DNA of 64,000 nt from Verrucomicrobiales bacterium (GCA_965657775.1 CBFHPY010000008.1:687786-751785), one strand, 5' to 3'; counted from the first letter of the stretch, positions 1 to 64,000 are shown. The notes: a model not told the origin generated them from the letters alone. Numbers and translations: made by a program.

Positions 1-46
1 AGCAGCGCCGAAGAGATGCGTGAGAACATGGGATGAGGTGAGTGAC

Positions 47-1366
47 TTACATCGTTGGCTGGATCGAGTAGATCCCTTTCGTCGAGCAGAAGGCTTCTTC
101 GATTCCCCACCGCTTGAACTCGTGTCCGGCTCCCCAGCTATCTGTGAAGATAATCTCATTGTTCGCCGTGTTGTAACCGATGATCATTCGCATGTGTCCT
201 CCGCGTGATTGACTGATCCGCTTAGGCTCTTCGAATATGCCAACCGTGACGGTCCAGAGAAGAGGGATTCCGGCATCAATCGTTCGCTCGATCTCCTTCT
301 GGAAACGCTTGATTCCAGCCGAGCTGCGAAGACGCGTTGCTTTGAGGACTTCGGGATCGAACTGATCAAAGTGATACCAGAGGTTGATATTGTTTCCGAT
401 CGGCAGGGGAGGTTTGTCGGCGCGGTCGGCGGCCTTATTGTAGTCCTCGGCGAGTTCGATCATGTCATCATACTCCATCGCATCGTGTGTCTTGATGCGA
501 ACTTTGAAACGTCCCGAGATATCTTCGAGAGCTTTGATCATCCCAACGCTGGAGGTTCCCCCTTCCGCGGAGGAGTCCGCAATCTGGGCCATCTCGTGCT
601 GGTCTACATTGATGTCGTAGTACTGGAAGACTCGTGAAGCAGTGGCCACGACGCAGTAGCCTTTCTGGCCCTGGTCGACCATCGGAATCCCCTGGATAAA
701 GACGTCGCCGTCCTTCTTTACCACGTTGGCCGGGAGGTCGCCCTTTTTGACACGCTCTGCGGGTCCGGAGAGCTTCTCTTCCATGAATCCTTTCTGCACA
801 TAAGGAGCGACTCGGAGCCGGATGAACTCGCTGCGGAAAGGGATATCGCGGGTGCGAACCTCTTTCTGAAAGCTGTATTCGAGGAGATAGGCGACTTTGC
901 CGGTTTTCCACATCCAGCCGTCAGCACGGACTGCACTTTGATTGTCCCGCCCTCGATCTTCGGGTGAAGCTCCACTGATGGTTGTAACATTCGCGTTCCA
1001 GGCCTTGAGCGTTTTCTCGTATTCATCTTGATTGATTTCACCGTCATCTCCGCGGTTGTGAATCGAAATCTGAATTTGGCTGGGCTTGCCGTCGGAGAAT
1101 GTCACGATGGTCTCGCCCACGGGTTGTCCTTTCACAGTGAGACCGCCTTTCGTAACACTGAGCCGAGCGGAGTCTTTGGCAGCGCTGTTCCAGCGAAATC
1201 CGAGTGGCTGATATCGACTCATAAACTGGTCAGGAGTCAGCATCCAGAATCGCTCATCGCCAACGACTTCGTCGAGGCTGGGCTGGGCGCTCTGTCCCGA
1301 AACAGATCCGGTTGAAATAAGAAACAGGCTTAGGATCGAAATCCAGAAAGAGTAGGGTACTTTCAT
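47..1366 (-). CDS. Secreted protein with C-terminal C39-like (papain-fold) cysteine peptidase domain
   Basis: ORF 47..1405 (TTG); ATG at 1366 gives a signal-peptide-like start (MKVPYSFWISILSLFLIS). C-terminal motifs QGQKGYC, GGHMRMIIGY and FTDSWG match a Cys-His-Asp peptidase. Confidence 0.75.
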   Translation of the reverse strand: MKVPYSFWISILSLFLISTGSVSGQSAQPSLDEVVGDERFWMLTPDQFMSRYQPLGFRWNSAAKDSARLSVTKGGLTVKGQPVGETIVTFSDGKPSQIQISIHNRGDDGEINQDEYEKTLKAWNANVTTISGASPEDRGRDNQSAVRADGWMWKTGKVAYLLEYSFQKEVRTRDIPFRSEFIRLRVAPYVQKGFMEEKLSGPAERVKKGDLPANVVKKDGDVFIQGIPMVDQGQKGYCVVATASRVFQYYDINVDQHEMAQIADSSAEGGTSSVGMIKALEDISGRFKVRIKTHDAMEYDDMIELAEDYNKAADRADKPPLPIGNNINLWYHFDQFDPEVLKATRLRSSAGIKRFQKEIERTIDAGIPLLWTVTVGIFEEPKRISQSRGGHMRMIIGYNTANNEIIFTDSWGAGHEFKRWGIEEAFCSTKGIYSIQPTM

Positions 1367-1551
1367 AGTAGGTGGGGGAAAGAAGAGGTAGGGAGAGAAC
1401 TCCAATTCGTGAACCGAAATACTACCATCCTCGCATCAGATACTCCACGAAGAACTCGTGGCGCATCGAAGGATAGAATTCTGTGATTGTTATCGCGGAT
1501 GGAGGGCTGGGGAACTTCCCGGGAGAGAAATCCTGTGGTGCAAAAGTAGCA

Positions 1552-3756
1552 CTAGTGCTCTTCCTCAATCAGGATCCGTGTGTCGGGAACAAGTCCTTCG
1601 ACAGTCTGTGTCTTCCCCGTTGTTGGCCAGAAAACTTCAACTCGCTCCAGCGAGTCAATCGTGGCCAAGCCAAAATGAAGCTCCAGCGGATTCGCGCCGA
1701 AACTTCCTCCTGAATTCATCCATTGATACATGGATCGCTCGACTCCGCCTTCCGACACCACAACTCGGACTCGTGCCCCAACTCCGTGCGAGTTCGATTT
1801 CGTTCCCTTCAGTTTTACAGAGAGCCATTGGTGACCGGTTCCCCCCGGGTTTTCGAAGAGGGCGTCATAGAATGGGTCGCATCGGAAAGCGCCACCCATT
1901 TGTTCAAAGATGTCGAGATCACCGTCCCGATCAAAGTCCGCCATGGAGACGGCATGCCCTTTCTGAAGATGTCCAAGGCGGCTTTCGAATGTTCGGTCCA
2001 CAAACTTTCCTTTCTCATTGGAAAGCAACAAGTTGGGCACGATAGAGGAGATGTCTGGATTCCCAGTTCCCAGATACATATCTGGATAGCCGTCGTTCAT
2101 GAGATCACCAAAGTTGGATCCCATCGGAAGCATCGGAACGTCGAGGCCAACTGCTCTTTCCACTCTGAGAAAACCTCCCCTCCCGTCATTTTGAAAGAGA
2201 CGACAAATTTCGGAATCGCGTGGAAATATTCCTAGTGAATTCAGGAAGATTTTGTCCCCTGTGCCTGAGTAGTCAGAGACAAATAGATCAAGTAATCCGT
2301 CGTTGTTGTAGTCCCAGAACCAGGTGGGGAAACTACGGATCGGCTCCGCAGTTCCTGTTTGAACTGTCAGATCGGCAAAGGTTCCGTCACCGAGGTTCTT
2401 CCAGAATTGATTTCGTGCATTGATACAGGAGAGGAATAGATCAGGATACCGGTCTCCATCGTAGTCGCCCCAGACCGCTCCCTTCACGATTCCAAATGTG
2501 GTCAGACCGGCCTCTGCTGTGATGTTCGTAAATCGAGGAATGCCGTTTTCATTAAGGCCATCATTTCTAAAAAGCTGGCAGGGCGATTCCTCAGCATTGG
2601 ATTCGTTGCCTACGAAAAGATCGAGGTCACCATCCAGATCAAAATCGGCCCAATCGGATGTTTGCGAAGGATGATGCTCATCGCCAAGGCCAATGGCAAA
2701 AGTCACATCGGTAAAGCTCACAACCCCTTCCGGTCCCACCCCGTTATTTCGGAGAAGTGAATTCGGATGACGTCCCGATTCGCCGAGCCATGCTCCTCGC
2801 ATCACGTAGATATCGAGATCTCCATCGTTATCAAAGTCCACCTGCTTCAGGTTTAAACCTCCGCGAAAGTCACCTAGATTTGAATCTTCGGTAACATCTT
2901 CAAAGGTTCCGTCTCCGTTTCCACGGTAAGACTTCATCCCTTGGTCCGGTTCCCAACGGCTCACAATCAGATCAAAAATTCCATCTCCGTCGAAATCATC
3001 GGCGATCGCTCCTCCCGAGAGCCCGAAGGTATCAATGCCGGCAGAGGGGGCTACATTTTTGAATTCCGGGAACTCCGAAGAATTTTCCTCCCGATTTCCA
3101 AAGGTCATCCGCCATGACTCGGGAAATTCTTCTTGGCTTCGCCCAAGAAGCAGGAGAGTCAAATTCGCGAGCCACTTCTCCTTGTATTGAACTTGTTCCC
3201 CCGGTTCCCTTGTCACGATAGATCGCTTGAGCAGTTCCAGCGCATTCTCTGCGCCCTTCGTCTTCGTGTGAATTGCTTCGTTCCGAATTGGGAAGATACA
3301 ACTTTCTGAATTGGCACTGGCGCAACAGTTCTCATTTTCTGCCATTCTGAGATAAGCAAGAATTAGGCTGCCTTCGATTCGCCGTAGCTGCGGATTTTTC
3401 GAGAGATCTGTATCGTTGCTATGTAGGGAGCGTGCTTTCTCCAGAGTCTCGATCGCTTCGCGATTCATTCCATAACATAGATAGAAGTATCCGAGATAGC
3501 CGAGAACAGCTCCCTGTGTTTCCAGAGGAGCGTCCGTCGGCAAAGAGGCCAGTTTTTTGCGGGTATCGTCGATATCCGAGGAACTGAGATATGCATTTTC
3601 AGAGTGTACTCGCTCCTCGATGCCATCCAATTCAGCGAGCATTCTTTGATGCGAAGCTTGCGCTGCCACCTCGTAGGCGGAACGAGTTTCCGCGCTCATC
3701 ATCTGAGTGTGGATCAGTATCAGCCCCAGACTGAGAATCATGTTCAGATATTTCAT
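1552..3756 (-). CDS. CRTAC1-like FG-GAP repeat / ASPIC-UnbV domain protein
   Basis: Repeated DFDxDGDLD FG-GAP motifs; C-terminal WLSVKLKG...GARV...GGSFGANPLELHFGL ASPIC/UnbV signature; signal-peptide-like start at ATG 3756. Confidence 0.9.
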   Translation of the reverse strand: MKYLNMILSLGLILIHTQMMSAETRSAYEVAAQASHQRMLAELDGIEERVHSENAYLSSSDIDDTRKKLASLPTDAPLETQGAVLGYLGYFYLCYGMNREAIETLEKARSLHSNDTDLSKNPQLRRIEGSLILAYLRMAENENCCASANSESCIFPIRNEAIHTKTKGAENALELLKRSIVTREPGEQVQYKEKWLANLTLLLLGRSQEEFPESWRMTFGNREENSSEFPEFKNVAPSAGIDTFGLSGGAIADDFDGDGIFDLIVSRWEPDQGMKSYRGNGDGTFEDVTEDSNLGDFRGGLNLKQVDFDNDGDLDIYVMRGAWLGESGRHPNSLLRNNGVGPEGVVSFTDVTFAIGLGDEHHPSQTSDWADFDLDGDLDLFVGNESNAEESPCQLFRNDGLNENGIPRFTNITAEAGLTTFGIVKGAVWGDYDGDRYPDLFLSCINARNQFWKNLGDGTFADLTVQTGTAEPIRSFPTWFWDYNNDGLLDLFVSDYSGTGDKIFLNSLGIFPRDSEICRLFQNDGRGGFLRVERAVGLDVPMLPMGSNFGDLMNDGYPDMYLGTGNPDISSIVPNLLLSNEKGKFVDRTFESRLGHLQKGHAVSMADFDRDGDLDIFEQMGGAFRCDPFYDALFENPGGTGHQWLSVKLKGTKSNSHGVGARVRVVVSEGGVERSMYQWMNSGGSFGANPLELHFGLATIDSLERVEVFWPTTGKTQTVEGLVPDTRILIEEEH

Positions 3757-3859
3757 TTCGTCATGAGAACGAAAGCTTCTGCCTTCATTAGGGGCGTGCG
3801 TCGGCCATTCCTTGTTTCGCGTCACGACAGCCGAACGCTTTCCCACGCCCATCGTTCAA

Positions 3860-4252
3860 CTACCCTCCAGCAAACACGGGATTGAATCCCGCTTCCTCGA
3901 GGATCTCTTTAACCTGCTCTCGAAGATCACCCCGAATCTCGATACGGCCGTCTTTGACGGTGCCTCCGACTCCGCAGGTTTTTTGAATTTTTCGGGCGAG
4001 CTCCTGTTTCTCCGGTAGGCCGATTCCTTTAAAATTGGCGACCACGGTAACGACCTTTCCTCCGCGATGAGCCGTTTCTCGAATAATGTCGAGTCGACCC
4101 CGAGTCGTGTTTTTTCGATTGCGACGAGAGGTAGGTTGAGGAGGTGACGAGCTTCCCTCAGGAAGATTTGTCAGTTCAGAAAGCGCTCCGAAGGGAGTTT
4201 CGGCGAGGCTTCCTTCGTCTTCGGATTGTTTGCGCTTCTTCTTTCGGCTCAT
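3860..4252 (-). CDS. yciH: Translation initiation factor SUI1/YciH family
   Basis: RGGKVVTVV...LARKIQKTCGVGGTVKDGRIEIRGDLRE SUI1 motif; probable ATG at 4252. Confidence 0.88.
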   Translation of the reverse strand: MSRKKKRKQSEDEGSLAETPFGALSELTNLPEGSSSPPQPTSRRNRKNTTRGRLDIIRETAHRGGKVVTVVANFKGIGLPEKQELARKIQKTCGVGGTVKDGRIEIRGDLREQVKEILEEAGFNPVFAGG

Positions 4253-4558
4253 CGAAAGAAATGAATCACAGTTTCCGGGGCTCTGCATCCTACGAATCTC
4301 CGGGCTACTCACGGAGAGATAATTCTGGTTTCGAAGGAGAGTCGCTGATTCACCAGAAGGCTCGGAAGAAATCGTGCGCTTTTGCTGAAGTTCTTATAAT
4401 TTCATGATAAAAGAGATTCTAAACAAGGTAAGCTCCACGCGTAACTCTGAGGAATTCACTTCGCGAACATCATGGCCCGCCACCCGAGCCGCAGGATGCG
4501 AATCAGGAGGAGCAGTCAAAAGGGAGTCGAAGTACAGAAAGCGAAATAGGGATTCCAC

Positions 4559-5800
4559 CTACTTCTGTGCCCTCTTCGCAGCGGCTTCCCGAAGCTTATC
4601 CTTCTTGCTCTTACGGCGGCCTTTGATTCCACCGGTCGACAGCGCGGGTATGGGGGCTACCTCAGTGGGTTCGAATCCCTCGACCTGCTCGCGAGGGAGA
4701 TTCAGATCATTGCGTTTTTCGATCAGGCGGAAGTGAGCATCGCTTTCTGCGGTAACGAAACTGATCGCGACACCAGCTTCGCCGGCTCGCCCGGTGCGGC
4801 CAATGCGGTGGATGTAGTCATCGGCGGAGCGAGGTAGGTCGTAGTTTACGACGACAGGGAGCAGGGCGATGTCCAGACCGCGAGCGGCGAGGTCGGTCGC
4901 GACGACCACCTGAAGCTGACCGCTTTTAAAATCTGAAAGCACGTCTGTCCGTGCGCCCTGGCTAAGGTCTCCGTGAAACGCGAGAGCGCGAATGCCATTT
5001 CTTCGTAGTTTCGTGGCCACGTGTTCGGCAGTGAATTGTCTGGCAACAAAGACGAGAACTCGAGTCCACTCTCCGGAACTCATGAGCTGGCGCAGCAAAG
5101 GAGTGCGTTTGTCAGTGTCGACGCGGATCGCTCGTTGCTTGATGTCCGGTGACTCATCCGGCGTGTCTGCAATTTCAATGCGAGCGGGTTCGTTCATCCA
5201 CTCCTTTGCCAGAGCCTTCACGCTCTTGGGGAATGTGGCGGAGAAAAGTAAATTCTGGCGACGTGATGGAAGAAGAGCAAGAATGCGTTTCAAATCTTCT
5301 GAAAAACCCAGATCGAGCAATCGGTCAGCCTCATCGAGGACAAGTGAGCTGACCTCGGTGAGTTGCAAGGCGTTGCGGTCAACGAGGTCGAGAAGCCGAC
5401 CTGGAGTAGCGACCACGAAATCGGCGCCACCGCGCAAGGCCATCATTTGTGGATTGATCGAAACTCCGCCGACCGCGCTCACGACCTTGATGCGCCGCGG
5501 GAGATGCACCGAACAGTCCTGAACGACTTGCCTGACTTGTGCCGCCAGCTCTCGAGTTGGGACGAGAATCAGTGTGCTGAGCTTTCGTTTGCGCGATGAG
5601 CCTCGATCGTCCGAAAGCCGTCTTTGAAGAAGGGGAAGGACGAAGGCTGTCGTCTTTCCCGAACCGGTCGGGGCAGTGGCCAGTAGATCACCTCCGGCAA
5701 GGATAGTGGGAATAGCTTCCAGCTGTACACTCGTCGGCGATGGGTAGTGGCTGACCGCGTGAAGCAGCGGCTCAGACAGTTCGAATGTAGAGAGAGGCAT
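4559..5800 (-). CDS. DEAD-box RNA helicase (RhlE-like)
   Basis: Motifs APTGSGKT, PTRELAAQ, TPGRLLD, DEAD, SAT and HRIGRTGRAG all present. Confidence 0.95.
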   Translation of the reverse strand: MPLSTFELSEPLLHAVSHYPSPTSVQLEAIPTILAGGDLLATAPTGSGKTTAFVLPLLQRRLSDDRGSSRKRKLSTLILVPTRELAAQVRQVVQDCSVHLPRRIKVVSAVGGVSINPQMMALRGGADFVVATPGRLLDLVDRNALQLTEVSSLVLDEADRLLDLGFSEDLKRILALLPSRRQNLLFSATFPKSVKALAKEWMNEPARIEIADTPDESPDIKQRAIRVDTDKRTPLLRQLMSSGEWTRVLVFVARQFTAEHVATKLRRNGIRALAFHGDLSQGARTDVLSDFKSGQLQVVVATDLAARGLDIALLPVVVNYDLPRSADDYIHRIGRTGRAGEAGVAISFVTAESDAHFRLIEKRNDLNLPREQVEGFEPTEVAPIPALSTGGIKGRRKSKKDKLREAAAKRAQK

Positions 5801-5835
5801 TCCGGAATCGTAGTCCTAAAAGTCCCTCGAGGCGA

Positions 5836-6951
5836 ATGCTTGCCTTCCTACTCCATGACTCGGGTCTTCTTAAGGCCCTGGAGAAAGGGAAGACCGGAGA
5901 GTTGTCTTCGTTTGTCCTGACGCCGAATGTTCAGCCGTCGATGCGTCCGGTGGGGGGACCCGTGAAGGACTGGAAGATTCTCGAAGCGATTGATTTCCCA
6001 TCTCTGGCTTGTGGTCTCGATTTGTATCCTGATGATCTCGGTTGGTTCACGACCCGTTCTCGAAAAAAGGAGCACTACCACTATCGCTGGCACAAGAAAG
6101 GAGGCGAGCGAACCCCTCGCCTCATCGAAATTCCCAAGTCGTCGTTGAAGCAGACTCAGCGGACGGTGCTGGAAAAGATTTTTTCACCGATGACGACCCA
6201 TGAGGCTTCCTGTGGATTTCAAGTGGGCAAGTCTGTCTTTGATTTTGTCCGTCCGCACTGCGGACAGAAGATGGTACTGAAACTCGATCTGGAAGATTTT
6301 TTTCCAGGAATCACCTCGGCGCGGATCATCCGGCTTTTTTTGACAGTGGGATACCCGGAATACGTCGCCGACTTCTTGACTCGGCTTTGCACCAACCGAG
6401 TTCCTGAACTAACCCTTGAGGAAGTGAACTTGTCAGCGTCGGCTCGAAGTCGATTTGAAAAATCTCACTTACCCCAAGGCGCTCCGAGTTCACCTGCTCT
6501 TGCCAACTTGTGTGCCTTTCGGTTGGACTGCCGTCTCGCCGGTCTCGCTCGCTCCGTCGGTGTTCAATATACACGCTATGCGGACGACCTGCTCTTCAGC
6601 GGTGGCGAGGGTTTTTCGCGCTGTGTCGGGCGATTCTATGGAGCGGTTTTGCGAATCCTGATCACGGAGGAGTTTCGAGTCAATCTGCGGAAGACCCGTC
6701 TTATGCCATCAAGCCAGCGCCAAATGGCTGCCGGTCTGATCCTGAACGAAAAACCGAATGTGGCTCGTCGGGAATACGACCAACTCAAAGCGATTCTACA
6801 AAACTGTCGTCAACATGACTGGCAATCGCAGAATCGGGAGAAACAATCCGAATTTCCTGCGCACCTCGCCGGAAGGATAAAGTGGGTCGCTGCTTCGAAT
6901 CCGAATCGGGGCAGAGAACTCAGCGAGGAGTTTGCGAAAATCGATTGGTGA
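5836..6951 (+). CDS. Retron-like RNA-directed DNA polymerase (reverse transcriptase)
   Basis: RT motifs: RLIEIPK, KLDLEDFFPGI, LPQGAPSSPALAN, YTRYADDLLFSG (YADD at 6577-6588), KTR...QRQMAAGLILN; retron-type thumb ending GRIKWV...NPNRG...IDW. Confidence 0.9.
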   Translation: MLAFLLHDSGLLKALEKGKTGELSSFVLTPNVQPSMRPVGGPVKDWKILEAIDFPSLACGLDLYPDDLGWFTTRSRKKEHYHYRWHKKGGERTPRLIEIPKSSLKQTQRTVLEKIFSPMTTHEASCGFQVGKSVFDFVRPHCGQKMVLKLDLEDFFPGITSARIIRLFLTVGYPEYVADFLTRLCTNRVPELTLEEVNLSASARSRFEKSHLPQGAPSSPALANLCAFRLDCRLAGLARSVGVQYTRYADDLLFSGGEGFSRCVGRFYGAVLRILITEEFRVNLRKTRLMPSSQRQMAAGLILNEKPNVARREYDQLKAILQNCRQHDWQSQNREKQSEFPAHLAGRIKWVAASNPNRGRELSEEFAKIDW

Positions 6952-6962
6952 ATGAATTCGAA

Positions 6963-7313
6963 TCAGGACCAGTCTTCCTCAGGATTTGCTTCCTGTAGTA
7001 ATCTGCGGCCAAAATCCACTTCGGTGTAGGATTCAGGTGAACCCTCCATTTTCGCCCCAGCCCATGCCACTTCTATCTGGACGTTGTGGTGAGGATGTTT
7101 CCCGGCGAATTCGAGCAGCGAGTTACGTTCTGGATGGGTGAGAAATGGCAAGGCTGTCGAAGCACTTGTCGCGCAGGAGAAGCGTTCTGGCTCCGGGTCC
7201 GAGAAGTATTCGTTGAGCCTTGTGATTCCAGTGTCGCGGGAAAGAGGATGGCTATCGATTTTCTCGTTCAGGAAAAGCGCAATGCATCGATCGAGGAAGG
7301 CAACTCCATCCAT
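6963..7313 (-). CDS. Hypothetical protein, possibly a fragment of a longer helical-repeat protein
   Basis: 116-aa ORF convergent with the RT, protein-like composition; bounded upstream by an in-frame TGA 8 codons before the ATG. Confidence 0.45.
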   Translation of the reverse strand: MDGVAFLDRCIALFLNEKIDSHPLSRDTGITRLNEYFSDPEPERFSCATSASTALPFLTHPERNSLLEFAGKHPHHNVQIEVAWAGAKMEGSPESYTEVDFGRRLLQEANPEEDWS

Positions 7314-7495
7314 ATCACGGCAGATCCCAATGATTCAGAAATCCGTGTCGGATCCAGAATGCGATAATCAACGCATAGAAGAGAGGGTGCGAAGTCGTCC
7401 GATCAAATAGTGATTTCTTTTCCTCACTCATATTTCCAATGGAGTGGTCAGGGAACGTCGTAACAATATTTCAGCCGGTCCCTGAAATGCCACTG

Positions 7496-7690
7496 CTAAG
7501 TCTGAGGAGGGAGGTCAATGCGCCTCCAACTGCCTTCGGGCACTTGAAGAAGCTCTTCACAGTTCGTGTATGGGCAGGGCATTTCGGTTCCGGCTTGCTC
7601 AGAAGTCGCGGAAAGTTTTCGATGGCATCGGGGGCAGATGAATTTTATCTCGTCGCTTGGCAATTTGATGTCCTCCGGTGCCGGAACCAT
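7496..7690 (-). CDS. Small zinc-ribbon protein
   Basis: IKFICPRCHRKL...AGTEMPCPYTNCEELLQVP: two Cys pairs with the spacing of PVC-type zinc ribbons. Confidence 0.6.
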   Translation of the reverse strand: MVPAPEDIKLPSDEIKFICPRCHRKLSATSEQAGTEMPCPYTNCEELLQVPEGSWRRIDLPPQT

Positions 7691-7853
7691 GAATTATTTG
7701 TCGCACTCCGGACACTCCATACCGGAGTAATTCGATCCTCCTCGCATAACATCGGGCATTCGAATCGAAGTGGCATGGTTGAGCATGGCACTCATTTCCC
7801 AGTCAGAGCGACTGGAAATCTTGAACCACCCTCATTTTCGCCTAGGATCCCGC

Positions 7854-8477
7854 ATGACTGAATCCAACATCTCTGTCTACTGCGGTGGGCTCTTTCAAAC
7901 CAATGGCTATCTTGTGCAGCAGGAAGGCAAGGTCTGGCTCTTCGACGCTCCGGAAGGAGTTGCAGATTGGATCGAATCACAGGAACTCCAACTCGATGGG
8001 TTGTTTCTTACCCATCAGCATCATGACCACGTCATCGGCGCTGGAGCGGTGGCGGAAAAATTTGGATGTCCGGCTTGGGCGTATTCGGAGCCGTCCGAGG
8101 ATTTGACGATGGCAAAACGCCTTGAGCAAATGATGGGAATTCCGTGCGAACTAGACCCCTATTCCATCGACCACCTCATCGAAGGGAAGTCTGAGCTGCC
8201 GCTCGAAGGGATCGACCTTCTGCTTTTTCATGTTCCCGGACACTCTCCGGATTCGGTCTGCTTTCAGATTAAGGACACTGATACGCTTATTGGAGGTGAT
8301 GTTCTGTTTCGCGGTGGAATAGGGCGGACTGATTTTCCACACGGCGATCATGAGCTATTGCTCTCCGGGATTCGTGAGAAGCTGTGGCCGCTTGCCGACG
8401 ACACCCAAGTTTTTCCTGGTCATGGCCCGACGACAACGATCGGAATTGAGAAAGCGACAAATCCGTTTCTCCAATAG
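7854..8477 (+). CDS. MBL-fold metallo-hydrolase (glyoxalase II/YcbL-like)
   Basis: THQHHDH metal-binding motif, PGHSPDS, GDVLF, PGHG; probable ATG at 7854. Confidence 0.9.
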   Translation: MTESNISVYCGGLFQTNGYLVQQEGKVWLFDAPEGVADWIESQELQLDGLFLTHQHHDHVIGAGAVAEKFGCPAWAYSEPSEDLTMAKRLEQMMGIPCELDPYSIDHLIEGKSELPLEGIDLLLFHVPGHSPDSVCFQIKDTDTLIGGDVLFRGGIGRTDFPHGDHELLLSGIREKLWPLADDTQVFPGHGPTTTIGIEKATNPFLQ

Positions 8478-8519
8478 ATTCTGACCTTCGCGGTGAAGAA
8501 TCGAGTTCCTCCGTAGGGG

Positions 8520-9320
8520 TTAGCTCGGCGAGGAATCACCACCCTGAGGAGCGCTTCTTCTCTGAAAAGGGTGCCAGAGTTGCCCCCAGTAGGTTTTTGA
8601 AATCGGTTCAGTGATCCCAAAGGCGCCGGGTTCATGGTCGGGGTAGTGATAGGTCTTGAAGAGGAGATCCATCAGGGGAGAAAGGTTGGCGTAATTGCCG
8701 GCAAAGCGATCCCGATCGTGGTGCCAGTGATGGAGTTCCGGTGCGCCGATGAAACAACGGAGAGGACCGATCGGAAGACGAACGTTGGAGTGGATGAAGA
8801 TCGCCCAGATGCCGCGGAAGGCGATAAAGCCGGCCAGAAGCTCGAGTGGAAAACCAAGCAGAAAGGCCGGCAGATTGACGAGAGTCACCGTGTAGACGGT
8901 ATCGAGAGGGTGCTCGCGATGAGCTGCGAGCCAGTCAAGATGTTCGGCCGAGTGATGGATTGAGTGAAAGCGCCAGAGGAAAGGAATCCGATGCTGAAGG
9001 CGATGTCCCCAGTAGATGAGCAGGTCACTCAAGAGAATGACTTCGACAATCTGAAGCCAGAGTGGTTGGATTCGAACGGACTCACGAAACTCATTCGGGA
9101 CGAAGCCGGTCAGCCAACCTCCTCCCCACTGGATTGCTCCGAAAACGAGACCAGTCCAGAGAAGGTATTGGCCAAGGAGAAAAAACAAATCGGTCCAGAA
9201 GGCAGGCCTGATAAATCTCTGACCTTTTTTCGCGGGAAAGAGCAGCTCGAGCGGTCGAAAGAGTAGCACCAGAAATAGAAAACTGATGCCGGTCGAAAGG
9301 AGGAGTTCGAAGACGCTCAT
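8520..9320 (-). CDS. Sterol desaturase / fatty acid hydroxylase family protein
   Basis: His boxes HRLQH, HSIHH, FIHSN, HHWHH plus transmembrane segments. Confidence 0.9.
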   Translation of the reverse strand: MSVFELLLSTGISFLFLVLLFRPLELLFPAKKGQRFIRPAFWTDLFFLLGQYLLWTGLVFGAIQWGGGWLTGFVPNEFRESVRIQPLWLQIVEVILLSDLLIYWGHRLQHRIPFLWRFHSIHHSAEHLDWLAAHREHPLDTVYTVTLVNLPAFLLGFPLELLAGFIAFRGIWAIFIHSNVRLPIGPLRCFIGAPELHHWHHDRDRFAGNYANLSPLMDLLFKTYHYPDHEPGAFGITEPISKTYWGQLWHPFQRRSAPQGGDSSPS

Positions 9321-9886
9321 TTAGAATCAGGCGATGAACTTTCCGCTGGTTCTGGTGGATACAGGAGAAGGGGAAGGGGAAGGTTGTTTTTTGCATTGGG
9401 AGGATCATCTGCATCTTTCGCTTCAGGCTCGAGAGGGTCCTCACCCGGCTCAATATCGAAGAACGAAGAAGTTTGCTTCGTATCAAAGATCGGCATCGCG
9501 ATGTTCTTGGTGCCTGGTATGAGGAGGATCTTGTTCGCATCTTTTGTTTCTGGTGCCGTCGCGACTGCTTTATCAATCAAGGCATCAATGCTCTCTACGG
9601 TCAGGGGAACTTCCTTTCTTCCCTCCTGGGTAATGAGCACCCCCACTTTGGTGCCGCTGAACATCGCGTGCGAATCTGGCGGAAGCTCAACCGGATCAAC
9701 GAATACCGGACCCGATTTCGACGTGCTGAACATGGTTGGGGTTACCGGGGTCTGCGGAAATTCCGGAACTGAGTCTTCCGTGGCGAATGGCCCGATTTCC
9801 TGGCGAAAGCAAACGTATCCGACCAGCATTGTCAGCGCGAATAGCACGGTCACGATTCTCGCGAGAACCAATCCCAAAGGTTTCAT
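9317..9886 (-). CDS. Hypothetical membrane-anchored protein
   Basis: N-terminal hydrophobic helix from ATG 9886; its stop overlaps the desaturase start by 4 nt (ATGA). Confidence 0.6.
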   Translation of the reverse strand: MKPLGLVLARIVTVLFALTMLVGYVCFRQEIGPFATEDSVPEFPQTPVTPTMFSTSKSGPVFVDPVELPPDSHAMFSGTKVGVLITQEGRKEVPLTVESIDALIDKAVATAPETKDANKILLIPGTKNIAMPIFDTKQTSSFFDIEPGEDPLEPEAKDADDPPNAKNNLPLPLLLYPPEPAESSSPDSK

Positions 9887-10097
9887 GCTCGGAATGGTAT
9901 CAAAAGCAGGGTGGTAAGTCTTTGTAAAAATGTCCGATTGAGGATCGGTATCTGGAACGGGGAGGTCCTGCAGATTCCTCTGCATGGAATTGACCTGTAA
10001 GAGGGTTTGACCATACTTGCTCTTTTGTTTCAGGTGACGATTGCTTCGGGCTCGCGAGCCGATCTTGCGAAAGGACAGGAGCGTGTCATTCAGACAC

Positions 10098-10130
10098 AAA
10101 AAAGCCTCACCGTTTCCGGTGAGGCTTTTT
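10098..10130. terminator. Intrinsic terminator downstream of clpP (bidirectional form)
   Basis: AAAAAAGCCTCACCG-TTTC-CGGTGAGGCTTTTT perfect stem flanked by A and T tracts. Confidence 0.88.
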
Positions 10131-10152
10131 CAAAGTGTAATAGATCGAGGAT

Positions 10153-10812
10153 TTACTTGTCGTCGGTCTTGGTGAGGACCTTGTCGATGAGGCCATACTT
10201 CGCAGCGACCTCAGCAGGCATGTAGTTATCTCGGTCAGCATCGTTCTCGATCTCGTCCACGGTTTTTCCGGTGTGGAAAGAGAGGATCTCGTTGAGGCGC
10301 TTTTTCAAGGAATACATGAACTCTACGGTCCGCTCGACGTCCGAGGCAGTACCCTGAGCACCACCGGAAACCTGGTGGATCATGATGTGGGCGTTGGGGA
10401 GAGCATATCGCTTGCCCTTTGTTCCTGCGGTGAGGAGGACAGCACCCATACTTGCAGCCATTCCCATACAGTAAGTGTTCACATCGCAGGTAACGAACTG
10501 CATCGTGTCATAGATCGCGAGACCAGCGGTGACCGATCCACCAGGACTGTTGATGTAGATATTGATATCTTTTCCCGGATCCTGCATCTGCAGGTAGAGC
10601 ATCTGAGCGATGATGTAGTTCGCAAGAGGATCACTGATGCCTTCGCCAATAAAGATGATGCGATCTTTCATCAGTCGAGAGATGAGATCGAACTGGATCA
10701 TCGAATTGCCTTCCTTCTCGATAACGCTCACGTTTTTCACCGGATCGATGATCCGCTGCTGGAGGTGGGGGGGAAGCAAAGGGGAGAGTTCTTGGACGTC
10801 GTCTAGAGACAT
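10153..10812 (-). CDS. clpP: ATP-dependent Clp protease proteolytic subunit
   Basis: SRLMKDRIIF, YINSPGGSV, GMAASMG (Ser), IMIHQ (His), DRDNYM (Asp). Start uncertain (10812, 10887 or 10905). Confidence 0.95.
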   Translation of the reverse strand: MSLDDVQELSPLLPPHLQQRIIDPVKNVSVIEKEGNSMIQFDLISRLMKDRIIFIGEGISDPLANYIIAQMLYLQMQDPGKDINIYINSPGGSVTAGLAIYDTMQFVTCDVNTYCMGMAASMGAVLLTAGTKGKRYALPNAHIMIHQVSGGAQGTASDVERTVEFMYSLKKRLNEILSFHTGKTVDEIENDADRDNYMPAEVAAKYGLIDKVLTKTDDK

Positions 10813-10879
10813 AGCAGATAATTTAGAAAAGGGGTTACGGATACGGTCCCAGGTCTGAGTCACCGAAACCGGGAGAAAC

Positions 10880-12217
10880 TTACGCATCTTCTTCCGGAGG
10901 ATCAACCTCAGTCACGACAGCATTGTCGCGGAGAAACTGGATCGTCTTGGAAATGAGGATGTCCTGGCGAAGCTCGCCATAGGCATTTTTGTCACGTAGC
11001 TCGCGAGCGACCTTCTTAGGGGGGCGCTGTTGTTGCATCGCCATCATCATGACGCGCTGGGAAACTTCTTCTTCGCTGACAGTGAGGCCTTCCTTTTCGG
11101 CAATCTCATCGAGGATGAACATCGTTTTCACGTTGTTCTTGGCCTGATTCTCCGCATTCTTGAGCAGATCTCCCTGACTATCTTCGATGTCAGACTCGCT
11201 CATCCCCTGCTCATATCCGCGTGAAACCATTTGGTTCACTTGGCGTTGTGTCTCGTTGAACACAATGTGTTCGGGGAGTTCGAAGGACATTTCTTCATTC
11301 AGGTGTGCGAGGATCTGATTGTCGATCATCTGGGTGCGAGACTGTTCCTTCTGCTGCTCAAACTGACCTCTCACGTTTTCCTTGAGAGCATCGAGAGACT
11401 CAGCTCCGACCGCTTTTGCAAAGTCATCATTGATTTCAGGAAGCTCGCGCTCCTTGACCTGGGTTGCGGTGATCTCGTATGAGACCGTTTTTCCGGCAAC
11501 TGCTTCGACAGGGAAGTCTTCGGCATAGGTCGCATCGAAGGTCTTCTCGTCACCTGCCTCCATTCCAATCACCTGCTCAGAGAGGCCCGGAATAAACTCG
11601 CGGCTTTCTCCGCCTTCTTCGGGAACATCGACCCAGTGGCCTTCTCCTTTGGCCAGGGGACCGGCCTGTTCTTCGAGCTTATCTTCGAGAGATTCACCAT
11701 CAAGAGTTCCTGTGTAGCTGACAATAACGAGGTCTCCGGCACCGGCGGCGCGTTCTACGTCGGTAGGAACAGCCTGCTGCTTGCCCATGTTGTCGAGATA
11801 CCCATCGACCATGTCGTCGGTGATATCGATCTTCTGGATTTCGACAGCGATCTCCTTGTAGTCGGCAATTTCGACTTCAGGTTCGGTCACGACTTCAACG
11901 GCAAGAAGATAAGAGCCATCGGTTTCGAACTGTTCACGTTCGACTTGGGAAATACCGAGAATAATCAGGTCCTCTTTCGTACGTGCCTCGCCATAGGCAG
12001 AGCGAGCGAGACGGTCTTTCAGCTCGTCTTCGATGGGAGCTGCGTAGCGCTTCTCGATAACAGCAATCGGGATCTTTCCGGGGCGAAAACCGGGGACCTT
12101 GGCTTGCTGAGTGTATGCTTTGACGATCTCTTTCCGTGCATTTTGGACGGTTTCGGCCGGAATTTCGGCAGAAAGGCGTGCTTTGCACTCCGGGAGGCGT
12201 TCGACAGAAATATTCAT
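10880..12217 (-). CDS. tig: Trigger factor
   Basis: VPGFRPGKIP ribosome-binding motif, FKBP-like middle domain (FIPGLSEQVIGM), located upstream of clpP. Confidence 0.95.
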   Translation of the reverse strand: MNISVERLPECKARLSAEIPAETVQNARKEIVKAYTQQAKVPGFRPGKIPIAVIEKRYAAPIEDELKDRLARSAYGEARTKEDLIILGISQVEREQFETDGSYLLAVEVVTEPEVEIADYKEIAVEIQKIDITDDMVDGYLDNMGKQQAVPTDVERAAGAGDLVIVSYTGTLDGESLEDKLEEQAGPLAKGEGHWVDVPEEGGESREFIPGLSEQVIGMEAGDEKTFDATYAEDFPVEAVAGKTVSYEITATQVKERELPEINDDFAKAVGAESLDALKENVRGQFEQQKEQSRTQMIDNQILAHLNEEMSFELPEHIVFNETQRQVNQMVSRGYEQGMSESDIEDSQGDLLKNAENQAKNNVKTMFILDEIAEKEGLTVSEEEVSQRVMMMAMQQQRPPKKVARELRDKNAYGELRQDILISKTIQFLRDNAVVTEVDPPEEDA

Positions 12218-12323
12218 AGGGAATCAACTGGGTAACCCCTTTCCAGAGCTGCTCCGGGGCAGGGGGGCGGGAATCTAGATCAGACGGGAGGGGTTTGCAC
12301 CCTATAAATTTGGAGGATTGAGC

Positions 12324-13076
12324 TCACTTTTCGATAAGGAAATTGGACAGGTCAGCCGGCAATTCGCACTTCCATTCCTCTTCACGCCATCCAAATCCAG
12401 AGGCATGGAGCGCCTGCCGATGATGGAGGAGCTTCTGCTCCAGCTCATGAGTCCACCCTGTTTCAATGAAATCCAGGTAGCAGTTTTCGTCGGGACCGTA
12501 GATCTTGTCGCCGACGATGGAGTGGCCGGCATACTGAGCGTGAACACGAATCTGGTGCATTCGTCCGGTTTCTGGAAAACAGCGGACCAGCGCGAATTTG
12601 TTCCCGTTGGAAGTCTTTTTTTCGAAACGTGATTCAACGACAAATCGGGTTCGGGACTCTTTTCCGTCGGGATGGACGAGTTGTTTGACCCAGATTGGAG
12701 AAGGCTTTTTCTCACCTTTTCTCAACAAGGGGGCATCGACGGTGAACTCATCATTTTCTGGCCAATCCCAGACAATGGCGTGGTAGGATTTACGAAATTC
12801 CCGTCTTTCCATCGCCATTCCCAGCATACGCGCAGCAGCTTTGTGTTTGGCTACGAGGATGATTCCGCTCGTTTCGCGATCGAGACGATTGATGAGCGAA
12901 AGCTGCCCGCCTGTCGCCAGTTCATAAATACAGAGGGCCTCGAGCCCTTCCAGTAACGTTGGTGCATTCCCCGGCTGAGTCGGATGGACGATGAGATGGG
13001 CGGGCTTGTCGACGAGCAGAAAGTCTTCGTTTTCAAAAACGATAGAAAATTCGGGAGTCTGGAGTCGGAGATCGAT
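12324..13076 (-). CDS. RluA-family pseudouridine synthase (start codon non-canonical or uncertain)
   Basis: ORF track gives only 12324..12827. Manual translation shows the same frame open to 13139 and encoding IVFENEDFLLVDKPAHLIVHP...INRLDRETSG (catalytic Asp); the C-terminal half has PETGRMHQIRVH and RQALH. The 5' coordinate given is a candidate ATC. Confidence 0.85.
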   Translation of the reverse strand: MDLRLQTPEFSIVFENEDFLLVDKPAHLIVHPTQPGNAPTLLEGLEALCIYELATGGQLSLINRLDRETSGIILVAKHKAAARMLGMAMERREFRKSYHAIVWDWPENDEFTVDAPLLRKGEKKPSPIWVKQLVHPDGKESRTRFVVESRFEKKTSNGNKFALVRCFPETGRMHQIRVHAQYAGHSIVGDKIYGPDENCYLDFIETGWTHELEQKLLHHRQALHASGFGWREEEWKCELPADLSNFLIEK

Positions 13077-13274
13077 GGGAAATCTTACGCCTTTTCCTTT
13101 TCGGAATCCTTTTCTTTTTCTGCCCCTTTGCAGGCCTTTTCAGTTTCCGTCGAGAGAAAAAGGAGTGGAACAAAGAAAAAGAGGCCGAGCCGGAGTGCAG
13201 CCTTTCCTACTGGACTATCGCCTCGATTGCGCTAGTGGTTCCCCCTTTCCCATACCCACTGGATTCTAAAACCC

Positions 13275-14585
13275 ATGTCGGCTCCGAAACAAAAAACCCT
13301 CGCCTCGTCGTCTACGATTACCGGCACTTCCCTTCATACTGGAGCGCAGGTCACCCTGACGATGAAACCGGCTCCGGCCAATCAAGGTATCAAGTTCCGA
13401 CGCGTTGACCTGGACGATCAGCCATTTATTGATGCGCACGTCTCCAAGGTGCAGACTGTCGAGAGAGCGACGACTCTGGCTCAGGGATCCGTTAAAGTGC
13501 ATACGGTCGAGCACGTCATCTCCGCTCTCGTCGGAATGGGCGTCGACAACGCAGTCATCGAAATGGATGCAAACGAGCCTCCGATTGGCGACGGTTCTGC
13601 AGCTCCTTTTGTCGATTGCATCAAGAAGGCCGGAATCGAGGAGCAGGATGCGATTCTGAGTGTCTTCGAGGTTCGGGAACCGATTCACCTCGAGACCAAA
13701 AACGGCTCGCTCATCACGATTGTCCCGGACAAGAGTTTTCGCGTTTCCTGCACCCAGGTCGGTCCCGATGGTCGAATGACCCAGTTTTACTCCACCGAAG
13801 TGACTCCTGAGATCTACGAGAAGGAAATCGCTGATGCGCGCACGTTCGTGTTTTACGAGGATGTTCAGCCCCTCCTCGAGAAAGGATTGATCAAAGGTGG
13901 CAGCCTTGAGAATGCCATCGTGATCAAAGGCGATTCGGTCATGAGTAAAGAGTCACTCCGCCACAAGGAGGAGTTTGCTCGTCATAAGATTCTCGACATC
14001 ATCGGTGACCTCATGCTGAGCGGGAAGCGGATCATGGGTCATGTCATTGCGGTGAAGCCTGGTCATGGACCGAATACCGAAATGGCGGAAAAGCTGGCCA
14101 AGACCTTTGCTCAGACCAAGGCGATGGTTCCTTCGGTCAATATCCCGACCGGCGAAGGCGTCATGGACAACGTCGAGGTGCAGAAAGTTCTCCCGCATCG
14201 ATATCCGTTCCTCATGGTGGACCGCATCGTTGGTTTCGAGGGAGAATACAAGTGTACTGGCGTCAAGCAGGTCACGATTAACGAGCCTTATTTTCAGGGG
14301 CACTTCCCAGGTCACCCTGTTATGCCAGGTGTTCTCCAGGTCGAGGCCATGGCCCAGGTTTCGAGCATCACCCTGCTCCGCCAGCCGGAGAATCAGGGCA
14401 AAATCGGTTACTTCATGAGCGCCGACAAAGTGAAGTTCCGAAAGCCAGTCATGCCAGGCGACACGCTTTTCATTGAAACCGAAATTCTGAAGGTGCGTCG
14501 GAACATTGGCTACGCCAAGTGCCGATGCGTCGTCAACGGCGAGACCACTTCGGAAGCGGAACTGAAGTTCGCGCTGATGGTCTAA
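13275..14585 (+). CDS. lpxC-fabZ: Bifunctional UDP-3-O-acyl-GlcNAc deacetylase / 3-hydroxyacyl-ACP dehydratase
   Basis: LpxC motifs TVEHVISAL and HKILDIIGD, followed by FabZ motifs LPHRYPFLMVDR and GHFPGHPVMPGVL. Confidence 0.96.
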   Translation: MSAPKQKTLASSSTITGTSLHTGAQVTLTMKPAPANQGIKFRRVDLDDQPFIDAHVSKVQTVERATTLAQGSVKVHTVEHVISALVGMGVDNAVIEMDANEPPIGDGSAAPFVDCIKKAGIEEQDAILSVFEVREPIHLETKNGSLITIVPDKSFRVSCTQVGPDGRMTQFYSTEVTPEIYEKEIADARTFVFYEDVQPLLEKGLIKGGSLENAIVIKGDSVMSKESLRHKEEFARHKILDIIGDLMLSGKRIMGHVIAVKPGHGPNTEMAEKLAKTFAQTKAMVPSVNIPTGEGVMDNVEVQKVLPHRYPFLMVDRIVGFEGEYKCTGVKQVTINEPYFQGHFPGHPVMPGVLQVEAMAQVSSITLLRQPENQGKIGYFMSADKVKFRKPVMPGDTLFIETEILKVRRNIGYAKCRCVVNGETTSEAELKFALMV

Positions 14586-14620
14586 GGAAACTCCTTTGAT
14601 CTCGTTCCACTGATAGACTC

Positions 14621-15394
14621 ATGGCCAACCAGATTCACCCTACTGCTGTCATAGATTCGAGCGTAGAGCTCGGCGACGGCATTGAGATTGGACCCTACTC
14701 TGTGATCCAGGCTGGGGTAAAAATCGGTGATGGTTGTCGGTTGCAGAATCATGTTTCGATAGCCGGACCCACAGAGATCGGCGCCGGAAACGAGTTCTTC
14801 CCTTACTCATCGATTGGTCAGCGTTCGCAGGATTTGAAATACGAGGGCGAGCCGACCTATCTCAAGATCGGCGATCAGAATGTCTTTCGCGAACTCTGTA
14901 CCGTAAATCGAGGAACCGCTCCAGAGTCCTACACGACGATCGGAAGCCATGGAAATTTTCTCGCCTACAGTCATATCGCTCACGACTGTATTGTCGGAGA
15001 CCACGTCATTTTTTCGAATAACGGAACCCTCGCGGGCCATGTCACGGTGGAAGATTATGCGATCATGGGAGGGCTTACTGCGGTGCATCAGTTTTGCCGC
15101 ATTGGAGCTCACGCGATCACTGGCGGTTGCTCTAAGATCGTTCAGGACGTGCCGCCATATATGGTTGCCGATGGGAACCCAGGCAAAGTTCGTGCAATTA
15201 ATTCCGTCGGACTCAAGCGGCGTGGTTTCAGCGAAGAAAAGATGGCTGCAATCAAGCACGCACACCGTGTGCTCTATCGCGAAAATCGGAACTGCCGCGA
15301 GGCGGTGGAAATCCTCCGCGAAGAGAAGGATCGTTTCCCTGAAGTCGATCACCTGATCGACTTTGTTGCGGCTTCCGAGCGCGGGATATCGTGA
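14621..15394 (+). CDS. lpxA: Acyl-ACP--UDP-N-acetylglucosamine O-acyltransferase
   Basis: Hexapeptide repeats, QDLKY, HIAHDC, VHQFCRIG; follows lpxC-fabZ. Confidence 0.96.
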   Translation: MANQIHPTAVIDSSVELGDGIEIGPYSVIQAGVKIGDGCRLQNHVSIAGPTEIGAGNEFFPYSSIGQRSQDLKYEGEPTYLKIGDQNVFRELCTVNRGTAPESYTTIGSHGNFLAYSHIAHDCIVGDHVIFSNNGTLAGHVTVEDYAIMGGLTAVHQFCRIGAHAITGGCSKIVQDVPPYMVADGNPGKVRAINSVGLKRRGFSEEKMAAIKHAHRVLYRENRNCREAVEILREEKDRFPEVDHLIDFVAASERGIS

Positions 15395-15486
15395 TTCGAT
15401 TTTTCTTCGAAATCGATTGAGGCTCTCCGGAAATCAGGGAGAAAGAGACTCCCCATTTCCGGGATTTCCCCTATATTCATCAACTG

Positions 15487-16893
15487 ATGAAAATCCCTCT
15501 TCTCTCTTTTCTTGCCCTGTCTTTCACTGCGTTCGGTCTTGCCGCCGAAAAGCCCAACATCATTTATATCATGGCCGATGACCTCGGGTGGGCCGAGCTC
15601 GGTAGCTATGGGCAGGAGAAGATCAAGACACCGAATCTGGATCGTCTCGCGAAAGAGGGGATGCGTTTCACGCAGCACTACACTTCGGCTCCTGTTTGTG
15701 CTCCGGCGCGTTATTCGCTGATGACCGGGAAGCACGGTGGACACTCCTATGTGAGAACGAATTTCGAAGTGGGTGAATGGGACAGTCACGAGGGCCAGCT
15801 TCCCATGCCAGAGGGGGAGGTTACGATTGCCGAGATTCTGAAAAAGGAGGGATACGCTACGGGTGCTTTTGGAAAATGGGGGATCGGTCAACCCGGTTCG
15901 GAAGGGGATCCGCTGAACCAGGGATTCGATCGCTTCTATGGATACAATTGCCAGCGCCACGCCCACAATCTGTTTCCCGAATACATCATCGATCAAGACA
16001 AACGAGTTCCGCTGCCGGGAAATACTGCGACGGTATATGGGCAGACCTATGCGCCGAGTAAGATCGCGGAGGAGGCGATCGCATTTGTAGAGAAGCACAA
16101 GGAAGAACCGTTCTTTCTCTACTACCCGACGATCATTCCTCACCTCGCTCTCCAGGTTCCCTACGAAGAGTTGGCTCCCTACATCAATGAGTGGGACGAG
16201 ACACCCTATGTCGGGAAAAGTTACCAGCCTCATCCCACTCCCAAAGCTGCCTATGCCGCGATGATCTCCCACATGGATATGCAGATCGGGCGGTTGCTCG
16301 ACAAGTTGGAAGAACTTGGGCTGACCGAAAATACGGTTGTCTTTTTCACTTCGGACAATGGCACGACTTTCATCAAGCCACAGGTCGACTACGAATTCTT
16401 TGAAAGCGTCGCTCATCTGCGGGGTCTGAAAGGCGAAACCTATGAAGGTGGAATCCGGATTCCAATGATTGTTCGTTGGCCGGAAAAAATCAAACCGGGC
16501 CAAGTTACGGATCATATCAGCGCTCACTACGACGCTCTCGCAACGATCGCAGAAATTGGCGGCGCGAAAGTGGAGTCTCAGCACGATGGTATTTCTTATC
16601 TCCCGACTTTGGTGGGAGAAAAACAAGCTGAGCACGAGTTTCTCTTCTGGGACTTTGCGGGATATGGAGGTCAGGTTGCGTTGCGACAAGGCGACTGGAA
16701 AGCGGTGCGAAAAGGCCTGATCAAGAATCCCGGCGCCAAGCTTGAGCTATACCATTTGTCGAAAGACCCATCGGAATCCAACGACGTCTCGACTGAGTAT
16801 CCGGAGAAGGTGGCCGAGTTCACTCGTCTCATGATCGAATCTCGCGACGAGCCAGAGATTGAGCGTTTCCGGTATTGGAAGTACGAGGAGTAA
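15487..16893 (+). CDS. Arylsulfatase (formylglycine-dependent sulfatase)
   Basis: Signal peptide, NIIYIMADDLG, CAPARYSLMTG (CxPxR), GKWG, SDNG, YEGGIRIP. Confidence 0.93.
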   Translation: MKIPLLSFLALSFTAFGLAAEKPNIIYIMADDLGWAELGSYGQEKIKTPNLDRLAKEGMRFTQHYTSAPVCAPARYSLMTGKHGGHSYVRTNFEVGEWDSHEGQLPMPEGEVTIAEILKKEGYATGAFGKWGIGQPGSEGDPLNQGFDRFYGYNCQRHAHNLFPEYIIDQDKRVPLPGNTATVYGQTYAPSKIAEEAIAFVEKHKEEPFFLYYPTIIPHLALQVPYEELAPYINEWDETPYVGKSYQPHPTPKAAYAAMISHMDMQIGRLLDKLEELGLTENTVVFFTSDNGTTFIKPQVDYEFFESVAHLRGLKGETYEGGIRIPMIVRWPEKIKPGQVTDHISAHYDALATIAEIGGAKVESQHDGISYLPTLVGEKQAEHEFLFWDFAGYGGQVALRQGDWKAVRKGLIKNPGAKLELYHLSKDPSESNDVSTEYPEKVAEFTRLMIESRDEPEIERFRYWKYEE

Positions 16894-16926
16894 GTCGCTC
16901 TCGCTCTGGTAATCGTATCCCCTCTC

Positions 16927-17745
16927 ATGCCGGAACTGGCCGAAGTTGAGTTTTTTCGAAAGAAGTGGAATCCCGGGATTGGGGATTCCGTCGAAAGCGT
17001 GCTGACTCATCCGAAGGCTCGGATTTACCGGGACATTCCGGCACCTGCCGTTCGAAAGGGACTGACTGGTCGTGTATTGATCGGCAGCGAGACCCATGGC
17101 AAACAGATGATGTTTCGGTTTTCGGGTGGAGCTTGGTTGGGTCTCCATCTCGGGATGACGGGCAAGCTCTTCACTGCGGATCTCGACTACGAGCCTATCA
17201 AAAGTGATCATTTGGTGTTGGTGTCAGGAAGTCGGCAGCTTGTTTTCAGCGACTACCGGATGTTCGGGAAATTGACCCTCGACCTCACCGCCGACGAGGC
17301 TGGCCCTGAGTGGTGGAAGGCGCTCCCTCCTCGAACGCTGGATCAGGGTTTCACCAAAAAATATCACGCCATTTTTCTGCGTCGATTTCCGAAGACACCA
17401 CTCAAGACGCTGCTCCTCGATCAACGGGGTTACCCGGGAGTTGGAAATTGGATGGCCGACGAGATCTGCTGGCGCTTAAAGATCCCACCCCAGACTCCGG
17501 TGGGAATCATTGCAGATGACGCGATCGACGAAGTTTGGAAGATGACCCGAAAAGTTTCCCGTGATGCGCTCCGGGTGATCGGAGATACCTGGGACACTCC
17601 TCCGCGGACGTGGCTTTTTACCCACCGATGGAAAGACGGCGGCAACTGCCCTCGGCGTGGATGCGGAGTGGAGTTACTTCGCGCCGAGCTTCGAGGAAGA
17701 ACGGCCTGCTGGTGTCCCAAGTGCCAGGTTGCTCCGGGTGTATAG
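16927..17745 (+). CDS. Fpg/Nei family DNA glycosylase
   Basis: N-terminal MPELAEVE, HLGMTG, H2TH motif GVGNWMADE, C-terminal zinc finger CPRRGC...CPKCQ. Confidence 0.9.
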   Translation: MPELAEVEFFRKKWNPGIGDSVESVLTHPKARIYRDIPAPAVRKGLTGRVLIGSETHGKQMMFRFSGGAWLGLHLGMTGKLFTADLDYEPIKSDHLVLVSGSRQLVFSDYRMFGKLTLDLTADEAGPEWWKALPPRTLDQGFTKKYHAIFLRRFPKTPLKTLLLDQRGYPGVGNWMADEICWRLKIPPQTPVGIIADDAIDEVWKMTRKVSRDALRVIGDTWDTPPRTWLFTHRWKDGGNCPRRGCGVELLRAELRGRTACWCPKCQVAPGV

Positions 17746-17822
17746 AGGGCGAAAACTCCTAGGTAGAAACGCCGACTCATTTTGCAATGGGACTCATCAA
17801 AAGGAGAGGCTACCTATAAGAT

Positions 17823-18533
17823 ATGAGCCTGCTTTCTTCACGCACTGAAGAGGAGTCCCGTGTGATTCCGTTTTTTCTCGATGTGCTTCGTTATCCGTTA
17901 ACCAAGTCGGGAATTCCCATCCTCATCGTCGGAGTGATTCTCCTCTTGGCTTCGAATTTTGCTTCCATTCTGCCCCTGATAGGGCTCTTCGCACTACTGT
18001 TCATTTTCGCCTATCTTAGTGGCCTCTATTTTGAGCTGATCCACCTTTCCGCGACGGGACAGGATGAGATCTATTGCTTTCCAGATTTGAGCGATATGAT
18101 CGAGGACATCGTCAGACCGGGTTTTCAGGTTTTGGGAGTGTTCCTGATTTCGTTTGCGCCGCTCATTGCCTTTGCGATCTGGGGGGATGAGGCGTCTCTC
18201 TACTACGGGGAGATAGAACTTGGATTGACCGCTTGGGCAGCATTCTATTTTCCGATGGCGATGCTTGCGACCGTTCTCTTTGGAACGATTCGGGGAGCTT
18301 TGCCCCATGTAGTTCTTCCCGCTATCTTTCGGTCAGGACCGCTCTACCTCGTCGCGATCATCCTTACCTTTGGTCTCGCCTGCGCTCAATTGTTTGTTCC
18401 AGAAGTATTGTCTTCTTCGATCTGGATCGGGTCGATCGTGACCGCGCTCGTTTCCATGTTCACACTCATGGCGTCGGCGAGAACGCTGGGACTCCTTTAC
18501 CTGCGTCGGGAAGAAGAACTCGCCTGGTTTTAA
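17823..18533 (+). CDS. Multi-pass membrane protein (DUF4013-like)
   Basis: Several hydrophobic helices; YP...G, YFPMA and ..GLLY pattern recalled from DUF4013-type proteins. Confidence 0.65.
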   Translation: MSLLSSRTEEESRVIPFFLDVLRYPLTKSGIPILIVGVILLLASNFASILPLIGLFALLFIFAYLSGLYFELIHLSATGQDEIYCFPDLSDMIEDIVRPGFQVLGVFLISFAPLIAFAIWGDEASLYYGEIELGLTAWAAFYFPMAMLATVLFGTIRGALPHVVLPAIFRSGPLYLVAIILTFGLACAQLFVPEVLSSSIWIGSIVTALVSMFTLMASARTLGLLYLRREEELAWF

Positions 18534-18555
18534 ACGGGGGATAAGCACTCGGATA

Positions 18556-18957
18556 TTACGTGCCGAACTTCGTCTCCCGATACCCTTCGATTTCCTCGCG
18601 GGAGCGATCGACGCCAGATCATGCGATAGATCAGCGGAGAGAGCGCGGAGAGAGCGCGGATTTCTGCCTGTCCTCTGGCGTCTTTGCCTCAAGGATGGCA
18701 CCGGCAACTGGAGAGAGGGAAAGCCCGTCATGCTGCTTTTGCAGCAGATCGTAGGCTCGTAGAGCCCCGATGGTTTTGCTGGCCACTCCTTGAAAGCTCA
18801 CGTATCCCAGAGCTTTGAGAAGCATGGGGCGCTTGAAAAGAGTCTTCGGGTCGGATGGAAGTTGTTCTGCCAGTTTCTGTAGAAGCACGACAGCTCCTAC
18901 CAGCGGGAAAAAGGGAAAACGAGGGCTACGATTTTCATGGGCCCACTATCCGCTCAT
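18556..18957 (-). pseudogene. Decayed winged-helix-like protein gene
   Basis: One frame reads ATG AGC GGA TAG...ENRSPRFPFFPLVGAV...KALGY...GALRAYDLL...LSLSP, with further TGA stops at 18631 and 18619. Confidence 0.5.
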
Positions 18958-19084
18958 TTAGCTTCAATAGGCCTGCAAAATGCGAGTTTTAGCTCATTGT
19001 GATCTGAATTTCTGGCCCCAATCAGTCGTATCAACGTTCTGAACCCATCGGGTCAACAGGGTTGAATCGATGGGTCAACCCTGC

Positions 19085-20473
19085 CTATTCGCTCGCCTCG
19101 ATCTGGCTGGCAGCTCGGTAAAGAACCCAGATGAGAATCGCCACGACGCCCGCAATGAGGAGATGCAGCAGCCACTTCTTTGCGAACCAGGGAGGAATAT
19201 TCAGCCCCGCGGTTTCATCGTAGACAGGATTGGAAGTTTGTTCCGAGAGTAGGATTTCTTCTTCGGGAACCCCGGCTTCCTCGGCGCGTTTTAGCACGGC
19301 AATATCGTAGTCCGGGCGACTCAGAGTAGATGCCGGCACCTCATACGCGAGCATCCACTGATCTCCAGGTTCCGTCAGGAAAACGATTTCGTGAAGAGGG
19401 CCGAATCCCTGGGCAGATTCGATCTTGAGCGGGCGATTGTCACCATTTTCGAACACGAGCCGGATTCTCTCCGGAGAGATTTCACTGAAATCGAGAGTGA
19501 GATCTTCCTCCTTTAATCCGGCGACTTCGTAGCGATGGATCGACTTGCGATCGATGGTCCGCCATTCCATCAGCTTGTCTTTTCTCGGCACTTCGATGCG
19601 GAGATTCCTCCGAAAATTTCGATCCTCGACCGCTACGGTGAGTCGATAGAGCGGAGCCGTTCCGACTTCGAGAACGACTTCTGATGTCTTCTCTCCTTCG
19701 CCAGTCTCCTGGGAAACGAGGGTAACAGGATAGGACATTTCTCCTCGAGTAGGCTCGCTTGGCTTCTCCGGAGTATGGAAAGTGAAGTGATCGACTCGGA
19801 AGTTGCGAACCGTTACAGAGAGAGATTCCTCGATAATCTTTTCAGAGTCTTCTCCCAGCGTCCGTGTGATGTTCCGCAGGGCGGATTGTTGCTCGTCACT
19901 CGCATTGCGAACCTGAATCCGAAATTGTCTGTGATTGTTGGCAGGTAGGTTCACCTTGGTGCGTCGGAAGTCGAGAAAGACCTCGCGATCATAGATTAGA
20001 AATTCCGATACGAGGGACTCCCAGTTCTCGCCATCGGGGCTCCCAGATACCGAAACCGTCTTTTCGAAATTGCGAAGCGGAGTGTGGATCGTCAAGCTAC
20101 CAACAGGCGGGGCCTTGCTGGGAAGGGAGACAATGTAGACGAGTTCTTCCTCATTCGTTTTGTCGAAGCTGAGCACTTCGCTATTGATCGGACGAGGAGG
20201 AGTCTTCCTTTTAATTGGACGAGTTTCCCGGATCTGGAAAGGCCATTCGAGCTGTTCTTCATCGCGGATCCGGAAGAGTCGGACATCGGAGAAATTTTCT
20301 TCGCTGTGTTGGAAGAGTTCTGGATCGACCACGATCTTTCCGAGACCTTCTTTCGAAGACGCAGATTCTGATTGTCGGATCCAGGCAAACGGAGCCGCCG
20401 GATCGAGAATTTCATCACTCTGCCCAAGGAGGGGAAGGAAGAGTGCACAAGTAAGGAGAAGAATACGGGTCAT
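19085..20473 (-). CDS. DUF3999-like exported protein with C-terminal membrane anchor
   Basis: Signal peptide, [24 protein letters not shown]-terminal TM helix; overlaps the stop of the DUF2339-like gene by 4 nt. Confidence 0.75.
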
Positions 20474-23019
20474 GATTCGGAGGGTTCGTTGTCGTCTGAA
20501 GATTCGAGGGCGGCATCAGCTTCGGAGTTGTCATCCGAATCGATCGTGAGAAATCGATGACGATACTTGAGATAGAGAAAGGAACCAAAGAGGATCACGA
20601 CGCCGAGGATGATGAAGGCAACGATCCGGTAGAGCTGATCGAGTCCGGCGAGATCGACGAGGAAAACTTTCACGATCACGATGCCGAAAAGGATCAGTCC
20701 GATACCTCGCAATGCGGCCCGGGATTTTGAAATTCCGGCAAGGAGAAGGGAGGCAGCAAAGACCGACCAGAAAATTGAGATCCCCCCGGTACGAAACTTC
20801 GGTACGAACTCGTTCAATACGGTCCAGACTTCGAGGCTGAGATAGCCGAACAGTCCGGTAAGAGAAGCGTAGCCAAAGACGCTCGCTGTCTTCTTCCTCT
20901 GGCCACGCGGCAGTATGAATTGCCAAGCGACGAGAAAGAAACCGATTATCGCGCCGAAGTTTAGCAGGCGCATAACGCCACCCGCGAAGAAGTCATTTTT
21001 TCTGTAAGCCCAGTCCCATCCGGGATCCCAGTAGTGAACATCTACGAAGAAGACCTTTATCGATACTGCCGCAATAGTGATCCAGAATGCGACGGTCGCG
21101 ATCGTATTTCGATTTGCAAGCATCTCGCGCAAAAATATTGCTGCCAATGCAAGCCAGATCAAAGTCAGGCCTGGGCGGGTGAGGGGCTCATAGAGAAAGT
21201 CGAACGTGCGAGTGACTTCAAAGTTAAGAAAAACGAAGCTCAGTGCGACTATGATCCAGAAGCAGGCTCGGCTGAGCTGGCTTTGCCCAAACCAGGGTTG
21301 AATATCGTTCTCCTCGGAAACAATCCACTGTGGTGCTCCTTCTGCTTCTCGCGAGAAGAGGCGACCCGCGGCAAAGAACGAGGCAATGGGAAGACCAAAG
21401 ACTAACAGTCGCTCGAAGAAAGCCATGGCATATTCTTTTCCGGACGGATTGAGAGGAAGATTTCCGAATTGATCATGGATATCGAATATCGCGAAGCGGA
21501 CGAGAACGATGAGGTAAAGGACATAGGCAAGTTGACGAAGGAACTCACTCTTCATCTTCGACGCAATCCAGAGCATGACGAATCCCTGGATCGCCCAACT
21601 GACTGTGATCCACCCTTTCGAGAGAACGAGGGGAAGTGTGATCGCTACGAAGAGCGAAGCGAGGCCGATGAAGCTGAGGAGAAGACCCTTGTCCTGGATT
21701 CCTCGTCGAAGGAAGAAAAGGACGTGGCCAATGTAGAAAATGGCTAGACCAATCGTGACGATTGCGATCGCTTCGCGTTGGTAAGTTTCCTCAACGAGGT
21801 GAATCGCGAAAGCGAGGAACACTCCAGCATTGAGGAAGAGAAAGAGCAACTCGAGTAGAGTCGACTTCTGTCGGTGAACGAAGTGATAGAGAAAAGTGGC
21901 CGTGGAGAAGAGCACGAAGAAACCGGTCAGGAATGGCATGAATTCCCAGAACGTGTCCGAGTTAAAACCCGCATCGACTGCCTTGAGGCTGAGCAAGCTT
22001 GTCGCAGCAAAGGCGATGTAGTTCAGGATTCTCCAATCCCGTTTCCAGGCGATGAAGAGAACTCCGGAGCCTAACACGAGCAGATATCCGAGGAAGGAAA
22101 CAGCGCTCGGCGTGTCCGTATCGATCATGAATGGGGTCAGGTATCCTCCGGCGATTCCGAGGATCGCGATGAGAAGAGAGTTGCTTCGAATGGCAATAAC
22201 TCCTGCAGCCGAGGTGACAAGGATCATCATGCCAAACGCGAGCGGAGCTCCGAGAACCTCGAGCCGGTGCGCGGTGAAAAAGCTGAAGTAGAAAGTCGCA
22301 AAACCAGCACCGGCCAGTCCTTGCCCGATGAGATCGTATCGGCCACGGAAAAGTTTGAGACCACCAAGAAGAAGCAAAGCTCCCGTCAGGATGGACACGG
22401 AAACACGAACGAGAGGTCCAATCGCTTCGCTGGTCGCGGTGTAGCGAAGGAAGAATCCAATGCCGAGAATGAGAATGAATATACCAAGTCGCAGCAGCCA
22501 GGTCGTTGCGACGGCAAACTCCATCGTGACATTCGCAGGGCGATGCTCTTCTCCTACCACAATCCAACTCCAGATTTTCCCAAGGATATCTTTTGCTGCA
22601 GTTTCGAATTTGGAGGGCTCGTCCTTCTTGACTGGCGGGGTCGCTTTGGCGGCGACGGTTTGAGATACCACTGGCGCAGTGGAGGGCACCTCTTGCAGAT
22701 TGGTAACCGACTCGGGGAGTGGTGGTGGGGTCGCGATTCCCTCAGTCCGTGGCTCTTCAGAATCAGATTCATCAGTTTCTGCCAGATCCGTTTCGAGTGC
22801 TTCTTTAGCGGCAGGTAACTCCTCCACGATCGATTCTTCTGTCTGCACTTCCGTTGTTTCACGAAGGAGGCGCTTTTCAATTTGCTGATTGGAGAGAAGA
22901 AGCTGGGATACTTCGGACCGAAGTCCTTTCATTGATTCTTCGAGTTTTCCCTGCTTGGAAAGGGCAACGATCGAGAGAATGAGAATGGCGGCCAGAAAGA
23001 GCAGTGCAATAGGTTCCAT
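20470..23019 (-). CDS. DUF2339-like large polytopic membrane protein
   Basis: N-terminal TM and coiled coil, Pro-rich linker, then WLLRLG...[14 protein letters not shown] and C-terminal [19 protein letters not shown]; probable ATG at 23019. Confidence 0.85.
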
Positions 23020-23393
23020 GGAGTCACAAACAAAGTTCGGCTCCAAGGTATGGAATTCTTACGGGAATGGCGAATCGATAAAACAGCTGATTAGCATCAA
23101 TTTCGTCAATGTTGTCCCAAGCCGTTGGGCGCCGAACGAACTGACGGGGGGGGGAAGACAACGCCGAGTAGAAACCCGGTCTGTTACAGAAACAGTGGTG
23201 TGACCGTTCGCTTCTCAGGCGTCCTTCGGTGTTACACCGATAACGATGCCGAACTGCGTAGTTACCTGCAGTGGATTGAAATCAACTTGAAGGAGGTGAC
23301 GAAGGTCTGCGGGTGCTCGATTGAGGAGCCGATCGTTCGTGTTGAGTTCGTGTCCCTTGATATACCCCTGTGTCGTTCGAATCCGCTGGCTCT

Positions 23394-23729
23394 TCAGGCT
23401 GACTGCAAGATGAATATGGGGAGTTCGTCTTGTGTAGGGCGTTGGCTTGAGGCAACAGAAATAGTATTCGCCTTTCCTCCGGTCAGAGCTTCGGCGAACT
23501 CTTCCTAGTGGAGGTGACTGTCCTGATTCTTGTATTTGGCCAACTCTTCTTTCGATAATCTTCCAACGTCATTCTGATCCGCGATGGCGAAAGTAGGCTT
23601 GTCGATCAGACCAGCGTCTGAAGTCTCCTCGATCGTGCGATAGCTTGAATTTAAGATCGCAGAAATGAGTGCGAGGGGGAAAGAAGGCGGAAGATACACA
23701 TGGGTTCTTTCTGCTCGGCAATACGCCAT
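23394..23729 (-). pseudogene. Decayed EF-hand-containing gene
   Basis: Frame from ATG 23729 contains FAIADQNDVGRLSKEEL and KNQDSHLH*EEFAEAL, two EF-hand-like loops, the second broken by TAG at 23505. Confidence 0.35.
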
Positions 23730-23750
23730 TGATTGACTTAGGATTCTATC

Positions 23751-24686
23751 ATGGATTCCTTCCGATTGATTGCGGTTCTTTTTTTGCTTCTCGTAGCTGG
23801 CGCGGTCGCGCAGACCACCTCTCCGGGACCTGATCGATCTAAGGTCCTTCCAGATGCGACCGGAGTGGTTGCTGAGGGATCGTTCATTTTCACCTACGTT
23901 GATGAAAAGAAGCGTCGACGACTCACTCTTGATATCTATCGACCTGCCCAAGGCGATGGACCCTATCCGGCGATCGTGATGTATTTCGGAGGGGGCTGGC
24001 AGAATGGTCGACCAGGTCTGTTTACTCCTCTTGCGCAGGCCCTCGCGAGAAAAGGCTATGTCTGCCTTGTTCCTGAATATCGGCTCTCGGGAGAAGCCCC
24101 GTTTCCAGCGGCGGTTCACGATGCTAAGGCGGCTATACGATGGGCCAGAAAACACGCGAAGCGGTTTCAGATCGATCCGGATCGGATTGCAACTATTGGT
24201 GGATCTGCGGGAGGACACCTTTCTGGATTTATGGCGGCGACCAACGGCATCGAGCGCTTCGAGGGAAGAGGGGATCATCAGGAGACTTCCTCGGAGGTGC
24301 AGGCTGCTATTGTAATGTGCGGTCCGATGAATATGCTCGAGAACGGCGTTGCGGAACGAGCCGAGGAAGGAGCAAAGAAAGAGGCTGGTGATGCGATCCT
24401 CGATTTCCTCGGTGGCGTTCCACCTTCACGGGATCCAGAGCGCTACCGGGAAGCTTCTCCACTGACTCACCTGGGGGCGCAGACTCCTCCGATGCTTTTT
24501 ATCGACGGAGAGAATGATCGACCTCGCCTGCGCTACGCTGATTTCTGGAAGAAGATGGATGAGCTTGGGATCGCTCACGAATTTGTGCTCATGCCAGAAG
24601 GTCCGCATCCTTTCTGGAACATGAAGGAGTGGTTCGATCCGACGGTTGAGGCCGTCGAGCAGTTTCTCAAGAAAACCTTACCCTAA
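23751..24686 (+). CDS. Alpha/beta hydrolase (BD-FAE/carboxylesterase-like)
   Basis: Signal peptide, FGGGW oxyanion motif, GGSAGGH nucleophile elbow, DGEND and HPF catalytic residues. Confidence 0.9.
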   Translation: MDSFRLIAVLFLLLVAGAVAQTTSPGPDRSKVLPDATGVVAEGSFIFTYVDEKKRRRLTLDIYRPAQGDGPYPAIVMYFGGGWQNGRPGLFTPLAQALARKGYVCLVPEYRLSGEAPFPAAVHDAKAAIRWARKHAKRFQIDPDRIATIGGSAGGHLSGFMAATNGIERFEGRGDHQETSSEVQAAIVMCGPMNMLENGVAERAEEGAKKEAGDAILDFLGGVPPSRDPERYREASPLTHLGAQTPPMLFIDGENDRPRLRYADFWKKMDELGIAHEFVLMPEGPHPFWNMKEWFDPTVEAVEQFLKKTLP

Positions 24687-25126
24687 CGAAATGCCGTAAT
24701 TCGGCGCGACCTCCTGCAGGCGCGCAATTTTCTCCGGCAGTGGTGGAGCGGGCGCTCTGTCTCTGGAAACATATTCTCGAGACCGGTCGGTGCCACTAGA
24801 ATGAGCATTTCTGCTGGTTGATCGGATTCGTTGCAAAACCAGTGACGAGTCCTTTGAGAAGGCTAATCGCTGAGCCGGGAGTTGCGACAGTGGTATCTCT
24901 TTCATTGTAGATTGTGACTTCTCCCGAGAGAACGTAAAAAAATTCTTCCTCCCGAGAGTGAGAATGAGGAGGCGCCCCCCCCCCCTGTGACCGTGGTTCC
25001 GACCGGGACACACTGAGCTTCATTGGTTTCTTCTCCGCGCGCAAGGACTCGCGAGGGGATGTCGTGAAAGGAAAGCCAGGTTCCTTTTCCTAAGGGGTAG
25101 ACTACCGGTCGACGAGTTTCACTCAT
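24678..25126 (-). pseudogene. Frameshifted cupin-domain gene
   Basis: Cupin segments spread across frames: MSETRRPVVYPLGKG...; PPHSHSREEEFFYVLSGEV; HWFCNESDQPAEMLILVAPTGLENMF; PEKIARLQEVAPNYGI. First shift lies in a G11 run (C11 on + strand, 24975-24985). Confidence 0.8.
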
Positions 25127-25240
25127 GAAAAGAAACTCCGGGGCAAAGAGCGAGTTGGGCATCGATTCTGAAAAGGTTTTGCGGGGTTTCCTCGTCGTAA
25201 ATTGTTCGAACTGGCGTAACCGTGAATCGAATCGCTTCTT

Positions 25241-26560
25241 ATGGCCCGAAACATTCCTCTCTTCATTGCCTTTCGGCTTCTTTTTAACGCGCGGTTTTAC
25301 TACCCGATCTTCGCAGTCATCCAGCTCGACTACGGGCTCACGATATCTCAGTTCGCGATTTTGAATGCGGTCTGGGCGATCTCGATTGTGTTGTTGGAAG
25401 TTCCTTCCGGGGCTCTTGCTGACCGATTCGGGAGAAAACGAATGGTCGTCGGGGCGGCTATTCTCATGGTGATCGAGATGGCGGTGATTGCCTTTGTGCC
25501 GCTTGGGAGCAGCACATTGGTTTTCTGGGCCTGGGTGATCAATCGCATTCTTTCCGGCGCAGCCGAGGCTTCGGCGAGTGGAGCCGACGAAGCGCTGGCC
25601 TATGATTCTATACCGCTGGAAGAGCAGAAAAAGCGTTGGCCCAAAGTGCTTTCGCGGCTCATGTCTCTTTACTCGATCGCGTTTGTCATAGCTATGCTGG
25701 TCGGATCAGCGATCTACGATCCAACTTTATTGAATCGTGTCCTCGGTTGGTTCGGAAGTGACCTGACTCTCAACAAGGAAACCGTTCTACGGTTTCCCAT
25801 CTATCTCACCCTATTCACCGGGATCTGTGCCGTAGCAGTCAGTCTCTTCATGAAGGAGCCCGATCGTGATAGTGCGCATGATGAAAGTTACTCGATGTGG
25901 TCCGAGATTTTCGAAGTCGGAAAATGGATTCTTCGTCATCCATTTGTATATGCGCTCATACTCGCCGCACTGGTTCATGACAGTGTCATCCGACTCTTTC
26001 TGACGTCGGCTTCTGAATACTATCGGCTCATTGATATTCCCGTAGCCTGGTTCGGGGTTATCGGAGCGGCGTTTGCCGCGCTTGGCATTTTCATACCAAA
26101 GATCGCGGAATGGCTCGTCTCGAATCGCTCGATTCGCACGAACTACGTCTTCGTCTCGATCGCGACTTTTCTCGGGCTCATTGGAATCTCGTTTGCGATC
26201 CCGATCTGGGGAGTGGGGGTGATCGTGTTCTTCGGAATTGGAATGGGGTTTCTCAATTTTTATACCTCTCACTATCTCAATGCCGAGGTGGATTCGAAAC
26301 GCCGTGCGACGGTTCTCAGCTTCAAGGGCCTTGCCCTCAATCTCGGTTTTGGAGGAATGAGCATCCTCTACGGAGGGATTCTGAAAATGATTAGCGAAAA
26401 AAATGATCCCGTTGCTGAGCAGGGAGAAGGAGCAGGATCTGCCTTTCGAGAAAGTCTTTCCTGGTTGCCCGGGACCTTCCTGATCGCTCTGGTTGGGTTC
26501 CTGATTTATTATTTTGTCAGGGTTAGATCAAAAGTCCCGGAGGAATATGCCCGTCCATAG
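25241..26560 (+). CDS. MFS transporter
   Basis: LEVPSGALADRFGRKR MFS motif A; about 12 TM helices. Confidence 0.9.
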   Translation: MARNIPLFIAFRLLFNARFYYPIFAVIQLDYGLTISQFAILNAVWAISIVLLEVPSGALADRFGRKRMVVGAAILMVIEMAVIAFVPLGSSTLVFWAWVINRILSGAAEASASGADEALAYDSIPLEEQKKRWPKVLSRLMSLYSIAFVIAMLVGSAIYDPTLLNRVLGWFGSDLTLNKETVLRFPIYLTLFTGICAVAVSLFMKEPDRDSAHDESYSMWSEIFEVGKWILRHPFVYALILAALVHDSVIRLFLTSASEYYRLIDIPVAWFGVIGAAFAALGIFIPKIAEWLVSNRSIRTNYVFVSIATFLGLIGISFAIPIWGVGVIVFFGIGMGFLNFYTSHYLNAEVDSKRRATVLSFKGLALNLGFGGMSILYGGILKMISEKNDPVAEQGEGAGSAFRESLSWLPGTFLIALVGFLIYYFVRVRSKVPEEYARP

Positions 26561-26691
26561 TTTACCGAAGATGCCTAGTTCGATCGGCGTTTTAGTCATC
26601 GAGAATCTGACTCCTCGGTTCGCCCCGAAAAACGAACTCGCGTGGGAAAAGTTTTTTGCAACGAGAAGCAACGGTTAGGGTTAAACCCTGC

Positions 26692-27801
26692 ATGAAATTC
26701 TTTCTCTTTTTTGCCTGTTTAGTCTCGCTGATTCTTCCAGCTCACTCCCAGGATCGTTCGGCACGGTTCGATAATTGGGATAAAAATCGCGATGGGACTT
26801 TAACTCGAGAAGAACTTCCCGCACCGCTGCAGCGAAATTTTGATCGAGTCGATCAGAACAAGGATGGAGTGATCTCTCGAGAAGAAGACGCTGCGGCGCG
26901 GAAGCCACAGCAGGCGAAGAAGAAGCCAGGTGCAGAAGTCCCCGATTCGCTTCACGTGATTCGCGATATCAACTATGCCGGCACAGAAAACCCGCGCCAG
27001 TCTCTTGATCTCTATCTTCCCAAAGCTGAGCCCGAATCTCTCCGCCCCCTAATTGTCTTTATCCATGGGGGAGGATGGCGTGGCGGACAAAAGGAGTCGG
27101 GATGGGGAAAGTTGCGCCCCTTCGTGCAGAGCGGGAAGTATGCGGGAGCTTCGATCGGATATCGACTGACCGATGAATCGCAATGGCCCGGTCAGATTCA
27201 TGATTGCAAAGCAGCGATTCGCTGGCTCCGGGTTCATGCCGACGAACACGGATACGACGCGGACAAAATGGCGGTTTGGGGAACTTCCGCAGGGGGACAT
27301 CTTGTCGCAATGTTAGGAGTTTCTGGCGACGTTGAAGAGTTGGAAGGAACGATTGGATCTCACCTCGCTGTCTCTTCGCGAGTGACCTGTGTTGTGAATT
27401 TCTTCGGACCTTCCGAGATCCTGACGATGGATGATCACCCCAGCAAGATCACGCATCTTGCTGCGGGTTCGCCCGAGAGCCTTCTTCTTGGAGCGCCTGT
27501 TTCGACAGTTCCTGAGAAAGCGGCCCAAGCTTCTCCGGTTACATGGACGAGCGCAGACGACGCTCCGTCCCTGATCGTTCACGGAACCAAGGACGAGCTC
27601 GTTCCCTATCCACAGTCGACTCAGCTTGAAATCGAGTTGGAGAAAGCGGGCGTCCCCACCGTTCTCCTGACGGTCGAGGGCGGTGGTCACGGTAAAGGCT
27701 TCGGCTCTTCCGTGTCAGAAGCAGTGGAAATCTTTCTCGCCCATCATCTGCTCGATTCGGAAGAAACGGTCGAGGACAAGACGGTGGGAGAAGGAGAATA
27801 A
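26692..27801 (+). CDS. EF-hand-containing alpha/beta hydrolase
   Basis: Signal peptide, two EF-hands (DKNRDGTLTREE, DQNKDGVISREE), HGGGW, GTSAGGH, HGTKD, GGH; probable ATG at 26692. Confidence 0.9.
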   Translation: MKFFLFFACLVSLILPAHSQDRSARFDNWDKNRDGTLTREELPAPLQRNFDRVDQNKDGVISREEDAAARKPQQAKKKPGAEVPDSLHVIRDINYAGTENPRQSLDLYLPKAEPESLRPLIVFIHGGGWRGGQKESGWGKLRPFVQSGKYAGASIGYRLTDESQWPGQIHDCKAAIRWLRVHADEHGYDADKMAVWGTSAGGHLVAMLGVSGDVEELEGTIGSHLAVSSRVTCVVNFFGPSEILTMDDHPSKITHLAAGSPESLLLGAPVSTVPEKAAQASPVTWTSADDAPSLIVHGTKDELVPYPQSTQLEIELEKAGVPTVLLTVEGGGHGKGFGSSVSEAVEIFLAHHLLDSEETVEDKTVGEGE

Positions 27802-29063
27802 GTAGAGTAGCTGGATGCGTAGCTCGTCGAGAGAGCTGCCTCTTTGTCAGAGGAAGCCTGAAGAAAGAGAACGTGCTCAAACGAGTCGCAGCGGATCAGG
27901 GTTCCCTCGAAGGGGATTTCTTGACCGATTCTGGAGCGGAAGTCCTTGATGGATATTCCCGTTTTCGCGTTGGCGATCAGGGTGAGCGAGTCTCCATCTT
28001 CTAGATCACCCAGTTCAAAAAAGAGCCGAACGCCGGGCCCTCGTCCAAAGATCCGATCCATCGAATACGATTCTACGGATCGTAAGGTCGCTGCGCCGCT
28101 CACCTCGGAACCTTTCCAGCGATTCTCAAACGTTTGCACGAAATCATAGTGACTCGTTCCTTCCGAGAAATCGGCGAGCCAGGATTGGACAACGAGGCAG
28201 GCAGGAGATTTTTCGGAGAGATCCGGCTTTTCCTCTATCTCAAGATCTTCCATAGCCGAACTCGGTTCCGGAACCGGAACAGGCGGTTCTTCTTCCTGAA
28301 CGTCATTATCGATCTCGGCAACGACCTCTGGCTCGGTCAGAGGCTCTGCGCCAGCAACAGCTTCAGTTTCCATCGTTGAAACCTCGGTCTCCTTGGATCG
28401 CTCTTTGCATGGGAGAGATGGGGGGGTGAGGGCAGGTTTTTCGGATTTCACTCGTTTCGGAATCGGCGGTGGGGTTCTGGCTGGCGCTTCCTCCTTGACT
28501 TCCCCTTTGGCAGATAAAACCCGAGCTGCTTTCTCGAGCACTTCGATGTCACGAATCAGGAGTTTGGCGTTGCTTACAATTTTGTTCCGCTTACCCGCGA
28601 CTCTTTGCTGGGTGATTTCAAAGGAATCGAACTGGGCGATCAATCCCTTGATCGCAGCGACGACGTTTTGGTCGAGGTATTTGCGAACTTCGTCTGGATT
28701 GACTCCTTCGACAATGACTCCGGAGTCGAATAGTGGATCGCCGATTTCGATATCGACGCGGTTGAAGAACGAATGAGAAATCTCGGAGAATAATCCCTGA
28801 GGCTTCATTTTGATATCTATGGGGAGGGATTTTGTGAAGGTGGCGGTGTAGTCGGTCCACCGACTTTTTCCTGCTGATTTCGCATCGATGAGAAGCTTCA
28901 TCGCGGGCCTCTTGCCGCGCAGACTTCGTTCGCTTCCCGCCGTGTATCGGAGATCGAGGCTCCGTGCCGCTTTCTCCCACGTTTCATTCAAGGTTTTTGA
29001 ATGCTTAGAGACGGCAACGGCAATGATGACGCCGATGAAAATCAGGAAGAAAAGTATTTCCAT
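27744..29063 (-). CDS. Hypothetical membrane-anchored protein with Pro/Glu-rich linker
   Basis: 439-aa ORF, N-terminal TM helix, two globular regions separated by a low-complexity linker; 3' end overlaps the convergent hydrolase by 58 nt. Confidence 0.7.
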   Translation of the reverse strand: MEILFFLIFIGVIIAVAVSKHSKTLNETWEKAARSLDLRYTAGSERSLRGKRPAMKLLIDAKSAGKSRWTDYTATFTKSLPIDIKMKPQGLFSEISHSFFNRVDIEIGDPLFDSGVIVEGVNPDEVRKYLDQNVVAAIKGLIAQFDSFEITQQRVAGKRNKIVSNAKLLIRDIEVLEKAARVLSAKGEVKEEAPARTPPPIPKRVKSEKPALTPPSLPCKERSKETEVSTMETEAVAGAEPLTEPEVVAEIDNDVQEEEPPVPVPEPSSAMEDLEIEEKPDLSEKSPACLVVQSWLADFSEGTSHYDFVQTFENRWKGSEVSGAATLRSVESYSMDRIFGRGPGVRLFFELGDLEDGDSLTLIANAKTGISIKDFRSRIGQEIPFEGTLIRCDSFEHVLFLQASSDKEAALSTSYASSYSTYSPSPTVLSSTVSSESSR

Positions 29064-29134
29064 ACCTTTTCACACTGCCGGAACCCGGATTTGCTGGCGA
29101 TGGAAAAAATGAGGGGATTTTGTAATTCAACCCT

Positions 29135-30208
29135 TCAGAAAACCGTTGAGGGATGTACCTCGGTAAATTCAGATTCCCTCGTGAGCTGTTGGAAGCCACA
29201 GAAAAGGGTTCCGTCTTCCTCTGGTGTTTGAGGAAATTCTTCGTCGGAAGAAAGGTGCTCCAGGCAGATGGCTTCGAACGTTTCCCTGTCCTGAGCCCGA
29301 CGCAGCTCTTCCTGAAACAGACCTTCGTGAATTCCCGAGGCGATGTAGTTGGTGAATTTCTTCATCCGATGAACCAGCTGCGAGTCTGATTCAAAGTCTC
29401 CTTCCGAGCGGATTTCATCCACTAACTCGCCGATGTAGTATCGAAGATCTGTCAGAGTGGGGACGAAGCAGGGAGTCCCGTTGAACGACTCGCGAATCTG
29501 TTGGAAAAGCCAGGGATTCCGAATTCCTCCGCGGCCGATCATCAGTCCCGAGGCTCCCGTCTGCTGATGAAGGGCGTGAGCGGCGGCGACGGAGACGATG
29601 TTCCCATTCGCAGTGACAGGATAGGGGAGGCTTTCCACAGCGCGTTGAATACACTCGGGATGAATCGGAGTGCGGTATTTTTCTCGAACGGTCCTCCCGT
29701 GAATGGTGAGTCCGTCGATGGCGAGGGTAGAAAAGAGTTCCAGCAAAGAGTCGAATTCGGACTCGCTCTCAAACCCGACCCGGGTTTTCAAGGTGAGCTT
29801 GCCTTCGACCACTTTCCTGAGCGCCTCCACGATCGAGCGAACCTTTTCCGGTTCGCGGAGTAGTGCTCCTCCGGCTGCTTTGCCACAGACCTTCGGAGCC
29901 GGGCAACCGAGATTGAGATCAATGCCCTCAAGAGGAATCCCTGACTGTCTGGCCTTTTCCTGGATCTCGAGTGTTGTTCGAACGAGATCCTCGGCGGAGT
30001 TCCCGATCATCTGCGCCTGGACCGGCTTGATCTTTCCAAATTCGAGAACGGAGCGAAGGATCGTGTGGTCTGGATGGGAGTCGCGATGGACCCGGAAATA
30101 CTCCGTGATGAGAAGGTCTGGACCACCTCCTCTTCTTTCGAGGCAACGCCAGAGCGGAAGGATGGAAACATCCTGCATCGGAGCGAGAGAGAGAAGAGGG
30201 GTCGACAT
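29135..30208 (-). CDS. tRNA-dihydrouridine synthase family protein
   Basis: LAPMQD, DLNLGCP (catalytic Cys), LTLKTR, IHGRT, ANGNI, MIGRGG; probable ATG at 30208. Confidence 0.92.
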   Translation of the reverse strand: MSTPLLSLAPMQDVSILPLWRCLERRGGGPDLLITEYFRVHRDSHPDHTILRSVLEFGKIKPVQAQMIGNSAEDLVRTTLEIQEKARQSGIPLEGIDLNLGCPAPKVCGKAAGGALLREPEKVRSIVEALRKVVEGKLTLKTRVGFESESEFDSLLELFSTLAIDGLTIHGRTVREKYRTPIHPECIQRAVESLPYPVTANGNIVSVAAAHALHQQTGASGLMIGRGGIRNPWLFQQIRESFNGTPCFVPTLTDLRYYIGELVDEIRSEGDFESDSQLVHRMKKFTNYIASGIHEGLFQEELRRAQDRETFEAICLEHLSSDEEFPQTPEEDGTLFCGFQQLTRESEFTEVHPSTVF

Positions 30209-30360
30209 GTCGACGGATTTGCTTTTTTGACCGAACAAGGTGGATCGAAACTGTTGGGTCACTGATCTAACCCTATTAGGTGATTCGTTCACCGAAATTT
30301 TCGGCGTGTTTTTGTCAAAATCCAGAGTGCCGAATCGAGATCCTTCAACTAAGATTCCGC

Positions 30361-31287
30361 ATGGAAAAGTCCTCACCCCTCTCTCGCCGACGTTTCGTTT
30401 CTGGATCCACTGCAGCTATTGCGGCAGCTTCCGCCTCGCTCCACACTCGGTTCTCGCTTGCTGAGGAGGCTGCTGAGAAAGCAGGAGTGGGTGGAAAGAT
30501 CAACCATTCAGCATGCAAGTGGTGTTACAAAGGAGTCTCCCTCGATGATCTCTGCACCGCTGGAAAAGAGTTCGGGCTCGAGTCCGTCGAACTGCTTTTG
30601 CCTGAAGACTTCGATACACTCAAGAAGCACGACCTGCATTGTGCGATGGTCAGCTTCCCCTCGGCCGAAGTCGAGATCGGGGGAAAGAAAAAGAAGGTTG
30701 GAACAATTCCTAATGCGTTCAATCGTATTGAGCATCACGATACTCTCGTGGAGCTCTATGAGCCGCTCATCAAAGCGAGCAAAGAGGCTGGATTCACCAA
30801 CGTGATCTGTTTTTCCGGCAATCGTGACGGTATGGACGACGAAGAAGGTCTCAAAAGTTGTGCCGTTGGCCTCAAGAGGCTGATGCCCCTTTGCGAAAAG
30901 CACGGGGTGACTCTCTCGATGGAGTTGCTCAACTCGAAAGTGAATCACAAGGACTACATGTGCGATCTCTCCTCGTGGGGCGCGGCGCTCTGTGATGAAG
31001 TTGGCTCGGAGAACTTTAAACTTCTTTACGATATCTATCACATGCAGATCATGGAGGGCGACATCATCGCTACGATCAAGGAGCGTCAGCAGTATTTCTC
31101 TCACTACCATACTGGTGGAGTACCAGGTCGCGCCGAGATTGATGACACCCAGGAACTTTTCTATCCGGCGATCATGAAAGCGATTGCTGAGACTGGATAC
31201 ACCGGCTGGGTTGCCCAGGAATTCATCCCCAAGCGCGAGGACAAGATCGCTTCTCTGAAGCAAGCGGTCGAGATTTGTACCGTGTAG
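30361..31287 (+). CDS. Hydroxypyruvate isomerase-like TIM-barrel protein with Tat signal
   Basis: SRRRFV Tat motif; MELLNSKVNHKDY, LYDIYHMQIMEG, PGRAE, QEFIP; ATG at 30361. Confidence 0.9.
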   Translation: MEKSSPLSRRRFVSGSTAAIAAASASLHTRFSLAEEAAEKAGVGGKINHSACKWCYKGVSLDDLCTAGKEFGLESVELLLPEDFDTLKKHDLHCAMVSFPSAEVEIGGKKKKVGTIPNAFNRIEHHDTLVELYEPLIKASKEAGFTNVICFSGNRDGMDDEEGLKSCAVGLKRLMPLCEKHGVTLSMELLNSKVNHKDYMCDLSSWGAALCDEVGSENFKLLYDIYHMQIMEGDIIATIKERQQYFSHYHTGGVPGRAEIDDTQELFYPAIMKAIAETGYTGWVAQEFIPKREDKIASLKQAVEICTV

Positions 31288-31446
31288 AGTTTCCTGATGA
31301 AGGTGATTCAGCCCCTGGTGAAATCATAAGTGCCTGGAACTTTCGTCGCGGTCCGTTAATTCCCGGGATTGAGCGCGGGCACCGCCTAGCTCTACGATCA
31401 GCTCGTTGGAGCCTCTTGTTACGAAGGAAAAGAGAGTTGGGCAAAA

Positions 31447-32202
31447 CTATTTCAGCGCCGGCAACTTCCAGGCTTCCTGGAACTTCCTATACTCCGCCTC
31501 GGGCAGCAGCACATAGACTGGATTCTTCGAGGGATTGATCGAGGCGATCAGCTTTTTCAAATTCGATTCTGACATCGTCGTGCAACCAGCCGTGGCTGAA
31601 GCACCGTCTCGCCTCCAGATGTGGAAGAAAATGGAAGAACCTTCTCCCGGGGTGATTCCGGTCTTTTTCGAGTTGTGCTCAATGAAGAGTTTTAACGAGT
31701 GGGCGTAGTCACCCTGTTTCATCTGAGCGCGGTATTCTGCCGCACTGCGTGGTTCGTAGGAAAGCACTCGATGCTGATTGTAGTGGGGGGACTTCACATC
31801 TTCGTACCAAAGGTCGCGGGTCGTGATCTGACGATAGGCGAGGAGAGGGGACTTCTTGATCGTCGAGGCGTATCCGTAAGCATCTCCCAGCTCGAATATT
31901 CCGGCTGGAGCGCGGCCGTCGCCCTCTCGCTTTGTTAGAATATTGTCGGGAACTCTAGGATGAAGTCCCCGTCCCCAGACGAGTCCACTTTTGCCAAGCC
32001 TACCTTTCCAAGAGGTCCCCTGAGGCTTCCATGTCTTTATGCCGAGGCCCTTCTTTTCGAACAAGGTCAGAGTTACATAGGAGGAATTCCAGCTCGGAGC
32101 GATCCCCACGAGGACCTGACTGCAGTTGTCCGGCAAAGTGGCCCCCGAACAGGGGGTCGCCAGAATGGTGAAGAGAAAGAGAGGGAAAAGGAACCGAATC
32201 AT
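31447..32202 (-). CDS. L,D-transpeptidase (YkuD-like) family protein
   Basis: Signal peptide, KREGDGRAPAG, GSSIFFHIWR...TAGCTTM (His/Cys catalytic motif). Confidence 0.85.
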   Translation of the reverse strand: MIRFLFPLFLFTILATPCSGATLPDNCSQVLVGIAPSWNSSYVTLTLFEKKGLGIKTWKPQGTSWKGRLGKSGLVWGRGLHPRVPDNILTKREGDGRAPAGIFELGDAYGYASTIKKSPLLAYRQITTRDLWYEDVKSPHYNQHRVLSYEPRSAAEYRAQMKQGDYAHSLKLFIEHNSKKTGITPGEGSSIFFHIWRRDGASATAGCTTMSESNLKKLIASINPSKNPVYVLLPEAEYRKFQEAWKLPALK

Positions 32203-32281
32203 TGGGGATAATTTACTTTGGAAATCTTAAATATCTACCGAATGTCGATTTCAGATGGCTGCTTTCTGGAACGAGTCAGAA

Positions 32282-32942
32282 TCAATTGTTCATAGAGAGA
32301 ACTTGGATTTCACTTGGAGTGATCTTGATGGGCCGGTTCTGGTTCGATAGTGGAATTTGCAGAAATTTCCGGCTCAGCACGGCCGAAGGTCAGAAGATTC
32401 GGTGTCTTCTGCAGAAGGCTCCTCAAATATCTCAGTACGAAAACTCGAGCAGAATCAATCCGAGAAGGGTACAAAAAGTTTCTCCAACAGTGCGCCGAGC
32501 CCGGTATCGAGATTGGAAGCGAGTTCGGGAACGGAACCGAAATTATCGACGTGGGTGTCCCAGTTTCAGTATTGAACATCAACGTAGTCCTATTGTCGGT
32601 TTCGTTGGATTTGAGAAAAGTGACTGTTTGATCATAGGTCGGGATGGCTCCCATGATCTCCAAGTAGACTCGCCGAACAAATTGAGTGTCGGAGGTTTTG
32701 GGGTTGGGTGGCCGTTCTGCTTCTTCGAGGCCTGGAAGAATAAACTGATCAATCCGCGAAGCAATCGCCTTCGGTGACTTGTTCCATTGTTCGCGCAACC
32801 AGTCCTGCTCAGGAGTGGCCAGCTTGGCGATCGGAAAGGGAATCTGTTTTCCATTCTCCAGTCGGAGTAGAACATTCTTTTCGGAGATTTCTTCGTAGAC
32901 TGCCCTAAGAGTCCGATCCCGGCTGCCTGTCCATGTTCTCAT
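32282..32942 (-). pseudogene. Deletion relic fusing an SHD1+DUF1549 gene start to a decayed DUF1501 gene end
   Basis: 5' part RTWT...LRLENGK...KL...EQ (SHD1) and IDQFI...SDTQFVRRVYLEIMGAIPT (DUF1549). After about 32590 another frame reads YVDVQY*NWDTHVDNF...LDTGLGALLEKL (DUF1501-like) with stops. Confidence 0.7.
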
Positions 32943-33227
32943 CTCCTATGCGGTAAGGAGACGAGTAGTAGTGTGCCAAGCAGGCTGAGTCTTGATATCA
33001 TTGTGTTCTCGAACAAATAAATGTAGAGCGACGAATTCGATATCAGGAGGATACGAAATCACGGAACGAGACGAAAAAGTATACACCAGGCTATCTCGTG
33101 TATAAATATTAATGGTTTCAGTAGAGAATGATCAAATGTAGGTAGGTGATCAGCCAGTGACATGAGTCCAGTGCCCAAAACTCGAAAGAAAGGGGCGGAA
33201 CCAGGTAAAAGTTACAGGGGTGTAACT

Positions 33228-35231
33228 CTACCTCTCTCGTGCAATGAGACGCAATCCGTCTACATCACCATACTTGACGGCTCCGGGAACCATGTAGTCA
33301 TCCCAGTTGCTGTCGATTGCCGAAAAGCGAAACCCTTCCGGGTCGATGTCACTGCCTTCCAGTGACTCTCCCGCGAGGGCTTTGGCCCCGAGGGCAATAC
33401 TGGCGAGAGGTCCTCGGGCAAGGATGGAAATTTTCTTCACGTCCCAGTCGGGGTGCTGTTCAGCCATCCGTATCGCGGCAACAAGATCGTGCACTCGACG
33501 AACCCAGACCGAATCGTTGTATCCGTAGAAGTAAACCGGAGAACGTTGCCAGCTGTTCGCATCGAGTTCCTTTTTACCGGAGTAGGTAGAGGCCGGATTC
33601 AAAGCCTTGTCGTCATTCTGCCCGTAAAGATCCAGGCAAATTACGGCGGTGTCTTTCACTTGGACTTCGGTTGCGTGTCCTTGATCACCCAATTGTATGA
33701 TCACGTTCCCATTCCAGTTTTTTGGATAGTGGATGCGGGCCGCGATCGGACTGGTGGAGCCAGCGTTCTCGATTGTGCCATCCATGACGACGACCTCTCC
33801 CTCTGAATCTTTGTCGCCAAGAGTGAACACGTATTCTTCTCCGTCGAGAGCGGATTTGCGAAGAATCGTTTCCCAAGCTGCCCTCAGCCAGGAGTCTACT
33901 CCGTTTTTGTTACCATCGGCGGCTTGCTTCCAACGGGCGTGGCTGTCCTCTGCCCAAAGGCGATTGAGTTCCCGCTCGTGGTCCGGACCAGTGAGATAGC
34001 TTTCGGGTATGCGGTTGGGATCGCTCCAGACGCTGAGTTGAGGTCTCCCCAGGTATACGAAGTCCTCTTCGAGAACAGGTTCTGTTTCTCCCAACTTGAA
34101 GTGGCGATTGACGAAGTTGTAGAGGTTTCCCCGAGAGACATGATTGAAGTTATGTCCAAAGTGGATGTCAAAATGTGACTCATAGTGGTCGGGGCACTTC
34201 AGTGATGTGTAGAGAGTCTCGAGATCTGGGTGGCCTTTTGTTTCGAGCTCGACGGTCCAGTCGTCCGCTGCGGTCAAGCCAAGTGGACGGGGTGCAACCG
34301 CGGCAGCGATGTCGATGTTCCCCTGATCGATCCGGAGGTAGTGAGAGTTCTCGCAGGTGCATCCTCCCTGCATCGCGGTGGAAACCATCACGGCAGGAAA
34401 GGCGGCATCGATCCGTTCATCGATCGCTGCCAGAATCATCGTCTGGGTTGCACCTCCACTGGCTCCGGTAACGAGAAGGCGGTCGGTATCGACTTCTTGA
34501 AGAGTGGTAAGGTAGTCGAGCGCTCGAACGCTGTTCCAAGTCTGGAGTCCGAAATTCGTTTGAAGGCGGAGAGTGGATTGAGGACTAACAAACCCCCATT
34601 CTCCGAGTTCGGATTTGTCCATCTCGGGACGAGGTCCGCGCCGATGTTCAGTCAATTGAATGGAGTCTGCATTTCCGATCGTATCATAGACGAGCACGAC
34701 GCAGCCCATGCGAGCGAGTTGGACACAACGGGCTACAATCGGATTCCGAGAAGCATTCCAGAATCTTTCAGCTCCCTTCGCGATCTGTTCTCGGGCACCT
34801 CGTCCTCCTCCTCGGGTTAGTGAATCATAGAGCCGCCCGTCGGTCCAGTGGCCGTGGGGACAAAGGACACCCGGGCGTTTCCCATCCTGCAATCCTTTCT
34901 GAAGAGATGAACCAGAGGGGGTGAATAGACTTCCCGTTACATAGTGTCCGGGAAACGACTCGAAGAACACTTTCTCGACCCGGAACCCTTCTCCCTCGAC
35001 CGGTCCGAATCGCTGTGCATTCAGGTCGGTTCGTTCGGGAAATGGAAAGAGACCTGCGGCGAGTTGAATCCGGATTTTGATTTCAGTCGATCTTTCCTCC
35101 CAGGACTGGTTCTCGCGAAGGGAGCGGAATGGATGCTCGTCGTGCAGCGTGACGGGATCACGATAGCGGGTTTCCTCTGCCAGTCCCGGAGCTACGATGG
35201 CGAGAAGAAGGGAGAAGGAAATGATTTTCAT
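33228..35231 (-). CDS. Secreted acetyl-xylan-esterase-like alpha/beta hydrolase
   Basis: Signal peptide from ATG 35231; FESFPGHYVTG, LCPHGHW, TGASGGATQT nucleophile motif, GGCTCEN. Confidence 0.8.
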   Translation of the reverse strand: MKIISFSLLLAIVAPGLAEETRYRDPVTLHDEHPFRSLRENQSWEERSTEIKIRIQLAAGLFPFPERTDLNAQRFGPVEGEGFRVEKVFFESFPGHYVTGSLFTPSGSSLQKGLQDGKRPGVLCPHGHWTDGRLYDSLTRGGGRGAREQIAKGAERFWNASRNPIVARCVQLARMGCVVLVYDTIGNADSIQLTEHRRGPRPEMDKSELGEWGFVSPQSTLRLQTNFGLQTWNSVRALDYLTTLQEVDTDRLLVTGASGGATQTMILAAIDERIDAAFPAVMVSTAMQGGCTCENSHYLRIDQGNIDIAAAVAPRPLGLTAADDWTVELETKGHPDLETLYTSLKCPDHYESHFDIHFGHNFNHVSRGNLYNFVNRHFKLGETEPVLEEDFVYLGRPQLSVWSDPNRIPESYLTGPDHERELNRLWAEDSHARWKQAADGNKNGVDSWLRAAWETILRKSALDGEEYVFTLGDKDSEGEVVVMDGTIENAGSTSPIAARIHYPKNWNGNVIIQLGDQGHATEVQVKDTAVICLDLYGQNDDKALNPASTYSGKKELDANSWQRSPVYFYGYNDSVWVRRVHDLVAAIRMAEQHPDWDVKKISILARGPLASIALGAKALAGESLEGSDIDPEGFRFSAIDSNWDDYMVPGAVKYGDVDGLRLIARER

Positions 35232-35251
35232 AGCAGGGAAGGGGAGGTGTG

Positions 35252-36727
35252 TTACCAGAGTTTTGGGGGAGTCTCGCCAGTCTTGGGATTTTGCTTCAGA
35301 GGATTGGCTCCGACTTCGACTCGCCATTCGTTGAGCACGTCCGATAACTCCTTGGCTTTGTCGCTTTCGAGCTGTTCGAGATTGTTGTGCTCCTTCTCAT
35401 CTGTTTCGAGATGGTAGAGTTCGAAAGCCCCGTCTTCGAGGTCCTGGATCAGTTTGTATTCGCCGTCGCGAATCGCACTGGCGGGGAAGCCACCTTGATT
35501 GGCATAGTGGGGGTAGTGAAAGAAAAGTGGGCCGCGTTTGAACTTGGCGAACGGGTTGCGCAGTATCGGGACGAGACTGACTCCGTCGATATGCTGGTCG
35601 GGTAGCGGGGGCAACCCAGCCATCTCGAGGATGGTGGGATAAAAATCTGTGCTGATTGCAGGGATGGCGCAGCGGGTTCCCGCTGGCGTGACCCCTGGCC
35701 AGCGGAAGATGACGGGTTCACGAATTCCACCTTCATACATCCAGCCTTTGCCACCGCGAAGTGGAAGGTTGGATGTCGGATGGCCTTCCGAGGTGGAAAG
35801 CCCTCCATTATCGGACATAAAAATAATCGCGGTGTTGTCTCTCATCCCGAGTTCATCGAGCCGCTGAAGGACGCTTCCGACAGCTCGGTCGAGACTTTCG
35901 ACCATCGCGGCGTAGACCGCATGATCTTGGCGAATACGCACCTTCCGACCTTCCTTGGTTCCAGACCAGACTTGCCGTTCTCCTTCGGGGTCGAAGCTTC
36001 CAGTTTCATCTGAAATTCCAAGCTTCTCTGCCTTGGCTTTGTATTTATCGACCAGCTTTTTGGGCGCCTGCAGAGGGGTGTGAACGTTGTAAAAAGAGAG
36101 GTAGAGCAAAAACGGATCCGAGCTCTTTGCCGTTTGATTGAGAAAGGCGACTGACTCCTTGGCAAGACGATCAGTGAGATACTCTCCTTCCGGCCCGGCG
36201 GGAAGGTTCTCCACATTTTTGTAAGGGGAAAAGTAGCTACGGGGGAGTCCATTCGGACCGCCGCCCTTGTTGATTTGAAACCCTTGGTCAGTCGGGAGTT
36301 GCCCTGCTCCACCGAGATGCCATTTCCCGGCAAAGAAAGTTTGATACCCGTTTTCCTTCAGCGCCTCAGCAAGGGTGACCTCTTTCAGCGCCATGTGGGT
36401 CTGAAAGTCAGCGGCGTTGAATGTCCCGTTGCGCCTTCCTGAGAAAAAGTTTGTCGTGTTTGTCCTCGCAGGATATTTGCCAGTCAGGATGCTGGCTCTT
36501 GTCGGGGAGCAAACCTGAGAAGCCGCATAAAAATCACTAAAAACGATCCCGCTGCGAGCCAACTGATCGAGATGAGGTGTCTCGTAGAATGTCTCCGGAT
36601 TGTTGAATCCGACGTCGTGATAGCCCAGATCATCGGCGAGAAAGAACACGAAATTGAGTTTTTCCTGCGCATTAGCGGAAGCGGCAAAGAGGACCGAGAG
36701 GAGAGCAAGAAGAGTAATTCGATTCAT
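35252..36727 (-). CDS. Sulfatase
   Basis: Signal peptide, FFLADDLG, CSPTRASILTG, GKWHLG, SDNGG, YEGGIREP. Confidence 0.93.
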   Translation of the reverse strand: MNRITLLALLSVLFAASANAQEKLNFVFFLADDLGYHDVGFNNPETFYETPHLDQLARSGIVFSDFYAASQVCSPTRASILTGKYPARTNTTNFFSGRRNGTFNAADFQTHMALKEVTLAEALKENGYQTFFAGKWHLGGAGQLPTDQGFQINKGGGPNGLPRSYFSPYKNVENLPAGPEGEYLTDRLAKESVAFLNQTAKSSDPFLLYLSFYNVHTPLQAPKKLVDKYKAKAEKLGISDETGSFDPEGERQVWSGTKEGRKVRIRQDHAVYAAMVESLDRAVGSVLQRLDELGMRDNTAIIFMSDNGGLSTSEGHPTSNLPLRGGKGWMYEGGIREPVIFRWPGVTPAGTRCAIPAISTDFYPTILEMAGLPPLPDQHIDGVSLVPILRNPFAKFKRGPLFFHYPHYANQGGFPASAIRDGEYKLIQDLEDGAFELYHLETDEKEHNNLEQLESDKAKELSDVLNEWRVEVGANPLKQNPKTGETPPKLW

Positions 36728-36846
36728 GGATCAAGGAAAGACGATGGGGTGTGCGGAACGGGAGATGAGAATGCCATGATTATATCCGACCTCCAAGGAT
36801 AGAACTGGAGGAAGCTATCCCTTGTACGCGCCGTCTGGCTGTTGCC

Positions 36847-38346
36847 TCAGGAAGCTGGACCCTGTGCAAGCTGCCGACTGAGCCGCGCTACTGTTTCGGG
36901 TGATGCTCCGGCTATATTCCGTGTTTCGTGTGGATCTTTCTGCAGATCGTAGAGTTCGACCGCTTTGAGATTTTCCTTCGGATCTCTCCATTCGACGAAT
37001 CGAAAGCGATCGGTTCGGATCGCCCGCCCCTGAAACTTTCCTTTGTAGCGAAGGTATTCGTGGAAGACAGCATCCTTCCCTTTTGCTTCCGGATTTTTGA
37101 GAATTGGGACAAGGCTTGTTCCTTCGAGATGATCTGGTTTCGGACTTGTCGTGAGATCGCAGAGAGTCGGATAGAGATCGACGAGTTCGGCGAAAGCAGT
37201 CGTTCGAGCAGGAGTGATTCTGGGAGCGGAAACAAGAAAAGGAATTCTCGTGCTGACCTCGTAGTTCGTCATCTTTCCCCAGGCGCTCATTTCACCGAGG
37301 TGCCATCCGTGATCGGACCAGAGTACGACAACCGTTTCTTCGAGGAGATTCTTTTCTTCGAGAAAGTCTAACAAACGTCCCACTTGTGTATCGACGTAGG
37401 ATATACAGGCCGCGTAGGCGTGGAGAAACTTGAGTTGTTCGTCCGCGGGGATCTCTCCGTGAACGGGAGCTCCAACATAGCTTCGCATTTCAAAGCCGTT
37501 CCACGCCATCGCTTCACTTCGGTTCGGTGGGTTCGGCATCGTGAATCCGAGATTCCGCGCGGAGCCGATATAGCCATCTGAATTGAACCACGCGAACGGA
37601 GGCGCATCAATTGGAGGATCTGGGTAAGTAGTGAGCCAGCTTTCATCGGGTTGGTAGAGATCGAAATAGCGTTTCGGCGCGACAAACGGCAAGTGTGGGC
37701 GGCGGAATCCAACGGCGTAAAAGAAAGGGCGCTCGTCTTTACGGGACGAGAGAAGTTGGAGGACGTCATTTGTCATTCTTCCAGCAAAGAGATGATCGTC
37801 AGGGACATCGGGGTTCTGGAGAACTGGGCAATCGAGGCGCTCTGCGATCCTCGTGGGGCCGAGCGGATTTTTCTCATCGACGACTTCCCACATTTCTCGT
37901 TCACGGCCCGGAGAGGGAGGGGCGCTCCAGTCTTCCCGCTGCTGCCAACCGTCGTGATCGATTTTTCCAAAGCTTCGCGTTTCGTACCCCTGTTCGAGGA
38001 GCCAGCGTGCCATCGTCGTGGCATTCGGTTGGCGTTTACGAAAGGCAGCAACATCTTTCACTCCGTGCCCCACCACTCGAATCTGGTCCGGTCGAAGTCC
38101 GGTCATCAGGGAGAGGCGAGAGGCTCCGCACTTCGCGTAGTTGCAATAGGCGCGCTCGAAGAGAATGGACCGGGCTGCGAGCCGGTCTATGTGAGGAGAA
38201 TGAATTCGGTCATCGCCATAGCAACCCAGCATGGGTCGCAGATCGTCGATCGCGATCATGAGGACGTTAGGACGATTTTTGTCTGCTGCTTCCGTCGAGA
38301 GGAGCAAACAAAGAAGAATAGAGAAGAGAGAGAATAAACGAAACAT
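36847..38346 (-). CDS. Sulfatase (iduronate-2-sulfatase/choline-sulfatase-like)
   Basis: NVLMIAIDDLRP, CGASRLSLMTG (CxAxR variant), GFRRPHLPF, SDHGWHLGE. Confidence 0.92.
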   Translation of the reverse strand: MFRLFSLFSILLCLLLSTEAADKNRPNVLMIAIDDLRPMLGCYGDDRIHSPHIDRLAARSILFERAYCNYAKCGASRLSLMTGLRPDQIRVVGHGVKDVAAFRKRQPNATTMARWLLEQGYETRSFGKIDHDGWQQREDWSAPPSPGREREMWEVVDEKNPLGPTRIAERLDCPVLQNPDVPDDHLFAGRMTNDVLQLLSSRKDERPFFYAVGFRRPHLPFVAPKRYFDLYQPDESWLTTYPDPPIDAPPFAWFNSDGYIGSARNLGFTMPNPPNRSEAMAWNGFEMRSYVGAPVHGEIPADEQLKFLHAYAACISYVDTQVGRLLDFLEEKNLLEETVVVLWSDHGWHLGEMSAWGKMTNYEVSTRIPFLVSAPRITPARTTAFAELVDLYPTLCDLTTSPKPDHLEGTSLVPILKNPEAKGKDAVFHEYLRYKGKFQGRAIRTDRFRFVEWRDPKENLKAVELYDLQKDPHETRNIAGASPETVARLSRQLAQGPAS

Positions 38347-38433
38347 TGCGGTGTCCGAGGCTATCGATTTTTGCTTCTTGCTGCACGAAAACTGTAAAGC
38401 GGAAACGCGCCGTTCTGTAAGAGATCAAAAAAT

Positions 38434-38466
38434 AAAAAAGCCCGCCTCCTTTCGGAAGCGGGCTTT
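38434..38466 (-). terminator. Intrinsic terminator after tpiA
   Basis: Minus strand AAAGCCCGCTTCC-GAAA-GGAGGCGGGCTTTTTT. Confidence 0.85.
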
Positions 38467-38513
38467 ATCAAATTCGATTACGACGCTCCGACCGAAACGC
38501 GTTTGCAGGGTTA

Positions 38514-39281
38514 TCACCCTCCGATGCCTGCGCTGATGATTTCAGCAAAGCTTTGGGGATCGAGGCTGGCTCCACCAACGAGGAATCCATCGATGTCAGG
38601 CTGTCCGATGAGCTCGGCCGCGTTTCCTGGCTTCACAGAACCTCCGTACTGAATACGGGTCGCTCCGGCAACATCGGATCCATAGAGATTCTCAAGCACA
38701 CTGCGGACGAATCTCTGTGTGTCCTGTGCCTGCTCGGGAGAAGCAGTGACACCAGTGCCGATGGCCCAGACAGGTTCGTAAGCGATCACGATATTAGCCA
38801 TCTGCGCAGCGCCAATGTCAGCAAGACTTCCTTCGAGTTGTGAAGTCAGAACGCTTTCGAGCTGTCCGCCCTCGCGCTCTTCGAGTGACTCTCCGATGCA
38901 GAGAATAGGCTGCATTCCTGCGGCGAGAGTTGCGTGCACCTTCTTGTTGATGAGGGCATCGTCTTCTCCATAAAGAGAGCGGCGCTCGCTGTGACCGAGG
39001 ATGACGTATTCGCAATTCACGTCGAGAAGCATGGCTGCCGAGGTCTCGCCGGTGAACGCCCCAGATGCTTCCTGGGACATGTTCTGCGCCGAAAGAGAAA
39101 CGGCGGGGTTAGGCGTGATCGCCTCGGAGGCTTTCGCGAGCGACACAAAAGATGGGGCGATAACGATATCCACATTCACAGCAGCAGAGAAGGTGCTGAG
39201 GAAGGGCGTGAGGAACTCAGCCGTCTCGGACGGCGTCATGTTCATTTTCCAGTTGGCGGCGATGATGTTTTTTCGGCTCAT
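38514..39281 (-). CDS. tpiA: Triosephosphate isomerase
   Basis: ANWKMN, GHSERR, AYEPVWAIGTG, YGGSV, LVGGASL. Confidence 0.98.
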   Translation of the reverse strand: MSRKNIIAANWKMNMTPSETAEFLTPFLSTFSAAVNVDIVIAPSFVSLAKASEAITPNPAVSLSAQNMSQEASGAFTGETSAAMLLDVNCEYVILGHSERRSLYGEDDALINKKVHATLAAGMQPILCIGESLEEREGGQLESVLTSQLEGSLADIGAAQMANIVIAYEPVWAIGTGVTASPEQAQDTQRFVRSVLENLYGSDVAGATRIQYGGSVKPGNAAELIGQPDIDGFLVGGASLDPQSFAEIISAGIGG

Positions 39282-39300
39282 GATTTCGAAGTGGGTAAGA

Positions 39301-39356
39301 AGTTGAGAAGTTGAGAAGTTGAGAAGTTGAGAAGTTGAGAAGTTGAGAAGTTGAGA
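39301..39356. repeat. Tandem octamer repeat (AGTTGAGA)7
   Basis: Seven exact copies with partial flanking copies, 20 nt upstream of the tpiA ATG. Confidence 0.97.
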
Positions 39357-39376
39357 AGTGAAGTAGGAAAGAAATA

Positions 39377-39407
39377 AACAGGGTCAGGTCGGTGACCTAA
39401 CCCTGTT
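39377..39407 (-). terminator. Stem-loop after pgk (terminator- or stabiliser-like)
   Basis: AACAGGGT-C-AGGTC-GGT-GACCT-A-ACCCTGTT inverted repeat; on the minus strand it is followed by TATTTCTTT. Confidence 0.65.
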
Positions 39408-39416
39408 GGGTGTTGA

Positions 39417-40625
39417 TTATTTGTCGTCGAGGGCAGCTATACCGGGAAGGTCCTTACCTTCGAGAAGCTCGAGAGAAGCGCCTCCTCCGGTGGACATGTG
39501 ATCCATCTTCTCTCCGAATCCGAACTGGTTCGCCGCGGTGACAGAGTCTCCTCCACCCACGATCGTGATCGCAGCCTCGTTCTCAGCGATTGCAGCTCCG
39601 ACAGCTTTAGTTCCAATATCGAATCCTCGTTTTTCGAATACCCCCATGGGGCCATTCCAAATAATAGTGCCGGCTTCCGCGATGACCTTGGTAAAGTCTT
39701 CGATTGCCCTGTCTCCAATGTCGATGCCTTCGCGATCGGAAGGAACGGCGGTTCCAGGTTCCCCCCAGATTCCGGTGCACTCGGTCGGAGCGTCATCGGC
39801 AAATTCTGCGGTGTGGCGAGTGTCGGCAGGAAGGTGAAACGGCGTTCCGTTTTCTTCGGCGGTTTTAAGAATGCCGCGAGCCATCTCGAGGGCTTCTTCT
39901 TTGCGTTCGGCAAAGCTTTTACCCATTTCGAATCCCTGCGCAAGACGGAAGGTATTAGCCATCGCTCCTCCAATGATGAAGGCGTCGGCTTTTTCCATGA
40001 GTCGCTCGAGAATCTGGATCTTGTCCGAAACCTTGGCTCCGCCCATGATGACGACGAAAGGACGCTGAGGCTCTTCGAGCTTGGTCACAAGATATTCGAG
40101 TTCTTTCTCGATGAGGAATCCCATGGCGCAGGTATCAATGAAGGCGGTGACCCCGGCGGTCGATGCATGCGCGCGATGAGCCGTTCCAAAGGCATCGTTC
40201 ACGTAGATGTCGCCATGCTTTGCCAGTTGCTCGGAAAAAGTACTGTCATTGTCGGTTTCTCCGGCATAGAAGCGGACATTCTCGAGAAGAAGAACTTCTC
40301 CATCTTCGAGAGCAGCGACGGCGGCCTCCACTGTTTCACCGACACAATCGTCGACGAATTTTACATTGGCAGAAATCAACTCGCCGAGACGAGCTGCGGC
40401 AGGCTTCAGAGAGAATTCCGGATTCTTCTCTCCCTTGGGGCGACCTAGGTGGGACATGACGATGACCTTTCCACCGGCATTGGTGAGGTGCTCGATCGAA
40501 GGAATTGCTCCTTTGATTCGGCTGTCATCAGTGATGTTGCCGTCGTCGTCGAGAGGCACATTAAAGTCGACGCGCATGAGGACGCGTTTTCCGGCGGGAT
40601 CGATATCGCGAATAGATTTTTTCAT
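39417..40625 (-). CDS. pgk: Phosphoglycerate kinase
   Basis: RVDFNVP, SHLGRPKG, NDAFGTAHRAH, GGAKVSDK, WNGPMG, STGGGASLE. Confidence 0.98.
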   Translation of the reverse strand: MKKSIRDIDPAGKRVLMRVDFNVPLDDDGNITDDSRIKGAIPSIEHLTNAGGKVIVMSHLGRPKGEKNPEFSLKPAAARLGELISANVKFVDDCVGETVEAAVAALEDGEVLLLENVRFYAGETDNDSTFSEQLAKHGDIYVNDAFGTAHRAHASTAGVTAFIDTCAMGFLIEKELEYLVTKLEEPQRPFVVIMGGAKVSDKIQILERLMEKADAFIIGGAMANTFRLAQGFEMGKSFAERKEEALEMARGILKTAEENGTPFHLPADTRHTAEFADDAPTECTGIWGEPGTAVPSDREGIDIGDRAIEDFTKVIAEAGTIIWNGPMGVFEKRGFDIGTKAVGAAIAENEAAITIVGGGDSVTAANQFGFGEKMDHMSTGGGASLELLEGKDLPGIAALDDK

Positions 40626-40699
40626 CGGGAAGATTCTGCGCTTCGGAGATTCTGCTCCAGAGCTTTAGTTGGTTCTTTACTTCTAGAAGACTGATTCTC

Positions 40700-40740
40700 A
40701 AAAAAAAGCACCCGCCGACTGAGTCAGTCGGGGGCGCTTC
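40700..40740 (-). terminator. Intrinsic terminator-like hairpin between gap and pgk
   Basis: Minus strand AAGCGCCCCCGACTG-ACT-CAGTCGGCGGGTGCTTTTTTTT. Confidence 0.75.
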
Positions 40741-40777
40741 GAAAATCAAAAACTGATTTGTCGAGAGGTCAACTCGA

Positions 40778-41800
<1,023 letters not shown>

Positions 41801-42206
41801 CTATGCGAGGGCGTTGGCCCAGAGCGTTCGCCCATTACTGAACGAACATTTTCCAGCTCCACCCATGGGTGGCAGCCGCGGCTACCCTATTGACGAATAA
41901 GAATCCGTCAAAGGAAAAGCCAGTGCCAAAGCAGACACAGGAATCGGCCCAGATTCTGTTGCTATCCCCAAAAATTACCGGGGAAACCACCTCCAGCCCC
42001 CGTCTTTTCGAAGAAACAGAGGGAAAAGCACACGTGATATGTATCGAAATTAGAAAGAAAAATGAACAAAACAGCAAGTCTATCCGTCATATCTCGTGAA
42101 AACATGTGGCCAGTTGCTGCTAGAAACACAAACCTCCCCCTACGAAACACCCGGTAAGACAATTTATAACGGATTTCTTAAATTCTTAAAAATCTCAAAT
42201 TTTGCC

Positions 42207-42234
42207 TTGCGGTTAAATTTATAATATTTATAAT
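42207..42234 (+). promoter_or_regulatory. Putative sigma70 promoter
   Basis: TTGCGG-N16-TATAAT in a very AT-rich tract, 22 nt upstream of ATG 42257. Confidence 0.55.
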
Positions 42235-42256
42235 CAAGCCATAAATTCGATCTACC

Positions 42257-42961
42257 ATGAAGAAACTCATAGTCGTTGTTAATGATTTAGAGCGCTCTGG
42301 AAAGTCCGCTCTCGCACGCGCAATCAGCCATCACTTGTCTGAAGCGGAAACCAACCATCTCCTTGTCACCTCGAATGAGATGGACATGAGTGACTCCTTT
42401 ACTGGCGCATTCTGGGACTTGGAAGACCAATTTGACGTTTCCCAGCTCATCGGCGCGCTCGATAGCTACGACGCCATCGTAGTTGACGTTCACACCGGAG
42501 CAGCTCGCATTTGGGGCGAATTCTGTGAGGCCGCTGATCTTGAGAATCTCCTCGCTGAGATTGACACCGAAATGACTGTCGTGATCCCCAACGGCCAGGG
42601 AGAGCGCTGCAATGAGGAAATCACTGACCTGGCGGAGATTTTCGCCGACCAAGCCGACTATGTGGTCGCACAGATGCCTGGCGATGAGCGGGCGATCCAG
42701 TGGAAGAAGAGTCCAGCAGAGAAAGCTCTTCGCTTTCTCGGTGCCGCCGAAGTTGCTCTTCCGGCCGTTTCTGATGGGCTGAAAACTGCCATGGAAAGTA
42801 GTGAGATCGATTTTAAGGAGGCCCTCAATCAGCCTTCAACGCTTCCTCGATTCGCCGAGGTTCAGGTTTCTCAGTGGCTCGAAGAGGTTTCTAACGCTCT
42901 GTGCGCAGGTCAGGACTATCTGGTTGCAGACAACGTCGTTGCTGTAGCGCTCGACTACTGA
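42257..42961 (+). CDS. ParA/MinD-superfamily (TraL-like) protein with degenerate P-loop
   Basis: KLIVVVNDLERSGKSALARA occupies the position of KGGVGKS; AIVVDVHTG is Walker-B-like. Confidence 0.7.
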   Translation: MKKLIVVVNDLERSGKSALARAISHHLSEAETNHLLVTSNEMDMSDSFTGAFWDLEDQFDVSQLIGALDSYDAIVVDVHTGAARIWGEFCEAADLENLLAEIDTEMTVVIPNGQGERCNEEITDLAEIFADQADYVVAQMPGDERAIQWKKSPAEKALRFLGAAEVALPAVSDGLKTAMESSEIDFKEALNQPSTLPRFAEVQVSQWLEEVSNALCAGQDYLVADNVVAVALDY

Positions 42962-42993
42962 CCCGAATTTTTGAATTACCCCTCCACTCAAGC

Positions 42994-43024
42994 AAAGGGC
43001 TCTCCCATACGGGAGAGCCTTTTC
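42994..43024. terminator. Intrinsic terminator between convergent genes
   Basis: AAAGGGCTCTCCC-ATAC-GGGAGAGCCTTTT. Confidence 0.85.
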
Positions 43025-43063
43025 GCTTTTCAGAATTAGTTGGTTCGCTCTTTGGCCGGCCAA

Positions 43064-43723
43064 TTAGGCAAGCGATGCTGGAAGACGATGCACTCGGACG
43101 TTTTCTCCGCGTTCATAGATTTCCGAAGCAGATCCAATCACGAGCAGATCCATGTGATCGAGCAATGCTTCGTCTTTGCCGGTATAGGGTATCTGGTTGA
43201 GAAGGAACTTGATCGCATTGATCATCGCACGTTTTTTGTCATCCGATCGCACGATCGTCCATGGAGCATCCGCAGTATCCGTGTAGAAGAGCATCGATTT
43301 TTTCGCCTCGGTGTATTCGTCCCATCGACTCAGAGACTCGACCTCCGTCGGGCTCAGCTCCCATTGCTTCAGCGGATCTTTGGCTCAACTGAGAAACCGT
43401 CGCGATTGTTCTTCGAGACTGACCAAGAACCAGAACTTTACGAGGTGAGCACCGCTGCAGGTGACCATCCTTTCAAATTCCGGAGCCTGCCGCATAAACT
43501 TGAGGTATTCCGCAGCGCTGTAGAACCCCATTACCTCTTCGACATCGGCTCGGTTGTGCTACGACCGGTCGAAAAACACGATTTTTTTGGGTAGATGTTT
43601 TTCGACGAGTTCGCCGATGGCTAATACCGTCGGAAAAATGATAGGACGCAGAACTTCTTCGAGTTCATCTGGCGAATCGTCTTCAAGTTCGGTTGCAGGA
43701 AGCGATTCCTGTGGAGCACTCAT
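43064..43723 (-). pseudogene. ppk2: Polyphosphate kinase 2 pseudogene
   Basis: One frame from ATG 43723: IVFFDRS*HNRA..E.VMGF...KFWF.VS.EEQ.RRF..*.KDPLKQWELSP...YTDTADAPW...SDDKKRA. TAG at 43559, TGA at 43385; the Walker A region is absent. Confidence 0.88.
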
Positions 43724-43856
43724 CTACCTTCCTGCACTTCAATCCAATTGGGGGCAAGAGGCCCAAAGACTGAGGGCCAGGGAATGTGGAGTCGATGACT
43801 ACTCGTGCGGAGTCACCGTTCAAAAGGTTGGGGTGCTGCCCAGTCTCAGGCTGTGA

Positions 43857-44675
43857 TTACACCTGAGCTTCGATTTTCTGCATGTAGCGCAGACTCTCTT
43901 CACAGATCGTCTCAATCCCCGGCTCGTAGCGAAAGACTTCGACGCTGACCCATCCGTCATAAGCCGTTTCCTCAAGGGCTGAGAAAATCGGATCAAACTC
44001 CACCTCTCCCATTCCAGGGCCCAGCAGGTTCGGATCGTTTGCGTGGAAGTGAGCAGTCCAATCGCTTGAGTCACGAATGATATCGTCGATCGGTTTTCCC
44101 TCATCGGACATCGCTTTGACATCGAGGTGAAGGCGGCAGTTTGGTGAGTCGACAAGCTTTGCCAGCTCGATACCGCTGGCAGCAGTATTGAGAAAGTCTC
44201 CTTCGCCTCGACCCAGTGGTTCCAGTGCCAGGGTAACGCCGCAATCTTCGAGAACTGGCATCGCTGCCCGAACGACTTCGGCGGCGTAGTCTAATCCTTG
44301 CCCATGGGAAACTCCGTCGAGGAGGTTTCTTTGTTGAGGGGAACCGAGGACCATGATTGAACCTCCGAGGTCTCGACACAGTCGAGCGAGTTCGGCCAAG
44401 TAGTCGCTGGTGCGTTGGCGTACCGCTTCGTCTGGTGTCGTGAGGTAGAATCCTTCGGTCTTGGCGAGGAGCCAGTGAAGGCCGACACATTCGAGGCCTG
44501 AATCCGAAATCTGATCGCGAAACAGATCCCGTTGTTCCTTCGATACTTCGGTCGCCGAAGCGGCGAGAGTGAAGGGGGCGATCTCGATTCCCGTGTAGCC
44601 GACTTCACGAGCGTAGGCAAAGGCCTTCTCAAAAGGCCAGTCCTGGAAGGTCTCGTTGCAGATCGCGTATTTCAT
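43857..44675 (-). CDS. Sugar phosphate isomerase/epimerase (xylose-isomerase-like TIM barrel)
   Basis: GYTGIEIAP, ALEPL, LHLDVKAM, HFHAND, PGMG, WVSVEVF. Confidence 0.88.
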   Translation of the reverse strand: MKYAICNETFQDWPFEKAFAYAREVGYTGIEIAPFTLAASATEVSKEQRDLFRDQISDSGLECVGLHWLLAKTEGFYLTTPDEAVRQRTSDYLAELARLCRDLGGSIMVLGSPQQRNLLDGVSHGQGLDYAAEVVRAAMPVLEDCGVTLALEPLGRGEGDFLNTAASGIELAKLVDSPNCRLHLDVKAMSDEGKPIDDIIRDSSDWTAHFHANDPNLLGPGMGEVEFDPIFSALEETAYDGWVSVEVFRYEPGIETICEESLRYMQKIEAQV

Positions 44676-44701
44676 GGAAGCTGCTTGGAAATGCGTTGTC
44701 T

Positions 44702-45898
44702 CTATCGGCGACGTCGACCTGGAGGACGCTTGCGTCGGAGCGGAGCGGCAGGCTTGTCGTCAAGGAGAGCGGTGTAGTTGTATTGGAATCCGTCGATCTT
44801 GCGGCGTTCGATCTTTTGATCGACATAGTGCTCGACGGCAGCGGCGTTTTCTAGTTCGTCGGCTGTGAGGATCGTAAAGGCATCTCCCTCCTGCTGAGCT
44901 CGGCCTGTTCGTCCGATTCGGTGAACGTAGTCCTCTGGATTCTCCGGAACACGATAGTTGATGACGTGGGTCACTCCTGAGATATCAAGACCGCGAGCCG
45001 CGATATCGGTCGCTACGATGATGTTGAAGCTGCCATCGCGAAACCCTTGGAGAGCTTTAGTTCGGTCGCTTTGTCGAATGTCGGAGTGCAAGGCTGTCGG
45101 CTTGGTCCCTTCGATATCCTTGATCCGGGCGAGAAGAGAATCGGCCTCCTTTTTGGTCCGGGTGAAAATCATCATGCTTTCGAAGCCGGTCTGCTCAACC
45201 AGTGCGAGAATGAGTTCGTCGCGCTGATCCATTCCGACAGGATAGAAGGCGTGGCTTACCGTTTCAGCTGGAGAGCGACGCTCACCGATCTCGACCTCCA
45301 CCGGGTCTTTCAGTGCCCAGTTGGCGAGAGTCTGGATCGCTCCCGGCATCGTCGCGGAGAAGAAAAGCGTCTTTCGCTGTGGAGGACAGCGATCAATGAT
45401 CTTCTTAACATCAGGGAGGAAGCCCATATCGAGCATGCGATCGACTTCGTCGAGGACGAGATATTCGATCGAGCTGAGATCGATATTGCCTTTCTCCATA
45501 TGATCGAGAAGTCGACCAGGAGTCGCGATGATCACATCAGGTTGATTCTCCAGTGCTTCGATCTGGTGTCCATATCCTACTCCTCCGTGAAGAAGCATGA
45601 CATTCAGCGGCTTATGATAGGAGAAGACATTCATCTGATCTTCGACCTGAGCCGCCAATTCTCGAGTCGGTTCGAGGACAAGACACTGGGGACTCTTCGA
45701 GGGACCGATCTTCGAAATGATGGGAAGCGAGAAGGCCGCCGTCTTTCCGGTTCCGGTTTGCGAGGCGCCAATGATATCGCGACCCTCGAGTGCGACAGGG
45801 ATCGCCTGGGCCTGGATGGGCGTCGGCTCTTCGTAACCGGCTTTTTTTACCGCCCGTAGCACCGGTCCTGTAAGTCCTAGATCTTCAAAAGAAGGCAT
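44702..45898 (-). CDS. DEAD/DEVD-box RNA helicase
   Basis: QTGTGKT, PTRELAAQ, TPGRLLD, DEVD, SAT, HRIGRTGRA; probable ATG at 45898. Confidence 0.95.
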   Translation of the reverse strand: MPSFEDLGLTGPVLRAVKKAGYEEPTPIQAQAIPVALEGRDIIGASQTGTGKTAAFSLPIISKIGPSKSPQCLVLEPTRELAAQVEDQMNVFSYHKPLNVMLLHGGVGYGHQIEALENQPDVIIATPGRLLDHMEKGNIDLSSIEYLVLDEVDRMLDMGFLPDVKKIIDRCPPQRKTLFFSATMPGAIQTLANWALKDPVEVEIGERRSPAETVSHAFYPVGMDQRDELILALVEQTGFESMMIFTRTKKEADSLLARIKDIEGTKPTALHSDIRQSDRTKALQGFRDGSFNIIVATDIAARGLDISGVTHVINYRVPENPEDYVHRIGRTGRAQQEGDAFTILTADELENAAAVEHYVDQKIERRKIDGFQYNYTALLDDKPAAPLRRKRPPGRRRR

Positions 45899-45990
45899 CC
45901 GGGACAAAGGAGGCGAAGAATGCACCTTTCAAGGACAAATTGGATTTGTTTTGAGAAGTCGACTTAATTTCAGATCTCGTTTGAGAGAGG

Positions 45991-46455
45991 CTACTTCTTG
46001 TTCTTCTTCCGTTGGGAGAAAATCTGATCGAGGCTCAATCTCCCCGCTCCGCCAAGACCGAGCCCGAGAAAGATCACGAGATAGAGCAGAAGAGTCTGTG
46101 GGGACAGAGCTTTTGAGACCTCAAGGGGTAGAAAGAATGCGAAGCCGATCAGTACAAAAGCAACGATTCCATTGATTCGTGTAAGAATTCCTAAGGTGAT
46201 TCCAAGAAGTGCGATCGTGAGGAGCATAACTGCGCTCATGGCGATCACTCCGGGCACCGGCAGGCCAAGATCCGTGATCGAACCGACGAGGCTCCATTCT
46301 GCTTTTTCCCACAAGTAGAGCCGGGCTAGATTTAATTGATTACCCAGTTGGTAGTAGAGGAATGCGAGAACGGCGAGAATTCGAATCAGCAGTAGTGCAA
46401 GATCCGAAGATTGCGGCTTCGAAGATTTATTCTCGGGTATTGGCTGAAACGGCAT
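45991..46455 (-). CDS. DoxX family membrane protein
   Basis: LLLIRI...GILTR...GAGRLSLD DoxX pattern; four TM segments. Confidence 0.75.
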   Translation of the reverse strand: MPFQPIPENKSSKPQSSDLALLLIRILAVLAFLYYQLGNQLNLARLYLWEKAEWSLVGSITDLGLPVPGVIAMSAVMLLTIALLGITLGILTRINGIVAFVLIGFAFFLPLEVSKALSPQTLLLYLVIFLGLGLGGAGRLSLDQIFSQRKKNKK

Positions 46456-46597
46456 CGATCACTAAATGGACGGGTCGCACTGAAGCACACGCGAGAAGAA
46501 CTATGCAATCGAAATCGCTACCTCCGTTGCTATATGCCAAGGTGCCGGGGACAATTCCTGCAAGCCAGTAGCTGGAGAAGAATAGACAGAGAATAGG

Positions 46598-47292
46598 CTA
46601 TTGCTTCAAGTAGGCAAAAACGTTTGTCCGTTCCACGGGAGTGAGGACTCCGCGATAGAAAAGTAGGTCTTCAATATGAACGGCCTTCTGTGCCGAGGGA
46701 GATTTAGGAATGTTGAGGAAACCAAGTTCGCATCCTGTGAGAGGGAGTTGACCTTTTGCCCTGCTGCTCCCGACACTACTGGCAAGGTTCTTTCCATTCC
46801 AGTGCAGGATAACGAGCATATCGAGATTGGTAGTGTCCTCTTTCGGTTTCTCGGCGACTGGTTTTTTGGTGAACGGTTCTTGGATCAAGGAAGGATTTAG
46901 CGGAGGTGTCTTCTCTCCATTCGACAAGCCGACGATCACCAGTTCTCCAGCGGGGCTTACGATGACGACGCTAGAGATCAGGATTTTCTGACGAAAAGGG
47001 GTTCGTGTCGTCGGCTCGTATCGGTGGGTCGCGCCTTTTGGTTTCCCGTGCAGTGAATCGGTATAGAGCTGGGTGTCGGTAGCGATTCTGCGTTTGAAGG
47101 CCGAAGACGTTGCGGCAGGATTGCTTCCCCCTGGAGTAGTGTAGAGGAGACCGGCTCATTGAGTTGGGTGTCCTCGATCGGGAGCAATCTTTTGATCGCG
47201 ACATCACGCTTCAAGCGAAGGTCCACGGCCTTGTAGACCGCGCCAGCCCCTTCTCGACCAATTCGGCCCTTGATTTCATACCGAGCTGACAT
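46598..47292 (-). pseudogene. Decayed Ser/Thr protein kinase gene with LamG-like C-terminal remnant
   Basis: RYEIKGRIGREGAGAVYKAVD...DVAIKRL (subdomains I-II) then the frame breaks down with no HRD/DFG; downstream piece ends LLFYRGVLT..ER..V.AYLK. Confidence 0.75.
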
Positions 47293-47473
47293 GATTCCGT
47301 GCCGCATAACATTACCTATTTTTTAGTTATAAAAATCATCGAATATTCTAGAATTGAATTTTGCCGGAGGAGTGGTGATCTTGAACGTGGCTGTGAAATG
47401 AAGGCTTAGAATCGATCCCTCTATTTTTCGATTCGAGGTTTCTGAACAGGCTGCTAGGGTGTGCCGCAGAAGA

Positions 47474-48748
47474 ATGGAGAACCGATTGTACGACGAATTC
47501 GACTGGCAACGCTGTGAAGGCGATTTGCCGTTTACGAAAAAAGACTACCGCACTGCATTTCAGGTCGATCGTGACCGGATCATCCACACTTCTGCTTTTC
47601 GTCGCCTTCAAAACAAGACGCAGGTGTTTTTCTCGGGTGAATACGATTTCTATCGGACTCGGCTAACCCATTCGATCGAGGTTGCTCAGATCGGCCGGAG
47701 TCTCTGTCATCGGATCAATCAGACTTCCGAATTGCTTTCGGAGGGTGAAATGATCGATGGGGATCTTGTTGAGGCCGCCTGTCTCTCACACGATATCGGT
47801 CATCCTCCGTTTGGTCATACCGGGGAGCGTACTCTCCACCGTCTCATGCAGCCCTATGGCGGATTTGAGGGGAATGCCCAGACCTTACGAATTCTAACTA
47901 CGATTCTGTTTGGGCCAGAACGGGGCATGAATCCGACACGGGCTCTTCTCGATGGTGTCCTCAAATACAAGACTCTGTTTGGAGAAGTCGAGGGACAGAA
48001 AAATCATTTTCTCTACCGGGAGCAGGCGGACACCTTGGGATTTGTGACAGCCAACCAGGAGTTTCCAGCTAATTGCACGCCAGGTCGGAAACGGAATGGG
48101 TTTCGTTCGATCGAGTGCCAGATCATGGATTGGGCGGACGACACTGCCTATTCACTCAACGATATTGCGGATGGTATCCATGCCGGCTTCATCAATCGGG
48201 AGACTCTCGACCGCTGGGCTGAAGGGGTAGAGTTGTCCGACAGGGAAGAAAGCTGGCTCGAGGAACTCCGCGACGCGATTCGCCGTGATAGGGTTGAGTC
48301 AGCGATCGGGAAGAAGATCGGTCGGTTTATCGGCGCTGCTGAGTTGGCTGAGCGGACGGGGTTTCTCTCTACCGAAACGGCTCGGCATCGCTTCGATCTT
48401 GCGATCGACTCGGAGGTTTCTGAGGAGTGCAGTTTCTACAAACGGATTTCCCTCGGGCTTGTTTTTCGGAGTCAGCAGCTCCAGCAACTCGATTGGAAGT
48501 CCGATTTCATCCTGACTCGGCTCTTCGACGTTTTTGCCGAGCAGTATATTGTGAACTCGGCCCCGTCTGGGAGCACATTTCAGTTGCTTTCGGATGAAGA
48601 AGAAACACTCGTCAAGCAACAGGATACGGAGGCCGATCGGGCCCGCGTCATTTGCGATGTGCTCGCGAAAATGACCGATGGGATTGCGAGTCGAACCTAC
48701 AAGCGACTCTTCGATCCCGATTTTGGGTCGATTAATGATCTGATCTGA
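47474..48748 (+). CDS. dgt: Deoxyguanosinetriphosphate triphosphohydrolase (dGTPase)
   Basis: DRDRIIH, FRRLQNKTQV, RTRLTHSIEV, HDIGHPPFGH, FEGNAQ, ADDTAY; probable ATG at 47474. Confidence 0.93.
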   Translation: MENRLYDEFDWQRCEGDLPFTKKDYRTAFQVDRDRIIHTSAFRRLQNKTQVFFSGEYDFYRTRLTHSIEVAQIGRSLCHRINQTSELLSEGEMIDGDLVEAACLSHDIGHPPFGHTGERTLHRLMQPYGGFEGNAQTLRILTTILFGPERGMNPTRALLDGVLKYKTLFGEVEGQKNHFLYREQADTLGFVTANQEFPANCTPGRKRNGFRSIECQIMDWADDTAYSLNDIADGIHAGFINRETLDRWAEGVELSDREESWLEELRDAIRRDRVESAIGKKIGRFIGAAELAERTGFLSTETARHRFDLAIDSEVSEECSFYKRISLGLVFRSQQLQQLDWKSDFILTRLFDVFAEQYIVNSAPSGSTFQLLSDEEETLVKQQDTEADRARVICDVLAKMTDGIASRTYKRLFDPDFGSINDLI

Positions 48749-48781
48749 GCCCGCTCGAACGAGCTCGATCAGGTCCGACTT

Positions 48782-49627
48782 TCAGCCCTTGGCTGCCGCT
48801 TTCGGAGCGGCCTTCGCTGCGGGCTTTTTCTTGGGAGGATTGACATCGGCTGCGTCATCCGGAATCGGAGTGTCCTCGGGAGAGGTGACCTTTGATGTGG
48901 GGAGACGCTTCAGAGTTACATTGCGAATTTCAACACGCATTGCAGGTCCCTTGTGGATCTGAAAAGCGATGACTCCTGCGAGATCACGCTCGGCTTCGTC
49001 GTGATCGTAGGCGTCTGCGGTGGTCACACCATTGACTTCATGGACGAGATAGTTACCCTGGGCAGTGATCTTGTAGGTATTCCAGTCTTCGGTCACAAAC
49101 TCGGGCTCGAGCGGAAGATCGCCGACTTGTTTCGCTTTGCCGTCGGTAGTGATGACTGCTTTCATCCCTCGCTTGCAGAGAATGCCGCGACCTTTCTCGT
49201 CGTAGAGCATTCCATTCGCCCAGATTGCCGGGTGCATGTCGCACTGGTATCCGCTCACAACATTCTCGCCCAGGTCAGGGCGGAGTTGAGCTCTATATTG
49301 GATTCCGGAATTATTTCCATCACTGATCAATTTGAGCTCGGCCGTGAGTTGAAAATTTTCAACTGGCTCTCCGTCCCAGATCAGGAACTGATTGTAGGGC
49401 AGCGGCGACTCTTCTGTAGTCGTTCCGACAATGACGCCGTTCTCGACTTTCCAGTTCTCGGCATTTCCTGTCCAGCCGGAGAGATCCGATCCGTTGAAGA
49501 GAACTTCGACCCCATCTTCCGCAGGGGTCTGGCCCTCAAGCTGGGTCGGTTCTGGATCGGAGCAGCTTGAGAGGAGGAAGAGCGCAGAAACACAGCAACA
49601 GGAGAGAAGATATGATGGGGATTTCAT
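48782..49627 (-). CDS. DUF1080 (3-keto-disaccharide hydrolase-like) lipoprotein
   Basis: Lipobox LLSSC; LFNGSDLSGW, NSGIQYR, GYQCD, WNTY.I, GVIAFQIH. Confidence 0.88.
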   Translation of the reverse strand: MKSPSYLLSCCCVSALFLLSSCSDPEPTQLEGQTPAEDGVEVLFNGSDLSGWTGNAENWKVENGVIVGTTTEESPLPYNQFLIWDGEPVENFQLTAELKLISDGNNSGIQYRAQLRPDLGENVVSGYQCDMHPAIWANGMLYDEKGRGILCKRGMKAVITTDGKAKQVGDLPLEPEFVTEDWNTYKITAQGNYLVHEVNGVTTADAYDHDEAERDLAGVIAFQIHKGPAMRVEIRNVTLKRLPTSKVTSPEDTPIPDDAADVNPPKKKPAAKAAPKAAAKG

Positions 49628-49699
49628 GTGAGAGGAAGTTAATCACAGAATCGGTTCCTCACGAGAAGAAAGAGTAGTCTCTGCTACGGACCGAGCAGT

Positions 49700-49744
49700 C
49701 ACGAAAAAACCCGATCCGGGGGTGACCAGATCGGGCTTTTCGTG
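49700..49744 (-). terminator. Intrinsic terminator after the pilin-like gene
   Basis: CACGAAAA-AACCCGATC...GATCGGGC-TTTTCGTG inverted repeat; T tract on the minus strand. Confidence 0.7.
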
Positions 49745-49772
49745 TTGGGGTTACAAAAACCGATCGTAGCGA

Positions 49773-50474
49773 TTAGTCAGGAAGAAGGACATTGTCCTGC
49801 TTTGTGTCGAGGTATCCACCGGAGCTCGTGCCTTCGCCGTCTTCGGCAGGAACTCGCTCTTCGAAAATGTTCTCTACGATTCCGTCCTTACTCTTGATCG
49901 TAGCACCAGGAGCGCTCGAGTTGAGGCGCTCTTCGGTAACGTGACCACCGCAGAATCCGACGATCGCTTTTTTCGATTTCAACCAAGGGTGGTGTTCGCC
50001 ATAAGAGCCAATGCCTTCCATCAGGCCATCCGCCACGAGGGGAGAACGGCTGAAGCTGGTGTCGGTCTGACCGGTGACATAAGCGTATACGTTCTCTTCG
50101 TTCTCGAGCTGTCCATCTTCGCGAGGAGGACGGAGCTTGTCGGGATGCTTGGTCTGAGTCCAAAAGATTCCTTCCGAGTCAATGTAGTCGGGGATGAGCA
50201 CGTTAAATGCATCGGTCGAGCTGGAGAAAGTGTCTTCTCCATCGGACTCTGCATCGGGATCAAACGACGGGTAGAGACCTTCCCAGTCGGCAGCGAAGGC
50301 ACGACAGCCAAGAATGATGTTTTTTACGTTGCTTACTGATTTGATTCGCTTACCACGCTCTTGAATACCGTTGTAGGCAGGCATTGCGGTGCTCGCGAGA
50401 ATTCCGATGATCGTAATAACGATCAGTAGTTCGATGAGAGTAAAGGCACTCTCCAATTTTTTGTTCACTTTCAT
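49773..50474 (-). CDS. Prepilin-type N-terminal cleavage/methylation domain protein (type IV pilin/pseudopilin-like)
   Basis: AFTLIELLIVITIIGILASTAMP class III signal; C-terminal HHPW...GFCGGHV. Confidence 0.9.
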   Translation of the reverse strand: MKVNKKLESAFTLIELLIVITIIGILASTAMPAYNGIQERGKRIKSVSNVKNIILGCRAFAADWEGLYPSFDPDAESDGEDTFSSSTDAFNVLIPDYIDSEGIFWTQTKHPDKLRPPREDGQLENEENVYAYVTGQTDTSFSRSPLVADGLMEGIGSYGEHHPWLKSKKAIVGFCGGHVTEERLNSSAPGATIKSKDGIVENIFEERVPAEDGEGTSSGGYLDTKQDNVLLPD

Positions 50475-50623
50475 GGGATTTTCCTTTCGGTTATAAGTAT
50501 GATGTGTCCTCAGATCCGACCTGAGAACGTATGTAATGCTGGAAATGACATAGTAAATACGTCATCTCTAATTTTAGGATGCCATTTTTCCCTCCCTCAA
50601 ACAAGAAAAAATGTGAATTTGGA

Positions 50624-50639
50624 TGGCGCGATGTGTGCG
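50624..50639 (+). promoter_or_regulatory. Possible sigma54 -24/-12 promoter
   Basis: TGGCGCGATGTGTGCG has exact GG-N10-GC spacing, 23 nt upstream of ATG 50662. Confidence 0.3.
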
Positions 50640-50661
50640 TGTGAGCGACTGGAATTGATTT

Positions 50662-51495
50662 ATGATTTCCTCCATTCCTATTGAAGACGAATTTGAAGAC
50701 ATCATCGCGAAGTCGATGCGAGGTCGTCACATTTCGGAGTCTGAACTCGCCGAAAAAACGGGAATGAGTTCCGACATCCTGCACCGCCTCTGCCGGGGAG
50801 AATTTTGCGACGAGCCGGCCCTGATTGAAGTTGCAAAGGCACTGCAGCTTGATCCTCAGGCACTCACGATGTCAGCATCCAAGGTCTGGCGCCCTCGATC
50901 GGTTGAACTTGAGGGATTAGCGATGACCAACACGCCTTATCGCGACATGCGGGTTAATGCCTACTTGATCTGGGATCCCGAGACCAGCGATGGCGCTGTT
51001 TTCGACACCGGGACAGACAGCAGTGGCATCACTGCGCTTGCCCGAGAGAAGGATGTAGTGATTCGATCCATTTTTCTGACCCACACTCACAACGATCACA
51101 TTGCGGACCTCGATCGTCTGCGATCCGATTGGGGAGACGTCGAGATTCTTGCCAACCAATCTGAACCGTGGCCGGGAGCGACCCTTTTTCGCGAGGGCGA
51201 GCGCTTTCCACTGGGAAGTCTATCGATTGAGACCCGAACGACTTCAGGTCATTCCATCGGAGGCACGACCTATTTCATTCAGGGGCTTGAGCGACCAGTA
51301 GCAGTCGTTGGCGACGCCATTTTCGCCGGATCGATGGGCGGCGGGATCACTTCCTTTGACGACGCCTGGAAAAATAATCGCGAAAAGATCCTGACCCTCC
51401 CCGAGGAAACGGTGCTTTGCCCCGGGCACGGACCGCTTACTTCGGTGGGAGAGGAAAAGCGAAACAATCCTTTCTTTGCTCGCGAATTCCGATGA
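50662..51495 (+). CDS. MBL-fold metallo-hydrolase with N-terminal XRE-like HTH domain
   Basis: N-terminal ISESELAEKTGMS...LIEVAKALQL; THTHNDH, GHSIGG, GDAIF, PGHG. Confidence 0.88.
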   Translation: MISSIPIEDEFEDIIAKSMRGRHISESELAEKTGMSSDILHRLCRGEFCDEPALIEVAKALQLDPQALTMSASKVWRPRSVELEGLAMTNTPYRDMRVNAYLIWDPETSDGAVFDTGTDSSGITALAREKDVVIRSIFLTHTHNDHIADLDRLRSDWGDVEILANQSEPWPGATLFREGERFPLGSLSIETRTTSGHSIGGTTYFIQGLERPVAVVGDAIFAGSMGGGITSFDDAWKNNREKILTLPEETVLCPGHGPLTSVGEEKRNNPFFAREFR

Positions 51496-52097
51496 GCGAT
51501 TCGATACCCTCTTTCATTCTCGCTTCTGGATCTCCCCGGCGGAAAGATTTACTCGAAGAAGCCGGATATGACTTTGAAGTGATCCCTCCCGATGTCGAAG
51601 AGATCGAAGATATGTCGGTCCCTATTCGGATCCTCACGGCGAAAAATGCTGCGTTGAAGGCTGATGCGGTCGCGGCTTCCCATCCTGAAGCGGTGGTGAT
51701 CGCTGCGGATACGCTGGTCCTTCTTGGAGAAAGAGTTCTCAGTAAGCCGGCTGATCGAACCGAGGCTCGAGAGATGCTTTCTGCTTTGAATGGAAAGTCT
51801 CACCAAGTCTTAACCGCGGTCTCGGTGGTGCGACTTGGAGGAGGGAAGTCCCATGCTTTTTCTGTCTCGACCGACGTCTATTTCAAATCACTCTCTGAGT
51901 CCGAGCGGGACGCTTATCATGATCGGATCAATCCGATGGATAAAGCGGGTGCCTACGCAGCCCAGGAGCATGGAGCACTCATCATCGATCGACTGGAAGG
52001 GTCGATGACGAATGTGATCGGGCTCCCCATGGACGATGTGCGTGTCGTGCTCGAAGAGGAGTTTGGGGTCGTGCCGAACGAAAAGGCGGAAGCGTAA
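51492..52097 (+). CDS. maf: Maf family nucleoside triphosphate pyrophosphatase
   Basis: ILASGSPRR, IAADT, SKP, DKAGAY, NVIGLP; ATGA overlap with the upstream gene. Confidence 0.93.
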   Translation: MSDSIPSFILASGSPRRKDLLEEAGYDFEVIPPDVEEIEDMSVPIRILTAKNAALKADAVAASHPEAVVIAADTLVLLGERVLSKPADRTEAREMLSALNGKSHQVLTAVSVVRLGGGKSHAFSVSTDVYFKSLSESERDAYHDRINPMDKAGAYAAQEHGALIIDRLEGSMTNVIGLPMDDVRVVLEEEFGVVPNEKAEA

Positions 52098-52116
52098 GCC
52101 CCCGTTTCCTCGTCCG

Positions 52117-53193
52117 CTATCCCGATCCTAGACGTTCGCCGCGGTAGCTGCCGTCCTCGATGTGTTCGATCCATGAGGAGTTGGCGAGGTACCAGGAGAC
52201 TGTTTTTTCCAGACCGCTTTCGAAGGTTTCTCGAGAATTCCATCCCAGTTCCTTCTGAATCTTGGAAGAATCGATTGCATAGCGCCAATCGTGTCCCGGA
52301 CGGTCCGTGACGAATTCGATTACTTCTTCCGGCGAGACAGAATTGAGATTCGGATCGAGCCGAGAGACGGTTTCGATTAGCGCGTGGACCACATCGAGAT
52401 TTCGCTTCTCGCAATTTCCCCCGATGTTGTAGACCTCGCCCGGCCGCCCTCGAAACGCCGCCAGTGCGAGCGCGACACAGTGATCTTTCACATAGAGCCA
52501 GTCGCGAATATTGGATCCATCCCCATAGACAGGAAGGGATTGCCCCTTCCGGAGCTTCTGAATCATTAATGGGAGGAGCTTCTCCGGAAACTGGTGAGGG
52601 CCGTAGTTATTCGAACAATTGGTTGTGATGACTGGTAGCCCGTAGGTATGAAACCAGGCGCGAGCGAGGTGGTCACTTCCCGCTTTCGAAGCCGAGTAGG
52701 GACTGTTCGGGGCGTAGGGGGTCGATTCGGAAAATGCGGGATCCGTTTCGGAAAGCGAGCCATAGACCTCATCTGTCGAAACGTGGAGAAATCTGCAGCC
52801 GCTGGCTTGGCCTTTCGCTCCGACCGAGGCTTGAAAAGCTTCGAGGAGGGTGTGAGTTCCGATGAGATTAGTACGCATAAACTCTGCCGAAGAGTCAATC
52901 GAGCGATCGACATGAGATTCAGCGGCGAGATGCATCACGAGATCGATGTCTTCTTCTTCGAAGAGGTTTCTGACCAGTGTTGCATCGCAGATGTCGCCTT
53001 CGACAAGTCGGTGGCGTGGCTCGCTTTTTAGCTCGGCGAGATTTTCTCGGTTTCCGGCGTAGGTCAGTTTGTCGAGGGTGATGACTCGATCGATGGAAAT
53101 GCCCAAGTCGGCTTCTGCTTCATTGAGAAGATAAGAAACAAGGTTGGAGCCAATGAATCCGGCTCCTCCCGTGACGACGATACGATGTCCCAT
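52117..53193 (-). CDS. rfbB: dTDP-glucose 4,6-dehydratase
   Basis: VTGGAGFIG, DKLTYAGN, AAESHVDRSI, STDEVYG, YSASK, NNYGP, RPGHD.RYA. Confidence 0.96.
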   Translation of the reverse strand: MGHRIVVTGGAGFIGSNLVSYLLNEAEADLGISIDRVITLDKLTYAGNRENLAELKSEPRHRLVEGDICDATLVRNLFEEEDIDLVMHLAAESHVDRSIDSSAEFMRTNLIGTHTLLEAFQASVGAKGQASGCRFLHVSTDEVYGSLSETDPAFSESTPYAPNSPYSASKAGSDHLARAWFHTYGLPVITTNCSNNYGPHQFPEKLLPLMIQKLRKGQSLPVYGDGSNIRDWLYVKDHCVALALAAFRGRPGEVYNIGGNCEKRNLDVVHALIETVSRLDPNLNSVSPEEVIEFVTDRPGHDWRYAIDSSKIQKELGWNSRETFESGLEKTVSWYLANSSWIEHIEDGSYRGERLGSG

Positions 53194-53204
53194 GGCAATT
53201 GTTT

Positions 53205-54215
53205 CTACCCCAACGTCTTGTCGATGTCTTGGGGGAATTCGAGGAACAGGATTCCCTGTCGTCGTCGAACGTGAATCCCAGCCGGCAAATTTTCTTTGGC
53301 TGGTTTGTCTTCCGAAAGAGCAACGGAAGCCACTTTCTCCACTTCGCTATATCCGCAATCTGGCACGCCCTCGTCCCGAAGCCACTGGAGAAGAAGGCGG
53401 TCTCGTATCGCAGGTTCCAGTCTTCGTAACGTCGCAACATCGAGCTCATGGTCTTTGGGCATCAACAGGGGAGGAATGTGAGTGGAGAAATAGTTTTCGT
53501 CCCGGCGGGCCAGCTCAGCGACTTTGAGAACAGAACCCCGCACGTCGCGTTCGAAAATCTCTTCGAGGTCGGGAAGGAGACGATTGCGAATCCGATTGCG
53601 AATCGAAAAGTCATCCTGATTAGAAAGGTCTTCGCGAAAGGGTATTTCGTGTTCGACAAGATAGCGGTTGACCTCCGACTTTGAGATAGAAAGCCAGGGG
53701 CGAAGCAATTTGAGAGAGATGCCATCAATTTCCCGGGAAGAAGATGGACTCATTCCTGCGATACCTCGGGAGCCACTGCCCCGAAAGAGTCGGAAGAGAA
53801 TGGTTTCTACCTGATCATCCCCATGGTGGGCGAGGAACACGCGAGAGAGATCGAGCTTTTCGGCCGCACGAGCGATTTCTGTGTAGCGCAGTTCTCGAGC
53901 TGCTTCCTCAATCGAGAGCTTCTGTTCCTTGGCGAATTCGCCCACGTCTACTCGAAAAATGACGCACTGACATCGGATTGATTCGGCATAGTCGAGGACG
54001 AGACATTCGTCAGCATCGGCATCCTTTCCCCGCAGGCCATGATTCACATGGACAGCCGTGAGATTGTGATAGCCGTTCGAATGCAGGAAGTGCAACAGGG
54101 CCATCGAATCCCGTCCTCCGGAGACAGCAATGAGGCTGGGAAGGTCCGGGGAGAATGAAGCGCGGACCTTTCGAGCGAAACTTTCGTCGAGGGTCTGGGT
54201 GAGGAAACGAGGCAC
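53205..54215 (-). CDS. tilS: tRNA(Ile)-lysidine synthetase
   Basis: AVSGGRDS PP-loop, HVNHGLR, EEAARELRY, AHHGDDQVET, RNRIR. Confidence 0.95.
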   Translation of the reverse strand: MPRFLTQTLDESFARKVRASFSPDLPSLIAVSGGRDSMALLHFLHSNGYHNLTAVHVNHGLRGKDADADECLVLDYAESIRCQCVIFRVDVGEFAKEQKLSIEEAARELRYTEIARAAEKLDLSRVFLAHHGDDQVETILFRLFRGSGSRGIAGMSPSSSREIDGISLKLLRPWLSISKSEVNRYLVEHEIPFREDLSNQDDFSIRNRIRNRLLPDLEEIFERDVRGSVLKVAELARRDENYFSTHIPPLLMPKDHELDVATLRRLEPAIRDRLLLQWLRDEGVPDCGYSEVEKVASVALSEDKPAKENLPAGIHVRRRQGILFLEFPQDIDKTLG

Positions 54216-54337
54216 AGTTCTTCACTCAACAGGGTTACCTGAGCGAGTCAACCCTGTTAGATCGGTCTTCGGAGAACGTTGCCGGAGGTGCGATCACTGC
54301 TTGCATTCCGGCGTTTCGAGTGGTCATTCCCGCCGAT

Positions 54338-56176
54338 ATGTCAGAACAACCCATCACCCCGGATCGCATCCGCAACATCGCCATCATCGCACACGTCGAT
54401 CATGGGAAGACCACGCTCGTGGATGAGATGCTCAAACAGGCTGGTTCCTTTCGCGAGAATCAGACTGTTGAAGAACGGGCCATGGATTCGATGGACCAGG
54501 AGCGAGAGCGAGGAATTACGATCAAGGCTAAGAATACTTCGGTTCGCTGGGGCGATAATCTCGTGAACATCGTCGACACTCCCGGTCACGCCGATTTCGG
54601 CGGAGAGGTCGAGCGGATCATGAAGATGGTCGATGGGGTCATGCTCGTCGTCGATGCTTACGAAGGACCTCAGGCTCAGACGCGTTTTGTTCTGAAGAAG
54701 GCTCTCGCTTCCGGACTGACTCCGATCGTTTTCGTAAACAAGATTGATCGTCCTAACGCCGAGCCCCTCGAGATGCATGACCGGGTTCTCGAACTCTTCC
54801 TCGATCTTGAGGCGAACGACGACCAGTTCAACGCACCGTTTCTCTATGGCTCGGCAAAGAATGGCTACGCCTCAACAACTCCGGATACCGAAGCTAAGGA
54901 CATGATCCCGCTCTTCGAAGCGATCATGGAGAATATTCCAGCACCGGAAGTTGATCTCGACGCCGATTTCAGAATGGTCGTTTCCAACATTGATTGGTCT
55001 GACTACGTCGGTCGTATTGCGATTGGAAAGATTTTCTCGGGCAAGATTACGGTCGGAGATCAGGTCTGGCGCCTCATGGAGGGAGAAAAGCCGCAGCGAG
55101 CCAAGATCAGCAAGATCTTCGAATACAACGCTCTCGCCACGAGTGAAGCCGACGAAGCGATTGCGGGTAACATTGTTGGATTGGCAGGATTTGAGGACGT
55201 CGATATTGGAGAGACCATTGCCAAGGACCAGGAGTCGGAGGCACTTCCTTTTGTCGAGATCGATCCTCCTACAGTGATGATGTCTTTCGCCGTCAACGAT
55301 GGGCCTTTCGCAGGAACGGAGGGCGATCGAGTGACTTCTCGAGAGATTCGGGATCGATTGATCCGAGAAGGGCGCACCAATGTTTCGATCAAGGTCGAGG
55401 ATACGGACGCCGCCGGAGAATTTAAGGTCAGTGCGCGCGGAGCGATGCAGGTGGCTGTCGTCGTCGAGCAAATGCGACGCGAGGGATACGAGCTTCTCGT
55501 TTCTCGTCCGACCGTCATTAAACGCGAGATTGATGGCAAGTGGCACGAGCCCTTTGAAACTCTCTACCTCGAAGTGCCTGATGAAGCCGTCGGCGGGTGC
55601 ATGCAGAGTCTTGCGACTCGCAAAGGCAAGGTGGAGGCGATGAGTGCCAAGAATGGCCGAACCAACATGGAGATCGAAATCCCGACACGAGGTCTCATCG
55701 GATTCGAGTTTGAATTGCTTAACCTCACCAGTGGAGAAGGGATCATGTCACATCTCTTCAAAGAGTATCGTCCCGATTCCGGAGACATTCGGACTCGCCA
55801 GACTGGAACTCTTGTCTCGATGGAGAAAGGGGAGGCGATGACATATTCGCTCCTCAACATTGAGACTCGTGGCAAGCTTTTCGTGGGTCCTAGTGATCAG
55901 GTTTACGAGGGTATGATCATTGGGGAGAATCCAAGAACGGATGATCTTCCGGTGAACCCAACCAAGGCCAAGCAATTGACCAACCACCGAGCCTCGGGCA
56001 GCGACAAGACTGTGACTCTGACACCAGCACTCCGGTTTTCTCTTGAGCGTGCTATCGAATACATCGCGCCGGATGAACTTGTTGAAGCGACTCCGCAGAA
56101 TATTCGTCTTCGCAAGCGCATCCTCGACAGCAATGCGAGAAAGCGTGCCGCGAAAAAAGAATCTGCGGGCAGCTAA
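54338..56176 (+). CDS. typA: Translational GTPase TypA/BipA
   Basis: [52 protein letters not shown]; probable ATG at 54338. Confidence 0.97.
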
Positions 56177-56371
56177 AAGGAAGCTAATTCGTGGTCGTTT
56201 CGGAGACGGTGCGGACGCGGGAAGGAATTTCTGTTCGCGGAATTTCGGGTCGCCTTTGATCGAGGAATTCAGGTGGCAGTAAGCGTGATTCTTCCATCGG
56301 AGAATTGACTGATATTTCCGCCTTGATCAGGCTATGGAATCTCGGACAGGGGTCTGGTAGGGAACCTGCCC

Positions 56372-57199
56372 ATGAAATATTTTCGAAACTGTTTACCCCT
56401 GCTCTTCCTTCTTAGTCTCGCGGTAGGATTTGCGACGGCCCAGAATGGAAATGGCAAAAAGAAAAAGTCTTATCCGAAGAAGGAGTTCTATTCGGGGAAG
56501 CCGGTCCGGGCCCTGATCGTAACGGGAGGGTGTTGTCACAACTATCTTTATCAGACTTTTGCGCTCGGGTCCGGAGTACAGAAAGTCGCCAATGTCGATT
56601 TCGAAGTGGTTCATGTGGGGGGAAAGGGGACCGATGCGATGATCGATCTATACAACGATTCTGACTGGGCCGAACCTTATGAGGTCGTAGTTCACAACGA
56701 GTGCTTTGCCAATACCACCGATCCCGAATACATCCGCCGGATCACGGAAGCACACCGAGGTGGAACTCCTGCGGTAGTGGTGCACTGCGCGATGCACTCC
56801 TATCGGGCTGCTCAGATTGATGACTGGCGCAAGTTTCTCGGAGTCACAAGCCGCCGGCACGATCATCAGAGCAACTACGCTGTCTCCGTCAAAGCGGCAG
56901 ACCACCCGGTCATGAAAGGCTTTCCCAAGGATTGGGTCACTCCGAAAGACGAACTCTACATCATTGATAAAGTCTGGCCGGATACCACCGTTCTCGCAAC
57001 GTCGAAGAGCGAGAAGGACGGCTCCGAGCATCCCGTGATCTGGGCCAATGATTTTGGCGGAACCCGAATTGTAGGAACCACCTATGGTCATTCCGATGAA
57101 ACTTTCGGCGACGATGTTTTTATCCGGCTGCTCGCCCGCTCACTGCTGTGGGCTGCGGGGGTGGATGGTTCATCGGACCAAGCTGCGCCGGCCGAGTGA
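56372..57199 (+). CDS. ThuA-like (class I glutamine amidotransferase-fold) secreted protein
   Basis: Signal peptide; VTGGCCHNY, VVHCAMHSYR, KDELY, TYGH. Confidence 0.8.
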   Translation: MKYFRNCLPLLFLLSLAVGFATAQNGNGKKKKSYPKKEFYSGKPVRALIVTGGCCHNYLYQTFALGSGVQKVANVDFEVVHVGGKGTDAMIDLYNDSDWAEPYEVVVHNECFANTTDPEYIRRITEAHRGGTPAVVVHCAMHSYRAAQIDDWRKFLGVTSRRHDHQSNYAVSVKAADHPVMKGFPKDWVTPKDELYIIDKVWPDTTVLATSKSEKDGSEHPVIWANDFGGTRIVGTTYGHSDETFGDDVFIRLLARSLLWAAGVDGSSDQAAPAE

Positions 57200-57282
57200 T
57201 CGGAAAGAAGATTTTTGTTTGGTTCAGATACGGAGATGTCGTGGGTCTATTCTCCCTGGCCTCTCCGGATTCTGTCTGAAAC

Positions 57283-58173
57283 TTACAGAACTCCAGGCTC
57301 CGGCGCTGGAGGCATTGGTCCGGAAATATTGCGCGGTGGCTTTTGGGGAAATGGCAGTCTGGGAAGATTTTTCAAATTCATCCGCTTCAACTGATCCTGA
57401 GCTTCTTCGGGAAGACTTTCGATTCCCGCTTCAGTGTCGAAGACGCCATTGTAGACGACTTCATCCCCGGCGTTACGAATTGCGATCTGGGTTTCTCCTC
57501 CTTCGGTTTCCATCGTCAGGGAGCCCTCTGGATTGTCGATTTTGATCATGCCTTCTTTGCCGAAAACGGTAATGGGAAATCCAGAGTTTTCACTGTAGCG
57601 CTTTCCTCTTTCAGGGTTTTCCGAATCCTCATGGGATTGTGATTCGGCATCCTGCTTCTCGGACCACTTCTGCCAATGCTCCTGTTGCTTGCGCATCTGT
57701 TCCTGCCAATTACCAAATGTGCGAGGATCGTTTGGCAACGAAGAACGGCGATTGGGCTGAAACTGATGAGGCCACATTTCGGGATCGAGTGTTCCGAGAG
57801 TCACCTCGATAGCTTTGGTCTCTCCCTTGCGAATGCAGTGGAGTGTGACGGTATCGCCTGGCTGATGAATTCCGATGAGGAGGGAAAGATGCTCCGGGCT
57901 GATGAGAAGTTGGTCGTCGAGCCTGATCAGGATGTCGTGACGATTGACTCCTGCGGTTGCTGCGGGAGTTTCTGCAACTACCTCGTGAACCTCGATCCCA
58001 AATCCCTGATCGAGATCAAGATGATCGTGCAGTGAGGAAGACACAAAAGAAGTCGCCACGCCAAGCAGAGCTTTTTCCTTTGCCGAATCGCTACCTTCCT
58101 TTGATTCTTCGGGGCTCGCCCAGACGAGAGTTGAGAAACAGATTAGGAAAGAGAGGGCGGTAAATGTCTTCAT
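57283..58173 (-). CDS. Secreted PDZ-domain protein
   Basis: Signal peptide; ALLGV...GFGIEVHEVVAETPAATAGVNRHDILIRLD...GDTVTL..IRKG PDZ signature; no protease motif seen. Confidence 0.82.
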   Translation of the reverse strand: MKTFTALSFLICFSTLVWASPEESKEGSDSAKEKALLGVATSFVSSSLHDHLDLDQGFGIEVHEVVAETPAATAGVNRHDILIRLDDQLLISPEHLSLLIGIHQPGDTVTLHCIRKGETKAIEVTLGTLDPEMWPHQFQPNRRSSLPNDPRTFGNWQEQMRKQQEHWQKWSEKQDAESQSHEDSENPERGKRYSENSGFPITVFGKEGMIKIDNPEGSLTMETEGGETQIAIRNAGDEVVYNGVFDTEAGIESLPEEAQDQLKRMNLKNLPRLPFPQKPPRNISGPMPPAPEPGVL

Positions 58174-58211
58174 CAGGGGGAAGGGATAACCAGGAGGTGG
58201 AAGTCGGGAGC

Positions 58212-58760
58212 TTAATCCGTCTGAAGCGGAGTAATCATTTCTTCGTTTCGGGGCTCGAAGAATCGGATGTTGGTATCTGTTTCAGGGTCGTGCCAGTGAT
58301 AGGCATCGCGAAACTTGAGGTTCCATTTCTGCCGTGGTCCTTCCTCGGTTTCGATTACGCCCGAGGGAGCTGAATCGACTAGATAACCCTGTGCCGAGAC
58401 GGGGAGGAAGCCATCCACCACAGGTGGGCTGCTTGCACTTCCTGTCGTTTCCAAAGTGGGTTGATTCTTAGCAATCGCAGGTGAGGTCTCTCTCTCCAAC
58501 AGCGGGGCATATTGAAATGCAGCGTAGGAGAAAAAAACCATGATTGCAGCGAAGCTCAACGGGATGAGGCGTTTCCATCGCAACTCCGTTTTCTTGGGCC
58601 AATCGGTCTCGGCAATGCGCTCGTGATCACGATGCAACTCGTCGAGCAGTCTCACTTCCAGCGGCGACGGCTCGAGTTTGCGCAATAGTGACCCCAGTTC
58701 CCGATCTTCGAAGTTCTCGTCGTCGGCTGTAAAATCAGGTTCTGAACGATTCTCACTCAT
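58212..58760 (-). CDS. Hypothetical single-pass membrane protein (anti-sigma-like topology)
   Basis: Acidic N-terminus with ELGSLLRKLEPSPL, one TM helix, C-terminal beta-rich domain; directly upstream of the PDZ gene. Confidence 0.65.
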   Translation of the reverse strand: MSENRSEPDFTADDENFEDRELGSLLRKLEPSPLEVRLLDELHRDHERIAETDWPKKTELRWKRLIPLSFAAIMVFFSYAAFQYAPLLERETSPAIAKNQPTLETTGSASSPPVVDGFLPVSAQGYLVDSAPSGVIETEEGPRQKWNLKFRDAYHWHDPETDTNIRFFEPRNEEMITPLQTD

Positions 58761-58854
58761 CTCTACTCCTAAAGCGAGAGATGCCGTTCGATTCGTTTAA
58801 AAATCGATTCTATCCGATTGCAGGGACCAATCGGGATAGCCGAGGGAACCCGGT

Positions 58855-60237
58855 TTAGGAAAGCGGTTTCGTCGCGGCAATCCGTTTTTGCCAGCGGCTG
58901 ATCTGTCGTCCGACATTTGCTGGAGAGGGGGCCCCCACCGCTTTCCGAGCCCGAAGCGCCGTCTTCACATCGAGAACGCGAAAGACGTCTTCTTCAAATA
59001 CAGTCGAGAATTGCTGAAACTCTTCGAGGCTGAGATCGGGGAAACCACGTTGCTCCTGAATACTGTAGGCAGTGAGTTTTCCGATAATCTCGTGAGCATC
59101 GCGGAAGGGAACTTTGTGGAGTACGAGGTAGTCGGCGATATCTGTCGCGAGGAGGAATGGATCCGAAGTCGCATTGGCCGTCCGATCTTCGCGGACCTTG
59201 GCGTCAGAAATCATTTCACTGAAGACTTCGAGAGCCAGCTTGATCTGATCGACAGAGTCAAAGAGTGGCTCCTTGTCTTCCTGCAAATCACGATTGTAGG
59301 TCATGGGGAGTCCCTTGATCGCCGTGAGCAGCGAAACGAGGTTTCCGATGAGTCGACCTGTTTTCCCCCTTGTCAGCTCGGCGACATCGGGATTTTTTTT
59401 CTGTGGCATCAGGCTCGAACCAGTCGTATGAGCATCACTTAGTTCGATGAATCCGAACTCGGCCGAGGCCCAGAGAATGACGTCCTCAGAGATACGGGAA
59501 AGATGAATTCCGATCATGGAGATCGTAAACAGGAGCTCGGCGACGTAATCCCGGTCGCTCACTGCATCCATGCTGTTCTGGGTAATCGCGGGAAATCCGA
59601 GCTTCTCGGCGACGAGTGAGCGGTTCAGCGTGATCGTAGAGCCTGCGAGAGCTCCTGAACCGAGCGGCATGACATTGATCCTGCGATACCCGTCGCGGAG
59701 CCTCTCTTTGTCCCGTTCGATCATCTCGACATAGGCCAGAAGATGGTGGGCAAAAAGAACTGGCTGACCCCGTTGCAGGTGAGTGTATCCTGGGACCACC
59801 GCTTCGGGATGGTTCACGGCCAGTTTGACGAGCGCATTCTGCATCGCGACAAGTCGATTGTAGATCGCGTGGCATTCCGCACGGCAGTAGAGTCGGGTGT
59901 CGAGCGCGACCTGATCGTTTCGACTCCGCGCCGTGTGCAGTTTTGCTCCAGCCGCCCCTATTTTTTCGGTCAGGGCTGACTCGATGTTCATGTGGATATC
60001 TTCCAGGCTGGTCCGAAATCGGAATTCTCCCGACTCGATCTCTTTCTTGATTTCACGAAGCCCTTTTCCGATAGCCCGCTCCTCTGTCTTGTTGATGATG
60101 CCCGCATCCTGAAGTGCGGCTGCGTGGGCCGTAGAACCCTCGATATCATACGCATACAGCCTCCAATCATAGGTAATCGATTCTCCATATCGCTGGACCA
60201 GATTCGAGGTTTCGGTTTTAAAGCGGCCTTTCCACAT
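58855..60237 (-). CDS. argH: Argininosuccinate lyase
   Basis: MWKGRF, LHTARSRNDQ, PGYTHLQ, TGSSLMPQKKNPD, YNRDLQEDK. Confidence 0.98.
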   Translation of the reverse strand: MWKGRFKTETSNLVQRYGESITYDWRLYAYDIEGSTAHAAALQDAGIINKTEERAIGKGLREIKKEIESGEFRFRTSLEDIHMNIESALTEKIGAAGAKLHTARSRNDQVALDTRLYCRAECHAIYNRLVAMQNALVKLAVNHPEAVVPGYTHLQRGQPVLFAHHLLAYVEMIERDKERLRDGYRRINVMPLGSGALAGSTITLNRSLVAEKLGFPAITQNSMDAVSDRDYVAELLFTISMIGIHLSRISEDVILWASAEFGFIELSDAHTTGSSLMPQKKNPDVAELTRGKTGRLIGNLVSLLTAIKGLPMTYNRDLQEDKEPLFDSVDQIKLALEVFSEMISDAKVREDRTANATSDPFLLATDIADYLVLHKVPFRDAHEIIGKLTAYSIQEQRGFPDLSLEEFQQFSTVFEEDVFRVLDVKTALRARKAVGAPSPANVGRQISRWQKRIAATKPLS

Positions 60238-60350
60238 GATTCAGATTTCGTGCCGGCGGGCCTGCATTTCAACTCGGATTTTGACGGCACAGGACGAATC
60301 CATCCTCTTGCGGGATTGTAGCAAGTGCCAGAAACAGGGAGATCTCACTT

Positions 60351-60833
60351 CTAGCCAGCCTTACCGAGTCGCATCTGAATGAGATTTTCGCACATCCCAT
60401 CTGATCGGAGCTTGTCACAGCAGGCCTCAATCCGCATTGATTTCGAGGAAGGTCGAAATCCGAGGCGGCGGGTGATGCAGTCAACGAGAAGGGCTACATT
60501 GTCGTCTTCGAACTCGATCACTTTTCCACAATCGACGCAGATGAGGTGATTGTGGTCCGGGGAATCGAGAAAGTTCGGGTCGTACACTCGCTCGTCTCGA
60601 CCGAGATCGATTTCACGGAGCAATCCGCAATCGACGAGAAGGGCAATCGTGCGATAGAGAGTGGCTCGAGAGGTCTTGGGATCCAGTTTCCGGGATTTCA
60701 CGAGCAATTCTTCCGCCGTAAAGTGATCATCGCTCGCAAATGCGGCTTCGACAATAACGTCTCGCTGCGAGGTGCGTCGCATGCCTTGCTGACGAATAAA
60801 ATCGTCGAATTTTTCTTTGATCTCAGCGTTCAT
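60351..60833 (-). CDS. Fur family transcriptional regulator
   Basis: RRTSQRDVI, SRATLYRT, HNHLICVDCGKVIEF. Confidence 0.93.
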   Translation of the reverse strand: MNAEIKEKFDDFIRQQGMRRTSQRDVIVEAAFASDDHFTAEELLVKSRKLDPKTSRATLYRTIALLVDCGLLREIDLGRDERVYDPNFLDSPDHNHLICVDCGKVIEFEDDNVALLVDCITRRLGFRPSSKSMRIEACCDKLRSDGMCENLIQMRLGKAG

Positions 60834-60916
60834 GCTCGTTCCCGGGAGAGAAAAAAAGGAATATCGGAGAGAATCCTGCTAAACCCTTTGGTATCTCTAC
60901 CAGAAACATCCTTGCC

Positions 60917-61879
60917 ATGTCTACCCCGTCTACTTCTATTATTCAATTTGATCCGATTTTCCAGACACGCGTCTGGGGTGGGAGAGCGATCGAGGAACAG
61001 TTAGGAAAGGCGCTTCCAGATCAGACGTCCCCTTTCGGAGAATCGTGGGAGATTTCAGCCCGTGAAGAAGCCGACAGTGTTGTTTCTTCGGGACCTCTCC
61101 AAGGGAAGACTGCCACGGAGCTATGGCAGGATCCTGTTCTCAAGGAAGAAATCTTCGGCCCTCGTGCGCCGAAAGGGAATCGATTCCCGCTTCTCTGCAA
61201 GATTCTCGATGCGAGGGACAAGCTCTCGATTCAGGTCCACCCTCCCACGGAAGTGGCTGAGCGGCTTGGAGGGGAGCCCAAAACGGAGGTCTGGTATGTT
61301 GCCCATGCCGAACCCGGGGCGGAGCTCTATGTCGGCGTGAAACCTGGGGTGACGCAGGATTCGTTTCACGCGGCCTTGGATAGCGGAACAGCGGAGAAGT
61401 TAGTCCACGCTATCCCCGTTACGACGGGTCAGCACATTTTTATTCCCAGCGGCCGGCTTCATGCCATTGGAGCAGGGCTGTTAATTTACGAAATTCAGCA
61501 AAATTCCGATACGACATACCGAGTGTATGACTGGAACCGGACTGGATTGGATGGAAAACCCCGGGATCTTCACGTCTCCGAATCCCTGCAATGCATCGAC
61601 TTTAATGATGTCGAACCGAAGATGGATCAGGCAAAGTGGGCTCTTCTTGCGGAGTGTGAACACTTCCGACTCGAAAAACATAGGGTCGCGCCTTCGCACT
61701 CTCTTTGCGATGCGACTGAACGGCGTTTCGCGATTGTGACGGTTGTTTCCGGGGAGCTTTCGAGGGATGGAGAATTCTACAGTCCTGGAGAGTTCTTTAT
61801 TGTCGCTCGCGGATCTAACGGAGAACTGCCTCTTGCCGGTTCGGAGGGAGCGGAAGTGCTTCTCACGGTCTGGCCTTGA
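60917..61879 (+). CDS. manA: Mannose-6-phosphate isomerase, class I
   Basis: VWGG, GESWEIS, FPLLCKILDA, LSIQVHP, KTEVWY, HAIGAG, EIQQNSDTTYRVYDW. Confidence 0.93.
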   Translation: MSTPSTSIIQFDPIFQTRVWGGRAIEEQLGKALPDQTSPFGESWEISAREEADSVVSSGPLQGKTATELWQDPVLKEEIFGPRAPKGNRFPLLCKILDARDKLSIQVHPPTEVAERLGGEPKTEVWYVAHAEPGAELYVGVKPGVTQDSFHAALDSGTAEKLVHAIPVTTGQHIFIPSGRLHAIGAGLLIYEIQQNSDTTYRVYDWNRTGLDGKPRDLHVSESLQCIDFNDVEPKMDQAKWALLAECEHFRLEKHRVAPSHSLCDATERRFAIVTVVSGELSRDGEFYSPGEFFIVARGSNGELPLAGSEGAEVLLTVWP

Positions 61880-61894
61880 GAAACTGTCTCGCTC

Positions 61895-62869
61895 TTACAC
61901 TACATCCAGACGAGTGAGATCCTGGGTGTCAATCAGCCCAATCGGTTGGCCTTCCTGATTGACCACAACGAGGTCGTCAATACGGCTCTCTTCGAGCAAT
62001 CGAAGCACTTCGCCGACAAGTCGATCGTCCGTCACATGAATGGGGTCCGCGGTCATCAGATCACCGACCGGAGTCGAGCCAATTCCGGAACCTCCATTCT
62101 GGAACGCTCGCACAAAGTCTCCCTGGGTAAAAACTCCGGCCATTTTTCCATTCTCCTCGACTACGACGACAGCACCAGCGCGGGCGCTCGTCATTTTCGT
62201 AAGCACTTCGGAAACGGTTACTTCTCGTGCCAGCGCTACGAAGTCATCGCCGCTTCGCATGATGTCACCTGCTCGCATCAGGAGCGCGCGTCCCAGTGAA
62301 CCTCCGGGATGCAGCTCCGCGAAATGTTCCTTCGTAAACCCTCTCGCCTCGAGTAAAACCATGGCGAGGGCGTCGCCCATGGCCAGGGTATTGGTCGTGC
62401 TGGAGGTCGGAGCCAGATTGAGAGGACAGGCTTCTCGCTGCACTTCGATATTGAGAACGCAGTCGGCAGCCTTGGCCAAAGTTGACTTCGATTTTCCGGT
62501 GATCGCGATGAGTTGAGCGTTGCGTCGCTTGAGGTGGGGGAGAAGGGCAAGCAACTCCGCCGTCTCTCCCGAATAGCTTAGGGCGATGACACTGTCGCCA
62601 GAATTGACCAGGCCGAGATCGCCGTGAATCGCGTCCTGGCAATTCAGCACACTTGCGGGTGCTCCCGTCGAATTGAAAGTCGCGGCGAGCTTGCTGCCGA
62701 TGTTGCCCGATTTACCCACTCCCACGATGGCGATGCGGGAACCGTCTTCGATCGTGCCTTTGAGCAAGTCAATCGCGCTTGCGAAAGACTCATCGATCCG
62801 GTCTACGAGGCGATCGAGTTCTTCAATCTCCAACGATATGACTCGGCGGGCTTTTTCCAGGGGATCCAT
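61895..62869 (-). CDS. kdsD: Arabinose-5-phosphate isomerase (KpsF/GutQ family, SIS + CBS)
   Basis: GVGKSG, HGDLG, SYSGET, LAPTSST, HPGGSLG, two CBS domains. Confidence 0.93.
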   Translation of the reverse strand: MDPLEKARRVISLEIEELDRLVDRIDESFASAIDLLKGTIEDGSRIAIVGVGKSGNIGSKLAATFNSTGAPASVLNCQDAIHGDLGLVNSGDSVIALSYSGETAELLALLPHLKRRNAQLIAITGKSKSTLAKAADCVLNIEVQREACPLNLAPTSSTTNTLAMGDALAMVLLEARGFTKEHFAELHPGGSLGRALLMRAGDIMRSGDDFVALAREVTVSEVLTKMTSARAGAVVVVEENGKMAGVFTQGDFVRAFQNGGSGIGSTPVGDLMTADPIHVTDDRLVGEVLRLLEESRIDDLVVVNQEGQPIGLIDTQDLTRLDVV

Positions 62870-62937
62870 AAAAAGGTGTCGAGAACGATAGAGCGATCGG
62901 GGCAGGGATCAACCACAGCATTTGACGAGAGATCTCT

Positions 62938-63318
62938 TCAATTCGAAGCGGCAAGATTCAGAAAAACCGTCAGGACCCACCCCGGAAATCCGAAAATCAG
63001 AACGAGAAGGAGATGCAGGATGATGGGAATAGCATCGCCGATGCTGGCAGGCTAACATTCGCGGTGGAGGTGCATCGACCAGGGCGCGGAAATGCTGAGA
63101 TTGATGCAGAGAAAAAGAGTCCGCAGGGAAGAGGCTCCTGTCGTGAAAACCATGAAGTCATAGAAAGGTCGCTGCACGCAGTCCCCGGTGTCTGCGTGAG
63201 GAGGTAGGCCTAAATCGAGAAAGGGAACGGTTGCGATGAAGCCAATCTACCCAGAGAGAAGGGCATAGGCTGGAACGGGAAAGTAGAAACCAGAAATCGT
63301 TCGTAGAGAAACCCTCAT
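62938..63318 (-). pseudogene. Possible decayed membrane-protein gene
   Basis: Hydrophobic frame MRVSLRTISGFYFPVPAYALLSG*IGFIAT...HREC*PASIGDAIPIILHLLLVLIFGFPGWVLTVFL with two internal TAG stops; no family recognised. Confidence 0.3.
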
Positions 63319-63415
63319 CGGGTTCCTTACGGACGAATGGTTCTTCGCCTTTCAGTTTTCGAAGGCGACTTTGCCGCACCGCGCGGGCCGTGCTCAGAGC
63401 ACCACAGGATCTACC

Positions 63416-64000
63416 TTACAGCTTCGTGATCGAAATATTACGGAAACGGTAGGTCTGGCCTTTTTCACCGTGATGCTGGATTCCGACGGGGCCGGAAGCA
63501 TCGGTGTCGTCTTCGATTTCCGTCGTCACAACGCCATTGACCTCGATTTTAATCGAAGATCCTTTGCAGGTGATCTTGTAGGAATTCCACCCGTTGCGCT
63601 TCAGGGCTTCGCGGATTTCGGGCTTCTTGAAATGAGCCTGAGATTCTCTTTCGTGGGCGAGAAACTTTTCTTCCTTGGTTCGGCCTTTCTGGCTGGGCCA
63701 GATCCATCCCCGGCGACCTTCATCGTAGAGGCCACCCGACCAGCGTCGGTCGGAACCATCACACTCGGCCTGATAACCGAATACTTTGCCCTTCGCGACG
63801 TTTGCGCGGAACATGACACCAGAATTCGCCTTTCCTTCCGGAAGATGAATATCGACCTCAAGAATGAAGTCACCAAAGGACTCTTCGGTCACGAGAAAGA
63901 ATTTCTTGTTCGCGAGAAGATGGATTTCGCCATCGACAACGGTTGCTTCTCCATAGGAGAAAGGATTGGTCCAGCCGGTGAGGTCCTTACCATTGAAGAG
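63416..64000 (-). CDS. DUF1080 domain protein (5' end beyond the window)
   Basis: Frame open to the window edge: LFNGKDLTGW...ANSGVMFR...GYQAEC...WNSYKI...GPVGIQHHG. Confidence 0.88.
   Translation of the reverse strand, partial: LFNGKDLTGWTNPFSYGEATVVDGEIHLLANKKFFLVTEESFGDFILEVDIHLPEGKANSGVMFRANVAKGKVFGYQAECDGSDRRWSGGLYDEGRRGWIWPSQKGRTKEEKFLAHERESQAHFKKPEIREALKRNGWNSYKITCKGSSIKIEVNGVVTTEIEDDTDASGPVGIQHHGEKGQTYRFRNISITKL

Follow-up and report, generated by a model that had tools for sequence, protein, structure and literature searches.

Under the general definition of retron reverse transcriptases (RTs), region X sits between motifs RT2 and RT3 and the VTG of region Y lies in RT7. Conservation in the two motifs is strongest at the H of region X and the G of region Y (Mestre et al., PMC7736814). 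Stand-alone (msr-msd)-RT cassettes are found in part of clade 2 and in clade 11 (Mestre et al. 2020, PMC7736814), and clade 11 corresponds to the 'OutgroupA/B' RNA families of a recent survey (Toro-group SPIRE survey 2026, PMC13712802), in which low-confidence clade11-B candidates came mostly from Planctomycetota. Among the retrons that carry partner genes, those of Type XIII have SWIM/winged-helix and HEAT/ARM genes (PMC7736814, Table 1).

The 64-kb stretch of DNA analysed here (the window) contains an RT gene that resembles the clade 11 cassettes most closely. The best PADLOC matches of its product are the profiles of these cassettes, RT_other (2e-123, 410.9 bits) and RT_outgroup (1e-117, 391.7 bits), and its homologues, like clade 11 cassettes, consist of an RT preceded by an msr-msd-like RNA and lack a conserved partner gene. 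The lineage is present in Planctomycetota, as are the clade11-B candidates (PMC13712802); whereas clade 11 is mostly actinobacterial according to Mestre et al. (PMC7736814), this lineage is found mainly in Verrucomicrobiota and Planctomycetota. On the RT profile match we provisionally place the lineage with clade 11 / Outgroup. Typed retron RT profiles matched far more weakly (RT_XIII 1e-82, III-A 7e-73). The next-best of them belongs to Type XIII (Mx162, Mx65, Ne144, Sa163; RT clade 10), but no SWIM/winged-helix or HEAT/ARM domains lie beside the window RT, and no neighbours recur across 80 loci of its family. With the RT of Retron-Eco1 (Ec86; PDB 7V9U/7V9X) the protein shares the palm, fingers and thumb layout, the YADD and the positions of regions X and Y. 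Ec86 however has NATPH and VTG where this lineage has FVxPH and AAG, is without the ~95-aa helical N-terminal extension of the lineage, and works with an NDT effector (type II-A3).

Unlike clade 11 cassettes, the window copy is without the RNA and without the first 54 RT positions. We consider it likely that the locus is the 5'-truncated remnant of a stand-alone, effector-less retron that no longer has its RNA gene or the initial ~54 RT codons, and that the RT which is left is probably a non-functional relic.

The reverse transcriptase gene and its surroundings

The features of the locus, in window coordinates, are:

4559-5800, minus strand: DEAD-box RNA helicase, full-length, a neighbour outside the retron (Pfam DEAD and Helicase_C)
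5801-5835, no strand: junction zone, from the start codon of the helicase to the presumed RT remnant; RT frame open throughout (5791-5835)
5836-6951, plus strand: retron-type reverse transcriptase ORF, 371 aa (RVT_1, PADLOC, family HMM and Ec86 match)
5859-5899, plus strand: small inverted repeat in the first RT codons (arms 5859-5869 and 5889-5899; 11 nt, 91%), judged to be chance
6244-6258, plus strand: region X, FVRPH at the retron NAxxH position, H kept (aligned with Ec86 NATPH)
6577-6588, plus strand: catalytic YADD, RT motif 5 (read from the sequence)
6727-6735, plus strand: region Y, AAG at the retron VTG position, G kept (Ec86 alignment)

The helicase start codon, an ATG at 5800 on the minus strand, and the RT start codon, an ATG at 5836 on the plus strand, are 35 nt apart (5801-5835), and the RT frame remains open upstream of its ATG (from 5791) until a TAG at 5788-5790. 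The gap, the upstream TAG and the position of the YADD had been read in the same way in the preliminary description of this DNA. A GAGG is found 3 nt 5' of the RT ATG. The GC content of the RT is 52-54%, as compared to 50-57% in the flanks, and does not mark the gene as foreign. A scan for sigma-70 promoters returned no sites and is uninformative for the host phylum. The preliminary description had also pointed to a 7-bp hairpin within the first codons. A repeat does exist there (5859-5899), but 24 inverted repeats of this kind, itself included, occur in 2.2 kb, and the region 5780-5960, which covers the 5' coding region of the RT, folds no better than shuffled sequences (z = −0.40); we therefore attribute it to chance.

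RVT_1 is the only Pfam domain in the ORF (3e-23). The PADLOC matches to RT_other and RT_outgroup and the match to Ec86 bear out the initial view of the gene as a stand-alone retron-like RT, and 5836-6951 is a genuine retron-type RT; NCBIfam retron models were matched too, but under their cut-offs. Residues 38-371 of the ORF align to positions 142-470 of the 481 in RT_other, and the N-terminal part of both top PADLOC profiles is left unmatched. The nearest solved structure by sequence is the Ec86 RT (3e-35), with Ec86 residue 51 aligned to ORF residue 83. For a full-length homologue of 433 residues, an AlphaFold2 (AF2) model was available with a pLDDT of 93.2, and a Foldseek search with this model retrieved the Ec86, Eco2, Eco7, Ec78 and Ec83 RTs at the top (TM for Ec86 of 0.81 on Ec86 and 0.60 on the query). 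Since these matches span ~310-380 alignment columns of the 433-residue model, and since the sequence alignment with Ec86 begins only at Ec86 residue 51, the N-terminal extension of the lineage is unmatched by Ec86.

The motifs of regions X and Y had been described as deviant, with AAG in place of VTG and HEASCGF in place of NAxxH. The reading of region Y holds (6727-6735), with Ec86 SQRKVTGLVI aligned to SQRQMAAGLIL in the window. Region X had been mislocated: in the alignment with Ec86 around this region, SILNNATPHIGANFILNIDLEDFFPS stands opposite SVFDFVRPHCGQKMVLKLDLEDFFPG, and NATPH falls on FVRPH at 6244-6258. The consensus of the RT family is FVxPH in region X, where the H is invariant and N and A are replaced in all homologues, and QRQxAAGLVLNEKPN in region Y, while RYADDLLFSG is invariant across the homologue alignment. 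FVxPH and AAG are present in every aligned homologue and are therefore traits of the lineage, not decay.

The homologue family and its upstream RNA

A search of 5.8 billion proteins yielded thousands of relatives of the RT. The closest are 48-62% identical to it and nearly all 429-435 aa long; their hosts are Verrucomicrobiota, Luteolibacter and Haloferula among them. When one genome per species was scanned, 418 family loci were found, hosted by Verrucomicrobiales, Pirellulales, Gemmatales, Isosphaeraceae and a few Burkholderiales. In the genus to which the window belongs, the family is sporadic, with an RT in ~3 of 24 other genomes and none closer than ~52% identity. No orthologous truncated copy was found among relatives, either by protein search or in these 24 genomes.

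The homologues begin with a conserved N-terminus, MxxxxxxIRxLAxAxxAGxF...KPxWL...RPR, which is missing from the window copy. The family HMM aligns the window frame to profile positions 55-432 of 433; this alignment starts at about nt 5809, 5' of the ATG, with low posterior, and is confident from ~5830. In the AF2 model of the full-length homologue six N-terminal helices precede the retron RT fold, and three of them (residues 4-16, 22-33 and 39-51) are missing from the window RT. The preliminary description had anticipated ~80-100 extra N-terminal residues in homologues; extra residues do exist, although they number ~54-65. Nearly all of the short homologues also encode the N-terminus, via a non-ATG start or past a frameshift. 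The only one truly without it (L080) misses 88 residues and has kept its ncRNA, indicating that loss of the N-terminus alone need not disable a member of the family.

Genes surrounding the family are not conserved. Within ~4 kb of the RT in 80 loci, even the commonest neighbour family was present in just 7, all of them related loci, and three annotated homologue neighbourhoods were unrelated to one another. A conserved effector gene was not found in the 80 loci, nor was a fused effector domain, RVT_1 being the sole domain of the RT. The lack of a conserved neighbour agrees with PMC7736814 on stand-alone cassettes and with PMC13712802 on clade 11 'Outgroup' retrons.

The regions upstream of homologues are 78-87% identical at the nucleotide level over 76-119 nt, though the RTs themselves are only ~50-55% identical. 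Alignment of these regions revealed a conserved element of ~190 nt directly 5' of the RT in intact members, which comprises a long a1/a2 duplex (in locus L002, for example, GCGGGGAGGCCCGTGCGCCAAG pairs with GTTGGCGCGCGGTGCCTCCCCGC), the sequence CCAAGC, a variable hairpin, an invariant hairpin, and a long stem with an apical hairpin. The invariant hairpin, CCGGGGYTACCCCGG, reads CUCUCCGGGGYUACCCCGGGG in the RNA, and its eight base pairs are all invariant. RNAalifold predicted 35 pairs, 20 of which show compensatory changes, and the msd stem is supported by covariation. The element is thus laid out as msr-msd transcripts are (PMC7736814), with CCAAGC as a candidate branch site.

We built a covariance model, R1, from 24 of the loci; it describes the RNA of this lineage only. 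In 55 of 59 scanned loci R1 found the RNA, each time immediately 5' of the RT (36-178 bits), and two of the four misses are cut by contig ends. By locus id none of the 59 is in the training alignment, with L001 and L003 being the same places as training loci. The intact copy in a genome of the same genus as the window scored 118 bits.

In intact members of the lineage, a single transcript would contain the ~190-nt msr-msd RNA followed by the ~430-aa RT. If the lineage works as described retrons do, its RT would recognise this RNA in folded form and start synthesis at the 2'-OH of a branch guanosine, for which the G in the conserved CCAAGC that follows a1 is the probable candidate. The msd stem would then serve as template for multicopy single-stranded DNA (msDNA).

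Sequences absent from the window and the genome

The RNA of the family is absent from the locus. Even with filters off, the best score of R1 in the 64-kb window was 8.1 bits, and Rfam at its gathering threshold reported nothing in the window, including no group II intron. A repeat scan of 2.2 kb found no long inverted repeat of the a1/a2 kind flanking the RT. In both respects the locus is as it had first been described. The whole genome (4.75 Mb, 96% complete) gave the same picture, with a best R1 score of 11 bits and a best nhmmer hit of E = 0.14; the invariant hairpin motif occurs in it only within what looks like a 16S rRNA gene. The preliminary description had named a conserved upstream ncRNA in homologues, absent here, as the mark of a relic; this is what the covariance model shows, with the RNA detected at 55 of 59 family loci and no score above 8.1 bits in the window or 11 bits in the genome.

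The lost N-terminal segment was likewise sought across the genome and is not encoded there, all hits being at chance level. With ~60 N-terminal residues as queries, tblastn gave a best E of ~0.01-0.1, inconsistent between queries, and a profile HMM of the segment gave a best score of 14.9 bits as compared to 35-68 bits for controls. The window RT is the sole family copy and the sole RVT_1 gene in the genome, and no other RT or retron was found there. As the genome thus offers neither a template nor a primer RNA, the window RT would be unable to make msDNA. As the assembly is 96% complete, the missing RNA and N-terminus could in principle sit in unassembled sequence.

The lineage is already catalogued in the profile libraries of defence systems, and the window copy, as one decayed member of it, matters little as a finding; the features that looked deviant are either typical of the lineage or the result of a probable deletion. 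It does provide a negative control for annotation, in that an RT matching a retron profile is not a retron unless the RNA is present. The comparison with its relatives describes the ncRNA of a widespread effector-less retron lineage of Verrucomicrobiota and Planctomycetota, and the truncated copy could be used as a natural deletion mutant for the N-terminal helices in msDNA synthesis.

Origin of the truncation and state of the remaining gene

The helicase beside the RT has orthologues in genomes of the same genus (65-74% identity) that align with it from residue 1 and have no RT adjoining. About 20 nt beside the helicase ATG resemble the leaders of these orthologous helicases, and RT homology begins within the next few nt. 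The breakpoint of the deletion or rearrangement is placed in the junction zone, 5801-5835, and the RT ATG at 5836 is an internal codon of the ancestral gene.

In the two closest homologues (L005 and L006) a DEAD-box helicase lies just upstream of the RT on the same strand, and we therefore considered an inversion that would have carried the RT 5' end and the RNA to the far side of the helicase. The ORF on that side (3860-4312, minus strand) is unlike the RT N-terminus, and by its sequence looks SUI1/YciH-like. Moreover, the window helicase is only 45% identical to the RT-adjacent helicases of L005 and L006, and the true orthologue in these two genomes is located elsewhere (69-70% identity). 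The adjacency of helicase and RT is thus one between paralogues, and the inversion was rejected. A search for an empty site at the orthologous helicase loci of five other genomes found nothing syntenic beyond the helicase; with no synteny conserved in the available relatives, the ancestral arrangement cannot be reconstructed.

We infer that the simplest account is a single deletion, running from the region upstream of the helicase through the retron promoter and the ncRNA to RT codon 54. Such a rearrangement would have removed the promoter, the entire msr-msd gene and the first ~54 RT codons, which by the homologue model encode three helices of the lineage-specific N-terminal extension. The most economical event would be one deletion of roughly 450-600 bp, which would have left the remainder of the RT 35 nt away from the point where, on the opposite strand, an unrelated DEAD-box helicase begins. 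The internal ATG at 5836 would then fortuitously open a frame of 371 codons covering the entire canonical retron RT fold, in a relic that appears to have stayed free of disabling mutations so far. This account corresponds to one of the two alternatives put forward in the preliminary description, that a retron lost its 5' end and ncRNA by deletion, and matches both the missing N-terminus and the missing ncRNA.

The part of the gene that remains is well preserved. The RT core has no stops and no frameshifts, and shows no deviation from the family at the 54 columns with a conservation of 98% or more. At the 95% level it deviates at 3 of 80 columns, and 8 of 80 relatives fare as badly; at the 80% level it deviates at 17 of 141, where the median is 9.5. 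In the maximum likelihood (ML) tree, the distance of the window RT from the node that it shares with L005, L006 and L011 is 0.625, as compared to 0.40, 0.44 and 0.64 (0.642), respectively, and its branch length is thus within the range of intact members. We used conserved-column deviations and branch lengths to gauge constraint, instead of dN/dS, because the nearest relative has 62% protein identity and synonymous sites are saturated. These two measures do not discriminate decay from constraint; an intact core with an in-range branch length fits a recent deletion and continuing constraint equally well. Relaxed selection on this copy, which had been proposed as a further mark of a relic, is accordingly not demonstrated.

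The open ORF, the usable ATG with its GAGG, and the want of any positive sign of pseudogenisation all count against a relic. It is conceivable, although we regard it as improbable, that the truncated RT is still a working protein after the loss of its RNA, either exapted or using a template or primer from elsewhere. Such a protein would still cover the whole Ec86-equivalent fold (from Ec86 residue 51, ORF residue 83), with its 371-codon frame intact, its YADD and all near-invariant residues kept and its branch length unremarkable, and in L080 an RT without the N-terminal extension coexists with an ncRNA. However, retron RTs are specific for their own msr (as stated in the description of region Y; Mestre 2020, PMC7736814), and here the cognate RNA is absent genome-wide. 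The native promoter would be lost, with no sigma-70-like site found in its place by a scan that is uninformative for this phylum, and no closely related truncated copy in other genomes attests to conservation. The other alternative of the preliminary description, a non-canonical RT with its template encoded in trans, within its 5' coding region or on the opposite strand, is likewise unsupported: the genome contains neither the family ncRNA nor a second RT or retron, and the 5' coding region gives no signal of a structured RNA.

Still less probable is that the RT core was kept, and is expressed from the helicase-proximal region, for a role that is independent of RNA or differently templated. 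In that case the close, divergent arrangement of the RT and the DEAD-box RNA helicase might even have a function, and if true, this would be a natural case of a retron RT domesticated without msDNA.

We think it very unlikely that the truncation is an assembly artefact, in which the true genome carries an intact retron and the contig was mis-joined at ~5800-5835. The junction is indeed unusually tight against the helicase ATG, but the contig is 1.08 Mb long in a 13-contig assembly, neither the ncRNA nor the N-terminus turned up on another contig or at a contig end, and the helicase is whole, beginning at its residue 1.

A group II intron maturase or another, non-retron class of RT (DRT/UG, DGR), hinted at by weak sub-threshold matches to TIGR04416, Drt2 and Drt3a, is already refuted by the 39.3 bits scored against TIGR04416 (cut-off 300), by top PADLOC, PDB-sequence and fold-search matches that are all retron RTs, Ec86 among them, and by the canonical msr-msd-like RNA carried by the homologues.

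Strand layout around the RT remnant

Positions 1552-7313 of the window hold a run of minus-strand ORFs in which the retron-type reverse transcriptase (RT) remnant alone lies on the plus strand. This run and the additional ORF on the 3' side of the RT comprise the following features:

1552-3852, minus strand: ORF rich in apparent (putative) FG-GAP/ASPIC-type repeats; member of the run
3860-4312, minus strand: ORF, probably SUI1-like; member of the run
4559-5800, minus strand: DEAD-box helicase; member of the run
6963-7313, minus strand: 116-aa ORF (orf116); member of the run, flanking the RT on its 3' side
7439-7861, plus strand: 140-aa ORF, also flanking the RT on its 3' side

The helicase has kept a leader of no more than 35 nt, so its promoter must be located within the RT remnant; otherwise the helicase must be transcribed by read-through antisense to the RT from upstream of position 7313. 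The two ORFs on the 3' side (6963-7313 and 7439-7861) had no match in Pfam, PADLOC or NCBIfam, and no counterpart to either was found beside homologous retrons.

Adjacency of DEAD-box helicases and retrons

In the two closest intact homologues of the window RT, the retron is directly preceded by a DEAD-box helicase in the same orientation (L005:2090-3244 and L006:2122-3291), whereas in the window a DEAD-box helicase adjoins the RT remnant on the opposite strand. The window helicase shares 45% identity with these retron-adjacent helicases, as compared to 70% with its true orthologue, which is located elsewhere; the window helicase and those adjacent to L005 and L006 are paralogues. The recurrent adjacency is either a coincidence or an unexplained preference.

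Variation among homologous loci

The upstream regions of two homologous loci, L010 and L057, gave no match to the covariance model of the family msr-msd RNA (ncRNA), even with filters off. Both loci encode full-length RTs of the family, and they may carry a divergent second RNA type. A look-alike hairpin, CGGGGGCAATCCCGGG, is present in L010.

In most loci examined the ncRNA ends roughly 5-25 nt ahead of the RT start, as compared to ~310 nt in L013 (L013:3334-3833, Verrucomicrobiae MAG; ncRNA score 167 bits), and this larger gap suggests that an insertion separates the ncRNA from the RT in L013.

Two further homologues differ at the RT N-terminus. In L080 (L080:571-1852, Pirellulales MAG) the RT starts at position 89 of the family profile, with the family ncRNA directly 5' of it (92.8 bits). 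This sole homologue to pair the ncRNA with an RT begun at that position is a natural RT that lacks the N-terminal extension and retains the ncRNA. In L070 the N-terminus is encoded in a different frame, the result of a frameshift or a sequencing error.
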